DNA of 64,000 nucleotides from an uncultured Actinomycetota bacterium (GCA_963780675.1 CAWACR010000010.1:11814-75813), one strand, 5' to 3'; shown: positions 1-64,000, counted from the stretch's first letter. Notes: generated by a model from the sequence alone, not told the origin. Made by a program: numbers and translations.

Positions 1-1713
<1,713 letters not shown>

Positions 1714-1717
<4 letters not shown>

Positions 1718-2669
1718 TCGTCACTCCACTCGGCCGTGACCTCGGGCAGCACCATCGTGCCGACGCCCTGGGAGGTGAAGATCTCCAGCAGCATCGCGTG
1801 CGGCACCCGGCCGTCGATGATGTGCGCCTGGGGCACGCCGCCCTGGACGGCGCGCAGGCAGGCCTCCATCTTCGGGACCATCCCGGACTCGAGGCGCGGG
1901 CAGCATCTCCGCGAGCTCGAGCGACGCCGATCCGCCGGACGAGCGAGGACCTGTCCGGCCAGTTCGGCGTACAGGCCCTCGACGTCGGTGAGCATGATGA
2001 GCTTGCGGGCGCCGAGCGCCACCGCGAGGGCCGCGGCGGCGGTGTCGGCGTTGACGTTGAGCACCTGGCCGTGGGGTCGTCGATGTCCGGGGCCACGGTG
2101 GAGACCACGGGGATCCGGCCGGCCGCGAGGATGTCCTCGATCGCCGCCGGGTTGACCTCGACGACGTCGCCGACGAGGCCGACGTCGACCGCCTCGCCGT
2201 CGACCATCGCGGGCCGGCGCGCCGCGCGGAGCAGGCCGCCGTCCTCGCCGGAGAGGCCGACGGCGTGCGGGCCGTGCGCGTTGATGAGGCCGACGAGCTC
2301 GCGCGAGACCTGGCCGGTGAGCACCATCCGGACCACGTCCATGGCCTCGGGCGTGGTGACCCGGAACCCGCCCTTGAACTCGATCTCGATCCCGAGCCGC
2401 TTCGAGCATGGCAGCTGATCTGCGGGCCGCCGCCGTGCACGACGACGGGGTGCAGGCCGACCTGCCGCAGGAACACGACGTCCTCGGCGAAGGCGCGCTT
2501 GAGCGTCGTCGTCGACCATCGCGTTGCCGCCGTACTTGATGACGACGATGGCGCCCGCGAAGCGCTCGATCCAGGGCAGCGCCTCGATGAGGACGCTCCA
2601 CCTTCTGGTGCGGGAAGAGGTCCGTTCGGTGTTGAAGACGAAGTCGTCGGGGACGGATGGCTGGCTCAT
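1714..2669 (-). pseudogene. argB: acetylglutamate kinase, multiply frameshifted as read
   Basis: Start is MSQPSV... at 2669. Segments include [137 protein letters not shown] and [38 protein letters not shown]. They lie in different frames. Confidence 0.85.
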
Positions 2670-2700
2670 GCCGGGGCCTCGCTCGCTGTGCCGGACGCGC

Positions 2701-4936
<2,236 letters not shown>

Positions 4937-4943
4937 GCGCATA

Positions 4944-4949
4944 ACCATA
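4944..4949 (-). promoter_or_regulatory. candidate -10 hexamer TATGGT for a leaderless argC transcript
   Basis: A TANNNT-type hexamer lies 7 nt upstream of the argC ATG (4936). It sits in an unusually AT-rich patch (4921-4955) that contains the 8-bp palindrome ATGCGCAT. No Shine-Dalgarno sequence is present. Confidence 0.35.
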
Positions 4950-5015
4950 CAGCGCGTGGCGGTTCCCTCGACGCGGGTCCGCGGTCGGCGGTTCCCCCGC
5001 CCGATCCCCCGGGTA

Positions 5016-5063
5016 GGTCGGTGGGTGGTCGGTGGGTGGGTCGGTGGGTGGGTGAGTCGGTCG
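5016..5063 (+). repeat. GT-rich tandem repeat (about 12-bp unit GTCGGTGGGTGG, roughly 3 copies plus a partial one) with a G-quadruplex-type G3 tract pattern
   Basis: The sequence reads ggtcggtgggtg gtcggtgggtgg gtcggtgggtgg gtgagtcggtcg. It contains GGG-T-GGG-TCGGT-GGG-T-GGG. It lies in the argC/qor divergent intergenic region. Confidence 0.8.
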
Positions 5064-5064
5064 T

Positions 5065-5070
5065 TAGGCT
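5065..5070 (+). promoter_or_regulatory. candidate -10 hexamer TAGGCT for a leaderless qor transcript
   Basis: A TANNNT hexamer is followed by a 6-nt spacer (ggagcg) and then the ATG at 5077. Confidence 0.35.
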
Positions 5071-5076
5071 GGAGCG

Positions 5077-6060
5077 ATGCGCGCAGTCGTGGCTACCCAG
5101 GCCGGTGGGCCCGAGGTCCTCGAGGTCGAGGCGGTCCCGGAGCCGTCACCCGGCCCGGACGACCTCCTCGTCGAGGTCGCCGCCGCCGGCGTCAACTTCA
5201 TCGACACCTACCGGCGCTCCGGGATGTACCCGATCGCCTTCCCACACGTCCCGGGCAGCGAGGGCGCGGGTCGGGTGCTCGCCGTCGGGGCCGACGTCGC
5301 GGGATTCGCCCCCGGGGACCTCGTCGCCTGGGAGAACGCGCCCGCCTCGTACGCCGAGCGCGTCGTCGTGCCCGCGCGGGTCGCCCTTCCCGTGCCCGAC
5401 GGCGTCGACCTGCGCACCGCAGCGGCCCTCCCCCTGCAGGGCATCACCGCGCACTACCTCGTCGCCTCGTCCTTCCCGGTGCAGGCCGGCCAGGACGTGC
5501 TGGTCCACGCGGCGGCAGGCGGCGTCGGCCTCCTCCTCGTCCAGCTCGCTGCGGCGCGCGGCGCCCGCGTCATCGGCACGGTCGGCACCGCGGAGAAGGA
5601 GGCCCTCGCGCGCGCGGCCGGGGCGCACGACGTCATCCGCTACACCGAGCTCGAGGACCTGACCGCCCAGCTACCCGCCGTCGTCCGGGACCTCACCGGC
5701 GGCGCCGGCGTCCATGTGGTGTACGACGGCGTCGGCCGGGACACCTTCGACGCCTCCCTGGCGAGCCTGCGGCGGCGCGGCATGCTCGTGCTGTTCGGGG
5801 CGGCGTCGGGTCGCGTCGCGCCGGTGGACCCGCAGCGCCTCAACGCCGCGGGGTCCGTCTACCTCACGCGCCCCAAGATCGGCGACTTCACCGTGGACCG
5901 CGAGGAGCTCACCTGGCGAGCCGGCGAGCTGTTCGGCGCGGTGTCCGCCGGCACGCTCGACGTGCGCATCGGCGCCGAGTTCCCGCTCGCCCAGGCCGCC
6001 GAGGCGCACCGCGCCCTCGAGGGCCGGCGCACCACGGGGAAGGTCCTGATCGTCCCCTGA
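5077..6060 (+). CDS. qor: NADPH:quinone oxidoreductase (zeta-crystallin / MDR family)
   Basis: Intact 327-aa ORF. It contains [52 protein letters not shown] and [22 protein letters not shown] (a Rossmann motif). The C-terminus is [12 protein letters not shown]. Confidence 0.8.
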
Positions 6061-6136
6061 GGGCCCGAACCCTCGGCCACCTCGAGCCGAGATGGCACCG
6101 ACCTCAGGCCGCCGGCAACTCAGGCAGTCCCCGAGC

Positions 6137-6631
6137 TCAGATCGCCCCGAGGGTGTCGGCGATCGTGACCGCCCAGGACCGGATGGCGTCCCAGTCGCGG
6201 AAGTCGCCCTCCTCCGCGCCGACCATCCGCACGATCGAGCGCTCCCGAAGGCTGAGCACGGACCGGTCGACGACCCCGGAGAACACCCGGTAGTCGAGCG
6301 GCTGGACGACGTCCAGGAGCGGGTGGATCCGCGCGCCCTCCTGCGTCGCCTTCGCGTCGGCGGCGCCCACCGGGCCGGAGGAGAACATCCAGACCGGCCG
6401 CGCCCGGAGCTCCGGCCCCAGCCGCGACACCAGGTTGCGCGCGGGCTCGAGCCACTGGCTCATGTAGATCGCCGAGCCGAGCACGACGGCGTCGACGTCG
6501 TCGAGGTTCGTCACCTCGGCGGGCGCGACCCGCTCGACGTCGTGCCCGCGCTCACGCAGCACCTCGGCGACGGCGTCGCCGATCCCACCCGTCGATCCGT
6601 GCCTCGAAGCCACGGCCACCAGTACCCGCAT
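6137..6631 (-). CDS. flavodoxin-domain protein (HemG-like family)
   Basis: MRVLVAVASRHGSTGGIGDAVAEVLRERGHDVE..., AVVLGSAIYMSQW and VWMFSSGPVG. The start was chosen at the internal ATG at 6631 of ORF 6137..6715. Confidence 0.7.
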   Translation of the reverse strand: MRVLVAVASRHGSTGGIGDAVAEVLRERGHDVERVAPAEVTNLDDVDAVVLGSAIYMSQWLEPARNLVSRLGPELRARPVWMFSSGPVGAADAKATQEGARIHPLLDVVQPLDYRVFSGVVDRSVLSLRERSIVRMVGAEEGDFRDWDAIRSWAVTIADTLGAI

Positions 6632-6689
6632 GCGGACCACCTTGGTGCCCAGCAGGCCCCGATCCGCGGGACGTTTGGGCCACCGGGCC

Positions 6690-10370
<3,681 letters not shown>

Positions 10371-10722
10371 GCCTGCCTTCCGGGGCGGGTGAGCCGGCGA
10401 GCGGCTGGGCGCGCACCGGCGGGGCGAGTGTAGAGGCGGTGCCCGCCCGCAGGATCGTCGGCCCGATGCGTGCGCGCGTCAGCGCGCGGGGGCCGCCCCG
10501 AGGGCGGGCCCGGTAAATCGGCGCCGGTGGTCTCGCACGGAGCCATGGTGGCACACGGAGGGGACGACGGCGCCCGGCGCCGGTGCGCCCACCCCTCCCG
10601 CCCTCTCGGCGGCCCGGGCGAGCCCTCGCCGGGCCCGCCCTGCCCTGGCCGAGGGGCGGGACGACGGTCCCGCCCCTCGGACACGCCGTCCCGTATCCCT
10701 GGAGGCCGCGACACACCGGCGC

Positions 10723-10728
10723 TACGGT
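10723..10728 (+). promoter_or_regulatory. candidate -10 hexamer TACGGT for a leaderless CBS-protein transcript
   Basis: A TANNNT hexamer lies 7 nt upstream of the ATG at 10736. No SD is present. Confidence 0.3.
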
Positions 10729-10735
10729 TCGCCCC

Positions 10736-11167
10736 ATGCGCATCTCCGACGTGATCCGCCGCAAGGGTGACGACGTCGTCACCATCCGCACCGATGCCAC
10801 GGTGGCTCAGCTGCTCGCGATCCTCGACGAGCACCGGATCGGCGCCGTCGTGGTCAGCGACGACGACGGCGCCACGGTCGCCGGGATCGTGAGCGAGCGG
10901 GACGTCGTCCGCCACCTCCACACCGACGGCGCCGACGTGGTCACGTTGCGCGTCGCGGCGATCATGTCGAGGGGCGTCCAGACGTGCGAACCCGGGGACG
11001 ACCTCGAGACCTTGGCGCGGCAGATGACCGAGCACCGCATCCGGCACGTCCCCGTGGTGGTCGACGGCCGCCTGCGCGCGATCGTCAGCATCGGTGACAT
11101 CGTGAAGCACCGGATCGACGAGCTCCAGATGGAGCGCGACCACCTCGTCGGGTACATCCAGCAGTAG
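10736..11167 (+). CDS. CBS-domain pair protein
   Basis: MRISDVIRRKGDDVVTIRTDATVAQLLAILDEHRIGAVVVSDDDG..IVSERDVVRHL and MTEHRIRHVPVVVDGRLRAIVSIGDIVKH. Two CBS repeats are recognisable. The start is an internal ATG of ORF 10583..11167. Confidence 0.8.
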   Translation: MRISDVIRRKGDDVVTIRTDATVAQLLAILDEHRIGAVVVSDDDGATVAGIVSERDVVRHLHTDGADVVTLRVAAIMSRGVQTCEPGDDLETLARQMTEHRIRHVPVVVDGRLRAIVSIGDIVKHRIDELQMERDHLVGYIQQ

Positions 11168-11267
11168 GGCGGCGCTCCGCGGGCCGCTCTCCGCCGGGCC
11201 GCTCCTCGCCGTCGGCCGCTCGGTCCCGGCGTCGCGGTCCAGGCGGCTCGGTCCCGGCGACTCGCGC

Positions 11268-11894
11268 TCAGCCCCGGGGCGTGAGGGCGGCGACGACCTC
11301 GTGCAGGGGCCCGCCGCCCCGGCCCTCGCCCAGGCGGGACCTCATGAGCAGGACCTCGTTCGCCCGCCACGCGGGTCCCGAGTACACCGAGAGCGCCCGG
11401 ATGACCGCCCCGAGGTCAGGGGCGCCGTCGTCGGGGCGCTGCCGGTCACGGGATCGTCGCTCACGCGAGGGGGCCCGGCCGCTCACCCGGGCGAGGGTGA
11501 GATGGGCCCGGTTGCGGGGGCGCGGCTCGGGCGGGAGGCCGACGTCGACGCCGGCGGCGAGGCCCGCGTCGATCAGGTCGGTGAGGGCGCGAGCGTCCTC
11601 CGCCGACTCCCCCGCTGCGCCCACCCAGAGGTTGCGTCCCGCGAAGCTGCCCGCGCCGCGCAGGCACAGCCGGGGCGCCCGGAGGAGGCCGACCCGCTCG
11701 GCGAGGGCCTCGGCGAGGCCCGGCCAGGCGCCGTCGGGCACCTCGCCGTAGAAGGCAAGCGTCAGGTGCCACTGCTCGGGGTCGGTCCACCTCAGGCCGG
11801 ATCGCACCGAGTCGGGACCCCGGACGGACTCGACGGCGCGGGCCAGGTGCGCGACGGCCTCGGGTGAGGGCTCGAGCGAGGCGAAGAGGCGCAT
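11268..11894 (-). CDS. thpR: RNA 2',3'-cyclic phosphodiesterase / 2'-5' RNA ligase family (2H phosphoesterase)
   Basis: Intact 208-aa ORF with the two H-x-T-x motifs of the family, HLTLAF and HLTLAR. Confidence 0.8.
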   Translation of the reverse strand: MRLFASLEPSPEAVAHLARAVESVRGPDSVRSGLRWTDPEQWHLTLAFYGEVPDGAWPGLAEALAERVGLLRAPRLCLRGAGSFAGRNLWVGAAGESAEDARALTDLIDAGLAAGVDVGLPPEPRPRNRAHLTLARVSGRAPSRERRSRDRQRPDDGAPDLGAVIRALSVYSGPAWRANEVLLMRSRLGEGRGGGPLHEVVAALTPRG

Positions 11895-11928
11895 CAGGCC
11901 CCCACCGTCGCGGCTGCGCGGGTACGGG

Positions 11929-12789
11929 TCATCGCTGGGCCCGGGCGGAGGCGTAGAGGCAGACGGCAGCCGCGGTCGCGAGGTTCAGCGACTCGGCGTG
12001 GCCGTGGATCGGGACGCGGACCGCCGCGTCGGCGAGGGTGCGCTCCTCCTCGCTCAGCCCGTGTGCCTCGTTGCCGAACAGCCACGCCGTCGGCGCCGAG
12101 AGGTCCGGGCGGGTGCCGCCGTCGTCCTCGCGTCCGCTTCGGGTGGTCACGCCGTCGAGGAGGTCGTCGAGGTCGTGCTCCCCCGCGCCGTCGGCCGCCA
12201 GGACCGAGAGGCCGCCCGCGCGGAGCGCGGCGAGCGCCTCGGCGAGCGGCACCCCCGTCACCACAGGCAGGTGGAACAGCGACCCGGCCGTGGCCCGGAC
12301 GACCTTGGGGTTGAGGACGTCCACGCTGGTGGTGGCGAGGACGACGGCGTCCGCGCCCGCGGCGTCCGCCGCCCGGATCACGGTGCCGGCGTTGCCGGGG
12401 TCGCGGACCGCGGCGAGCACCGCGACCAGTCGCGGGGATCGCGCGACGACGGCGTCCAGGTCGGTGCGCTCGACCCGCACGACGGCGAGCACGCCCTGGG
12501 CGTCCGGGCTCATCACCTCCAGGACCTCGGGCGTCGCGAGGTGCACGCGCGCGCCGGCCGCGCGGGCGCCGTCGTCCATCTCGGGGTAACGCTCGGCGGC
12601 CGCCGGGGTCAGGTAGACGTCGCGGACGCGCCCGGTGGCCCAGCGGACCGCCTCACGCACGCCCTGCGGCCCCTCGACGAGGAACAGCCCGTGCCGCAGA
12701 CGCGCCGAACGCCCGGCCAGCGCCCGCACCGACCGCACCCGCTCGCTGCGGGGATTGGTCAGCTCGGGGCCGTCCGGGCGTTCGGTCAC
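11929..12789 (-). CDS. TrmH/SpoU-family RNA 2'-O-methyltransferase (TsnR-like)
   Basis: Contains LFLVEGPQGVREAV, AVRDPGNAGTVIRAADAAGADAVVL, FGNEAHGLSEEE and VRVPIHGHAESLNLATAAAVCLY. It sits directly downstream of rplT, as in mycobacteria. The GTG start at 12789 is inferred. Confidence 0.8.
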   Translation of the reverse strand: MTERPDGPELTNPRSERVRSVRALAGRSARLRHGLFLVEGPQGVREAVRWATGRVRDVYLTPAAAERYPEMDDGARAAGARVHLATPEVLEVMSPDAQGVLAVVRVERTDLDAVVARSPRLVAVLAAVRDPGNAGTVIRAADAAGADAVVLATTSVDVLNPKVVRATAGSLFHLPVVTGVPLAEALAALRAGGLSVLAADGAGEHDLDDLLDGVTTRSGREDDGGTRPDLSAPTAWLFGNEAHGLSEEERTLADAAVRVPIHGHAESLNLATAAAVCLYASARAQR

Positions 12790-12818
12790 GTGGTGCCCTG
12801 CGGGTCGGCGCGTGGAGG

Positions 12819-13199
12819 TCAGGCCGCGGGGGCGTTGACGTCCGCGGGCAGGTTCTCCTTCGCGATGCCGACGAGCGCGGTGAACGCGGCGGGCTCGTTG
12901 ACCGCGAGCTCGGCGAGCATGCGGCGGTCGACCTCGACACCCGCGGCCTTGAGGCCCTGGATGAAGCGGTTGTAGGTCATGCCGTTCTCGCGCACCGCAG
13001 CGTTGATGCGCTGGATCCACAGCCGGCGGAAGTCACCCTTGCGGGCGCGCCGGTCGCGGTAGGCGTAGGTCATCGAGTGGGTGACCTGCTCCTTCGCCTT
13101 GCGGTAGAGGCGCGAGCGCTGGCCGCGGTAACCGCTGGCGCGCTCGAGGGTGGTGCGGCGCTTCTTCTGGGCGTTGACCGCCCGCTTGACGCGTGCCAC
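12819..13199 (-). CDS. rplT: 50S ribosomal protein L20
   Basis: [68 protein letters not shown]... Confidence 0.97.
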
Positions 13200-13226
13200 G
13201 TCGTACTCCTTGGGGTGTTGGGCGGC

Positions 13227-13421
13227 TTACTTGCCGAGCAGCTTCTTGACCTTCTTGACGTCGGCGGGGGACACGACCTCGTCCATCGCCAGCCGACGGG
13301 TGCGCTTGCTCGGCTTGACCTCGAAGAGGTGCCGGCGGTTCGCCTGCTCGCGCATCACCTTGCCGCTCCCGGTGACCCGGAAGCGCTTCTTGGCACCGGA
13401 GTGCGTCTTGTTCTTCGGCAT
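13227..13421 (-). CDS. rpmI: 50S ribosomal protein L35
   Basis: [44 protein letters not shown]... The start is the fifth codon of ORF 13227..13433. Confidence 0.95.
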
Positions 13422-13475
13422 CGTCATCCTCACTTGGCCTCACCGCGCCCGGGTGGGTGCGGATCGGTGCTAATC

Positions 13476-13501
13476 GGCGCGGGGCAGTGCGGCCCCGCGC
13501 C
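13476..13501 (-). terminator. GC-rich hairpin between infC and rpmI (10-bp perfect stem, 6-nt loop); an attenuator or terminator-like structure with no U tract
   Basis: ggcgcggggc-agtgcg-gccccgcgcc, 12 nt downstream of the infC stop. Confidence 0.3.
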
Positions 13502-13512
13502 GGGGTTTCGGG

Positions 13513-14556
13513 TCAGCCGGCCTCGGGGGGAGACGGCTTGCGGGGGGGTGTCGCCCGTGGCGCCGGCGCCGGGGACGGGGTGCCGGTGGGGCGCGGCGTC
13601 GTCGGCCTCGGGGTGGCCGGCCTCGGCGCTCCTTCGGTCGGACGCGGAGCCGGCGGGCGAGGCGCCGGTGCGGCCGGCCGCGCGGCCGGCTGGGCCGGGC
13701 GAGGGGCCGGGGTGCCGGGCCTCGGCGTGGACGCCGGAGCCGAGCGGGGGGCGGCCGGCTGGGCGGGCCGCGTCGGTGCCTGGGCCGGGCGAGGCGCCGG
13801 CGCCGAGGGCGACGACGACGGCGCGGCGGCCGGTGTGGCGGGCCGCGGAGCGGCGGCAGGAACCTGGGCCGGAGCGGGCGCCGACTCCTGGGCAGCCGGT
13901 GCGGGCGCCGGGGCGACCTCGGCAGCGGGCGCGTTGGCCTCGGCGGCGAGCGCGGCGGCCGGGACCGAAGCCGCGGCGACGTCGAACTCGACCTCCGTCG
14001 GCGACGTGTCGCGCGGGCGACGACGGGGCTCGGGGCGCACCTCGGACTTCTTCTTCGTCGGCGCGAGAACCATGATCATGTTGCGGCCGTCGAGTCGGGG
14101 CGAGCTCTCGACGATGCCGAGCTCGGCGACGTCGTCGGCGAGGCGCATGAGGAGCCGCATGCCGGCCTCGGGACGCGACTGCTCGCGACCACGGAACATG
14201 ATCATGATTTTGACCTTGTCCCCGGCCGTGAGGAATCGCTCGACGTGGCCCTTCTTGGTGCCGTAGTCGTGCGGGTCGATCTTGAGGCGGAAGCGGATCT
14301 CCTTGAGCACCGTGTTCGCCTGGTTGCGCCGGGCGTCGCGCGCCTTCATGGCCGACTCGTACTTGAACTTGCCGTAGTCCATGAGCTTGCACACGGGCGG
14401 GCGGGCGTCGGGGGCCACCTCGACGAGGTCGAGGTCCGCCTCCTGCGCCAGCCGAAGGGCGTCCTCGACCCGCACGATGCCGACCTGCTCGCCGTTCGGG
14501 CCGACCAGTCGCACCTCAGGCACGCGGATCCGGTCGTTGATGCGGGGCTCGCTGAT
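13513..14556 (-). CDS. infC: translation initiation factor IF-3 with a non-canonical ATC start and a long Pro/Ala-rich C-terminal tail
   Basis: [67 protein letters not shown]... GAGGAG lies 6 nt upstream of the ATC at 14556-14554. The tail of about 165 aa is rich in P, A, T, R and Q. Confidence 0.9.
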
Positions 14557-14936
14557 GTGCTGCTCCTCACGCGTTCGTGGTGGTCGACCGCCACACACGG
14601 GAAAGGCCCCCGGGCGCGGGTGCACGCGGGGGCCTCGAACGGTCGACGCGGGCGCGCACCGTCAGGCGCGCGAACGCGTGCGATCGCGCCATCCGGGGAT
14701 GACGCGGCTCGCAGACCGGAACCCAGCCTCTGGACGAGACTCAGGTGGGAGGAACTCCGCTTGCGCACTGGGCACAAGGCCCAGTCGGTCGATTGCACAG
14801 ATTAGCACGGCGAGCCGCAGGGGCGCCGTGCGCGGGGCGCGTTCGGTCGCCCCGCGCCCGCTTCGTCCCCCGGCCCAGGGTGAGGGTGAGGTCGAGGTCG
14901 GGGGCGAGGTCGGGGTCGAGGTCGGGGTCCAGCGGA

Positions 14937-14999
14937 TCGCGAACATCCGGTTGGTTCGCGAACATCCGGTTGGTTCGCGAACATCGGGAGTTCGCGACC
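14937..14999. repeat. 19-bp tandem repeat TCGCGAACATCCGGTTGGT (2 perfect copies plus 2 degenerate ones); each junction forms the palindrome (G)TTCGCGAA(C)
   Basis: Perfect copies lie at 14937-14955 and 14956-14974. Degenerate copies start at 14975 and 14992. An inverted copy of GCGAACATC (gatgttcgc) lies at 15006-15014. The repeat sits between the protease stop and the infC upstream region. Confidence 0.9.
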
Positions 15000-15063
15000 T
15001 GCCTCGATGTTCGCCGTCTGCCCGGGTGTTCGTGATGTCTGGCCGAGAGCGCGCGTCCGGGGA

Positions 15064-16181
15064 TCACGGTCCGGACGAACCGGTCCGCCGGTCCGGCAGA
15101 TGCGTCAGGGAAGCGGTCACCACAAGGTTGCCGCCAGCCGTCAGCGCCGTGGTGTAGACCGCCTGGGTGTTGGCGTTGAAGATCGGGCCGTGGAGGTAGG
15201 TCTGGCCGCTGTAGCCGTAGGAGTTCACGGAGATCTGGGTGCCCTTGCCGCTTCCGGTCTGTGTCGTGTTGAACGGCGTGAACCACGGGCCGCCGGAGCA
15301 TCCGCCCGTCATGTCGGACGCGACGCGGTACGTCGCGTTGCCGTTCAGGGGGTCGAGCCCCAGCGCGCCGCGCGAGTACACGAGGTCCTTGCCGGCGTAC
15401 TTCCCAGCCGCCGGGTAGCCGAAGAGGAACGTGTCCGGACCGCCGGACACGGCCGTGAAGGAGACCGCCTGCGTCCCGACCGTCAGGTCGAGCTGCGCCA
15501 ACGTGTCTGGTCTTGCCGCCCGGCCCTACCACCGCGACGGCGAAGTCATGTCGGGTGGCCTGCGAGTTGAAGCTGCCGGCCGACCGGAATCCGCTGTCGA
15601 TCACGAGCGCCGACGCGGTCCAGCAACCGTAGAGCGTCTGGGCGCAGAAGGAGCCGCTCGTCGTGAGGTTCGCCGGCGAGGCGTCATAGTTCGGGACGAA
15701 CATCCAGTTGGACGCGAACCGGCCGCCTGCCGACCAGTCGTACGCGCAGTGCGCGGCTGTCAGCACCAGGGAGCGCGCGGCGTCGGTGTCCGGGATGACG
15801 GACGCCGAGCAGACGTAGTACGAGGTGCCGAACGCGAAGAGCACCTTGCCCGTGGTCTCCTGCACGGTGCCCTTGCCGGTGGCTCCGGTCCACGAGGCAC
15901 CGAGAACGCTCGTCGAGCCCGCCCCCGCCCCCGCCCCCGCCGGGCCGCTTGGCCGGGACGGGCGCCCGGACTTGACTGAACCGCCCCGTCGCCGGGTCGA
16001 ACTCGAAGTCCCGCGGCACCGCCTGGGCGACCCGCGCCGGGGTCCAGAAGTCGACGATCCGCTGGTGCTCGGACCGCGCCTCATCCCCCCGCTCGGACAC
16101 TGCCTGCGCCGGCGCCACGCCCGCGATGAGCAGCAGCATCCCTGTGAGCGCGACCAGCGCCCTCCTGATGGTCATCCGCAT
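15064..16181 (-). pseudogene. secreted trypsin-like (S1 family) serine peptidase, two frame changes as read
   Basis: Signal peptide MRMTIRRALVALTGMLLLIAGVAPAQA. Catalytic His context is LVLTAAHC and Ser context is TGGCSGGPW. The frame switches near 15915-15950, inside a (GCCCCC)n-type repeat, and near 15500-15512. Confidence 0.75.
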
Positions 16182-16285
16182 GGGACCTCCCCGGCACCGT
16201 GACTCCGCGGCCCGCCCGCGCGAACCTGATCACCACGGTACTCAGGATCAACACGGTACTCAGGCCGACAAGCCCCCACCTCCTC

Positions 16286-16349
16286 TCGCCGAACGCGGGG
16301 TTATGGGTCGAATGGGCGCCCATTCGACCCATAACCCCGCGTTCGGCGA
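16286..16349. repeat. 64-bp perfect palindrome (32+32 nt, no spacer)
   Basis: tcgccgaacgcggggttatgggtcgaatgggc | gcccattcgacccataaccccgcgttcggcga. It ends 23 nt upstream of the GerW-like ATG and starts 105 nt upstream of the divergent protease start. Confidence 0.97.
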
Positions 16350-16371
16350 AGGGGGGTGCGAGGCTGGATCC

Positions 16372-16938
16372 ATGACCCAGGAGAACGCCCCCCGCCACGG
16401 CCACGTCGACCTGATCACGGACGCCGCTCGCGACGCCCTCAACGTGCGCCGAGCGTTCGGCGACCCGGTGGTCCACGGCGACGTCACCGTCATCCCCGTC
16501 GCCCGCGTCATGGGTGGCAACGGCATCGGCTTCGGCTCCGGCGCCCTGGACGCGCGCCGCGCCGGCTCCCCCTCCGAGGAGAGCGAGCGCAGCACGGAGG
16601 GTGGCGGCAAGGGCGACGGCGGAGGCGGCGGCTTCGGCGTCCGGGTGCGCCCGATCGGCGTCTTCGTCATCTCCGGCGACGACGCCGAGTGGCAGCCCAC
16701 GCTCGACGTCACCCGCATCGTCCTGGCCGGCCAGGCCGTCGCCGTCGTGGCCGTCCTCGCGACCGCCCATGTGATCCGCTACAAGATCGGTCACAGCACC
16801 CAGCCGATCGTCGCGCCGAGCCCCGCGGCCGCCCGCCTCGTCCGGCTCATCCCCAGGATCCCGCGGCCGCACCTGGTGCGCCGCACGGCGGTCGGAACGG
16901 CGCACGTGGTCGCCGCCCTGCTCGCGCGGCGGCACTGA
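16372..16938 (+). CDS. GerW/YtfJ-family protein with a C-terminal hydrophobic segment
   Basis: Contains FGDPVVHGDVTVIPVARV, a Gly-rich segment, GFGVRVRPIGVFVISGD and a probable TM helix IVLAGQAVAVVAVLATAHVI. The start is an internal ATG of ORF 16126..16938. Confidence 0.65.
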   Translation: MTQENAPRHGHVDLITDAARDALNVRRAFGDPVVHGDVTVIPVARVMGGNGIGFGSGALDARRAGSPSEESERSTEGGGKGDGGGGGFGVRVRPIGVFVISGDDAEWQPTLDVTRIVLAGQAVAVVAVLATAHVIRYKIGHSTQPIVAPSPAAARLVRLIPRIPRPHLVRRTAVGTAHVVAALLARRH

Positions 16939-16967
16939 GCCGGGGCCGCCCAAGAGCCGGGCCGCAC

Positions 16968-17690
16968 TCACGCCGATGGCGCGGCCACCACCCTCACCTC
17001 GAGGGAGTCCACGCGCTCGGCGACCACGGTCGAGGCGGCGAGCGCCGCACCGGCCGCCTCGACCACCGCATCGAGCCCCGCCCGGTCGAGCCCCGGCGGT
17101 ACCCCGAGCACCACGCGCAGCTCCGCACGCGAACCCGGCTCGCACCGCACGGCCAGGACGCCCGGCACGTCCGCGAGCGCACCGGCGACCCCCGCCGCCA
17201 CCTCGGGATCGGCGTACGACGGCGCCCAGACCCGCCCCTGCGCGAGCGCCCACACGGCTGGCCGCGGCACGAGCACGGTCGCCGGGCCGCCCGGATCGAG
17301 CACCAGCAACCCGTCCGCCTCGGTCGCCGCCGCGAGCGCCGCCCGCACGCCCTCGACCGGCATCGGCCTCGCCGTCGGATCCCAGCGGGCCAGCGCGGCC
17401 ACGCTCGAGAACGCCGGCACCGCGGCCCGGCCGTCGGGGGCCCGCACCGTCACCATCGCCGCGGAGGCCACCTTCTCCCCCGCGATCCCGTGGTCGCACT
17501 CGCCCGGCTCGGCCCGCTCGTCCAGGTGGGCCACCACCGGCACGAGGACCCGGGCCGTCGCCAGTGCGCTCACGACGGCGCGCAGCCGGGCGCCGTCGTC
17601 GGCCTCGCCCAGGGCGAGGGCCAGCTCCGGCGGGCAGGCGCCGTCGTCCCCCGCGAAGCGCGAGGTGGGCGGCAGTGCCCGGCCGGCCAC
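16968..17690 (-). CDS. SseB-family protein (conserved actinobacterial ORF downstream of hisA)
   Basis: Contains ARVLVPVVAHLDE..., VTVRAPDGRAAVPAFSSVAALARWDP and LLVLDPGGPATVLVPRPAVWAL. The GTG start at 17690 is uncertain. Confidence 0.55.
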   Translation of the reverse strand: MAGRALPPTSRFAGDDGACPPELALALGEADDGARLRAVVSALATARVLVPVVAHLDERAEPGECDHGIAGEKVASAAMVTVRAPDGRAAVPAFSSVAALARWDPTARPMPVEGVRAALAAATEADGLLVLDPGGPATVLVPRPAVWALAQGRVWAPSYADPEVAAGVAGALADVPGVLAVRCEPGSRAELRVVLGVPPGLDRAGLDAVVEAAGAALAASTVVAERVDSLEVRVVAAPSA

Positions 17691-17709
17691 GACGTCGCCG
17701 CCCCGGGCC

Positions 17710-18441
17710 TCAGGGCCGGCCGGCGACGTCGAGCGCCTCGGGCAGCGTGAAGGCGCCCGCGTAGAGAGCCTTGCCGACGATGGCGCCCTCCACGCCGAGC
17801 GGGACGAGGTCGCGCAGGGCCTCGAGGTCGGCGAGGGAGGAGATGCCGCCGGAGGCGACCACGGGGGCCGAGGTGCGGGCGCAGACCTCGCGCAGCAGGT
17901 CGACGTTCGGGCCGCGCAGGGTGCCGTCCTTGGTGACGTCGGTGACGACGTAGCGGGAGCAACCATCGGCGTCCAGGCGAGCGAGGACCTCCCAGAGGTC
18001 GCCGCCCTCGCGGGTCCAGCCACGCGCGGCCAGCGTGGTGCCGCGGACGTCGAGCCCGACGGCGACCCGGTCGCCGTGGCGGTCGATCGCTCGGGCGGTC
18101 CAGTCCGGGTTCTCCAGGGCTGCGGTGCCGAGGTTCACGCGGCGCGCGCCGGAGGCGAGAGCCCGCTCGAGGGAGGCGTCGTCGCGGATGCCGCCCGAGA
18201 GCTCCACGGCGACGTCGACGGCGCGGATGACCTCGGCGAGGAGGTCGGCGTTGCTGCCGCGGCCGAAGGCGGCGTCGAGGTCGACGAGGTGGATCCACTC
18301 CGCGCCGTCGGCCTCCCACGCCTTCGCGGCGGCCATCGGGTCGCCGTAGGAGGTCTCGGAGCCGGCCTCGCCCTGGACGAGTCGGACGGCCTGGCCGGCG
18401 ACGACGTCGACGGCGGGCAGGAGCTCCAGGCGTGCGGTCAC
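17710..18441 (-). CDS. hisA: phosphoribosyl isomerase A (HisA/PriA, 243 aa)
   Basis: (V)[34 protein letters not shown]..., [41 protein letters not shown] and [14 protein letters not shown] start at 18441. Confidence 0.9.
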
Positions 18442-18506
18442 GGGGGTCCTTCTCTCGGGTGGGCGTGCGGGAGGGCGGGCGAGGGGTGGGGGCGCCGTCG
18501 TCGGCG

Positions 18507-19157
18507 TCAGGCGAGGGAGGCGACCCAGTTGCGCAGGAGGTGCGCCCCGGCGTCGCCCGACTTCTCGGGGTGGAACTGGGTGGCGGCGAGCGCGCCGTTC
18601 TCGACGGCGGCGACGAAGCGGTCCCCGTGCTCGCTCCACGTCACGCGCGGCAGGCGCGTGCGCGAACCGGACGCGCCGAGCGCGGCGGCGGGGTCGGTGA
18701 GCACGGCGTAGGAGTGGACGAAGTAGAAGCGCTCGGCCTCGACGCCGCGGAAGAGGTCGGTGTCGGCGGGGGGACGGACGGGCGACCACCCCATGTGGGG
18801 GACGACGTCGGCGTGGAGGCGCTCGACGACACCCGGCCACTGGGCCAGGCCGGGGGTCCGGGTGCCGTGCTCGACGCCGAGGTCGAACATCACCTGCATG
18901 CCCACGCAGATCCCGAGCACGGGGCGTCCGCCGGCCAGGCGCCGCTCGACGAGGCGGGGGGCGCCGACGGCCTGGAGGCCGTGCATCACCGCGGCGAAGG
19001 CGCCGACGCCGGGGACCACGAGGCCGTCCGCCTCGGCGGCGCGGGTGGGGTCGGCGGTGAGCTCGACGGCCGCGCCCACCCGCTCGAGGGCACGGACGGC
19101 GGACCGGACGTTGCCCGACCCGTAGTCGAGGACGACGACGCTCGGTGGGCTGGTCAC
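18507..19157 (-). CDS. hisH: imidazole glycerol phosphate synthase, glutamine amidotransferase subunit
   Basis: (V)[28 protein letters not shown]..., [28 protein letters not shown] and [13 protein letters not shown] start at 19157. Confidence 0.9.
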
Positions 19158-19204
19158 GCCCGTGAGGGTACAAGCCCCGGCCCGATTCGCCCCAGCGAGG
19201 AGGG

Positions 19205-19239
19205 GTTCGTGAGGTCGAGGGACGCTCGACCTCACGAAC
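19205..19239. repeat. perfect 15-bp inverted repeat with a 5-nt spacer; candidate operator in the hisH/sir divergent region
   Basis: gttcgtgaggtcgag-ggacg-ctcgacctcacgaac. It lies 48 nt upstream of the hisH start and 247 nt upstream of sir. A third copy of ctcgacctc follows at about 19247. Confidence 0.8.
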
Positions 19240-19485
19240 GAGAGGGCTCGACCTCGGCGCGGAAGGGGGCTGCGCGACGTCCCAGGATGTGGACGCCCCT
19301 CGACGTCCCGTGAGACGGGGCGGTTAGCCTGCTGGTCATGGCGCCTATCCGACCGCAGACCCGAATGTGTTGTCGCTGTCACTGACGCGCGCCTGACTCA
19401 CCCCGAGCCCGGCACGCGAAGCCGGGTCCTCGCCTCCCCACGGTCTCCCCGCGCTTCGTGTGTCCCTGCCCCCGCGAGGACCACC

Positions 19486-21255
19486 ATGACCAGCCCGAGC
19501 AGCACCGACGCCCCGGCCTCGCTGCCGGCGTCCGCGCCGTCGGCCGCCACCGCGCGACCGACGCGGCCCGCTCGCGCCGGCGGCGCCCGTCCCGGCGCCG
19601 CGCGCAGCAACGGGCAGTGGGCGGTCGACGGGACCGCACCGCTGAACCACAACGAGGAGTTCAAGCAGGCCGACGGCGGCCTCAACGTGCGGCAGCGGAT
19701 CGAGGAGGTCTACTCCCGCGAGGGCTTCGACTCGATCTCCGGGGACGACCTCCACGGCCGGTTCCGCTGGTGGGGCCTCTACACCCAGCGCAAGCCCGGG
19801 ATCGACGGCGGCAAGACCGCCACGCTCGAGCCGCACGAGCTCGAGGACCGCTACTTCATGCTCCGGGTGCGCATCGACGGCGGCGCCCTGACCACGGAGC
19901 AGCTCCGGGTCATCGCGGGCATCTCCCGCGACTTCGGCCGGGACACCGCGGACATCACCGACCGGCAGAACATCCAGCTGCACTGGATCGAGGTCGAGTC
20001 CGTCCCCGAGATCTGGCGCCGGCTCGAGGCCGTGGGCCTGTCCACGACCGAGGCGTGCGGCGACACCCCGCGGGTGGTCCTCGGCAGCCCCGTCGCGGGC
20101 ATCGCGGCGGACGAGATCCTCGACGCCACGCCCGCGATCGCGGCGATCACCGGCCGGTACGTCGGCGACCCGCAGTTCGCGAACCTCCCCCGCAAGTTCA
20201 AGACCGCGGTCACCGGCCACCCGAGCCAGGACGTGGTCCACGAGATCAACGACGTCTCGTTCGTCGGCGTGCGGCACCCGGACCTCGGGCCGGGCTACGA
20301 CGTCTGGGTCGGCGGCGGCCTCAGCACCTCCGCGCACCTCGCCGTCCGGCTGGGCGCCTTCGTGACCGAGGCGGAGGTGCCCGAGGTGTGGGCCGGCGTC
20401 ATCGGCATCTTCCGCGACTACGGCTACCGCCGCCTGCGCAACCGGGCCCGCCTGAAGTACCTCGTGGCGGACTGGGGCGCCGAGAAGTTCCGGCAGGTCC
20501 TCGAGACCGAGTACCTGCACCGCGCCCTCACCGACGGGCCGCCCCCGCCCCCGCCCATGGGCCCGGGCGACCACGTCGGCGTCCACGCGCAGAAGGACGG
20601 CCGGTTCTACATCGGCGCGGCACCCACCGTGGGCCGGGTCTCGGGCGCCGTGCTCGAGGGCGTCGCCGACCTCGCCGAAGGAGCCGGGTCGCACCGCGTC
20701 CGCCTGACCCCGCTGCAGAAGCTGCTCGTGCTGGACGTGCCCGCCGACGCCGTCGACGCCGTGGTCGCGGGCCTCGAGGGCCTCGGCCTCAGCGCCCGGC
20801 CCAGCCCGTTCCGCCGCCACACGATCGCCTGCACGGGCATCGAGTACTGCAAGCTCGCCATCGTCGAGACGAAGGCGACCGCCGCGAGCGCGATCGCCGA
20901 GCTCGAGCGCCGCCTGGCCGGCGTCGCCCTCGACACCCCGATCACCCTGCACGTCAACGGGTGCCCCAACTCGTGCGCACGGATCCAGACGGCGGACATC
21001 GGCCTCAAGGGCCAGCTGCTCCCGACCGACGACGGCGGCCAGGAGCCGGGCTTCCAGGTGCACCTGGGCGGCGGGCTGGCCTCGGCGGACCGTGCGGAGC
21101 CGGGCCTCGGCCGGACGGTCCGTGGCCTCAAGGTGACCGCGACCGACCTCCCCGACTACGTCGAGCGCGTCGTGCGCCGCTACCTCGCCGAGCGCTCCGC
21201 CGGCGAGACCTTCGCGACCTGGGCGCACCGCGCCGAGGAAGGAGCCCTGCGATGA
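19486..21255 (+). CDS. sir: ferredoxin-dependent sulfite reductase (siroheme/[4Fe-4S], NirA/SirA type)
   Basis: Intact 589-aa ORF. Contains RFRWWGLYTQRKPG, IACTGIEYCKLAIVETK and LHVNGCPNSCARIQTADIGLKG (the Cys ligand cluster). An SD (GAGGA) precedes the ATG. Confidence 0.9.
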   Translation: MTSPSSTDAPASLPASAPSAATARPTRPARAGGARPGAARSNGQWAVDGTAPLNHNEEFKQADGGLNVRQRIEEVYSREGFDSISGDDLHGRFRWWGLYTQRKPGIDGGKTATLEPHELEDRYFMLRVRIDGGALTTEQLRVIAGISRDFGRDTADITDRQNIQLHWIEVESVPEIWRRLEAVGLSTTEACGDTPRVVLGSPVAGIAADEILDATPAIAAITGRYVGDPQFANLPRKFKTAVTGHPSQDVVHEINDVSFVGVRHPDLGPGYDVWVGGGLSTSAHLAVRLGAFVTEAEVPEVWAGVIGIFRDYGYRRLRNRARLKYLVADWGAEKFRQVLETEYLHRALTDGPPPPPPMGPGDHVGVHAQKDGRFYIGAAPTVGRVSGAVLEGVADLAEGAGSHRVRLTPLQKLLVLDVPADAVDAVVAGLEGLGLSARPSPFRRHTIACTGIEYCKLAIVETKATAASAIAELERRLAGVALDTPITLHVNGCPNSCARIQTADIGLKGQLLPTDDGGQEPGFQVHLGGGLASADRAEPGLGRTVRGLKVTATDLPDYVERVVRRYLAERSAGETFATWAHRAEEGALR

Positions 21256-21989
21256 GCACCGAGACGCCCGAGGCGAGCACGGCTCCCCGGCCGGCGCGCC
21301 GCAGCAGCGAGGAGCTCCGGGACGTCGTCGAGCGCGCGGCCCCCGGCCTGTCCCGGGCGAGCACCGACGAGGTGCTCGCCTGGGCCGCCGAGGAGTTCGG
21401 CCTGCGCATGGCCGTCGCGTGCAGCATGGCCGACGCCGTGCTGCCCCACCTGGTCTCGCAGCACGTCCCCGGCGTCGACGTGCTCTTCCTCGACACGGGC
21501 TACCACTTCCCCGAGACGCTCGGGACGCGGGACGCCGTCGAGGCGACCCTGCCGGTGCGGATCGTCGACGTGCGGCCGATCCTGTCCGTCGCGGAGCAGG
21601 ACGCGACGTACGGCACGGACCTCTTCAGCAGCGACCCGACCGCATGCTGCCGCATGCGCAAGGTCGAGCCGCTGGCCGAGCAGCTCATCGGCTACGAGGC
21701 CTGGGTCACGGGCGTGCGGCGCGAGGAGTCGCCGACGCGCACCGACACGCCGCTGGTGGGCTGGGACCACACGCACAGCCTCGTGAAGATCAACCCGATC
21801 GCGACGTGGACCTTCGACGACCTCGTCGACTACGCCCACACCCACGGGGTGCTGGTCAACCCGCTCCTGGAGGACGGGTACCCGTCCATCGGGTGCGCCC
21901 CGTGCACGCGACGCGTCGCGCCGGGCCAGGACCTCCGCTCCGGCCGCTGGGCGGGGTTCTCCAAGGTCGAGTGCGGGATCCACCTGTGA
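21252..21989 (+). CDS. cysH: adenylyl-sulfate (APS) reductase, thioredoxin-dependent, Fe-S type
   Basis: The ATG overlaps the sir stop (ATGA). Contains LFLDTGYHFPETL, the CC pair (DPTACCRMRKVEPL), the CxxC (SIGCAPCT) and the C-terminal KVECGIH. Confidence 0.9.
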   Translation: MSTETPEASTAPRPARRSSEELRDVVERAAPGLSRASTDEVLAWAAEEFGLRMAVACSMADAVLPHLVSQHVPGVDVLFLDTGYHFPETLGTRDAVEATLPVRIVDVRPILSVAEQDATYGTDLFSSDPTACCRMRKVEPLAEQLIGYEAWVTGVRREESPTRTDTPLVGWDHTHSLVKINPIATWTFDDLVDYAHTHGVLVNPLLEDGYPSIGCAPCTRRVAPGQDLRSGRWAGFSKVECGIHL

Positions 21990-22081
21990 CCACCACCGAG
22001 GCGACGACCAACCCGACGACCACCCGGGCGACGAGGCGTTCGACCACCCGGGCGACGAGGAACGAGGAGACGGAGCGAACC

Positions 22082-23027
22082 GTGCCGGTCACGCAGGACG
22101 GGGCGACGGCGTCGCCCATCACGCGCCAGGAGCGCCGCCTCACGCAGCTCGAGGCCCTCGAGAGCGAGGCGATCCACATCATCCGCGAGGTGGTGGCGGA
22201 GTTCGAGCGGCCGGTGCTGCTCTTCAGCGGCGGCAAGGACTCGGTGGTCATGCTGCACCTCGCGGCGAAGGCGTTCTGGCCGGCGCCGGTGCCCTTCCCC
22301 GTGCTGCACGTGGACACGGGCCACAACTTCCCCGAGGTCATCGCCTACCGGGACGCCACGGTCGAGCGGCTGGGCCTGCGGCTCGTCGTCGCCCACGTCC
22401 AGGACTACATCGACGACGGCCGCCTGCGCGAGCGCGCCGACGGCACCCGCAACCCGCTGCAGACCCAGCCGCTCCTGGACGCGATCGCCGCGGGCCGGTT
22501 CGACGCCGTCTTCGGCGGCGGCCGGCGGGACGAGGAGAAGGCGCGCGCCAAGGAGCGGGTGCTCAGCCTGCGCGACTAGTTCGGCCAGTGGGACCCCCGC
22601 AACCAGCGGCCCGAGCTGTGGAACCTCTACAACGGCCGCCACCGCCCCGGCGAGCACGTGCGCGCCTTCCCCCTGAGCAACTGGACCGAGCTCGACGTCT
22701 GGCAGTACATCGCGCGCCGAGCAGATCGAGCTGCCGTCGCTGTACTACGCGCACGAACGGGCGGTCTATCCCCGCGACGGGATGTTGCTGGCCGACACCC
22801 CGTACTCGCCACCGCGCGAGGGCGAGGAGGTCGGCGTGCGGACCGTGCGCTACCGGACGGTCGGCGACATGTCCTGCACCGGCGCCGTCGAGAGCGACGC
22901 CCGCACCGTGGACGACGTCGTGCGCGAGGTCGCCGCGAGCCGGCTCACCGAGCGCGGCGCGACCCGCGCGGACGACCGCCTGTCCGAGGCAGCCATGGAG
23001 GATCGCAAGAAGGAGGGGTACTTCTGA
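22082..23027 (+). pseudogene. cysD: sulfate adenylyltransferase subunit 2, with an in-frame TAG (22577-22579) and one frameshift (about 22716-22720) as read
   Basis: LTQLEALESEAIHIIREVVAEFERPVLLFSGGKDSVVMLHLAAKAF...[70 protein letters not shown], then at +1 [14 protein letters not shown]...[14 protein letters not shown]...[10 protein letters not shown]. The GTG at 22082 has an SD (GGAG). An alternative coupled GTG lies at 21986. Confidence 0.85.
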
Positions 23028-24365
23028 TGGGCACCCAGGACACCGATCCGCGTCCCTCGGGCACGCTGCTCCGCCTCGCCACCGCCGGCTCCGTCGACGA
23101 CGGCAAGTCCACCCTGGTGGGCCGGCTCCTGCTACGACACCAAGTCGATCCTCACCGACCAGCTCGACGCCGTCGAGCGCGTCTCCCGAGACCGCGGGCT
23201 CGACACGGCCGACCTCGCCCTGCTCACCGACGGCCTGCGCGCCGAGCGCGAGCAGGGCATCACGATCGACGTCGCCTACCGCTACTTCGCGACGGCGCGG
23301 CGCTCGCTTCATCCTCGCCGACTGCCCCGGGCACGTGCAGTACACCCGCAACACGGTGACGGGCGCGAGCACGGCGGACGCCGTCGTCCTGCTCGTCGAC
23401 GCGCGCAAGGGGGTGCTCGAGCAGACCCGGCGGCACCTCGCCGTCGCCTCGCTGCTGCGCGTGGCGCACGTGATCGTCGCGGTGAACAAGATCGACCTGG
23501 TCGACTTCGACGCCGACGTCTTCGCGCGGGTCGCCTCCCAGGTCGGGGAGGCGGCCGCCGCCCTGGGGCTGCCCGACGTGCGGACCGTCCCCGTCTCGGC
23601 GCTCCTCGGCGACAACATCGTGGACCGCTCGGAGCGCACCCCCTGGTACACCGGACCGAGCCTCCTCGAGCTCCTCGAGGAGCTGCCCGCGGCCGACGAC
23701 CCGTCCTCGGAGGCGTTCCGGTTCCCGGTCCAGGTGGTCGTCCGGCCCCAGGGCGCGGCCCGTGACCCCCGCTACCTCGACTACCGCGGCTACGCCGGGC
23801 AGGTCGCCTCCGGCGTCGTCCGCGTGGGCGACCCCGTGGTGGTCCTGCCCTCGGGGCGCACGACGACGATCGCCGGCATCGACACCGCCGACGGCGAGCT
23901 GGACGAGGCCTTCGCGCCGCAGTCCGTCACCCTGCGCCTGGCGGACGACGTCGACGTCGCCCGCGGCGACCTGGTCGCGGGCCTCGAGGACGCCCCCTGC
24001 CCACCCAGGAGATCGAGGGCACCGTCTGCTGGCTCGCCGAGGGCGAGCTCCGCCCCGGGGCCCGGCTCCTGCTCAAGCACACGACCCGGACGGTCCAGGC
24101 CATCGTGCGCGACGTCGTCGGGCGCCTCGACCTGGACTCGGCGGAGCTGGCGCCGGCGGAGTCGCTGGGCCTCAACGACATCGGACGGGTCGAGATCCGC
24201 CTCGCCTCCCCGGTGGTCGCCGAGCAGTACGCGACGTCGCGGCGCACGGGCTCGTTCCTGCTCATCGACCCGCACGACGGGCGCACGCTCGCGGCCGGGA
24301 TGGTCGGCGACGCGCTCGCCGAGGCCCGCCACCCCGAGCAGCGGCCGCTGCAGTACGCGATCTGA
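23027..24365 (+). pseudogene. cysN: sulfate adenylyltransferase subunit 1 (GTPase; no fused APS kinase), at least three frameshifts as read
   Basis: The ATG overlaps the cysD stop (TGATG). Segments are [22 protein letters not shown] | [27 protein letters not shown] | [33 protein letters not shown].. | QEIEGTVCWLAE..SFLLIDPHDGRTLAAGMV. Shifts fall near 23137, 23300 and 24000. Confidence 0.85.
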
Positions 24366-24373
24366 GACGCCCG

Positions 24374-25447
24374 ATGCCCGCGTTCACCTGGCGACGCTCG
24401 CTCGCCGTCGTCGTGGCCGCGCTCGCGGCCGGGCTGACCGGCTGCGCGCCCGCGGTGAGCGGGGCGGCGGGCGTCACGGACGCCGGGCCCGCCGAGGAGG
24501 TCCGGCTCGGCTACTTCGCGACGGTGACCCACGCTCCGGCCCTGGTGGGCGTGGCGCGCGGGACCTTCGAGGAGGCACTCGGTGCGACCGACCTGTCCAC
24601 CCAGGTCTTCTCCGCGGGCCCCGCCGCGATCGAGGCGCTCAACGCCGGGGCGATCGACGCCGCGTTCGTCGGGCCGAACCCGGCGATCAACGGCTTCGTC
24701 GCCTCCGACGGCGAGGCGTTGCGCATCGTGGCCGGATCCACCTCGGGCGGGGCGCAACTCGTGGTCCGGCCGGGGATCGACGAGCCCGCCGACCTGGTGG
24801 GGACGACGCTCGCGACGCCGCAACTGGGCGGGACGCAAGACGTGGCCCTGCGCTCCTGGCTCGCGGACGAGGGCCTGGAGGCCACGCTGCGCGGCGACGG
24901 CGAGGTGAGGATCACGCCCACCGAGAACGCCCTCACCCTCCAGCTCTTCCGCGACGGCACGATCGACGGCGCGTGGGTACCGGAGCCGTGGGCCTCGCGG
25001 CTGGTGGTCGAGGCCGGCGCCGAGGTGCTGGTCGACGAACGCGACCTCTGGCCCGGCGGGGCGTTCCCGACCACCCAGCTGATCGTCTCCACGCGCTTCC
25101 TGGCCGCTCACCCCGAGACGGTCGAGGCACTCGTGCGCGGCACGGTGGAGTCGGTCGACTGGATGACCGCCCACCCCGAGGAGGCGGCGGCCCTCGTCGA
25201 CACGCAGGTCGAGGAGCTCACGGGCCGGGCGTTGGGCGACGCCGTCCTCGACCGGGCGCTGGGCGGCGTGACGTTCACGCCGGACCCCCTCGCGGTGGCC
25301 CTCGACGACCTCCTGGAGCACGGCATCCGCGTGGGCACGGCCCCCGACGCCTCCCTCGAGGGCATCTACGACCTGCGCCTGCTCAACGCCGTCCTCGCCG
25401 AGCGGGGCCAGGCCCCCGTGAGCGCCGCCGGGCTCGGGCTCGAGTGA
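24374..25447 (+). CDS. ABC transporter substrate-binding lipoprotein, NitT/TauT (SsuA/NMT1-like) family
   Basis: MPAFTWRRSLAVVVAALAAGLTGC provides a lipobox (LTGC). Contains RLGYFATVTHAPALVGVARGTF and FVGPNPAING. It sits directly downstream of cysN, an arrangement I recall from Streptomyces sulfate clusters. Confidence 0.8.
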   Translation: MPAFTWRRSLAVVVAALAAGLTGCAPAVSGAAGVTDAGPAEEVRLGYFATVTHAPALVGVARGTFEEALGATDLSTQVFSAGPAAIEALNAGAIDAAFVGPNPAINGFVASDGEALRIVAGSTSGGAQLVVRPGIDEPADLVGTTLATPQLGGTQDVALRSWLADEGLEATLRGDGEVRITPTENALTLQLFRDGTIDGAWVPEPWASRLVVEAGAEVLVDERDLWPGGAFPTTQLIVSTRFLAAHPETVEALVRGTVESVDWMTAHPEEAAALVDTQVEELTGRALGDAVLDRALGGVTFTPDPLAVALDDLLEHGIRVGTAPDASLEGIYDLRLLNAVLAERGQAPVSAAGLGLE

Positions 25448-25491
25448 CGGGGGCACGGGCAGTCGTGACCGACTCAGGAGGAGGACCGAGG

Positions 25492-26340
25492 ATGACGACG
25501 ACGGCGCCCACCGGCCCCACAGCGGACCTCACCGGCGCCGGGGCCGAGGCCGAGGCCGAGGCGCGAGCCGCGGAGGCCGCTGCCGGCCCCGGCGCGACGG
25601 CCGCGACCGCCGTCCGGCTGACGGGGGTCGGCAAGCGGTTCGGCGCCGACGGCCCCGCCGTGCTGGAGGGGATCGATCTGACGATCAGGCACGGTGAGTT
25701 CGTCTGCCTCCTGGGGGCGTCCGGGTGCGGGAAGTCCACCCTGCTCAACCTGATCGCGGGCCTTCAGGAACCGACAACCGGGTCCGTCGACGTCGCACCG
25801 CCCGGTGCGGCGCTGATGTTCCAGGAGTCCGCGCTGTTCCCGTGGCTGACGGCGCGGGGGAACGTCGAGCTCGCCCTGCGGTTGCGGGGGGTGCCGCGAG
25901 GGCGGCGGCGGGAGCGGGCGGGCGAGCTGCTCGACGTCGTGCGCCTGTCCGGGGCCGGCGACAAGCGCGTCCACGAGCTGTCGGGGGGCATGCGGCAGCG
26001 CGTGGCCCTGGCGCGGTCGCTGGCCCAGGAGCGCGACGTCCTGCTCATGGACGAGCCCTTCGCCGCGCTCGATGCGATCACCCGCGACCTCCTCCACGAC
26101 GAGCTCGAGCGGATCTGGCGCGAGACCGGGCGGACCGTCGTGTTCGTCACCCACAACGTCCGCGAGGCCGTCCGCCTCGGCCAGCGCGTGCTGCTGATGT
26201 CTTCCCGCCCGGGCCGGATCGTGCGCGAGTGGCAGGTCACGGTGGCCGGCGAGCGGCGCATCGAGGCCCCCGACGTCTCCCGGCTGTCCGTCGAGATCAC
26301 CGACCACCTCCGCGAGGAGATCCGCCGCCATGCCCACTGA
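25492..26340 (+). CDS. ABC transporter ATP-binding protein (NitT/TauT family)
   Basis: SD aggaggagga precedes the ATG. Walker A is GASGCGKST, the signature is LSGGMRQRVALAR and Walker B is LLMDEPF. Confidence 0.9.
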   Translation: MTTTAPTGPTADLTGAGAEAEAEARAAEAAAGPGATAATAVRLTGVGKRFGADGPAVLEGIDLTIRHGEFVCLLGASGCGKSTLLNLIAGLQEPTTGSVDVAPPGAALMFQESALFPWLTARGNVELALRLRGVPRGRRRERAGELLDVVRLSGAGDKRVHELSGGMRQRVALARSLAQERDVLLMDEPFAALDAITRDLLHDELERIWRETGRTVVFVTHNVREAVRLGQRVLLMSSRPGRIVREWQVTVAGERRIEAPDVSRLSVEITDHLREEIRRHAH

Positions 26341-27259
26341 GGCTCCGTACCCCCAGGCGGCCGGCGCCGTCGGCACGACCACGGCGCGCTCGGCCGAGCC
26401 CGTGGACACACGCGAGCTCGAGGCCGGCCTCGACGCGCTGCAGACCCAGCGCCCCGCCCCCACCCGCGGCAGGCGCCGGGGCCGCGCGGTGCTGGGACCG
26501 CTCATCGCCGTCGCCGTCTTCCTGCTCGCGTGGCAGGTCTTCGTCTGGCTGGACCTCAAGCCCGCCTACGTCGTGCCGGGACCGGCCGACGTCGCCGCGG
26601 CGTTCGCCGCGCTCTGGCAGCGCGGCGACGCCCAGGTGGCCATCCTCACGAGCCTCGAGCGCGGCATCGTCGGCTTCGTCGTGGCCGTCCTGATCGGGAC
26701 GCCGCTCGGCTTCCTCGTCGCCAGCGTGCCCTGGGTGCGCACCGCGTTCGGCCCGATCATCACCGGCCTCCAGGTCCTCCCCTCGGTCGCCTGGGTGCCG
26801 GCGGCGATCATCTGGTTCGGGCTGTCAGAGGCCACCGTGTACTTCGTCATCCTCATGGGCGCCGTGCCGTCGGTCATCAACGGGCTCGTCGCCGGCGTCG
26901 ACCACGTCCCGCCGCTCTTCCGGGGCGTCGGGCGGGTGCTCGGCGCCGGGCCGGTCCAGCTGGTGCGCTGGGTGATCCTGCCGGCTGCGCTGCCTGCGTA
27001 CCTCGCGGGTCTGCGGCAGGGCTGGGCGTTCTCGTGGCGCTCGCTCATGGCCGCCGAGATCATCGCCGTCGGCGGGACGATCGGCTTCGGCCTCGGCTCC
27101 CTGCTCCAGCAGGGCCGCGAGCTGCAGGCGATGAGCACCGTCATCGCGGCGATCCTGCTCATCCTCGCCGTGGGTGTCGCTGTCGAGCTGGCCTTCTTCG
27201 CCCCGATCGAGCGCCGGCTCCTGCGCCTGCGCGGCCTTCGGCCCGACGCCGCCCGCTGA
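26330..27259 (+). CDS. ABC transporter permease (NitT/TauT family)
   Basis: 309-aa ORF overlapping the ATPase stop. It has multiple hydrophobic helices and an EAA-like loop region (GFLVASVPWVRTAFGPIITGLQVLPSVAWVPAAIIWFG). Confidence 0.85.
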   Translation: MPTEAPYPQAAGAVGTTTARSAEPVDTRELEAGLDALQTQRPAPTRGRRRGRAVLGPLIAVAVFLLAWQVFVWLDLKPAYVVPGPADVAAAFAALWQRGDAQVAILTSLERGIVGFVVAVLIGTPLGFLVASVPWVRTAFGPIITGLQVLPSVAWVPAAIIWFGLSEATVYFVILMGAVPSVINGLVAGVDHVPPLFRGVGRVLGAGPVQLVRWVILPAALPAYLAGLRQGWAFSWRSLMAAEIIAVGGTIGFGLGSLLQQGRELQAMSTVIAAILLILAVGVAVELAFFAPIERRLLRLRGLRPDAAR

Positions 27260-27275
27260 CCGGGACGATGGCTCC

Positions 27276-28505
27276 ATGACCCCGGCTCCCACGTTCCCGC
27301 TGACGCTCCGGGTCGCCGGACGGCGCGTCGTCGTCGTCGGCGGTGGCCACGTGGCGACCCGGCGCGCGCTGGCCCTCGTCGCGGCGGGGGCGGACGTCGT
27401 CGTCGTGGCGCCCGCTGCCGGGCCGGACGTGCAGGAGGCGTCCGCGGACGGGCGGCTGACGTGGCTCGTGCGCGGGTACGCGCCCGGGGACCTCGACGGC
27501 GCGTGGCTCGTCGTCACCGCGACCGGGAACAGGGCGGTGGACGACGCCGTCCTCGCGGACGCCGACGCCCGGCAGACCTGGTGCGTCAAGGGCGGCGACC
27601 CCGAGGCCGCATCCGCGTGGGTGCCGGCCGTCGCGCGGGTGGACGACGTGCTCGTGGCCGTCACGGCGGGGCGGGACCCGCGGCGGGCGGGGCGCCTGCG
27701 CGACGGGGTGGCGGCCGCGCTGGAGGCCGGTGACCTCCCCCTGCGGCGGCAGCGGAGGGATGGGGCGGGCGACGAGGGCGCGGTTGCGGGGCGCGGCGCC
27801 GTCGCCCTGGTCGGCGGTGGGCCGGGCGATCCGGGGCTGATCACGACGCGGGGGCGACGGCTCCTCGCGGAGGCGGACGTCGTCGTCGTCGACCGGCTCG
27901 CGCCCCGCGGCCTGCTCGCGGACCTGGACGAGGGCGTGCTGGTGCTCGACGTCGGCAAGACGCCCGAGCACCACCCCGTGCCGCAGGACGCGATCAACGC
28001 CCTGCTCGTGGAGCACGCGCTCGCGGGGCGGCGCGTGGTGCGGCTCAAGGGCGGGGACCCCTACGTGTTCGGGCGCGGGGGCGAGGAGCTCGAGGCGTGC
28101 GAGCGGGCCGGCGTGCCGGTCGAGGTGGTCCCCGGGGTGACCAGCGCGATCGCGGTGCCCGCGGCGGCCGGGATCCCGGTGACGCACCGTGGGCTCTCCC
28201 GCGGGTTCACGGTGCTGACGGCGCACGAGGAGATCGGAGCGGTGCCGCCCGACCCGGCCCACACGGTGGTGCTGCTCATGGGCGTGAGCCGGCTGGCGGC
28301 CACGTGCGCGGCGCTCGTGGCCGCGGGGCGCCCCGCCTCGACACCGGTGGCGGTGGTCGAGGACGGGTTCGGCCCGGGGCAGCGAGTCACGGTGGGGACG
28401 CTCGCGACGATCGCGGAGCGCGCCGAGGCGGTGGGGGTCCGCCCGCCCGCGGTCACGGTGATCGGCGACGTGGTGACGCTCTCCCCCGCGTGGACGGGCC
28501 GCTAG
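27276..28505 (+). CDS. cysG: siroheme synthase-like fusion: an N-terminal precorrin-2 dehydrogenase/ferrochelatase-type NAD domain plus uroporphyrinogen-III C-methyltransferase
   Basis: The N-terminus has RRVVVVGGGHVATRRALALVAAGADVVVVAP. The C-terminus has VALVGGGPGDPGLITTRGRRLLAEADVVVVDRL, VRLKGGDPYVFGRGGEE and VVPGVTSAIAVPAAAGIPVTHRG. Confidence 0.85.
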   Translation: MTPAPTFPLTLRVAGRRVVVVGGGHVATRRALALVAAGADVVVVAPAAGPDVQEASADGRLTWLVRGYAPGDLDGAWLVVTATGNRAVDDAVLADADARQTWCVKGGDPEAASAWVPAVARVDDVLVAVTAGRDPRRAGRLRDGVAAALEAGDLPLRRQRRDGAGDEGAVAGRGAVALVGGGPGDPGLITTRGRRLLAEADVVVVDRLAPRGLLADLDEGVLVLDVGKTPEHHPVPQDAINALLVEHALAGRRVVRLKGGDPYVFGRGGEELEACERAGVPVEVVPGVTSAIAVPAAAGIPVTHRGLSRGFTVLTAHEEIGAVPPDPAHTVVLLMGVSRLAATCAALVAAGRPASTPVAVVEDGFGPGQRVTVGTLATIAERAEAVGVRPPAVTVIGDVVTLSPAWTGR

Positions 28506-28518
28506 CGCGGGCCGCGGG

Positions 28519-29100
28519 TCAAGGCCGAGGCTTGCGCAGGCCCTTGCCGAACCAGCGGGCGGTGCGGCCGCCGGTCGCCTCGCGCGAGTTCACATGGCCC
28601 TTGACCTGCGCGACCGACGTCCTCCCGAGGAGGAGGTCCTCGACCACGTCGTCCGCGCCGGCGATCACCAGGCCGCCCGGGACCTCGTCGCCCGGCTCAC
28701 CGCCCTCGAACCGCTGCGCCTGGATCGTGCCGGAGAGCCCCGTCTCGATCCCGGAGTCCTGCGCGAGCCTGGCCGTCACGAGCACCACGCCCAGCCGGGT
28801 GAGCCGGGAGATCGCGGAGGCCAGCTCGCGCGCCTCCGCGGGGACGCCGTCGTCGAACAGCGCGGAGATGTCCCAGGGGTCGCTCGCGGGGACGTCGTCC
28901 GGAGGGTGCGGGGCACCGTCGTCGGCGGTGAGGGCGGAGAGGTCGTCGGGGACCTCGGGGTCGGGTGTGCCGACCGCCCGGACGACGACGGCGCCCCGGG
29001 AGGTGGGCACGACGTCGACGTCGATCCCGGCGAGCCCGAGCAGGCCGGCGAGGGCCGGCGCGGACGCGACGGGCGTGAGCACGAGGGCCAGGGTGATCAC
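28519..29100 (-). CDS. conserved hypothetical acidic protein, coupled to hisB
   Basis: 193-aa ORF with strong third-position GC. Its GTG start lies 2 nt after the hisB TAG. I recognise no family. Confidence 0.55.
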   Translation of the reverse strand: MITLALVLTPVASAPALAGLLGLAGIDVDVVPTSRGAVVVRAVGTPDPEVPDDLSALTADDGAPHPPDDVPASDPWDISALFDDGVPAEARELASAISRLTRLGVVLVTARLAQDSGIETGLSGTIQAQRFEGGEPGDEVPGGLVIAGADDVVEDLLLGRTSVAQVKGHVNSREATGGRTARWFGKGLRKPRP

Positions 29101-29102
29101 CG

Positions 29103-29705
29103 CTACAGGGCGCCCTTCGTGGAGGGGATGCCCGTCACGCGGGGGTCCGGCTCGACGGCCGCGCGCAGGGCGCGGGCCAGCGCCTTGAACTGTGCCTCCA
29201 CGATGTGGTGCGGGTCCCGGCCGGCGAGCACGCGCACGTGCAGGCAGATGCCCGCGTGGTGCGCGATGGACTCCAGCACGTGGCGCGTCAGCGACCCCGT
29301 GAAGTGCCCACCGATGAGGTGGTACTCCTGGCCTTCGGGCTCGCCGGAGTGCACGAGATAGGGGCGTCCGGAGATGTCGACGACGGCGTGGGCCAGTGCC
29401 TCGTCGAGCGGCACGAAGGCGTCACCGAAACGTGCGATGCCGCGCTTGTCCCCCAGGGCCTGGCGCAGCGCCTCGCCGATGCAGATGGCCACGTCCTCCA
29501 CGGTGTGGTGGACGTCGATGTGGGTGTCCCCCGTGGCCGTGACCGTGAGGTCGATGAGGGAGTGCTTGCCCAGCGCGGTCAGCATGTGGTCGTAGAAGGG
29601 GACCGACGTCGAGATCCGGGTCACGCCCGTGCCGTCGAGGTCCAGCTCGACCTCCACGGACGACTCCGACGTCGTGCGCGTGATGCGCGCCGTGCGTCCG
29701 CTCAC
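29103..29705 (-). CDS. hisB: imidazoleglycerol-phosphate dehydratase
   Basis: Contains [69 protein letters not shown] and [20 protein letters not shown]. The GTG overlaps the hisC stop (GTGA). Confidence 0.95.
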
Positions 29706-30829
29706 CAGCCCAGCACCTCCTCCAGGGCCGCCCGGAAGGCGGCCATCTCGCTGCGTGTGCCGATCGACACGCGCAGCCACCCGTCGGGCCCCGTCGCTCG
29801 GATCAGCACGCCCCGGTCCAGCAGACCCTGCCAGACGCTCGTCCGATCGTCGAACACGCCGAACAGCGCGAAGTTGGCGTCCGAGTCCGGCACCTGCACG
29901 CCATGGTCTCGCAGCCAGGCGACCGTGGCGTCGCGTTCCGCGCGCAGCGCGTCGACCTGGGCGAGGAGGGACGGCGCGTGCCGCAGGGCGGCGCGAGCGA
30001 CCGCCTGGGTGACCGCGGACAGGTGGTACGGCAGGCGGACGACGCGCAGGGCGTCGACCAGCGCGGGCGCCGCCGCCAGGTAGCCCACCCGGGCGCCGGC
30101 GAGCGCGAACGCCTTCGACATGGTGCGGGAGACCGCGAGGTGCGGGTGGTCCGCGAGCAGGTCCAGGGCGCTCCGGGTGCCCTCGCGGCGGAACTCCGCA
30201 TAGGCCTCGTCCACCACCACCACGGCGTCCGTGCCGTCGGGGCCGACTCCGCGGGCGCCGTCGAGCACGGCTTCCACCGTGCTCAGCGGCAGGGCCGTGC
30301 CCGTCGGGTTGTTGGGGCTGGCGAGAAAGACGACGGACGGGCGGTGCCGCGCGATCGTGGCGCGGGCGTGGGCGGGGTCGAGGGTGAAGTCCGCCTCGCG
30401 GCGACCCGTGACCCAGCCGGTGAAGGTGTCCCGCGCATACTCGGGGTACATCGAGTAGGTGGGCGCGAACGACAGGGCCGTGCGCCCCGGCCCGCCGAAC
30501 GCCTGGAGGACGTGCAGCATGACCTCGTTGGAGCCGTTCGCGGCCCACAGGTTGGCGCTCGTGAGGCCGACGGCGCCCGACTCCGCGGCGAGATACGCCG
30601 CAAGCTCCTCGCGCAGGGCCGGGAAGTCGCGATCCGGGTAGCGGTTGAGGCCGCCGGCGGCCTGCGCGACGGCGGCCGCGATGTCCGCGACGACGTCCGG
30701 GCCAGGCGCGTACGGGTTCTCGTTGACGTTGAGCAGGACGGGCACGTCGAGCTGGGGCGCGCCGTAGGGGTGCACGCCGCGCAGGTCGGGACGCAGCGGC
30801 AACGCGGACGACGCGGGCTCTTCTCTCAC
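29702..30829 (-). CDS. hisC: histidinol-phosphate aminotransferase
   Basis: Contains [60 protein letters not shown] and RVSIGT. The GTG start at 30829 is inferred. Confidence 0.9.
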
Positions 30830-30937
30830 GCGCCGATGGTAGTGACCGACGCCGACGGTGCGCGTACGTGGCGGGCCGAGCGCGCGGCTCTGTCCACAGG
30901 CTCGGAACCAGGGGTCGCCCTCGCCGCGGCAACGGAG

Positions 30938-30958
30938 TAGTCTCGAACACATGTTCGC
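30938..30958 (+). promoter_or_regulatory. candidate leaderless promoter (-10 TAGTCT, 30938-30943) overlapped by a LexA/SOS box TCGAAC-ACAT-GTTCGC (30943-30958) that contains the recQ-like ATG
   Basis: The box matches the actinobacterial SOS-box consensus TCGAAC-N4-GTTCGA at 11 of 12 positions. The -10 lies 7 nt upstream of the ATG at 30951. Confidence 0.6.
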
Positions 30959-33128
30959 CCCCACGGTTCCTGCGCCCGGTCCCGACTCCACGCCGAGGGG
31001 AGGCGGGCCCGACGGCGCACAGGACCTCCGGGCGGAGGCCGAGGCCGCGCTGCGGGCTCTGGTCGGACGCGAGGACGCGGCCCTGCGCGAGGACCAGTGG
31101 ACGGCGGTCGAGGCGCTGGTGGTGGGGCGACGTCGGGCGCTCGTGGTCCAACGGACGGGCTGGGGCAAGTCGGCGGTCTACTTCGTCGCGACATCGCTGC
31201 TGCGTGCGCGGGGCGCGGGCCCGACCGTCATCGTCTCGCCCCTCCTGGCGCTGATGCGCGACCAGATCGCGGCGGCAGCGCGAGCCGGGATCACAGCGGT
31301 GACCATCAACTCGGCCAACGTCACGGAGTGGGCCGAGGTCCACGCCGCGATCGCGGCGGGCGAGGTCGACGTGCTGCTGTGCTCGCCGGAGCGGCTGAAC
31401 AACCCGGGTTTCAGGGACGAGGTCCTGCCCCGGCTCGCCCGGGACGCCGGGCTGGTCGTGGTGGACGAGGCGCACTGCATCTCCGACTGGGGTCACGACT
31501 TCCGGCCGGACTACCGGCGGATCCGGGACCTGCTGGCGGGTCTGCCGCCGGGGATCGGCGTGCTGGCGACCACGGCGACGGCGAACGCCAGGGTGACCAC
31601 CGACGTCGCCGAGCAGCTCGCGCGGGACGGCGAGGAGGTGCTCGTCCTGCGCGGCGGGCTGGACCGGCCGTCGCTCCACCTCGGCGTCGTGCGGCTCCCG
31701 GACCAGGCCGGCCGGCTCGCCTGGCTCACCGAGAACCTGGCGGGCCTCGCGGGGGGCGGCTCGGGGATCGTCTACTGCCTCACGGTCGCGGCGGCGGAGG
31801 AGGTCGCCGAACAGCTCCGGACGGCCGGCCACGACGCGCGCGCCTATACGGGCCGCACCGAGCCCGCGGAACGCGAGGTGCTGGAGGCCGACCTCAAGGC
31901 GAACCGGCTCACCGCCCTTGTCGCGACCTCGGCCCTCGGGATGGGCTTCGACAAGCCCGACCTCGGCTTTGTCGTGCACCTCGGGGCGCCGCCGTCGCCC
32001 ATCGCCTACTACCAGCAGGTCGGTCGCGCCGGGCGCGCGGTGGAGCGCGCCGTCGTCGTCCTGCTCCCGGGCGAGGAGGACCGCGCGATCTGGGACTACT
32101 TCGGCAGCCTCGCCTTCCCGGGCGAGCGCGACGTGCGCGCCGTGCTGGCGGCGCTCGCCGACGGCGGGACCACGTCGACGGCGGCGCTCGAGACGGTGGT
32201 GGACCTCCGCCGGGCGCGCCTGGAGATGATGCTCAAGGTTCTCGACGTCGACGGCGCCGTGCGCCGCGTGCGCGGGGGGTGGGAGGCCACCGGTGCCCCG
32301 TGGGTCTACGACGCCGACCGGTACGCGCGCGTCGAGGAAGCCCGCCGCGCCGAGCAGCGCGCCATGCTGGCGTACGAGGCGACGAGCGGGTGCCGCATGG
32401 CCTTCCTGCGCGCGGACCTCGACGACCCGCTGCTCGAACCGGGCTGGCGGTGCGGGCGCTGCGACACGTGCGGCGGACTGGACCTGGCCAGGGCGCCGCA
32501 GGGCGCCAGCGTGGCCGCCGCGCGCACGGCGCTGGACCGCCCCGGCGTGGAGGTCTCGCCGCGGGTGCAGTGGCCCACCGGGATGACGCGGCTGGGCGTC
32601 GACCTGACCGGGCGGATCGCCGAGGCCGAGAGGATCGCGGCCGGGCGCGCCGTGGCGCGCCTCGACGCCCTCGGGTGGGGCGCGACCCTCCGCGAGCTCC
32701 TCGCACCGGGGGTGCCGGACGGTCCGCTGCCGGAGCCGCTGCGCCGACCGGTGCTCGAGGTGCTGGACGACTGGGCGCCGACGGTGGACGGCGTGGTGCT
32801 GATCGGCTCGGCCACCCGGCCCGTGCTCGTGGAGCACCTGGCGGGCGGCGCCGCGCGGCGCCTCGGTGTCCGCGTGGTCGGGTCGGTGACGCCGGATCCG
32901 ACGATGCCCCCGGGGCGCCACGACGTGAACTCCGCCCAGCGCCTGGCCGGGGTGCTGCGCCGCCTCCGGCTGGACCTCGGCGAGTCCGCGCGCGCCGGCC
33001 TGCCCGGACGCGCGGTGCTCCTCGTGGACGACTACGCCGACTCCGGCTGGACGCTCACGGTGGCCGCCAGGATGCTGCGGCAGGCCGGGGCGTCGCGGGT
33101 GGTGCCGTTCGTGCTGGCGCAACGGTGA
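30951..33128 (+). CDS. recQ: RecQ-family ATP-dependent DNA helicase with a C-terminal phosphoribosyltransferase (ComF-like) domain
   Basis: Contains [14 protein letters not shown] (Walker A), [20 protein letters not shown] (DEAH), [34 protein letters not shown], Zn-finger Cys residues (GCRMAF...CGRCDTC) and the PRT motif [22 protein letters not shown] at the C-terminus. Confidence 0.85.
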
Positions 33129-33146
33129 GCCGGGCGCCGACGGAGA

Positions 33147-34472
33147 TCAGGCGAAGCGCGCCTGGGCGGCCTCGCCGTGCGCGGGCAGGTCCTCGGCCTC
33201 GGCCAGTGCGACGAGGGGCGCGACCACGTCGGCCAGGGCGTCGGCCGTGTACTCGATCACCTGGACCGACTTGACGAAGCTCATGACGTTCAGGCCGCTG
33301 GCGAAGTGCGAGCAGCCTCCGGTGGGCAGCACGTGGTTGGACCCGGCGATGTAGTCGCCGAGGGACACGGGCGAGTACGGCCCGACGAAGATCGCCCCGG
33401 CGTTACGGATGCGTGCCGCGACGGCGGGCGCGTCCGCGGTCTGGATCTCCAGGTGCTCAGCGGCATAGGCGTCCACCACGGCGACACCCTGATCGAGGTC
33501 GGCCACGAGAACGATCCCGGACTGCGGGCCGGTGAGCGCGGTGGCGACGCGCTCGGCGTGCTTGGTGAGGGGGACACGGACCGCGAGCTCGGCGTCGACG
33601 GCGTCGGCGAGCGCGATCGAATCCGTGACGAGCACGGACGCGGCGAGGGGGTCGTGCTCGGCCTGGCTGATGAGATCGGTCGCCACGTGCACGGGGTCCG
33701 CCGTCCCGTCGGCGAGGATCGCGATCTCGGTGGGGCCCGCTTCGGCGTCGATGCCGACCACGCCACGCACCTGGCGCTTCGCGGCGGCCACCCACACGTT
33801 GCCCGGTCCCGTGATGACGTCGACCGGCTCGCACAGGACGTCGCCGTCGACGGGCTCGGACCCGGCGGCCCCGTAGGCGAACATCGCGATCGCCTGGGCC
33901 CCGCCGACGGCGTAGACCTCGTCGACGCCGAGCAGCGCGCAGGCGGCGAGGATGGTGGGATCGGGAAGCCCGCCCCGGCTCTTCTGCGGAGGGCTCGCCA
34001 CGGCGAGCGAGTCCACTCCGGCGACCTGGGCCGCGACGACGTTCATGACCACGCTCGAGGCATACGCCGCCAGACCGCCGGGCACGTACAGGCCGACGCG
34101 CTGCACGGGCACCCACCGCTGGCGGACCGTGCCGCCGGGCACGATCTGGGTGCTCACCTCGACCGGGAGCTGGGCCCGGTGTCCCCGACGTGCACGGTCG
34201 GCGGACTCGGTGAGCGCGAGGCGCACGGCGGGGTCGAGCACCGCGAGGGCCTCGGCCAGGGCGCCGGCGGGAACCCGGATCGCGGCAGGCCGGACTCCGT
34301 CGAAGCGCTCGCCCAGGTCGCGCAGGGCCGCGGCGCCGCGCGCCCGGACGTCGTCGATCAGCGGCACGACCTGGTGCACGGCCGCCTCGACGTCGAGCTC
34401 GGCGCGCGGCATCGCGCCGGTGAGGGCGCGGGCGGACAGGGAACGGCCACGAAGGTCCAGGCGAGAGAGCAC
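33147..34472 (-). CDS. hisD: histidinol dehydrogenase
   Basis: Intact 441-aa ORF. Contains [67 protein letters not shown] and [15 protein letters not shown]. Confidence 0.95.
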
Positions 34473-34478
34473 GGGTCA

Positions 34479-34484
34479 ATTCTA
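34479..34484 (-). promoter_or_regulatory. candidate -10 hexamer TAGAAT for a leaderless hisD transcript
   Basis: A near-consensus -10 lies 6 nt upstream of the hisD GTG (34472). No SD is present. It sits in the 70-bp gap after dnaE. Confidence 0.45.
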
Positions 34485-34543
34485 GGCGCCGGCGCGCGGC
34501 CTCGGCCGGGCCCCGCCTGGGCCCGCCCCACCCGTCGAGCCGC

Positions 34544-37500
34544 TCAGGACAGGAGGCAGCCCGAGCCGAGGAGGGCCTTGAGGTCGCCGAACAGCGCCGG
34601 GGAGGGCGTCACCCGGAAGCCGTCCTCCAGGCGGAGCACCTTGACGCGATCGGGGCTCGTGAGGCGCAGGCGCACCTCGGTCATCCCCGGGTGGTTCGTG
34701 AGGATGCTCTTCAGCCCCTCCACCACCGGTGCGGTGCACCGGTTCGTGGCGAGGGTGAGGGTGACGGGTGCGTCCTGGGTCGAGCTCAGGTCGGGCAGCG
34801 ACATCTCCGTGACCTGGAGCTGGATGCCGTCGTCACGCTTGCGGATCCGCCCACGGACGACGACGACGACGTCCTGGGCGAGCATCGTCGAGTACGCGAG
34901 GTAGGTCTCGCCGAAGAAGAGCACGTCCATCGAGCCGTCGAGGTCCTCGATGGTCGCGATCGCCCACGCGTTGCCCTGCTTCGACATCTTCCGCTGGAGC
35001 GAGGTCACCAACCCCGCGATCGCCACGGTCGAGCCGTCCGGCCGGGCGTCGTCGCCGAGCAGCGCCGCGATCGAGCAGTCCGCCGCCCGGCCGAGGACCT
35101 GCTCGAGGCCCTGGAGAGGGTGGTCGGAGACGTACAGCCCGAGCATCTGTCGCTCGAACGCCAGCAGCTCGCTCTTGTCCCACTCGGGGAGGTCCGGGAT
35201 CTCGAGGGCGAAGGAGGGCGCGGCGTCGGCCATGAGATCGGCCCCCAGGGAGGCGAACAGGTCGAACTGACCGAGCGCCTCGTTGCGCTTGAGGTCGACG
35301 ACCGAGTCCACCGCCTGCTCGTGGACCAGGACCAGCGCACGCCGGCTCCGGCCCAGGGTGTCGAACGCCCCCGCCTTGACCAACGACTCGATGGTCCGCT
35401 TGTTGCAGACGACCGCCGGGACCTTGTCGAGGAAGTCGGTGAAGGAGGTGAACGCACCCTTCTGCGTGCGCGCCGCGATGATCGCGTCCACGACGTTGGC
35501 GCCGACGTTCCGGATGGCCGTGAGCCCGAAGCGGATGTCCTCCCCCACGGCCGTGAACGTCCCTGCGGAGGCGTTGACGTCCGGCGGCAGCACGGTGATG
35601 CCCATGCGCCGGCACTCGGCCAGGTAGAGCGCGGACTTGTCCTTGTCGTCCCGCACCGAGGTGAGCAGGGCGGCCATGTACTCGGTGGGGTAGTTCGCCT
35701 TGAGGTAGGCCGTCCAGTAGGAGACGACGCCGTAGGCCGCCGAGTGCGCCTTGTTGAAGGCGTACCCGGCGAACGGGACCAGGGTGTCCCACACGGCCTT
35801 GATCGCGGCGTCGGAGTAGCCGCGCTCGCGCATGCCGGCCTCGAACGGCACGAACTCCTTGTCGAGGATCTCCTTCTTCTTCTTGCCCATCGCCCGGCGG
35901 AGCAGGTCCGCCTGGCCCAGGGAGTACCCCGCCAGCTTCTGCGCCGCGCGCTGGACCTGCTCCTGGTAGACGATCAGGCCGTGGGTGAGGCCCACGATCT
36001 CCTCGAGCGGCTCGGCCAGCTCGGGGTGGATCGGCTCCACCTTCTGCAGCCCGTTCTTGCGCAGCGCGTAGTTGGTGTGGGAGTTCATCCCCATCGGGCC
36101 GGGGCGGTAGAGCGCGATGACGGCGGAGATGTCCTCGAAGGTGTCCGGACGCATCTGGCGCAGGAGCGCCCGCATGGGCCCGCCGTCGAGCTGGAACACC
36201 CCCAGGGTGTCGCCGCGCCCGAGGAGCTCGTAGGTGGGCGCGTCGTCCAGCGGGAGGGTCTCGACGGCGATCGCCGGCTTGCCGTTGGCCACGATGTTGA
36301 CGAGGGCGTCGTCGAGGATCGTGAGGTTGCGCAGGCCGAGGAAGTCCATCTTGATGAGCCCGAGCGACTCGCACGTGGGCTGGTCGAACTGGGTGATGAT
36401 CGCGCCGTCCTGGGGGCGCTTCATGATCGGGATGATGTCGATCAGCGGCTCGCTCGACATGATGACTCCGGCCGCGTGCACGCCCCACTGCCGCTTGAGG
36501 TTCTCCAGCCCCCGGGCCGTCTCGAGGACCCGCTGCGCGTCCGGGTCGTCCGCGACCACCTGCCGGAACTCCTCGGCCTCGGCATAGCGGTCGTTCTTCT
36601 CGTCGTACATCCCCGTGAGCGAGATGTCCTTGCCCATGACGGCGGGCGGCATCGCCTTGGTGAGCTTCTCCCCCATGGCGAAGGGGAAACCCAGCACCCG
36701 CGAGGCGTCCTTGAGCGCCTGCTTCGCCTTGATCGTCCCGTAGGTCACGATCTGGGCCACCCGGTCGTCGCCGTACTTCTCCGTGACGTAACGGATGACC
36801 TCGCCGCGCCGGCGCTCGTCGAAGTCGACGTCGACGTCGGGCCACGACACGCGCTCGGGGTTGAGGAACCGCTCGAAGATCAGCCCGTGCTCGAGGGGGT
36901 CGAGCTCGGTGATGCCCATCGCGTAGGAGGCCATGGAGCCCGCGGCCGAGCCGCGGCCCGGCCCCACCCGGATGCCCTGGCTCTTCGCCCAGTTGATGAA
37001 GTCCGCGACGACGAGGAAGTACCCGGCGAAGCCGAGGGACGTGATGACCCCGGTCTCGTACACGGCCTGCTCGCGCACGGCGTCCGGCACCGCGCCCGCG
37101 TAGCGCCGCTGCAGCCCGGCGTCGACCTCCTTGACGAACCAGGAGTTCTCGTCCTCGCCCGGCGGCACCGGGAAGCGCGGCATGTAGTTCACGTCCGTGG
37201 TGAACTCCACGTCGCACTGCCCCGCGACCACGAGGGTGTTGTCGCAGGCGCCCGGGAACTCGGCGAAGGTGCGCCGCATGTCCTCGGAGGAGCGCAGGTA
37301 GTACGAGTTGCCGTCGAAGTGGAAACGGTCCGGGTCCGCCAGCGTCGAGCCCGACTGCACGGCCAGCAGCACCTCGTGCGCGTGGGAGTCGCCCTCGCGC
37401 GTGTAGTGCGAGTCGTTGGTGGCCAGGAACGGGGCGTCGATCGCCTTCGCGATCCGCACGAGGTCCCGTGTCACCCGCCGCTCGATCTCGATGCCGTGGT

Positions 37501-38089
37501 CCATCAGCTCGACGTAGAAGTAGTCCTTGCCGAAGATGTCCCGGAGCTCTCCGGCGGCCCGCACCGCCTCCTCGTACTGGCCGAGGCGCAGCCGGGTCTG
37601 CACCTCGCCGGAGGGGCATCCGGTGGTCCCGATGAGCCCGCCGCCGTAGGTGTTCAGCAGCTCGCGGTCCATCCGCGGCCACTTGCCCCACTGCCCCTCG
37701 AGCGAGGCGCGCGAGGCCATCCGGAAGAGGTTGTGCATCCCCGCCGTGGTCCGCGCCCACATCGTCAGGTGGGTGTAGGCCCCACCGCCCGAGAGGTCGT
37801 CCGCGCGCTGGCCGGCCTCACCCCAGTGCACCCGGGTGCGGTCGAAGCGGCTGGTTCCCGGCGTCACGTACGCCTCGATACCGATGACGGGCTTGACGCC
37901 GTGGGCGCGGGCCTTGGACCAGAAGTCGAACGCGCCGAAGAGGTAGCCGTGGTCGGAGATACCCAGGGCCGGTTGTTCCAGCCGCGTCACCTCGTCGAAC
38001 AGGTCGTCGAGCCGCGCAGCGCCGTCGAGCATGGAGTACTCGGTGTGAGCGTGGAGGTGAACGAAGCTCTTCACTCCGTCCGCGGCCAT
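34544..38089 (-). CDS. dnaE: DNA polymerase III alpha subunit (DnaE1)
   Basis: Intact 1181-aa ORF. The PHP domain starts FVHLHAHTEYSMLDGA. Also contains GRGSAAGSMASYAMGITELDP, KMDFLGLRNL and the OB-fold region. Confidence 0.97.
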   Translation of the reverse strand: MAADGVKSFVHLHAHTEYSMLDGAARLDDLFDEVTRLEQPALGISDHGYLFGAFDFWSKARAHGVKPVIGIEAYVTPGTSRFDRTRVHWGEAGQRADDLSGGGAYTHLTMWARTTAGMHNLFRMASRASLEGQWGKWPRMDRELLNTYGGGLIGTTGCPSGEVQTRLRLGQYEEAVRAAGELRDIFGKDYFYVELMDHGIEIERRVTRDLVRIAKAIDAPFLATNDSHYTREGDSHAHEVLLAVQSGSTLADPDRFHFDGNSYYLRSSEDMRRTFAEFPGACDNTLVVAGQCDVEFTTDVNYMPRFPVPPGEDENSWFVKEVDAGLQRRYAGAVPDAVREQAVYETGVITSLGFAGYFLVVADFINWAKSQGIRVGPGRGSAAGSMASYAMGITELDPLEHGLIFERFLNPERVSWPDVDVDFDERRRGEVIRYVTEKYGDDRVAQIVTYGTIKAKQALKDASRVLGFPFAMGEKLTKAMPPAVMGKDISLTGMYDEKNDRYAEAEEFRQVVADDPDAQRVLETARGLENLKRQWGVHAAGVIMSSEPLIDIIPIMKRPQDGAIITQFDQPTCESLGLIKMDFLGLRNLTILDDALVNIVANGKPAIAVETLPLDDAPTYELLGRGDTLGVFQLDGGPMRALLRQMRPDTFEDISAVIALYRPGPMGMNSHTNYALRKNGLQKVEPIHPELAEPLEEIVGLTHGLIVYQEQVQRAAQKLAGYSLGQADLLRRAMGKKKKEILDKEFVPFEAGMRERGYSDAAIKAVWDTLVPFAGYAFNKAHSAAYGVVSYWTAYLKANYPTEYMAALLTSVRDDKDKSALYLAECRRMGITVLPPDVNASAGTFTAVGEDIRFGLTAIRNVGANVVDAIIAARTQKGAFTSFTDFLDKVPAVVCNKRTIESLVKAGAFDTLGRSRRALVLVHEQAVDSVVDLKRNEALGQFDLFASLGADLMADAAPSFALEIPDLPEWDKSELLAFERQMLGLYVSDHPLQGLEQVLGRAADCSIAALLGDDARPDGSTVAIAGLVTSLQRKMSKQGNAWAIATIEDLDGSMDVLFFGETYLAYSTMLAQDVVVVVRGRIRKRDDGIQLQVTEMSLPDLSSTQDAPVTLTLATNRCTAPVVEGLKSILTNHPGMTEVRLRLTSPDRVKVLRLEDGFRVTPSPALFGDLKALLGSGCLLS

Positions 38090-38125
38090 GCGGGAGAGTC
38101 TAGATCGGGGGGACGACAGCTCCCG

Positions 38126-38629
38126 TCAGGGCCCCGTGACCGCCTTGACGGCGTCCCGGTGCCAGATCCCGGCGTCCAGGTAGCGCTCCTGCCCGACGAC
38201 GTAGCCCACGTCCTGGTAGAAGCCCACCGCCTGCTCCTGCGCGCTCAGCTCGATGCGCACGCGGCGCCCTCCTCCGGGGAGGGCCTCCGCGAAGTCGGCG
38301 ACCGCGATCGCCTCGAGCGCCCGCATGATCGCCGCCCCGACACCCAGGCCGCGGATCGTTCGGCGGACCGCGACGCGCCCGATGTGCACCACTCCGGGGT
38401 GCGCCGGGTCCGTCAGCAGACGTCCCGTGCCGACGACGGCGCCGTCCACCTCGGCGAGCACGTGCAGCGTCGTCGGGCTCGTGTCGGCCGCGTCGACCTC
38501 TTCCTCGACGGGCACCCGCTGCTCGTGGACGAAGACCTCGAACCTGACGGCCCACGCCGCCTCGAGGTCCTCCCGCGTGACGACGCGGCGGACCGTCACC
38601 TCGGTGGGCCGGGCGCCGTCGGCCGTCAT
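38126..38629 (-). CDS. GNAT-family N-acetyltransferase
   Basis: 167 aa. Contains [21 protein letters not shown] and [22 protein letters not shown] (Q/RxxGxG/A motif). The ATG overlaps the rluD stop. Confidence 0.8.
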
Positions 38630-39552
38630 GACGCGCGCAGCACGTCGAGCGCGTGCTGGAGGTCGTCCGGGTAGTCGCTGCTGAACTCGACCCACTCCCC
38701 GTGACCCGGGTGCGGGAAGCCGAGGCGGACGGCGTGCAGCCACTGCCGGGTCAGCCCGAGGCGTGCTGCCAGCGTCGGGTCCGCCCCGTAGGTGACGTCT
38801 CCCACGCACGGGTGGCGCAGGGCCGCCATGTGGACACGGATCTGGTGCGTGCGCCCCGTCTCGAGGTGGATCTCGAGGAGCGACGCCCCCCGCATCGCCT
38901 CGAGCGTCGCGTAGTGCGTGACGGACGGGCGCCCGTCGGCGACCACCGCCCACTTGTAGTCAGCGGTCGGGTGGCGCCCGATGGGGGCGTCGACCGTGCC
39001 GGCGGAGGGATCCGGGTGGCCCTGCACCAGCGCGTGGTAGATCTTCTCGGGCGTCCGGTCCCGGAAGGCCTGCTTCAGCCGGGAGTAGGCCCGCTCGCTC
39101 TTGGCGACGACCATGAGGCCGGAGGTCCCGACGTCGAGGCGGTGCACCACACCCTGGCGCTCGGCCGCGCCCGACGTCGCGACGCGGTACCCCGCGGCGG
39201 CCAGGCCCCCGATGACGGTGGGGCCGGACCACCCCGGACTCGGGTGCGCCGCCACGCCCACGGGCTTGTCCACGACGACAAGATCCACGTCGTCGTAGAC
39301 CACGCGGAGGCCCGGCGCCGCCACCGGCGCGGGCGACGGCGCGGCCGTCACGTCCGGGAGCTCGACCTCCAACCAGGAGTCGGCCACCAGCCTGTCGGAC
39401 TTGCCGACCGGACGGCCGTCCACCCGCACGGCCCCGGACTCGGCGAGCTCGGCGGCACGGGTGCGCGACAGGCCCAGCAGGCGCCCGAGGGCGGCGTCGA
39501 CCCGCTCCCCGGCGAGCCCCTCCGGGACCGGCAGGGCCCTCGACTCAGGCAT
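38626..39552 (-). CDS. rluD: RluA/RluD-family 23S rRNA pseudouridine synthase
   Basis: S4-like N-terminus ([35 protein letters not shown]). Catalytic motif [15 protein letters not shown]. Also [13 protein letters not shown]. The ATG at 39552 was chosen; alternative upstream starts exist. Confidence 0.85.
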
Positions 39553-40168
39553 TGCCGGCATCCTCGGCGGCGGCCTCCTCGGAGGCGGAGCCATCGGCAG
39601 CGGGGGCCTCGGCGCGGTGGCCGCGGTCCTCCCGCGAGCCGTCCACGCCGATACCCCGGAAGGCAAGCCAGCCGATGAGGACGGCGGCCGTCACGATGGC
39701 GATGTCGGCGACGTTTCCGACGAAGAAGCCGCCGTAGTCGATGAAGTCGATCACGTGCCCGCGGGCGAAACCCGGCGGCCGGAAGAGCCGGTCGAGCAGG
39801 TTGCCGATCGCACCACCGAGAAGGAGGCCCAGAGCCACCGCCCACGTGCGGGAACCGAGGTGCCGGGCCACCCGGACGACCACGACGACGACGCCCACCG
39901 CGATGAGCGTGAACACCCACGTCATGCCGGTGGCGAACGAGAACGCCGCACCGGGGTTGAAGACGAGGCTCAGCGAGAGGAAGCCGCCGGGAAGGGGGAT
40001 CGACTCCCCCGGCGTCAGGCGCGCCAGGGCGAGCTGCTTCGTGACGAGGTCCGCCACCAGGACCCCGACGGCGACCGCCGCGAGGGCGACCACGTGCGTC
40101 CGCCGGCCGGCGCCGGCGACCGCGAAGCGGCCCTCGGCGGTGTCGGGCTCGGGCGGCGGGGTCGTCAT
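39545..40168 (-). CDS. lspA: lipoprotein signal peptidase II
   Basis: Contains [26 protein letters not shown] and [20 protein letters not shown]. The internal ATG at 40168 was chosen as start. Confidence 0.85.
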
Positions 40169-40199
40169 GTCGGCAGGCTCCTGGTGCTGCTCACACCAC

Positions 40200-40227
40200 G
40201 ACGGCGGACCCGGTGGGGTCCGCCGTC
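40200..40227 (-). terminator. hairpin downstream of divIVA (12-bp perfect stem, 4-nt loop)
   Basis: On the minus strand gacggcggaccc-cacc-gggtccgccgtc, beginning 26 nt after the divIVA stop codon. It is followed by gtggtgtgag, a weak U content. Confidence 0.45.
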
Positions 40228-40253
40228 GGAGAGGTGTGACGCTGTGTGATCGA

Positions 40254-40868
40254 TCAGCGAACCGGCGGGAGGGTGGCGTTGCTGCCACGGCCCTCGACGT
40301 CGTTGAGGAGACCCTCGAGGTAGCTCTTGAGGCGCGTGCGGTAGTCGCGCTCGAAGCCGCGGAGCTCGTCGATCTTCCGCTCGAGGAGCGCCCGCTCCTG
40401 CTCGAGCTGGCCGAGCGTCCGGTTCTTCTGGTCCTCCGCCTCGCGAACCATGCGCTCCGCGTTGGCGCGGGCCTCGCCGACGATCCGGTCGCCCTCGGCC
40501 TGGCCGTTGCTCACGTACTCGTCGTGCACCTTCTGGGCGAGCGCGAGCATGCTGGCGGCCGACTGGGGCTCGCTCTGCGGCTCGGGCGCGACCTCGGGCT
40601 CGGGGGCCGGCTGAGGCTCGGGGGCCGGCGCGGGTGCCGGGGCCGGGGTCGGGACGACCTCGCCGCCGGAGAGCTGCGCGACACGGGCCTCCGAGGCCGC
40701 GAGCTTGGCCTTGAGCTCCTCGTTCTCGGCCTGGACCACGCGCAGCGTGTTGACGACCTCGTCAAGGAAGTCGTCGACCTCGTCCTGGTCGTAGCCCTCG
40801 CGGAACTTCGTCGGCTGGAACTTCTTGTTGAGGACGTCGTCTGCCGTGAGCAGCGCCATTGTCGTCAC
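40254..40868 (-). CDS. divIVA: DivIVA/Wag31 polar growth and cell-division protein
   Basis: MALLTADDVLNKKFQPTKFREGYDQDEVDDFLDEVVNTL, followed by a coiled coil, a PA-rich insert and a second coiled coil. Confidence 0.92.
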   Translation of the reverse strand: MTTMALLTADDVLNKKFQPTKFREGYDQDEVDDFLDEVVNTLRVVQAENEELKAKLAASEARVAQLSGGEVVPTPAPAPAPAPEPQPAPEPEVAPEPQSEPQSAASMLALAQKVHDEYVSNGQAEGDRIVGEARANAERMVREAEDQKNRTLGQLEQERALLERKIDELRGFERDYRTRLKSYLEGLLNDVEGRGSNATLPPVR

Positions 40869-40991
40869 CTCGGTGTGTGTACGGGCCGATCGTGGACGGA
40901 GGTGTCACCGATCATGGTGTCACCGTAGCGGACGGGTTGCCCGCTTGAGCCGCGCCACCCCGCTCGAGCAGCGGCGCGGCACGGGCAATTC

Positions 40992-41285
40992 TCACAGGCT
41001 CGCAAGGGATCGGGCGAGCCCCATCGCGAACCATAGGACAAACATCAAGACCATGAATCCCAGGTCCAGCTGGACGCCGCCGAACCGGATCGGCGGGATC
41101 ACGCGGCGCAGCAGACGCAAGGGCGGATCCGTGACCGTGTACACGGATTCCGCGACCACGAGCACCAGCCCTCGCGGCCGCCAGTCGCGGGCGAACAACT
41201 GGATCCAGTCGAAGACCAGCCGGAGCAGCAGGACGACGACGTAGACCAGGAGCGCCAGGTAGACGGCCCCGAAGAACCACTGCAC
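40992..41285 (-). CDS. yggT: YggT-family membrane protein
   Basis: 97 aa, hydrophobic. Contains LLRLVFDWIQLF and YTVTDPPLRLLRRVIPP. Confidence 0.85.
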   Translation of the reverse strand: MQWFFGAVYLALLVYVVVLLLRLVFDWIQLFARDWRPRGLVLVVAESVYTVTDPPLRLLRRVIPPIRFGGVQLDLGFMVLMFVLWFAMGLARSLASL

Positions 41286-41291
41286 GCGTTC

Positions 41292-41756
41292 TCAGCTCTG
41301 GTTGTAGAAGGCCGACGACGCCGGCGGGACCGCGCGCTCGGGCGTCGCGATCTCGACCGTGGCGGGCGAGAGCAGGAAGACCTTGCTCGTCACGCGCTCG
41401 ATCGCACCCCTCAAACCGAACACGATCCCTGCGGAGAAGTCGACCAGGCGCTTGGCGTCGGCGTCGTTCATCTCGCTGAGGTTCATGATGACGGGGGTCC
41501 CGGAGCGGAACGCCTCCCCGATGACCTTCGCGTCGTTGTAGCTGCGCGGGTGGACCGTGGTGATCCGGCGCAGGTCGCCCGCCACGCCCCGCGAGATGGG
41601 GGTCACCTGGGCGTTCCGTTCGGGCACGGCCACTGGTGCCACCTCCTCGTACTCGGGCTGCTCGACGATCTCGTCGACGTAGTCCATCTGCCCCTCGGGG
41701 TTCTCGCCCTCGGCGAGCCCGAGGTACAGCATCGTCTTGCGCAGCGCTCCGGCCAT
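41292..41756 (-). CDS. sepF: cell division protein SepF
   Basis: MAGALRKTMLYLGLAE..., plus ITTVHPRSYNDAKVIGEAFRSGTPVIMNL and RLVDFSAGIVFGLRGAIERV. Confidence 0.92.
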   Translation of the reverse strand: MAGALRKTMLYLGLAEGENPEGQMDYVDEIVEQPEYEEVAPVAVPERNAQVTPISRGVAGDLRRITTVHPRSYNDAKVIGEAFRSGTPVIMNLSEMNDADAKRLVDFSAGIVFGLRGAIERVTSKVFLLSPATVEIATPERAVPPASSAFYNQS

Positions 41757-41818
41757 CTGTGCTCCTGGTGCGTGGGGTGAGCCTTCGTCAGGGACGCTAG
41801 ACCAGCAGCGACGCTCGA

Positions 41819-42580
41819 TCAGTCAGGCGGGTGCGGCGTGTCGCGCCCGCGAAGGACGACCACGCCGGCGAACCGGCCCGTGACACCGTCACGTCGGTAC
41901 GAGAAGAAGCGCTCGTCCTCGAGGGTGCACACGCCTGCGAGCTCGACGGACCGCACCCCTGCCTGCGCCAGCTGCGCGACGGCCCCGGCGGCCAGGTCGA
42001 GCCCTGCGGTGCCCCGGGACGTCGTGCTGATCGACTCGGGCACGACGGCGACCACCTCGGCCTGGACGACCTCGCCCACCTCGTAGCAGGAACCGCAGAT
42101 CGCGGGCCCGACGTAGGCGTGGATGGCCTCGGGTCGCGCGCCGAGCGCCCTCATGGCCTCGACCGTGGCGGGGACGACGCCGAGCGCGAGGCCGCGACGG
42201 CCGGCGTGCGCCGCGCCGACGACGCCGGCCCCCGCGTCCGCCAGGAGAATGGGCAGGCAGTCCGCCACCATGACCGCGAGGCCCACCCCGGGCAGGGTGG
42301 AGACGAGAGCGTCGCCGTCCACGGCGTCGGACACCGTCCCGGGTGCCGCCGGCGCGGCGTCCACCACCACGACGTGCGCGCCATGGACCTGGTTGAGGTA
42401 GGTCACGGGCGCGCCGAGCCGCCGGGCGACCCGGTCGCGGTTCACCGCGACGTGCGTGGGGTCGTCCCCCACGTGGAGACCGAGGTCGAGCGAGGCGTAC
42501 GACCCCCTGCTCAGACCACCGGCCCGGGTGGTGACCAGTGCGGTCACCCCCGGGCCGAGGTCGGCGTCGAGCACGATCAT
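41819..42580 (-). CDS. pgeF: YfiH/PgeF-family (DUF152, polyphenol-oxidase-like) protein
   Basis: Contains LNQVHGAHVV, VMVADCLPILL, GAAHAGRRGL, GPAICGSCYEV and FFSYRRDG. Confidence 0.85.
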   Translation of the reverse strand: MIVLDADLGPGVTALVTTRAGGLSRGSYASLDLGLHVGDDPTHVAVNRDRVARRLGAPVTYLNQVHGAHVVVVDAAPAAPGTVSDAVDGDALVSTLPGVGLAVMVADCLPILLADAGAGVVGAAHAGRRGLALGVVPATVEAMRALGARPEAIHAYVGPAICGSCYEVGEVVQAEVVAVVPESISTTSRGTAGLDLAAGAVAQLAQAGVRSVELAGVCTLEDERFFSYRRDGVTGRFAGVVVLRGRDTPHPPD

Positions 42581-42595
42581 CCGGATCTGTTCGGC

Positions 42596-43849
42596 CTACT
42601 TCAGGAAGTCCGGGATGTCGAGGTCGTCCTCGACGCGCCGCGGGCGCGGCGGAGCCTCGTCGAAGATGCGCGGCACCTGCAGCGGGGCGGGCTGGGCGGC
42701 GGGGGCCGACTCCTCGGCGACGTGGTTGACGTAGGCCGGAACGGCCTCACGCACGGGGACCGGGGCACCGACCGGCGCCTGCGACACGCGCTCGCCCCGG
42801 TGGTTGCCGTAGGGCTCCGGCTGCGACACGGGAGCGGCGGGGGCCGCGGAGCGCGCCGGGGCGACCTGACCGACACCGCGGCCTGCCGGCCTGGTGACCG
42901 GAGGCTGGTTGTCGAACCCGGCGGCGATCACCGTCACGCGCACCTCGTCGCCGAGGGCGTCGTCGATGACCGCACCGAAGATGATGTTGGCCTCGGGGTG
43001 GGCAGCCTCCTGGACGAGGCGAGCGGCCTCGTGGATCTCGAAGAGACCCAGGTCGCTGCCCCCCTGGATGCTGAGCAGCACGCCGTGGGCGCCGTCGATG
43101 CTCGCCTCGAGAAGCGGCGAGGAGATCGCCAGCTCCGCCGCCTGGACGGCGCGGTCCTCGCCCCGCGAGGAGCCGATGCCCATGAGGGCGCTGCCGGCAC
43201 CCTGCATCACGGACTTGACGTCCGCGAAGTCGAGGTTGATCAGCCCCGGCGTGGTGATCAGGTCGGTGATGCCCTGGACACCGGACAGGAGCACCTGATC
43301 GGCGGAGCGGAACGCGTCGAGGACGGAGACGTTCCGGTCGCTGATCGACAGCAGCCGGTCGTTCGGGATGACGATGAGGGTGTCGACCTCGGCGCGCAGC
43401 GAGTCGATGCCGCTCTCCGCCTGGTTCTGACGACGCCGTCCCTCGAACGTGAACGGCCGGGTGACCACACCGATGGTGAGGGCGCCCATCGACTTGGCGA
43501 TCCGCGCCACGACGGGCGCGCCACCCGTGCCCGTGCCGCCACCCTCGCCGGCCGTCACGAAGACCATGTCCGCGCCGCGCAGGACCTCTTCGATCTCCTC
43601 GGAGTGGTCCTCGGCGGCCTTGCGCCCGACCTCCGGGTCGGCGCCTGCCCCCAGACCACGGGTGAGCTCGCGACCGACGTCGAGCTTGACGTCCGCATCG
43701 CTCATGAGCAGGGCCTGCGCGTCGGTGTTCACCGCGATGAACTCCACGCCCTTGAGCCCCACGTCGATCATCCGGTTGACGGCGTTGACACCGCCGCCAC
43801 CGATGCCGACAACCTTGATGACCGCCAGGTAGTTCTGCGGTGCCGCCAC
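42596..43849 (-). CDS. ftsZ: cell division GTPase FtsZ
   Basis: (V)[50 protein letters not shown] and the C-terminal peptide [10 protein letters not shown]. The GTG at 43849 is preceded by GAGAGGGA. Confidence 0.97.
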
Positions 43850-44225
43850 GTCGGTCCCTCTCGTCCTGTGGACAACTCTCAACCTCTACCTGAGGGTGAG
43901 ACTTATGTCATTTCCTTGCGGGCAGGACCGTAGGTCGGCACACCGGCAAGGGCAACGACATCCGGCGCGTGTCGGGGAAAACACCTCGCGCCACGCCGAC
44001 GCACGGCCCCCCACCTGGCACGACGCCCCCACGACACGGCAGAACGTCACGTCCGTCGGCGTGTCGCGTCCCGAGCGGCCCCGCTCCACGGGGATGGCAC
44101 CGCAGGCGGGGCGACGGGCGGGCCCGACGTGGCCGGGCGGGGGCGGACGCGCAGGGACGGGGACTCCCCCGACGGACCACCGCGAGCGGCGCGGACCGGA
44201 CCCGATCGAGCGACCGGGGAGATCC

Positions 44226-45194
44226 TCAGCGCGTGACCGGCATCGTCGGAGCCGACACGTCGTACACGGATGCCGGGCGCTGCCGAAGAACCTCGAGCAC
44301 GCGGATCTTGAGCGCCGGGGAGTCCGCGCTCCCCCACTCCACGCGGGCGCCGTCGGCCAGGCGGAAGTGCACCGTGTCCGCGGAAGACGCGCCGGCGCCG
44401 GACACCTGGCCCAGCAGCTCCGGCGGGAGGGCACCGAGCACGGTCAGGACGGCGGACAGCGCGTCCGCGCTGCGCCCGCCGAGCGGGATGTCGACCACGG
44501 GGAGCGCATCCGGCGCACGGTCGGCGACGGCGACCTGCACCCCCTCCGGGTCGAGGAACGCGAAGCCCTCGTCCCGGGCGACCACGGCGACCGGCTCCCG
44601 GGAGACGATCGCGACGTCGAGCCCGTTCGGCCACGCCCGGGCGACGTCCACGGACTTCACGCCGTTCAGCCTGCCGATCCTCGCCTCCAGGGCGGTGACG
44701 TCCAGCCGGGCGAGCGGTGTCCCGTCCTGCGCAGCGGCAAGGGCGGCGACGGCGGTCGGGTCGACCACCGTCCCGGTCCCCTCGATGCGGACGGCGTCGG
44801 GGTGCAGGGCCAGGACCGGCGACGCGAGGACCAGGTAGGCGACGCCGGCGACCACCACCGCGCCCGCGGCGAGCACGGCGACCCGCACCCGCGTCAGGCG
44901 TCGGCGCGCCGCGAACCGCTCGGCGAGCCGCTCGCTGAAGGCACTCGTCACGGAGCCCGTGGTCACGGAGCCGGCGGCCACAGAGCCGCGGCAGCCCCCG
45001 CCGGGCCCCACCGGCTCGAGCGCCGCCCCGGTCGCGTCGCCGTCGCGTTCGGTCGCCTCGCCGGCCTCGCGGACCGCAAGCGTCGCGCGACCGCGAGGCG
45101 CCGCGTCGGCACGCACGCCCGCGCGGTCCCGCGGGACGGTGGCGCTCTCGGGTGAGGTGCCCAGGCTGAGGCGCGGGGGGCTCGGTGGCCTCAT
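44226..45194 (-). CDS. ftsQ: cell division protein FtsQ (POTRA domain) with a long low-complexity N-terminus
   Basis: The ATG overlaps the murC stop. It has a TM segment (VAVLAAGAVVVAGVAYLVLA) and the POTRA/FtsQ region (VKSVDVARAWPNGLDVAIVSREPVAVV). Confidence 0.85.
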   Translation of the reverse strand: MRPPSPPRLSLGTSPESATVPRDRAGVRADAAPRGRATLAVREAGEATERDGDATGAALEPVGPGGGCRGSVAAGSVTTGSVTSAFSERLAERFAARRRLTRVRVAVLAAGAVVVAGVAYLVLASPVLALHPDAVRIEGTGTVVDPTAVAALAAAQDGTPLARLDVTALEARIGRLNGVKSVDVARAWPNGLDVAIVSREPVAVVARDEGFAFLDPEGVQVAVADRAPDALPVVDIPLGGRSADALSAVLTVLGALPPELLGQVSGAGASSADTVHFRLADGARVEWGSADSPALKIRVLEVLRQRPASVYDVSAPTMPVTR

Positions 45195-46663
45195 GCCCGG
45201 TCTCGCAGGGCGGCCAGGATGGGCTCGGCCAGCTCCGTGACGTCACCCGCGCCGACGGTCAGGACGAGGTCGCCCGGCCCCGCCAGTGCTGCGATCGCCC
45301 GGGCTGCCTCCAACCTGTCGGGGACGTGACGCGCCCGGTCCCCCGCGCCCAGCGCGGCCATCGCGTCCGTGATGAGGGCGCTCGTGACGCCGGGCCTCGG
45401 GTCCTCCCGCGCCCCGTAGATCGCCGTCACGACCACGGCGTCGGCGCCGGCGAGCGCCGCCGCGAACTCCGCGGCGAAGGCGAGGGTCCGCGAGTACAGG
45501 TGCGGCTGGAACAACGCGAGCACCCGCCCCTCCCCCGCCGCCAGCCGCGCCGCGGCGACGAGCGCCGCGACCTCGGTGGGGTGGTGCGCGTAGTCGTCGA
45601 CCACGCGGACGCCGGCCGCGGTCCCGCGGTCCTCGAACCGGCGGCGGGTCCCCGTGAAGGCTCCCAGCGCGGCCGCGAGCCTGTCGCCGTCGACCCCGAG
45701 GTCGACGCCGGCGCACCAGGCCGCCGCGGCGTTGAGGACGTTGTGCACGCCGGGCACGGCGAGGTCCAGCGCCACGCGGAGCGGTGCGAAGCCCTCTCGG
45801 GTCCACGTCAGGTGGGCCGCCGAGCCCGCCGGGCGCAGCTCCTCGACGGACACCTCGACGTGGTCGGACCCCGCGCCGTCGGGCAGCGGTCCGGCCGCCG
45901 ACCGGACCACTCCGTAGGTGCGGACCCGGGTCCCGCTCGTGGCGACGAGCCGGGCCAGGCGCGCCGACCCGGGGTCGTCCGCGCAGGCGACGAGGAGTCC
46001 ACCCGGCACGATCCGCGCGGCGAACTCCTCGAACGCGCCTTCGACCGCCTCGACGCTCGCGTAGTGGTCGAGGTGGTCGGCCTCGATGTTCGTCACGACG
46101 GCCACGCGCGGGCTGTAGGCGAGGAACGAGCGGTCGGACTCGTCCGCCTCGGCGACGAAGGCGGTACCCCGACCCGCGTGGGCGCCGGTGCCCAGCGCCA
46201 GGACCTCGCCGCCGATCGCGTAGCTCGGGTCCGCGCCCACCTCGGCCAGCGCGAGCGCCAGCATCGAGCTCGTGGTCGTCTTGCCGTGGGCGCCGGCCAC
46301 CGCGACGAAGTCCTTGCCCGCCGCGACCCTGGCCAGGGCCTCGGACCGGTGGATGACGGGGACGCCGGCCGCACGCGCGGCCACCAGCTCGGGGTTGTCG
46401 GGCCGGACCGCCGTCGACACCACCACCGTCCCCGCACCGGCGACCTGCTCGGCGGCGTGGCCCACGTGGACGACGGCGCCCAGTCGCGCGAGGCGGTCCA
46501 GGGTGGCGCTGCCGCGCGCGTCGGACCCGCTCACCTCCTGACCCTGCGCAAGGAAGAGCTCGGCGATGACGGACATGCCCGCGCCACCGATGCCGATGAA
46601 GTGGAGCCGACCGTCGGGCGACGCCCCGGGCGCCCCGACCGATCCCGTGCCCCCCACGCTCAC
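45191..46663 (-). CDS. murC: UDP-N-acetylmuramate--L-alanine ligase
   Basis: Contains LHFIGIGGAGMSVIAELFLAQGQEVSGSD, VAGAHGKTTTSSMLA, VAEADESDRSFL and DDYAHHPTE. The GTG at 46663 overlaps the murG stop (GTGA). Confidence 0.92.
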   Translation of the reverse strand: MSVGGTGSVGAPGASPDGRLHFIGIGGAGMSVIAELFLAQGQEVSGSDARGSATLDRLARLGAVVHVGHAAEQVAGAGTVVVSTAVRPDNPELVAARAAGVPVIHRSEALARVAAGKDFVAVAGAHGKTTTSSMLALALAEVGADPSYAIGGEVLALGTGAHAGRGTAFVAEADESDRSFLAYSPRVAVVTNIEADHLDHYASVEAVEGAFEEFAARIVPGGLLVACADDPGSARLARLVATSGTRVRTYGVVRSAAGPLPDGAGSDHVEVSVEELRPAGSAAHLTWTREGFAPLRVALDLAVPGVHNVLNAAAAWCAGVDLGVDGDRLAAALGAFTGTRRRFEDRGTAAGVRVVDDYAHHPTEVAALVAAARLAAGEGRVLALFQPHLYSRTLAFAAEFAAALAGADAVVVTAIYGAREDPRPGVTSALITDAMAALGAGDRARHVPDRLEAARAIAALAGPGDLVLTVGAGDVTELAEPILAALRDRA

Positions 46664-47853
46664 GAGCCCGCCTCCGCGCCGTCGTCCGCCGCGCCGTCGT
46701 CCTCCGCGCCGGGGGCGGCTCGGCCGGCGGCCACCAGGACCAGGTCGGCCAGGCGGGCGGCACCGTCCCGCACCCCGTGGTCGGCCGCTGAGCGGCCCAT
46801 GGCCACGAGCCGCTCGGGGTCTGTGACGAGCGGGACGAGGTGCGTCAGCACCCAGTCGGGGGTGAAGTCGTCGTCGGCGACCAGGATGCCGCCACCGCCG
46901 TCGACGACGTCCGCGGCGTTGAGGCGCTGCTCCCCGTTGCCGATGGGCAGCGGCACGTACACGGCGGGGATCCCCAGGGCCGCCAGCTCGCTCACCGTGC
47001 CGGCACCGGAGCGCGCGACGACGAGGTCGCACGCCGCGTAGGCCTGGTCGATGCGCTCGAGGTACTCGGCCACGTGGTAGTGCGCCGAGACGTCGGCCGC
47101 CTCCGTCGCGAGCGCCTCCCGCACGGCGTCGGCCTTGCCGGCGCCCGTGAGGTGGAGCACCTGCGCGCCGGCGGCGACCAGGGGCGCAGCACACCGCGCC
47201 ATCGTCGTGTTGAGCTTGAGCGCACCCAGCGAGCCGCCCGTGACGAGGACGGTCAGCCGGTCCGGGTCGAGGCCGAGGGCCTGCGCGCCGCGCAGGCGAG
47301 CACCCGTGAGGTCCTGCGCGCGGTCCCGGACCAGGGCTGCGATGGGCGGGCGCAGGGGAAGCCCGGTGACGGAGGTCCCGGCCGGCCCCCTCAGCCGCGT
47401 GCCGGGGAAGGTGACCGCGACGGCGGCCGCCCGCCGCGCCCCCACGCGGTTCGCGAGTCCGGGTCGGGCGTTCTGCTCGTGCACGACGATCGGGATGTCG
47501 TGGCGCCTGGCGGCGAGGTACGCGGGGGTGGAGACGTAGCCGCCGAACCCGACGACGACCTCCGCGCGCGACTCCTCGATGGCCCGCTCGGCGGCGTGGA
47601 CGGCCGAGAACAGCTTGCCCGGCAGCCGCAGCGCCTCCGGCGTGGGCTTTCGCGGCAAGGGAACCCGCGGGACGATCGCGAGCGGGTAGCCGGCCTCGGG
47701 CACGAGGCGCGACTCCAGCCCCGTCTCCGTGCCGAGGACGGTGATCTGCGTCGCGGGGTCTCGCCGCCGCAGCTCGGCGGCGAGGGCCAGCAACGGGTTC
47801 ACGTGGCCGGCGGTCCCACCGCCGGCCAGCAGCACGCGCAGCGGCTCAGCCAT
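46660..47853 (-). CDS. murG: undecaprenyldiphospho-muramoylpentapeptide beta-N-acetylglucosaminyltransferase
   Basis: MAEPLRVLLAGGGTAGHVNPLLALAAELRRRDP..., plus VTGGSLGA and ARSGAGTVSELAALGIPAVYVPLPIGNGEQRLNA. Confidence 0.92.
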   Translation of the reverse strand: MAEPLRVLLAGGGTAGHVNPLLALAAELRRRDPATQITVLGTETGLESRLVPEAGYPLAIVPRVPLPRKPTPEALRLPGKLFSAVHAAERAIEESRAEVVVGFGGYVSTPAYLAARRHDIPIVVHEQNARPGLANRVGARRAAAVAVTFPGTRLRGPAGTSVTGLPLRPPIAALVRDRAQDLTGARLRGAQALGLDPDRLTVLVTGGSLGALKLNTTMARCAAPLVAAGAQVLHLTGAGKADAVREALATEAADVSAHYHVAEYLERIDQAYAACDLVVARSGAGTVSELAALGIPAVYVPLPIGNGEQRLNAADVVDGGGGILVADDDFTPDWVLTHLVPLVTDPERLVAMGRSAADHGVRDGAARLADLVLVAAGRAAPGAEDDGAADDGAEAGS

Positions 47854-49204
47854 GGTGACCTCGCCGGGCCACGACCGCGAGCGAGCGACGCATCGCACCG
47901 CGGCGCGCCGCGAGCGCGTCGGCGGCCCCTGGCTCGCTGCGGGCGAACGCCAGGACCATCCCCAGCGCGAGCAGGGTGGTGATGAGCGCCGAACCACCGG
48001 CGGACAGGAGCGGGAGCGGAAGGCCGATCACCGGCAGCAGCCCGATCACGACGCCGATGTTCACGATGGCCTGCACCAGGATCCACGCCGCGACGGCACC
48101 CGTGGCGATGCCCACGAACGGGTCAGGGTGACGTCTGACGATCCGGGTCAGGCCCACCGCGAGCGCACCGAACAGGGCGAGCACGAGGATCGTGCCGAGC
48201 AGGCCGAGCTCCTCACCGATGATCGCGAAGATGAAGTCGTTGTGCGCCTCGGGCAGGTACAGCCACTTCTCCCGCGAGGCGCCCAGCCCGACGCCGCTCA
48301 GCCCACCCGTGCCCAGGCCCCAGAGGCCGTGCTTGGTCTGGAAGCCGAGCCCCTGGGGGTCGACCTCGCCGATGCCGAGGAATGCCGCGATGCGGTCGCG
48401 CCGGTTCTCGCTCGAGAGCGTGAGGGCGGCGACCGCCGCCACCGCGAACCCGCCCGCGATCGTGAACATCCACATGGGCACGCCGGCGGCGAAGAGCGCC
48501 CCGGCGACGAGGACGATCAGCACCAGCGCGGTGCCGAGGTCGTGGCCCTTGAGCACGAGGCCGATCGACACCGCGGCGACGAGGACGCCGGGCACGAGGA
48601 CGTGCCGCACCTCACCGAGGAGCGACCTCTTCGCCGCCAGGACCGCCGCGAGCCAGATCACCAGCGCGAGCTTCACGAACTCGGAGGGCTGGAGCGCCTG
48701 GTTGATCCCGGGGATCAGGATCCAGTTCGTGTTGCCGCCCTCCGACAGCGCGAGGGGCGTGAAGATCAGCAGCTGCAGCGTCAGGGCCCCGATGAGCACC
48801 GGCCACGCGAGGCGGCGGAACGCCGACACCGGGAGCCGGGAGGTGACGACGAGCAGCGGCAGGCCGATGAGCGCGAACTTGGCCTGGTCGAGGAAGACCG
48901 CGTAGGGGCTGCCGTGCTGGCGGATCGAGGAGATCGTCGAGGACGAGAGCACCATGACGAGGCCGAGCAGGAGCAGGAGCAGCGTGACCCCGCCGACCAG
49001 GTAGTAGCTCGTGACGGGCGAGTCCCAGGTGGTGGTGCGGCCCGAGGCGCGGGCTCCGGTGGACCGCGCGAAGCCCGCGCGCTTCTCGCGCCCTGTCACA
49101 CGGCCGCCGCTCGCGTCCGGGCGGCTCGCCTCGGGACGGGCCGCGGCTCCGGCGGGGCGCGGGAGGGTGGCCGGCCGACGAGTGGGGGCTTCGATCGTCG
49201 CCAC
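47846..49204 (-). CDS. ftsW: FtsW (SEDS-family peptidoglycan polymerase / lipid II flippase)
   Basis: Polytopic membrane protein. Contains QPSEFVKLALVIWLA, PEAHNDFIFAIIGEELGL and PLPLLSAGGSAL. GTG start at 49204, 2 nt after the murD stop. Confidence 0.9.
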   Translation of the reverse strand: MATIEAPTRRPATLPRPAGAAARPEASRPDASGGRVTGREKRAGFARSTGARASGRTTTWDSPVTSYYLVGGVTLLLLLLGLVMVLSSSTISSIRQHGSPYAVFLDQAKFALIGLPLLVVTSRLPVSAFRRLAWPVLIGALTLQLLIFTPLALSEGGNTNWILIPGINQALQPSEFVKLALVIWLAAVLAAKRSLLGEVRHVLVPGVLVAAVSIGLVLKGHDLGTALVLIVLVAGALFAAGVPMWMFTIAGGFAVAAVAALTLSSENRRDRIAAFLGIGEVDPQGLGFQTKHGLWGLGTGGLSGVGLGASREKWLYLPEAHNDFIFAIIGEELGLLGTILVLALFGALAVGLTRIVRRHPDPFVGIATGAVAAWILVQAIVNIGVVIGLLPVIGLPLPLLSAGGSALITTLLALGMVLAFARSEPGAADALAARRGAMRRSLAVVARRGHHG

Positions 49205-49206
49205 GA

Positions 49207-50691
49207 TCAGTCCTCCAGGGCACGCGCGGCGCGCGCGAAGGCTGCGCCGCGCTCGGCGTACGAACGGAACTGGTCCATCGAGGCGCACGCAGGGGCCAGA
49301 AGGACCGTGTCGCCCGGCCGGGCGAGGCGCGCGGCAGCGCGGACGGCGCTCGTCATCACGTCCTCAGTGTCGCCAGGCGTCACCTCGACCACCGGGACCT
49401 CGGCCGCGTGTCGCGCCAGTGCCTCGCGCATCGGGGACCGGTCCACCCCGATGAGGACGACGGCGCGGAGCCGGTCCGCGCGGGCCCGGACAAGTTCCTC
49501 GAAGCGCGCACCCTTCGCCAGCCCGCCCGCGATCCAGACGGCGCGCCCGGCCGGGACCGAAGCGAGCGACGCGGCGGCCGCGTGGGCGTTGGTCGCCTTG
49601 GAGTCGTCGACGTAAGCGACGCCGTCGTGCCGGGTGACGAGTTCGATGCGGTGCGCGCCCGCCTCGTAGTCCCTCAGCCCCTGCGCCACGGCGCCGGGGT
49701 CCACGCCCTGCGCCCGCGCGAGCGCCGCGGCCGCCAGCGCGTCGGCCACCACGTGCGCCGGGAGGTCGGCGACCTCACCCGAGCCCGTGAGGTGGAGAAG
49801 GTCGGCCATCGTCGCGAGCGGCAGCGCGTGCGTCTGCCGCTGCGGCAGGAAGGCGCGGTCGCACAGGACGTCGTCGACGACGCCGAGCTCGGCGACCCCG
49901 GGTGAGCCGAGCGTGAACCCGATGGCGCGCGCGCCCTCGCAGACGTCGGCCTGCTCGACCATCTCCCGGGTCGCGTCGTCGGCGATCGCGTAGACGCACG
50001 CCCGCTCGGCCCGGTGGAACACCTTCGCCTTGGCGGCCCAGTACGCCTCGTAGGAACCGTGCCAGTCGATGTGGTCGGGGGCGATGTTGAGGCAGGCGGC
50101 GGCACGGGGCGCGACGGTGTGCGTGAGGTGCAGCTGGAAGCTGGAGAGCTCCACGGCGAGGACGTCGGCGTCTCCCGCGAGGGCGACCGTGCTGATCGCC
50201 GTGCCCACGTTGCCCACGGCCGGCGCGCGCAGGCCGGCCGCGGTGAGGATGGAGCTCAGCATCCCGACCGTCGTCGTCTTGCCGTTCGTCCCGGTGAGGG
50301 TGAGCCAGGGCAGCCGGGACGGCGGGACGGCCTGGACCCGCCAGGCGAGCTCGACCTCGCTCCAGCACGCCACGCCGAGGGCCTGTGCCCGGTGCAGCAG
50401 CGGCAGGTCCGGTCGCAGCCCCGGGCTGGCCACGACGATGTCGGGCAGGCCCCCCGGCTGCTCGAGCGCGGCCGAGGCGAGGGCCTCGCCGTCGGGCTCG
50501 GCCCTGCGCTCGACACCCGCCGGCAGGTCCGCGTCCTCGACCACCTCGGGGTCGGCGTCGAGCGCGAGCACGTGCGCGCCGACGGCGTGCAGCACGCGCG
50601 CGGCCGCGACGCCCGACGTACCGAGACCGGCGACGACGACTCGGGCGCCCTCGAGGGCCTCGCGGTCACGGGCGCTCACCCGACGACCCAT
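49207..50691 (-). CDS. murD: UDP-N-acetylmuramoylalanine--D-glutamate ligase
   Basis: Contains [38 protein letters not shown] and [11 protein letters not shown]. The ATG is at 50691. An alternative GTG at 50679 overlaps the mraY stop (GTGA). Confidence 0.92.
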
Positions 50692-51758
50692 TCGGCGTAG
50701 AAGATGCCCAGTCCGAGGGCGGCGCAGAGGCCGGCGATGATCCAGAACCGGATCACGATCGTGACCTCGCCCCAGCCGATGAGCTCGAAGTGGTGGTGCA
50801 ACGGCGCCATCTTGAACACCCGCTTACCGGTCATCTTGAAGTAGCCGATCTGGATGACGTCCGAGATGACGATCACCACGAACAGCCCGCCGATGATCAC
50901 CGCGAGGATCTCGGTGCGGGTGAGGATCGACATCCCCGCGAGCGCCCCGCCGAGAGCCAGCGAGCCCGTGTCGCCCATGAAGATCTTCGCGGGCGAGGCG
51001 TTCCACCAGAGGAACCCGAACGTCGCGCCGGCGATCGCCGCCGTGACCATCGCCAGGTCACGCGGGTCCCGGACCTCGTAGCAGCTCGGGCCGGCCGTCA
51101 CGATGTTCTGGCAGTTCTGGTTGGACTGCCAGATCGCCACGAGGACGTAGGCCCCGAACACCGCCGTGCTCGCCCCGGTGGCGAGGCCGTCGAGCCCGTC
51201 GGTCAGGTTCACCGCGTTCGACCAGGCGGTGATGAGGAAGTTGGCCCAGATGACGAAGAGGAAGAGGCCGATCGTGGTGCCGGCGAACGCGAGGTCGATC
51301 CCGGTGTCCCGGATGAAGGACACCTGCATGGAGGCCGGCGTGCGCAGCTGCTCGTTCGGGAACTGGAGGACGAGCACGGAGAACGCGATGCCGACGACGC
51401 CCTGGCCCACGATCTTCCACCGCGCGCTCAGGCCGAGGGACCGCTGGCGGCTGATCTTGGTGAAGTCGTCGAGGAACCCGACGAGGCCGAGGCCCACCAT
51501 GAGGAACAGCAGGAGGAGCCCGGAGGCCCGGGGCAGGCGCCCGGCGACGACGGTCGCTGCCGCGTAGCCGGCGAGCGTGGCACCGATGATCACGACGCCG
51601 CCCATGGTGGGCGTGCCGCGCTTCGTGAAGTGCGCCGTCGGCCCGTCCTGGCGGATGAACTGCCCGTACTGGCGGCGGACGAGGAAGCGGATGAACAGGG
51701 GGGTGCAGAGGAGCGAGACGAGCATCGCGATCGAGCCCGCGACGACCACCGCGGTCAT
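50676..51758 (-). CDS. mraY: phospho-N-acetylmuramoyl-pentapeptide transferase
   Basis: Contains [42 protein letters not shown] and APLHHHFE. Confidence 0.96.
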
Positions 51759-53197
51759 GCGGACGGCTCCTCGCCCGACGCACCCTCCGCCGGATCCCCG
51801 ACCACTGCGCCGGCGCCGAGGACGTCGCCCAGCTTCCAGAGGCCGGACCCGTGGGACGACTTCACGAGGACGACGTCGCCCTCCTGGAGGTCGGCCGCCA
51901 GGAGCTCCGCCGCTTCCTCGACGGTGCCGACCTGGAGCACCTCGGCCTCGCGCAGGCCCTCGTCCCGCGCCCCGTGGCGGATGGGGGTCGCGCCCTCACC
52001 GACGACGACGAGGCGGTCGATGTCGAGGTGCACGGCCAGACGGCCGATCTCCGCGTGCGCCGCCGCGCTCTCCTCCCCCAGCTCGAGCATCTCCCCCAGG
52101 ACCGCGATGCTGCGGCGGTCCGCACCCGCCATGGCGGCGAGCGCGACGAGCGCCGCGCGCGTGGAGTCGGGATTGGCGTTGTAGGCGTCATCGATGATCG
52201 TCACGCCGTCCGCCCGCTCGACGACCTGCATGCGGTGCGGACTGATCGCTCGGGCGCTCCCCAGCGCGGACGAGACGTCCGCTGCCGGGATCCCCAGCGC
52301 GATCGCCGCAGCCGCGACCGCGAGGGCGTTCGAGACGTGGTGCTCGCCGACCACGAGGAGGGCGACCGGATGGCGCTCGCCGTCGTGGTGCAGCTCGAAC
52401 CGCGCCCGACCGCCGGGGTCCAGGGCGACGTCGACCGCGCGCACGTCCGCACCCGACCCCGCCCCGAAGAACACGACGTCCGAGGGCGCGACCTCGGCCA
52501 TCGCGGCCACGCGGGCGTCGTCGGCGTTGAGGACGGCGGTCCCGCTCGGGACGAGCCCCGCGACGATCTCCGCCTTGGCCTGCGCGACCGCCTCGATGCC
52601 GCCGAACTCCCCGAGGTGGGCGTGACCCACCATCAGGACGACCGCGACGTCGAGCGGAGCGATGCGGGTGAGGTAGTCGATGTGCCCGATGCCGCTGGCC
52701 CCCATCTCGAGGACGAGGTACCGGGTGGTCGCCTCGGACCGCAGCACGGTGAGGGGCAGACCGATCTCGTTGTTGAAGGACTCCACCGGGAACACGGTGG
52801 GCGCATGCGCGGACAGGACCTGGCCCAGCAGGTCCTTCGTGGACGTCTTCCCGACCGACCCGGTGATCCCGACGACCAGGAGCTCGCCCCCCGCGCGCAG
52901 GCGGGCCAAGACGGCACGTGCGAGCTCGCCGAGGGCGACGACCGTGTCCTCGACGAGGACGTGCGGCCCGTCGACGGGCCGGGACACGAGGGCGAGCGTG
53001 GCGCCCCCGCCGAACGCCGCGCCGGCGAAGTCGTGCCCGTCCGAGGTCTCACCCGCGACCGCGACGAAGAGCGAGCCCGGCACCGCCAGGCGCGAGTCGA
53101 CGACGGCGTCGGCGGTGACGAGGGCCCCTGGCGACGTGCCGACGCCGACGGTGCCGCCCGCCGCCTCGGCGACCTCCGCCGCGGTGAGCGGGATCAC
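51755..53197 (-). CDS. murF: UDP-N-acetylmuramoyl-tripeptide--D-alanyl-D-alanine ligase
   Basis: Contains [50 protein letters not shown] and LVKSSHG. Confidence 0.92.
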
Positions 53198-54795
53198 GGC
53201 CGACCCCAGCGCTCGGCAAGGGCGTCGCGCAGGGCGGGACGGTCGTTGTACCGGTAGAACACGCCTGCGATCTCCTGGGTCGGTTCGTGGCCCTTGCCCG
53301 TCACGATGATCGTGTCGGCCTCCTCCGCGATCTCGACGGCGCGCCGCAGGGCGTCGACGCGGCTCTCCGCCTCCTGGACGCCCGCGAGACCCTCGCCGCG
53401 CACCTCGCGGACGCCGTCGAGGATGGCGGCCCGGATGGTCGCGGGGTCCTCCGACCGGGGGTTCTCGTCGGTCACGACGACGACGTCGGCCAGGCGGGCC
53501 GCGATGGCCCCCATGATCGGGCGTTTGCCCTGGTCACGGTCGCCGTCCGAGCCGAAGACGAGGATGATCCGGCCCGGGGTGATCGGGCGCACCGCGTCCA
53601 GCGCCAGCTCCAGGGCGTCCGGGGTGTGCGCATAGTCGACGATCGCGAGAGGTCGGCCCTCGCCTCGTTCGCCGACGCGCTCCATGCGCCCCGGAACCCC
53701 CGTCATCCCGGCGACGGCGTCGATCGCGGCCGCCAGCGGGACGCCCGCACGGACCGACATCACGATCGCGAGGGCGGCGTTGGAGACGTTGACCCTCCCC
53801 GGGATGGGGCACGACGCCTGGTGCGCGGCGCCGTCGGGCCCGGTGAGGGTGAACGTGCTCGCCACGCCGTCGAGGCCGACCCGGACGTCGGAGACCACCC
53901 AGTCGGCCTCGGCGTCACCGTCCCGGGTACGCACGCGGTCGACCGGGATGGCCGCCTCGGCCGCGAGGCGCACCGTCCACTCGTCGTCGACGCAGACGAC
54001 GCCGCGTCGCGCACGCTCCGGCGTGAAGAGGAGGGCCTTGTCGCGGTAGTAGCCGGCCATGTCGCCGTGGAAGTCGAGGTGGTCCCGGGTGAGGTTGGTG
54101 AAGCCGGCCACGTCCACGGTGAGGCCCTCGACCCGGTGCAGGGCCAGGGCGTGGGAGGACACCTCGAGCGACACGGCGCCGACGCCGCGCTCCACGGCCA
54201 GCGCGAGGAGCCGGTGCAGCACCGGCGCCTCCACCGTCGTCCGCGGGCTCTCCACCGTGAGGTCACCGATGCGCAGCTCCACGGTCCCGAGCACCGCCGT
54301 GGCGGCGTGCCGGGTGCGCAGGGCTGCGTCGACGAGGTAGCTGGTGGTGGTCTTGCCGTTGGTCCCCGTGACGCCGGCGACCACCAGCTTCTCGGCCGGC
54401 CGGCCGTACACGATCGCCGCGAGCGGCCCGACGACGGCGCGCGGGTCGTCCGCGAGGAGGACCGGCACCTCGGCGAACCCCGGGGTGAGGGCGAGCTCCT
54501 CGCGCAGGATCGCCGCGCCGTCGACGTCGGTCAGGACGGCGACGGCTCCCGCCGCGATCGCGGCCGGCGCGTGCCGCGCACCGTGAACGCGGGCCCCGGG
54601 AACGGCGGCGAACAGCTCCCCGGGCGCGACGTCGTCGCTGGCCATGGTCACGCCGGTGACGGCGACCGCCGACGCCGCGGCCACGTCGAGGGCTGCTCCG
54701 AGGGGCGCCACGGTCAGGCCGAGGTCCTCGGCCAGGGCGCCGATCCGGACCGCCTCGGTCCGGGCCGGTCGCAGCAGTGCGAGCGGAGTCGTCAC
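53194..54795 (-). CDS. murE: UDP-N-acetylmuramoyl-L-alanyl-D-glutamate--2,6-diaminopimelate ligase
   Basis: Contains [48 protein letters not shown] and VTDENPRSEDP. Confidence 0.92.
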   Translation of the reverse strand: MTTPLALLRPARTEAVRIGALAEDLGLTVAPLGAALDVAAASAVAVTGVTMASDDVAPGELFAAVPGARVHGARHAPAAIAAGAVAVLTDVDGAAILREELALTPGFAEVPVLLADDPRAVVGPLAAIVYGRPAEKLVVAGVTGTNGKTTTSYLVDAALRTRHAATAVLGTVELRIGDLTVESPRTTVEAPVLHRLLALAVERGVGAVSLEVSSHALALHRVEGLTVDVAGFTNLTRDHLDFHGDMAGYYRDKALLFTPERARRGVVCVDDEWTVRLAAEAAIPVDRVRTRDGDAEADWVVSDVRVGLDGVASTFTLTGPDGAAHQASCPIPGRVNVSNAALAIVMSVRAGVPLAAAIDAVAGMTGVPGRMERVGERGEGRPLAIVDYAHTPDALELALDAVRPITPGRIILVFGSDGDRDQGKRPIMGAIAARLADVVVVTDENPRSEDPATIRAAILDGVREVRGEGLAGVQEAESRVDALRRAVEIAEEADTIIVTGKGHEPTQEIAGVFYRYNDRPALRDALAERWGRP

Positions 54796-54849
54796 GTCGT
54801 CAGAACCTACCTCGTCGCACCCTCGTGCGGTCCGTTCGGGCGATGGAGA

Positions 54850-56628
54850 TCACTCGGCCGTCGGCGCGTCGGCCGGGGCGAGCGGGTAGAGCTCGGGAGC
54901 CGTCGCGCTCGGGGCCACACCGAGCGTCTCGAGCGCGAACGAGGCGACGTCGTGGAACACGGGCGCCGCGATGGTGCCGCCGAAGAAGCCGCTCGTGGGC
55001 TTGTAGATGACCACTCCGACCGCGATGCGCGGGGCCTCCGCGGGGACGACACCGACGAACGAGGCGGTCGTCGCCGACAGGCCGCCGGCGCCGTCGGCGG
55101 TCTGGGCCGTGCCGGTCTTCCCTGCGACGCGGTACCCGCTGATCGCCGCACGCTTGCCGGTGCCGTCGTCGACGACGCTCTCCAGCATGCGGATCATCTG
55201 CGACGACGTCTCGCCGCTGACCACCTGGGTGAGCTGCGGCGCCTCGACCGGGTGGAAGGTGCCGTCGGCGTCGGTGAAGCCGTCCACGAGGCGCGGTGCG
55301 ACGTGGACGCCTGCGTTGGCCAGGGTGGCGAGCACGCCCGTGTTCTGCACGAGGTTGACCGCCAGTCCCTGGCCGAACATGGTGGTGTAGCGCATGCGTC
55401 CGTCCCACTCCTCGGGCGGGTGCACGATGCCGGCCGTCTCTCCGGGCAGGCCGAGGTTGGTCGTGGAGCCCAGCCCGAAGCGACGGAAGTAGTCGTACCG
55501 GGTCTGGTCCGACATCAGCTGGCCGATCTGCACGGTCCCCGTGTTCGAGGACTCCGCGAGCAGTCCGGCGGTCGTCATCAGCTCGGTCTCGTGCGGCGTG
55601 TGGTCGGTGATGACCTGGCCGTTCTCGGTCGTGTACCGGTACGGGATCTCGAAGACCGTCGTCGGCGTGACGAGGCCTTCCTCGATCGCGGAGGCCACGG
55701 TGGCGATCTTCCCCGTGGAGCCGGGCTCGTAGACGTTCTGCACCGCGCGGCTGCCCCGGGCGTCGTCGGGGCTCGACGTCGGATCGTTCGGGTCGACGGC
55801 GTCGGAGTCCGCGAGCGCGAGGATGCGACCCGTGCCGACCTCCTCGACCAGGACCGCGCCCCACGCCGCGCCGTACCGGTCGACGGCGTCGTCGATCACC
55901 TGCTGTGCCGTCCACTGCAGGTCGCGGACGATCGTGAGGTGGACCGTCTGCCCGGGGACCGCGTCGGTCGTCGACTGCTCACCCGTGGGGATGACCTGCC
56001 CGGACCCGTTGCCGATCTCGACGGTCTGCTCACCGGGCGTGCCCTTGAGGTGGCTCTGCAGCGTGAGCTCGAGGCCGGCGAGCCCCACGCCGTCGGTGTT
56101 GACGAAGCCGAGGATGTTGCCGGCGGTCGTGGCGTTCGGGTAGACGCGCTGGCTCTTCCGCTCCGCCGTGATGCCGTTGATCTGCAGCTCACGGACCTGC
56201 TGCCAGATCTCGGGTGTGGCCCGGCGGACCAGCCGCAGGTATCCGTTGTCCCCGACGAGCGTCGCGCCGAGCTCGTTGACGTCGGCCCCGAGGATGGGCG
56301 CGAGCCGCCTCGCGGCCGCGACGGCGCCGTAGGAGGGCTCTTCGCCCTCGGGCGCGTCGACGTAGTCGGGGATCTGCCGCTGGTCGACGATGATGTCGAA
56401 GGAGACGACGGAGGTGGCCAGCACGACCCCGGAGGAGTCGACGATCTCGCCCCGGGTCGCGTCGATGACGGTCGTGTGGAGCCTCTGGGCCAGGGCGTCG
56501 CGGGCGAGCGTGGGGCCCTCGATGCCCTGCACGTACGCGAGCCGGACCCCGTACACGCAGAGCACGGCGAGGACGACGCCGAGGATCACGCTGTGCCGGC
56601 GGTCGGGCCGGGCCCGGGTCGCGCTCAT
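54850..56628 (-). CDS. ftsI: class B penicillin-binding protein (FtsI/PbpB transpeptidase)
   Basis: N-terminal TM segment. SxxK is in EPGSTGKIAT, SxN in AESSNTG and KTG in AGKTGTAQ. Confidence 0.9.
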   Translation of the reverse strand: MSATRARPDRRHSVILGVVLAVLCVYGVRLAYVQGIEGPTLARDALAQRLHTTVIDATRGEIVDSSGVVLATSVVSFDIIVDQRQIPDYVDAPEGEEPSYGAVAAARRLAPILGADVNELGATLVGDNGYLRLVRRATPEIWQQVRELQINGITAERKSQRVYPNATTAGNILGFVNTDGVGLAGLELTLQSHLKGTPGEQTVEIGNGSGQVIPTGEQSTTDAVPGQTVHLTIVRDLQWTAQQVIDDAVDRYGAAWGAVLVEEVGTGRILALADSDAVDPNDPTSSPDDARGSRAVQNVYEPGSTGKIATVASAIEEGLVTPTTVFEIPYRYTTENGQVITDHTPHETELMTTAGLLAESSNTGTVQIGQLMSDQTRYDYFRRFGLGSTTNLGLPGETAGIVHPPEEWDGRMRYTTMFGQGLAVNLVQNTGVLATLANAGVHVAPRLVDGFTDADGTFHPVEAPQLTQVVSGETSSQMIRMLESVVDDGTGKRAAISGYRVAGKTGTAQTADGAGGLSATTASFVGVVPAEAPRIAVGVVIYKPTSGFFGGTIAAPVFHDVASFALETLGVAPSATAPELYPLAPADAPTAE

Positions 56629-57032
56629 TCCGCAGCCGTCGCCGGGACCGACTCACCGATGATGACGCCGTCCGACAGACGGAGGAACGCCGGTGCGGGG
56701 GCCGGGACCATGCCGAGCGCCCGCGCCCGCCGGGCCAACGACTCGGGCGAGCCCGCCACCTCGAGCTGCTGCGTGAGGTCCTGCTGCTGCTCGGTCAGCT
56801 GCGCGAGCTCCACCTGACGGTCCCGGATCGCGTAGGAGGTCTGCGCCATCGTGACGTTGAGGAGCAGTGCGCCCAGCAGGGCGCCGGCCAGGATCGAGAC
56901 GCAGAGGACGATGAACGGCACCCTGGCGCGGGGTCGGGACGGTGCGCGGACGATCCGGAGCCGGGGCAGCTGCGAGGTGGCGGCGCGGCGGACGTCGGTC
57001 GCCCTGGTGCGCGCGGGCGCGCGCAGCGGCAT
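56625..57032 (-). CDS. ftsL: FtsL-like septation protein (single TM plus coiled coil)
   Basis: 135 aa. TM segment is VPFIVLCVSILAGALLGALLL and the coiled coil is RDRQVELAQLTEQQQDLTQQLE. It occupies the position between rsmH and ftsI. Its stop overlaps the ftsI ATG. Confidence 0.6.
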   Translation of the reverse strand: MPLRAPARTRATDVRRAATSQLPRLRIVRAPSRPRARVPFIVLCVSILAGALLGALLLNVTMAQTSYAIRDRQVELAQLTEQQQDLTQQLEVAGSPESLARRARALGMVPAPAPAFLRLSDGVIIGESVPATAAE

Positions 57033-57037
57033 GGTGC

Positions 57038-58039
57038 TCACCAGGTCACCACCCGACGGCTCTGCGGGGTCTCCTTGATCCGCTCGGCGGCGCGGAGCCG
57101 CACCGACGCGGATCTCGGGTTGGCGGCCCGCTCCGCCTCGTCGGCCTCCTCGGCCCCGCGGACGAGGAGACGGAGGTAGGGCTCGTCCTCCTCGCGCACG
57201 ACCGGGATGCCGGGCGGCGTGCTCGCCGTCGCGCCGGCGGCGAGCGCCCGCTTGACGACGCGGTCCTCGAGGGAGTGGTAGGCCTCCACCACGATGCGCC
57301 CGCCGACGGCGAGGGCGTCGACGGCGCGGGGCACCGCGCGCTCGAGGACGTCGATCTCGGAGTTCACCGCGATGCGCAGTGCCTGGAAGGTCCGCTTCGC
57401 CGGGTTGCCGCCGGTGCGGCGGGCCGCGGCCGGGACACTGGCGCGGACGATCTCCACGAGCTCGGAGCTGCGGGTCACGGGCGCCTGCTCCCGCCTGCGC
57501 ACGATCGCGGCGGCGATGCGCCCCGCGAACTTCTCTTCGCCGTACTGCCACAGGATGGTCCGGATCTCCGCCTCATCGGCGTCGGCGAGGAGGTCCGCGG
57601 CCGTTCGGCCGCGTGAGGGGTCCATCCGCATGTCGAGCGGGGCGTCCTGGGAGTAGGCGAAGCCGCGGGACGGCTCGTCGAGCTGCAGCGAGGACACGCC
57701 GAGGTCGAAGAGCACGGCCTGCACCCGGGCGCCGGACCCCAGCGCGTCGTCGAGGACGTCGCGGATCTCGTCGTAGACGGCGTGCACCCCGGTGAACCGC
57801 CGGCCGAAGGGCGCGAGCCTGTCCGAGGCGAGCGCGAGGGCCTGCGGGTCCCGGTCGATCCCGATCACCCGCGCGTGCGGGCACGCGGCGAGCACCAGCT
57901 CGGAGTGCCCGCCCATGCCGAGGGTGGCGTCGACCATCACGCACCCCGGAGCGGTGAGCGCCGGCTCGAGGAGCTCGAGGCAGCGCGCAGCCAGCACCGG
58001 CCGGTGCAGCTCTGCGGCGTCGACGGAGCGCACACGCAT
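57038..58039 (-). CDS. rsmH: 16S rRNA (cytosine1402-N4)-methyltransferase
   Basis: Contains [46 protein letters not shown] and [11 protein letters not shown]-like ([14 protein letters not shown]). Confidence 0.95.
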
Positions 58040-58051
58040 CTCCTCTCATGG

Positions 58052-58082
58052 CTGGTCAGGTGGCCTGCGCCCGCCTGACCAG
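58052..58082 (-). promoter_or_regulatory. hairpin in the mraZ-rsmH spacer, immediately upstream of the rsmH SD; possible counterpart of the actinobacterial mraW RNA motif
   Basis: 9-bp perfect stem ctggtcagg/cctgaccag with a 13-nt loop. On the mRNA it is followed by ccaugagaggag-AUG. I could not do a covariance-model comparison. Confidence 0.3.
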
Positions 58083-58190
58083 GACTCCCTCCGCCTGCTC
58101 TGGCGCCGGGGAAGTGCGTCAGAGTCGCGGTGAGAGACCTCGTCCTGCGGGCGGAAGGGGTCGTCGGGGTGGCGGCCGGGAGGACCCGGC

Positions 58191-58622
58191 TCAGAAGAGG
58201 CCGGGGATCACCTCCTCGGCCGTCTCGGCGAAGGCCGGCTCGGCATCTGTCAGGTAGGCGTCCCACGCGGCGGCGTCCCAGATCTCCACGCGGGCTCCGG
58301 AGCCGGTGACGGTGAGTTCGCGATCGAGGCCGGCGTAGGTGCGCAGGACCGGGGGGATGGTGATCCTTCCCTGCTTGTCGGGTACCTCGTCGACCGCGCC
58401 GGAGAGCAGGACTCGCTGGTAGTCACGCGCCTGCTTGCTGGTCACGGGGGCCTGGCGCAGCGCCTCGTAGATGCGCTCGAACTCGCGCATCGGGAAGGCG
58501 TAGAGGCAACGTTCCTGGCCTTTCGTCAGGACGAGCCCGGCGCTGAGCTCCTCGCGGAACTTCGCCGGGAGGATCAGCCGCCCCTTCTCGTCGAGGCGAG
58601 GCGAGTAGGTCCCGAGAAACAC
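58191..58622 (-). CDS. mraZ: division/cell-wall cluster transcriptional regulator MraZ
   Basis: (V)[25 protein letters not shown]... and [18 protein letters not shown], the two SpoVT-AbrB repeats. The GTG at 58622 is preceded by GGAGGAGG. Confidence 0.92.
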
Positions 58623-58639
58623 GACCCACCTCCTCCCCG

Positions 58640-58684
58640 CCCCACCAAGTGCCCCCACATTACTCCACTTCGCTCCACCGTCAA
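58640..58684 (-). promoter_or_regulatory. mraZ/dcw promoter (-35 TTGACG 58684-58679, 16-nt spacer, -10 TAATGT 58662-57) overlapped by direct-repeat MraZ boxes
   Basis: The minus strand reads TTGACG-GTGGAG-CGAA-GTGGAG-TAAT-GTGGGG-GCACTTG-GTGGGG. Three boxes have exact 10-bp phasing (58678, 58668, 58658) and a fourth is at 58645. This matches the known MraZ autoregulatory architecture. Confidence 0.65.
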
Positions 58685-58905
58685 TGCCGCAACACGGGGA
58701 ATCGCACCCCTTGCGGAACGTCTGCGCAGTTCAGCGGCGTGGTGGGAAGTGGAGACCGATGCCGCCCCCACCCGGCCGGACGCGGGCGCCGACGCCGCTC
58801 GGACGGGTCGGGAGGGCGCGCCGCGCCGTCAACCGGCCCGTCAGGCGCGGGATCCGGCACCGAAGGGCGTCCCCGGGCACGACCAGACCCGTGTTCGGCG
58901 AGGTG

Positions 58906-58974
58906 GTGGAGGGATGTGGGGGTGTGGAGCGATGTGGGGGGTGGGGCGTGTGGAGCGATGTGGGGGGCGTGGAG
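58906..58974 (+). repeat. array of GTGGAG-NNAT-GTGGGG 16-mers on the opposite strand to the mraZ operator
   Basis: GTGGAGGGATGTGGGG (58906-21), GTGGAGCGATGTGGGG (58924-39) and GTGGAGCGATGTGGGG (58950-65), plus extra GTGGGG/GTGGAG at 58941, 58969 and 58985. The same 16-mer (GTGGAGTAATGTGGGG) occurs in the promoter-proximal operator. Confidence 0.85.
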
Positions 58975-59036
58975 AGACGGGGCCGTGGGGACACGGGGCC
59001 CACGGGGATCAGGCCGCCCCGGGCCGGGGCGCGCCG

Positions 59037-59077
59037 CCGGGCGGGTGGAGGAGCACCCGGCCGGGCGGGTGGAGGAG
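59037..59077 (+). repeat. 17-bp direct repeat CCGGGCGGGTGGAGGAG x2 with 24-bp period
   Basis: Copies lie at 59037-59053 and 59061-59077, in the non-coding spacer between the DUF3040 gene and mraZ. Confidence 0.9.
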
Positions 59078-59198
59078 TGGGCCGACGCACGCACCGGGGA
59101 GCGGTCAGACGAACGCGCGGCCGATCACCGCGAGAAACTCGAGACGGTGAACGGCCGCGCGCGGCGGGTGGGTCGAAAGAGAGGGGGGAACCGGCGAC

Positions 59199-59573
59199 CT
59201 ACCGCGCGTCGCGGCGGCGGTCCCAGCGCTCCTCGAGCCGCTGCATGAACGTGGGGCGGGCGCCCCGCGCCGAGCGGGCGGCGGTGGGCGGCCCGTGGGG
59301 GGCGGTGCCGTCGGCGCGACGTCGGGGCTTGGACACCGCGATCCAGACGCCACCGAACATCGCGAGGAAGCCGACGATGCCCAGCCAGTAGAACTGGAGG
59401 GCGACACCTCCGACGAGCATGCCCATACCGACGATGAGCACGACGACGCCGAGAAGAACGCGCGAGCCGCTCGATCGGCGGGAGCCGAGAGCGTCCGCGA
59501 GCTTCGGGTCGTCAGATCGAAGCTGGCGCTCCATCTGTTCGAGCATGCGCTGCTCGTACTCGGAGAGAGGCAT
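59199..59573 (-). CDS. DUF3040-family membrane protein
   Basis: MPLSEYEQRMLEQMERQLRSDDPKLADAL, followed by two TM helices. It holds the conserved position upstream of mraZ in actinobacteria. Confidence 0.8.
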   Translation of the reverse strand: MPLSEYEQRMLEQMERQLRSDDPKLADALGSRRSSGSRVLLGVVVLIVGMGMLVGGVALQFYWLGIVGFLAMFGGVWIAVSKPRRRADGTAPHGPPTAARSARGARPTFMQRLEERWDRRRDAR

Positions 59574-59623
59574 CCAAGCCTCCTTGGTCAGACGTGGGAC
59601 TCGCTCCCGGGTGGAACGTAGTC

Positions 59624-60874
59624 TCAGGATAGGTCGCTTGCAGCCGGTGCGGTAGCCGGGCGCCGAACGAGCGATCCGGGGCGCACCGAACCGACGCCGT
59701 AGCGAGCCCGCACGCGGTCGACCGCGAGCTCCGCGGTGCGGTGGTCGGGCCCCCCGAGCTCATCGAAGGAGGTCTGGACCGCGGCCCCCGACGCGTCGAC
59801 CAGCCCTTCCGCCCGGACCCCGATGAGCCGGACGCCGTCGGACGGGATCTCGACCGCGGCAAGGAGCCGACGAACCCCGTTGTAGAGGTCGTGCGCCGTG
59901 TCAGTGGGGGCGTCCAGGGTCAGGCTGCGCGAGAAGGTCGAGAAGTCGGCCCCCCGAACCTTGAGCGTCACCGTGCGGCCGAGAAAGCCCCCGGCGCGCA
60001 TCCGTGCCGCCACCCGGTCCGACTGCTCCAGGAGGACCGGCAGGAGAGCGGCCGGCTGCGTGACGTCGACCGGGAAGGTGGTCTCGGTGCCCACGCTCCG
60101 CTCCTGCCGGGACGGCTCGACGGGTCGCGGGTCCCGACCCCACGCGAGGTCGTGGAGCCGTCGGCCCGCGGCGCGTCCCACCATCCGCTCGAGGACCTCG
60201 ACCGGGATGCCCGCGAGCTCACCGACCGTCCGGATGCCACGCCGCACGAGCTGGTCCTCCGTCCGCTCCCCCACCCCCCAGAGCGCCCCCACGGGGAGGG
60301 AGTGCAAGAAGTCGACCGTGGCGGCGCGGGGCACGAGCAGGAGCCCGTCCGGCTTGGCGTGACCGGAGGCGAGCTTCGCGACGAGCTTGCTGCTCGCGGC
60401 CCCGACCGACGCCGGCACACCGAGCTCCGCCCGGATGCGGTCACGGATGTCCTGGCCGATCCGGACGGGACTGCCGAGCCTGCGACGAGCGCCCGAGACG
60501 TCGAGGAACGCCTCGTCGATGCTCACCTGTTCGATGACCGGCGTCACCGAGCCGAGCAGGGCCATCACCGACAGCGACACCGCGCGGTATGCGGCATGAC
60601 GGGGCGGGAGGACGACCGCGCCCGGGCACAGCGCTCGCGCACGCGCCATCGGCATGGCAGCGTGCACGCCCACCGCGCGCGCCTCGTAGGTCGCCGAGAG
60701 CACGACGCCGCGGCGGTCGGCCCCGACGATCACGGGGCGGCCCCGCAGGTCGGGCCGCTCGAGCAGCTCGACCTCGGCGAAGAACGCATCCATGTCGACA
60801 TGCAGGATGCCGCACCCCGAGTCGTCGCCGCCCCAGTCCCGCCGCGCCTGCGCGCTGCGCGGACCCCGGCTCAC
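59624..60874 (-). CDS. dinB: DNA polymerase IV (Y-family translesion polymerase)
   Basis: Contains ILHVDMDAFFAEVELLERPDLRGRPVIVG, SIDEAFLDVSG, ASVGAASSKLVAKLASGHAKPDG and LPVGALWGVGERT. The GTG at 60874 overlaps the stop of the upstream HEPN-like ORF (GTGA). Confidence 0.9.
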   Translation of the reverse strand: MSRGPRSAQARRDWGGDDSGCGILHVDMDAFFAEVELLERPDLRGRPVIVGADRRGVVLSATYEARAVGVHAAMPMARARALCPGAVVLPPRHAAYRAVSLSVMALLGSVTPVIEQVSIDEAFLDVSGARRRLGSPVRIGQDIRDRIRAELGVPASVGAASSKLVAKLASGHAKPDGLLLVPRAATVDFLHSLPVGALWGVGERTEDQLVRRGIRTVGELAGIPVEVLERMVGRAAGRRLHDLAWGRDPRPVEPSRQERSVGTETTFPVDVTQPAALLPVLLEQSDRVAARMRAGGFLGRTVTLKVRGADFSTFSRSLTLDAPTDTAHDLYNGVRRLLAAVEIPSDGVRLIGVRAEGLVDASGAAVQTSFDELGGPDHRTAELAVDRVRARYGVGSVRPGSLVRRPATAPAASDLS

Positions 60875-61356
60875 GAGGCGCGCGCCAGGCTCGGGTCCTG
60901 GACGGCGCCGAGAAACATCCGGGCCATGCTCAGGACGTGGTCCGCCTGCTCCTGGGGCACCGTGGCCCGCCGGCCCGACTCGATCGCGGCCCGGAGGTCG
61001 GAACCGGCCGCGAAGTAGGCGGCCCACGCGCGGAGGTCGGGCGCCGCTCGGGTGAGGAGCTCCCAGACCGTGGGCGTCCGGCCTCGCGTCGCCGGACGGC
61101 CCCGGACCGCGAGCACGGCCGCGGCCGTCCGGAGGGCACACAGGTGGGCGCGGACGAACCGCTCGGACGGGTCACCGGTACGCTCCGCGGCCGCCAGCTC
61201 GCGGCCGGCCCTGGCCAGGAGGTCCTGGGCCGCGGGCGAGCACCACAACGCCTCGAAGCCGGGCTGCCAGTCGGCGGCCCGCCGCCGGACCTCGTGCGCC
61301 GACGCGCTCGAAGCGCCGATCGACCCGGTCATCGCCCCTCTGCCCGCCCGATCCAT
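60871..61356 (-). CDS. HEPN-like helical protein (resembles the actinobacterial SAV_6107-type family) with an Rx4H motif
   Basis: 161-aa ORF with an SD (GGAGGTG) before the ATG at 61356. It contains ERFVRAH (R-x4-H) within predicted helices. The family assignment is from memory, not a search. Confidence 0.55.
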   Translation of the reverse strand: MDRAGRGAMTGSIGASSASAHEVRRRAADWQPGFEALWCSPAAQDLLARAGRELAAAERTGDPSERFVRAHLCALRTAAAVLAVRGRPATRGRTPTVWELLTRAAPDLRAWAAYFAAGSDLRAAIESGRRATVPQEQADHVLSMARMFLGAVQDPSLARAS

Positions 61357-61377
61357 CCGACCTCACCTCCGAGACCC

Positions 61378-61407
61378 AGTATCGAACGGCTGTTCGATAG
61401 ATGTCAA
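61378..61407 (-). promoter_or_regulatory. SOS-regulated promoter: -35 TTGACA (61407-02), 18-nt spacer, -10 GATACT (61383-78), with LexA box TATCGAAC-GGCT-GTTCGATA (61380-61399) filling the spacer and overlapping the -10
   Basis: A perfect 8+8 inverted repeat contains the full actinobacterial SOS-box core TCGAAC-N4-GTTCGA. It lies 24-43 nt upstream of the HEPN-like ATG. Confidence 0.7.
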
Positions 61408-61420
61408 GGGATGTCCTGGC

Positions 61421-61426
61421 TAGGGT
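61421..61426 (+). promoter_or_regulatory. candidate -10 hexamer TAGGGT for a leaderless transcript of the methyltransferase-like gene
   Basis: A TANNNT hexamer lies 6 nt upstream of the GTG at 61433. The SOS box lies 22 nt upstream of the hexamer. Confidence 0.35.
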
Positions 61427-61432
61427 GCGTCC

Positions 61433-62293
61433 GTGACGCTCCGAGACCTACCGTCGGGGCCGGTGTCGATCGACACGGGCACGGTCGAGCTGGTGCGGGT
61501 AGCCGGCGACCCGACCGGCGTGACCGTCTACGTCAACGGGGCGGAGAGCTCGCACATCGACCTGGCGGATCCCACCCGGCTCGAGTTCGAGTACATGCAG
61601 CAGATGCTGGCCGTCGTCGACCACGCACTCCCCGGCGACACTCCCCTGCGGGCCGTCCACCTGGGCGCGGCGGCCTGCTCGCTCGCCCGGGCGATCGAGG
61701 CGAGACGACCCGGTTCCCGGCAGATCGCCGTCGACGTCGACGCGACGCTCGCCGCTCTCGTCCGGCTCTGGTTCGACCTGCCCCGGGCGCCTCGCCTGCG
61801 GATCCGCATCGCGGACGCGCGCCGGGCGATGGAGACCGTCCCACCCGGCTCCCAGGACGTCGTGGTCCGCGACGTGTTCACCGGGCGGACCGTCCCGGGC
61901 CACGTCCGGACGGCCGAGTTCGCCACGCTCGTCGCCGGCGTCCTGCGCCCCGGGGGAGTCTTCCTCGTCAACTGCATCGACATCCCGCCGCTGCTCGACA
62001 CGCGCCGCGAGGTGGCAACCGTCGCCACGGCCTTCCCGCACGTCGCCGTCGTCGTCGAACCGGCCATCCTCAAGGGGCGCCGTTACGGGAACGTCGTGCT
62101 CGCGGCGTCGTCCGACCCCCTGCCGGCCGACACGCTCGCACGCGCCCTGCGCGCGCTCCCCTTGCCGGTCACGCTGCTCGTCGGCGACGACGCCCTGCGC
62201 TTCGCAGGCACGGCCCGACCCTTCACTGATCCGACCGATCCAACCGAGGCGCCGACCGGCGAACGGGGCGGGCCGGCGGCGCTGAGCCGCTGA
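61433..62293 (+). CDS. spermidine-synthase-like class I SAM-dependent methyltransferase-fold protein
   Basis: 286 aa. Contains EFEYMQQMLAVV, AVHLGAAACSLARAI, IAVDVDATL, VVVRDVF and LRPGGVFLVN. Confidence 0.65.
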   Translation: MTLRDLPSGPVSIDTGTVELVRVAGDPTGVTVYVNGAESSHIDLADPTRLEFEYMQQMLAVVDHALPGDTPLRAVHLGAAACSLARAIEARRPGSRQIAVDVDATLAALVRLWFDLPRAPRLRIRIADARRAMETVPPGSQDVVVRDVFTGRTVPGHVRTAEFATLVAGVLRPGGVFLVNCIDIPPLLDTRREVATVATAFPHVAVVVEPAILKGRRYGNVVLAASSDPLPADTLARALRALPLPVTLLVGDDALRFAGTARPFTDPTDPTEAPTGERGGPAALSR

Positions 62294-62326
62294 GCCGCTG
62301 AGCCGCTGAGCCGCTGAGCCGCTGAG
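62279..62326. repeat. 8-bp tandem repeat (C/G)CGCTGAG x6
   Basis: gcgctgag, then five perfect ccgctgag units. The stop codon of the preceding CDS (TGA 62291-62293) lies inside unit 2. Confidence 0.97.
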
Positions 62327-62345
62327 CGATCCTGCCCACACGCGA

Positions 62346-62382
62346 CGAGAGGCCCGCACCCGGTCAGGGTGCGGGCCTCTCG
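62346..62382. terminator. bidirectional intrinsic-terminator-like hairpin between convergent genes (16-bp perfect stem, 5-nt loop)
   Basis: cgagaggcccgcaccc-ggtca-gggtgcgggcctctcg, located between the methyltransferase-like stop (62293) and the cspA stop (62405). There is no clear U tract. Confidence 0.6.
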
Positions 62383-62404
62383 CGAGGTGAGGAGGGTGTG
62401 GTCC

Positions 62405-62608
62405 TCAGGCGACGCGGACGTTCTCCGCCTGCGGGCCCTTCGGGCCCTGCGTGATCTCGAACTCGACCCGCTGGGCCTCTTCGAGGGAGCGGTAGCCGTC
62501 CGACTGAATGGCCGAGTAGTGGACGAAGACGTCGGCGCCGCCGCCGTCCTGGGCGATGAAGCCGTAGCCCTTCTCAGCGTTGAACCACTTGACGGTTCCC
62601 TGTGCCAT
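62405..62608 (-). CDS. cspA: cold-shock protein (CspA family)
   Basis: [67 protein letters not shown], with RNP1 and RNP2 motifs. Confidence 0.96.
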
Positions 62609-62886
62609 GTTCTGCGTGTCCTTCCGGGGACGTTGGTGGGACCGACCCTGCGCCGGTCCCGTCGTGCCGCAATGCCTCGTCCCACGCCTTGCTCGGCCGG
62701 ACACGGGCGGGTTCGCCGCACCGTCCGACCTTGAGCCCCGAGGGGCCCGGGTCGTACGTAAGAGAAATGCCACTGCAACGGGAGACAGTCTGGCATGGCA
62801 GCGGTCGGGATTCCAGCGTGCCGGGCGTGTGTGACCAACGTCGCCGGCCGAAGGACGCCCGGCAGGAGGGCCCGAGCGGGAGCGGC

Positions 62887-63831
62887 TCAGCCGTGCCCGC
62901 CGACGTGCCCCTCGCCGTCGGACGCCCGGTCGTCCCTCGCCTGCTCCGCGAGGAACGCCTCGAACTCGGCGCCGATCTCCTCGGCGGTCGGCATCGGGGT
63001 CGGCTCCGCGAGCAGGCTGGTGCGGTCCGCGGCTCTGGCGAAGGCGTCGAACTGCTCCTCCAGGGCGTGGACGACGGCGCCGATCTCCTCGGAGTCCGCC
63101 ACCTGCCGGTCGATCGCCGCACCGACCTCACGGGCTGCGGCCTCGAGCTCACCGACCGGGAGCGTGAGCCCCGTCCGGCGCGCGATCTGCCGGACCAGCT
63201 CGGCGGCCGCCTGCGGGTATTCCATCTGCGCGAGGTAGTGCGGCACGTTGGCGGCGAAGCCCAGCGCGTCGTGGCCCTGCTGACCGAGGCGCAGCTCGAG
63301 GTGGGCGGCGGCGCTGCCCGGCACCTGGATCGTCCCGAAGTACGCGGGGTGCCCCGCCACCAGATCGGGCCGGGTGGCGTGCGCCGTCACCGTGGTCGGC
63401 CGCGTGTGCGGCACGCCCATGGGGATGCCGTGGACGCCGATGGTCGTCTCGACCCCGAACGTCTCGACCAGGTCGACGACGGCGGCCGAGAACCGCTCCC
63501 ACTGCAGGTCCGGTTCGGCGCCGTGCAGGAGCAGGAAGGGGGTGCCGGTGGCGTCACGGACGAGGTCGACGGCGATCAGCGGGGCCTCGAAGCCCGTCCA
63601 GCCCGTGGACTCGAAGGTCATGACGGGGCGGCGACCGCGGTAGTCGACGAGCTGGTCGACGTCGAACGTCACGAGGCGCTGCGAGCGCAGGCTCTCGAGC
63701 AGGTGGCCTGCCACCAGGGAACCGGCGTTCCCTGCGTCCATCATCCCCTGCAGCGTGTGCACGAGAACGGGCACGGGTTGGGTCGGGCGACCCTGGGGGT
63801 CGATCTCGTAGAGGGCGTCGGGGTCCAGCAC
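62887..63831 (-). CDS. PAC2-family (proteasome assembly chaperone-like) protein
   Basis: Intact 314-aa ORF. Contains [25 protein letters not shown] and [16 protein letters not shown]. Family recognised from memory. Confidence 0.75.
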
Positions 63832-64000
63832 CGTGGTCTCCTTCGTCGGTCGTCGCTCACGACAACGAGCGGCGACCCGCGCCCATTCCGGGACGTGCCG
63901 TCCGGTCCGACATCGCCGGTCCCCCGGCCCCCCGGCCCGGCAGCGCGGGCCCAGCCCGACAGCGCGGGGCGCCGTCGTCGTCCGCTCACCGCATGACGGG

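Follow-up and report, generated by a model that had tools for sequence, protein, structure and literature searches.

A HEPN_SAV_6107-family gene under a predicted LexA operator, overlapping dinB in an actinobacterial genome: a candidate accessory factor of ImuA-less translesion machinery

In Escherichia coli, the gene for SOS-induced DNA polymerase IV belongs to the operon dinB-yafN-yafO-yafP, where it is co-transcribed with a toxin-antitoxin pair. A small gene is also often found in front of a Y-family polymerase. Small accessory genes commonly precede LexA-controlled genes of this family, as in umuD-umuC, yqjX/yolD-yqjW/uvrX and imuA-imuB (PMC6511836). The layout of umuDC, of yqjX/yolD with yqjW/uvrX and of imuA-imuB-dnaE2 is that of the locus described here, where a small gene lies behind an SOS box and is tightly coupled to, or overlaps, the Y-family polymerase gene that follows. 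The accessory proteins of the umuDC, yolD and imuA systems are non-polymerase regulators (PMC6511836), and their folds are diverse: that of UmuD is an S24 peptidase fold built on a beta core, that of YolD resembles SH3, and that of ImuA resembles RecA.

Actinobacteria harbour yet another arrangement, the DnaE2B-PolY-[ImuB-C]-RecA and DnaE2B-[ImuB-C] modules (PMC12926913, 2026), ImuB-C having been defined in PMC3765255. Their description in PMC12926913 includes no HEPN component, and the word 'HEPN' is absent from both the main text and the supplementary text of that paper. The bacterial polymerase surveys of 2019 and 2026 explicitly ask how such enzymes are controlled in the many species lacking ImuA and ImuB. 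In the 2013 census of HEPN proteins the SAV_6107 family (HEPN-M) is listed as lacking the conserved motif and with a mere '-' as its gene context (PMC3710099), whereas we find it in a strong SOS and polymerase context. That table row is all that our search of the literature on SAV_6107, PF18726, DUF6504 and HEPN with DnaE2 or DinB returned. Nowhere in the literature searched, two surveys of the gene neighbourhoods of bacterial polymerases included, is this family mentioned near polymerases, and no function was found there for a HEPN-DinB pair, as the sequence-only reading of this DNA had surmised.

The window, that is, the whole 64-kb stretch of DNA analysed here, comes from an uncultured member of the Actinomycetota. 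The features that matter for the argument are as follows.

59199 to 59573, minus strand: DUF3040 / SCO2097-family membrane protein, the downstream neighbour (Pfam DUF3040, NCBIfam SCO2097_fam)
59624 to 60874, minus strand: dinB, Y-family DNA polymerase IV, 416 amino acids, GTG start (Pfam, NCBIfam, motifs)
60871 to 61356, minus strand: HEPN_SAV_6107 protein, 161 amino acids, ATG start (Pfam PF18726, AlphaFold, Foldseek)
61366 to 61370, minus strand: Shine-Dalgarno GGAGG, 9 nt before the HEPN ATG (read from the sequence)
61378 to 61383, minus strand: -10 hexamer GATACT, which runs into the box at its right arm (promoter scan)
61380 to 61399, core 61382 to 61397, no strand assigned: LexA (SOS) box TATCGAAC-GGCT-GTTCGATA, a predicted operator (consensus match)
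61402 to 61407, minus strand: -35 hexamer TTGACA of the operon promoter (promoter scan)
61433 to 62293, plus strand: divergent spermidine-synthase-like gene with a class I methyltransferase fold, 286 amino acids, GTG start (NF037959)

A perfect SOS box lodged in the spacer of a near-consensus promoter had been proposed for this region, and both elements are there. TCGAAC-N4-GTTCGA has a single perfect match within the 64-kb window, the core 61382-61397 of the box at 61380-61399, where dinucleotide shuffles would give 0.01, a perfect box arising in 1 of 100 of them. The promoter scan returned exactly one sigma-70-like site within 59000-62500, on the minus strand: TTGACA-18-GATACT, which agrees with the consensus at 10 of 12 positions (0.0 expected in shuffles). 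The box fills its spacer and also overlaps the -10. From the known actinobacterial consensus, we infer that LexA binds at 61380-61399.

The operator was then followed in some 160 related loci, whose sampling was seeded from the HEPN protein; Xylanimonas, Isoptericola and Puerhibacterium are the closest named organisms among them. As asked of it, the box recurs at many loci of Actinobacteria other than Streptomyces. In 78 related loci its 12 specified bases are invariant or one base off, and the HEPN proteins of these loci are only about 40-55% identical to that of the window. Because those 12 bases are near-invariant against flanks that cannot be aligned, the putative operator is a conserved footprint, a chance match being excluded. 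Two geometries recur in the 78 loci: the box lies within the spacer and over the -10, or directly after a TAnnnT -10. In nearly all HEPN-DinB loci TTGAC(A/G) stands 3-5 nt (mostly 4) 5' of the box, and equivalents of the -10 (GATACT, GACACT, GATCAT, GATGAT) overlap a box arm in related loci. With at most one mismatch, the box heads 56 of the 58 non-redundant loci that have a downstream PolY, and one of the two exceptions lacks its upstream region, as the contig ends there. In all ImuB-C-HEPN-DnaE2 loci the box sits 5' of ImuB-C. The window box thus belongs with those of SOS regulons: a TCGAAC-N4-GTTCGA placed so as to block a promoter, and kept in orthologous loci.

Downstream, the two genes of the unit are intimately joined. 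The TGA of the HEPN gene (60873-60871) overlaps the GTG of dinB (60874-60872) in the tetranucleotide GTGA, as first read, and tight or overlapping junctions of this kind are conserved in other loci: of 43 HEPN-DinB junctions, 19 show a 4- or 1-nt stop/start overlap and another 17 have gaps of at most 30 nt. The adjacency itself is conserved in many non-Streptomyces Actinobacteria. No Shine-Dalgarno sequence is found in the 20 nt before the GTG of dinB, and GTG 60874 is the sole in-frame start after the upstream gene that retains the catalytic Asp of HVDMDAFFAEVE. The product is an intact polymerase, as had been supposed. It comprises the Pfam domains IMS, IMS_C and HHH (PF00817, E=5.7e-48; PF11799, E=1.4e-28), scores 390.6 bits against NCBIfam NF003015 / PRK03858 DNA polymerase IV (cutoff 367) and keeps its catalytic motifs HVDMDAFFAEVE and SIDEAFLD, with D26-M-D28, the steric-gate F31 and the acidic residues of S-I-D-E. 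In its domains, its acidic residues and its score it is a DNA polymerase IV. Near its C-terminus (about 384-402) there is a weak match to RecA-NT (DUF4113), at 12.4 bits versus a cutoff of 24 (E=0.16).

The 161-residue protein encoded first had been assigned to the HEPN superfamily, and profile and structure searches agree on this. It matches PF18726 over profile positions 1-98 of 98 (106.4 bits versus a cutoff of 27.2, E=1.2e-30); no other Pfam domain and no NCBIfam model matches it, and NCBI names its relatives 'SAV_6107 family HEPN domain-containing protein'. In the AlphaFold model (pLDDT 84) a disordered N-terminus (1-40) is followed by a helical bundle (41-153) made of helices 41-59, 63-85, 97-126 and 135-153, which is the four-helix up-down bundle of the superfamily, with its insert between helices 2 and 3. 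The four best Foldseek matches in the PDB are all HEPN domains (2hsb, 1wol, 3o10, 1ufb), at probability 1.00 although with weak E-values of 0.05-0.2, and the family profile matches 2hsb (AF0298) with E=0.024 in a colinear alignment. An all-alpha bundle that carries PF18726 only, the protein has neither the UmuD, nor the YolD, nor the ImuA fold. No Rosetta-stone fusion to ImuB-C or to a polymerase was found: ten unusually long members of the family hold PF18726 alone.

The active site is another matter. The motif ERFVRAH, taken at first as the HEPN hallmark, is indeed present (E65-R-F-V-R-A-H71), but its R66-x4-H71 lies in helix 2, whereas the canonical Rx4-6H is found at the end of helix 3 (PMC3710099), and the status of hallmark has to be withdrawn. 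In the colinear profile alignment to AF0298, the canonical position falls on R122 in 'LRAAIESG', and the aligned R122-AAIE-S127-G128 contains no His. None of 402 family members has a His at this site, positions 127-129 being A/S, G and I/R/L. In these 402 members R66 (94%), H71 (97%), R76 (100%), R122 (100%) and E126 (92%) are conserved, and with W98, W111 and G128 they make a set conserved at 92-100%. The AF0298-like HEPN-T / UPF0332 proteins (2hsb) show a comparable state, with the same fold, the Arg of Rx4-6H kept, its His lost and a conserved His elsewhere. Their alternative His, however, belongs to the insert between helices 2 and 3, whereas H71 belongs to helix 2 and is aligned to a Tyr of AF0298. 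A rewired catalytic site could be built from the strictly conserved R/H/R/R/E set, which keeps RNase activity conceivable, and the topology of the bundle would place H71 close to R122.

This brings in an explanation at variance with an accessory role. The protein would be an SOS-induced ribonuclease effector, or a toxin-like growth brake, acting through a rewired His71 (helix 2) and Arg122 on mRNA, tRNA or RNA at stalled forks, and DinB would merely share its operon, by analogy with the YafN-YafO pair of the E. coli dinB operon. That operon is a precedent of sorts, with dinB under LexA next to a gene of a superfamily best known for RNA-targeting toxins. It differs in that the small gene comes first here and would be translationally coupled, in that there is no antitoxin, in that the canonical HEPN motif is missing, and in that the linkage is phylum-wide, not restricted to a few enterobacteria. 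The fold, the family membership and the strong conservation of R66, H71, R76, R122 and E126 all fit a ribonuclease. So does the fact that helix 2 bears a second conserved HEPN motif, adjoining the catalytic one, and that alternative His sites have been proposed for AF0298-like proteins, AF0298 being the closest solved relative (PMC3710099). Yet the canonical His is found in none of the 402 members, the census itself gives the motif as not conserved, and the closeness of H71 and R122 comes from topology only. Nor does the neighbourhood have the look of a toxin locus: neither the window nor any of the related loci, whatever their architecture, shows an MNT or antitoxin gene next to it, and PADLOC matches neither the HEPN protein nor DinB. 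On the chromosome the gene has a fixed place adjoining the dcw cluster, inherited vertically, and its neighbour-joining (NJ) tree is congruent with vertical descent; mobile genes for toxins or defence behave otherwise. In Streptomyces the copies lack a LexA box, and an unregulated toxin devoid of an evident antitoxin would be awkward to live with. We consider the ribonuclease explanation, its proposed substrates and its analogy with YafN-YafO unlikely. The toxin or defence framing of the sequence-only reading finds no support, and we read the HEPN_SAV_6107 protein as not a toxin.

If not a toxin, what company does this protein keep? Across Actinobacteria, PF18726 recurs in polymerase cassettes headed by a LexA box, in four architectures:

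ImuB-C(DUF6504)-HEPN-DnaE2-MTase-PolY
ImuB-C-HEPN-DnaE2
HEPN-MTase-DinB
HEPN-DinB, the type of the window

The order DUF6504(ImuB-C)-HEPN-DnaE2 is found at L112, L115, L141 and L153/L156, and ImuB-C-HEPN-DnaE2-PolY in a metagenome-assembled genome (L168), in Angustibacter sp. Root456 (L169) and in Kineosporia rhizophila (L170). In the first two of these an MTase gene separates DnaE2 from PolY, and there is a 4-nt overlap of the HEPN stop with the DnaE2 (PHP) start. The family is linked, therefore, with two unrelated classes of polymerases. On the NJ tree, HEPN proteins from architectures other than that of the window intermingle, which fits one orthologous family with repeated gene loss. In their polymerases and their small subunit the full HEPN cassettes match the DnaE2B-PolY-ImuB-C-RecA system, DUF6504 matching the ImuB-C of the supplement to PMC12926913; they have this in common, too, that imuA and imuB are absent and that a LexA box stands at the head. 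They differ in carrying PF18726, either after ImuB-C and ahead of DnaE2 or immediately before PolY. The HEPN protein is not obligatory: the cassettes of Tessaracoccus lapidicaptus and Arthrobacter alpinus were modelled from proteins with consecutive accession numbers (PMC12926913), which suggests that no HEPN gene stands between ImuB-C and DnaE2 in these two species.

Measured against this cassette, the window has kept HEPN and PolY only. Neither ImuB-C (DUF6504) nor DnaE2 is found within its 64 kb, and the sole match to a Pol III alpha subunit, at 35555-38074, is 29% identical to DnaE2 and is probably DnaE1. The window DinB is nevertheless an ortholog of the cassette PolY: with the PolY proteins of L168-L170 it shares 59-66% identity, and it is thus as close to them as to the DinBs of other HEPN-DinB loci (53-59%). 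Because of the shared architectures and of this identity, the window pair is a reduced derivative of an ImuA-less actinobacterial cassette, ImuB-C-HEPN-DnaE2-MTase-PolY. The earlier reading had overlooked this larger ImuB-C/DnaE2 cassette, as well as the Streptomycetales loci that have neither polymerase nor box.

Across the box, and transcribed the other way, lies the spermidine-synthase-like gene (NCBIfam NF037959, 91.9 bits, cutoff 40). Its closeness to the box had been noted, and this holds, although the 20-nt palindrome ends 33 nt, not 34, from the start at 61433. The box region that it shares with the HEPN operon is kept: of the 34 HEPN-DinB loci that could be assessed, 32 have the divergent gene, which the other architectures lack altogether. 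A TAGGGT at 61421-61426, 6 nt before its GTG, points to a leaderless transcript, the -35 region of which would lie right against the box, and the gene is possibly co-repressed through this common region. We considered that it might be an inverted copy of the MTase found in the operon of other loci, and rejected this: BLASTP gives nothing but a generic class I match of 41 residues (E=0.003).

Methyltransferases deserve attention in their own right, the methyltransferase-fold gene being a more constant neighbour than the polymerases. One may imagine that the HEPN protein works with such an enzyme, as a substrate-binding or regulatory partner in the modification of a nucleic acid or a small molecule, polymerases being secondary additions in SOS-regulated lineages. 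A class I SAM methyltransferase does follow HEPN directly on its 3' side in all Streptomycetales and HEPN-MTase-DinB loci, as it occurs in two of the three full cassettes; the window-type clade, devoid of an in-operon MTase, has its divergent gene in the 32 loci just cited; and HEPN is known as a partner or substrate-binding domain of nucleotidyltransferases (PMC3710099). But the two methyltransferase-fold proteins are not orthologous, DnaE2 stands between HEPN and MTase in the full cassettes, HEPN overlaps only polymerase genes (DinB or DnaE2) and never the MTase, and the MTase tally leaves out the ImuB-C-HEPN-DnaE2 loci, which are truncated. A partnership of this sort is a long shot.

Streptomycetales tell a different story. 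There, HEPN-MTase-DUF3040 is the only arrangement, with neither polymerase nor LexA box: the canonical GAAC-N4-GTTC is found at none of the 74 assessable polymerase-less genome loci of this order. Three of these 74 (Streptomyces) have a one-mismatch near-match, TCGAAC-N4-GATCGA, which we discounted because its GTTC core is broken. Since Streptomycetales retain HEPN-MTase-DUF3040 in this bare form, the HEPN protein must have a role independent of an adjacent polymerase and of SOS control. Two further lineages, L164/L165 and L117/L120, have a box and HEPN followed by non-polymerase genes.

The other member of this neighbourhood is the DUF3040 gene, which comes after DinB or MTase at almost every locus, the box-less ones of Streptomyces among them. 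PMC4255298 counts DUF3040/SCO2097 among the actinobacterial signature genes of the MreB complex, and the gene is probably outside the SOS unit. It invites a deflationary explanation: the linkage would be inherited synteny devoid of shared function, HEPN being one more dcw-side signature gene like DUF3040, caught between a LexA promoter and dinB. In keeping with this, a block made of HEPN, MTase, DinB, DUF3040 and a transglutaminase-like gene or mraZ is ordered alike across actinobacterial orders, Streptomyces keeps HEPN in spite of having neither polymerase nor box, and DUF3040/SCO2097, already known as a signature gene, has a role in the cell wall. Synteny alone, however, does not account for the second polymerase context, where HEPN comes after ImuB-C and before DnaE2 with the box 5' of the whole unit, nor for a stop/start overlap that recurs across lineages with whichever polymerase follows, nor for boxes kept before HEPN where DinB is not adjacent (L164/L165, L117/L120). 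Taken together, this makes mere synteny quite improbable.

Our preferred reading, to which we give a probability of roughly 0.55, makes the HEPN protein a factor, induced in the SOS response, that assists or regulates the ImuA-less translesion machinery of Actinobacteria (PolY/DinB, DnaE2B, ImuB-C, RecA), and no toxin. We favour an overlooked part of the mutagenesis machinery over a toxin because relatives share operons with either polymerase. The sequence of events might be as follows. LexA, bound to the 61380-61399 palindrome, would occlude the spacer and the -10 of the TTGACA-18-GATACT promoter, and would probably also cover the -35 of the leaderless promoter on the divergent side. Upon DNA damage, RecA-stimulated cleavage of LexA would release transcription of the operon, into an mRNA with a short leader encoding the HEPN_SAV_6107 protein, then DinB. 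As dinB has no Shine-Dalgarno sequence of its own and its GTG overlaps the HEPN stop, its translation would depend on ribosomes that terminate on the HEPN gene, and such coupling would tie both products together. The HEPN protein might then bind the polymerase, or its nucleic-acid substrate, via a conserved polar patch (R66, H71, R76, R122, E126) that would occupy the place of the HEPN active-site cleft.

An accessory factor accords with an operator and promoter that are real and conserved, with a box that tracks polymerase genes, and with the two polymerase contexts, the tight junctions, the identity to PolY and the NJ tree. It also accords with the lack of a canonical Rx4-6H, PADLOC match or MNT neighbour, and with the precedents of LexA-controlled small genes set before Y-family polymerases. 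It sits less comfortably with the Streptomycetales and with the non-polymerase genes of L164/L165 and L117/L120, with the greater constancy of the MTase-fold gene and with a possibly rewired RNase site; the link to the polymerases is one of gene context, in a set of loci drawn from the HEPN side, not from the PolY subgroup. We propose a bolder version more tentatively: HEPN_SAV_6107 would be an unrecognised component of the ImuA-less SOS mutasome, a HEPN-fold subunit or regulator whose amount translational coupling would keep in fixed proportion to DinB or DnaE2B, and which would license, target or restrain error-prone synthesis. His71 and Arg122, rewired, might in this case act on stalled-fork RNA or at primer-template junctions.

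With reference to the biology of these bacteria, the matter is of some consequence. The evolution of drug resistance in Actinobacteria, mycobacterial relatives included, is driven by the mutations that DnaE2 and Y-family polymerases introduce after DNA damage. A conserved gene inside these cassettes, headed by an SOS box, often predicted to be translationally coupled to the polymerase, and present in well over 100 loci, is a concrete candidate for the missing regulator. If the preferred reading is true, a Pfam family that numbers some 1,200 sequence clusters and has stood context-less since 2013 would find its first biological context, and the HEPN fold would have been recruited to DNA-damage tolerance instead of conflict systems. 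Should the protein prove to be a component of the mutasome, it would add a new fold class to the translesion accessory factors, beside UmuD, YolD, ImuA and ImuB-C.

The compact SOS unit of the window occupies the minus strand from 61407 to 59624, with the following layout:

61407-61402, minus: -35 hexamer TTGACA
61399-61380, minus: 20-nt palindrome TATCGAAC-AGCC-GTTCGATA, two bases after the -35
61383-61378, minus: -10 hexamer GATACT, starting within the final four bases of the palindrome
61370-61366, minus: GGAGG, preceding the ATG at 61356
61356-60871, minus: 161-codon HEPN ORF, from the ATG at 61356 to the TGA at 60873-60871
60874-59624, minus: 416-codon dinB ORF, its GTG (60874-60872) overlapping the HEPN TGA (GTGA)

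The 64 kb hold a single copy of the core TCGAAC-N4-GTTCGA, where dinucleotide shuffles predict 0.01, and TTGACA/GATACT is the sole promoter-scan match in 59000-62500 (10 of 12 matches, 0.0 expected). Box, promoter, ORFs and overlap are all present, and the sequence elements of the sequence-only reading are borne out in every detail save one: the box ends 33 nt, not 34, from the GTG of the divergent gene at 61433.

The 416-aa product is a Y-family polymerase, with IMS, IMS_C and HHH domains in Pfam, and a score above the cutoff of the NCBIfam Pol IV model PRK03858. Its translation shows both catalytic motifs, HVDMDAFFAEVE and SIDEAFLD, and Phe as the steric gate. Of the in-frame starts 3' of the HEPN stop, the GTG at 60874 alone retains the catalytic Asp, and residue 1 is where tblastn alignments to homologues start. 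Because this GTG overlaps the HEPN stop, and no Shine-Dalgarno sequence precedes it in the window, the arrangement fits termination-reinitiation coupling. Many members of the HEPN family end in x-A-[G/S] (RAG, RAS, DAG, AAG, LAS). Of 402 C-termini, 46% have Ala as the penultimate residue (-2) and 60% have Gly or Ser as the last (-1). In the window (60874-60888) the last Ser codon, TCG, together with TGA, produces the overlapping dinB GTG. This tail may serve in docking or as a signal for degradation.

The 161-aa protein matches Pfam PF18726 (HEPN_SAV_6107) across the whole model (E=1.2e-30). Its AlphaFold model, which rests on a 20-sequence alignment, has a pLDDT of 84 (core >95), a disordered N-terminus and predicted helices at 41-59, 63-85, 97-126 and 135-153. 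The best four PDB fold matches are all HEPN domains (2hsb, 1wol, 3o10 and 1ufb), with weak E-values of 0.05-0.2, and the family profile finds 2hsb (AF0298) by sequence in a colinear alignment (E=0.024); together they support the HEPN fold proposed earlier. What fails is the choice of ERFVRAH as its hallmark. The hallmark, Rx4-6H, sits at the end of helix 3, adjoined by a second active-site motif in helix 2 (PMC3710099). Here R66-x4-H71 is located in helix 2, with H71 aligned to a Tyr of AF0298; the canonical helix-3 position reads LRAAIESG, where R122 pairs with the motif Arg and no His follows. R122 is conserved in 100% of 402 family members and His is never found at positions 127-129; the 2013 census row 'HEPN-M (SAV_6107)' gives motif 'No', context '-' and range Actinobacteria (PMC3710099). 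The helix-2 residues do form a strong family motif (R66 94%, H71 97%, R76 100%). From this conservation, and from the place of helix 2 beside Rx4-6H, a conserved functional patch is clear and a catalytic role possible; bundle topology implies that R66/H71 and R122/E126 should share one end of adjacent helices. We consider it unlikely that the protein is an RNase induced by SOS and acting through a rewired site. The toxin or defence reading raised earlier is weakened, as there is no partner gene, no PADLOC hit for the HEPN protein or DinB, and the chromosomal position is fixed.

Comparison of related loci (L numbers) by tblastn and scans for the box covered 80 genome loci, 80 metagenome loci and 10 contigs encoding chosen homologues. 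Five arrangements were found:

HEPN-DinB-DUF3040 (window type): 43 non-redundant loci, including Xylanimonas, Puerhibacterium and Isoptericola; box in all, perfect or with one mismatch (TAGAAC variant)
HEPN-MTase-DinB-DUF3040: 15 loci, including Jatrophihabitans; box in 13, degenerate in L083, while L143 ends at a contig edge
DUF6504-HEPN-DnaE2: L112/L114, L115/L116, L141, L153/L156; box 5' of DUF6504, perfect except for one mismatch in L115/L116
DUF6504-HEPN-DnaE2-(MTase)-PolY: L168, L169 (Angustibacter sp. Root456), L170 (Kineosporia rhizophila); perfect box 5' of DUF6504
HEPN-MTase-DUF3040: all 76 Streptomyces, Kitasatospora and Actinacidiphila genome loci, and Mangrovactinospora (L086); no canonical box, no polymerase

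The adjacency and the box read in the window are conserved in many non-Streptomyces Actinobacteria. The HEPN stop overlaps the DinB start in 19 of the 43 window-type loci, with a gap of at most 30 nt in 17 more, and it overlaps the DnaE2 start in L168 and L169. Selection acts on the operator: the twelve specified bases of the box are kept in 78 loci with unalignable flanks. TTGAC(A/G) precedes the box by 3-5 nt (usually 4) in the window-type clade, where the -10 hexamer shares bases with the right arm; in the other types a TAnnnT -10 lies immediately 5' of the box, and both geometries fit repression by occlusion. Variants were also seen. A second perfect box lies between HEPN and dnaE2 (L112 2278-2293; L114 1078-1093), besides the one 5' of DUF6504, so that DnaE2 may have its own SOS promoter there; the degenerate box of L083 (4960-5000), TCGAAC-GAAA-TCGAAC, is a direct, not inverted, repeat; and L085 has an additional GTTCGAAC adjoining the ribosome-binding site.

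Among the compared loci the LexA box accompanies polymerase genes and is absent where they are absent, and the family (about 1,222 clusters at 50% identity) is linked to two unrelated polymerase classes, DinB and DnaE2. There are minor exceptions: in L164/L165 a perfect box and HEPN (3501-3842 in L165, the next ORF ending at 4633) are followed by a mycothiol-type maleylpyruvate-isomerase (MDMPI)/DinB_2-superfamily protein, not a polymerase, and in L117/L120 two secreted proteins without Pfam match come next after box and HEPN, ahead of the MTase. That the linkage is inert synteny seems to us improbable. In a rough NJ tree window-type HEPN proteins form one clade and other architectures are interleaved, the pattern that repeated gene loss in a single orthologous family would give. 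DUF6504 is the ImuB-C family, its sequence matching ImuB-C proteins in the PMC12926913 supplement. Since the window DinB is 59-66% identical to PolY, the Y-family polymerase of full cassettes, the window module is a reduced form of the DnaE2B-PolY-ImuB-C-RecA cassette (PMC12926913). No DUF6504/ImuB-C gene is found in the 64-kb window; a Pol III alpha (DnaE) homologue at 35555-38074 (minus), only 29% identical to the L115 DnaE2, is probably the replicative DnaE1.

Neighbouring and other genes of the window are:

61433-62293, plus: spermidine-synthase-like gene, class I methyltransferase fold, divergent from HEPN
59573-59199, minus: DUF3040/SCO2097-family gene, 3' of dinB
58658-58191, minus: mraZ, after the DUF3040 gene
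58039-57038, minus: rsmH, after mraZ
30858/30952-33128, plus: RecQ-family helicase ORF, divergent from a hisC-like gene

The SOS unit lies directly 5' of the cell-division (dcw) cluster (57038-59573); in several related loci DUF3040 is followed by a TgpA-like transglutaminase and a DUF58 gene in place of mraZ/rsmH. In 32 of 34 window-type loci the spermidine-synthase-like gene lies on the far side of the box in divergent orientation; it is not orthologous to the in-operon MTase. TAGGGT (61421-61426, plus; region 61400-61433), 6 nt 5' of the GTG of the spermidine-synthase-like gene, suggests a leaderless transcript, with a -35 region that would adjoin the LexA box; the protein's weak PADLOC 'mad2' match (E=2.8e-9) probably reflects the methyltransferase fold in general. 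A second SOS-box-like site, TCGAACACATGTTCGC (30943-30958, plus; one mismatch), lies on the likely ATG (30952) of the recQ-like gene and is preceded by TAGTCT; this gene looks LexA-controlled and leaderless.

We propose that LexA represses the HEPN-dinB promoter, as the conserved canonical operator indicates. On DNA damage an mRNA with a short leader would be made for HEPN and DinB, the translation of DinB would be coupled to ribosomes that terminate at the HEPN stop, and the HEPN-fold protein would be an accessory or regulatory factor of the ImuA-less translesion machinery. The steps after repression are our inference from the gene linkage, with umuDC, yolD-uvrX and imuA-imuB as precedents: SOS operons that pair a polymerase with a small accessory gene (PMC6511836). 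Against a strict subunit role, Streptomycetales retain the HEPN gene without polymerase or box, and for the cassettes of Tessaracoccus and Arthrobacter that PMC12926913 modelled, the protein accessions run on without a break, suggesting no HEPN gene between. A methyltransferase-fold gene is moreover an even steadier neighbour of HEPN, in-operon in most types; that the HEPN and methyltransferase-fold proteins act as a pair seems improbable.

The LexA box, Pol IV and Pfam PF18726 were already known, and so, as a kind, were SOS operons that join a polymerase to a small accessory gene. The link of the PF18726 HEPN family to such operons was not found in the literature searched: HEPN is never mentioned in the ImuB-C/SRAP paper (PMC3765255), the 2019 Y-family survey (PMC6511836) or the 2026 polymerase survey (PMC12926913) and its supplementary text searched, and the 2013 census records no gene context for the SAV_6107 family (PMC3710099). 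Searches for PF18726, SAV_6107, DUF6504, SCO2099, and HEPN with DnaE2 or DinB gave nothing relevant in a body of literature with few subscription journals, where absence is not proof. In HEPN_SAV_6107 we see a concrete candidate, open to experimental test, for a component of damage-induced mutagenesis that has gone unrecognised in Actinobacteria.
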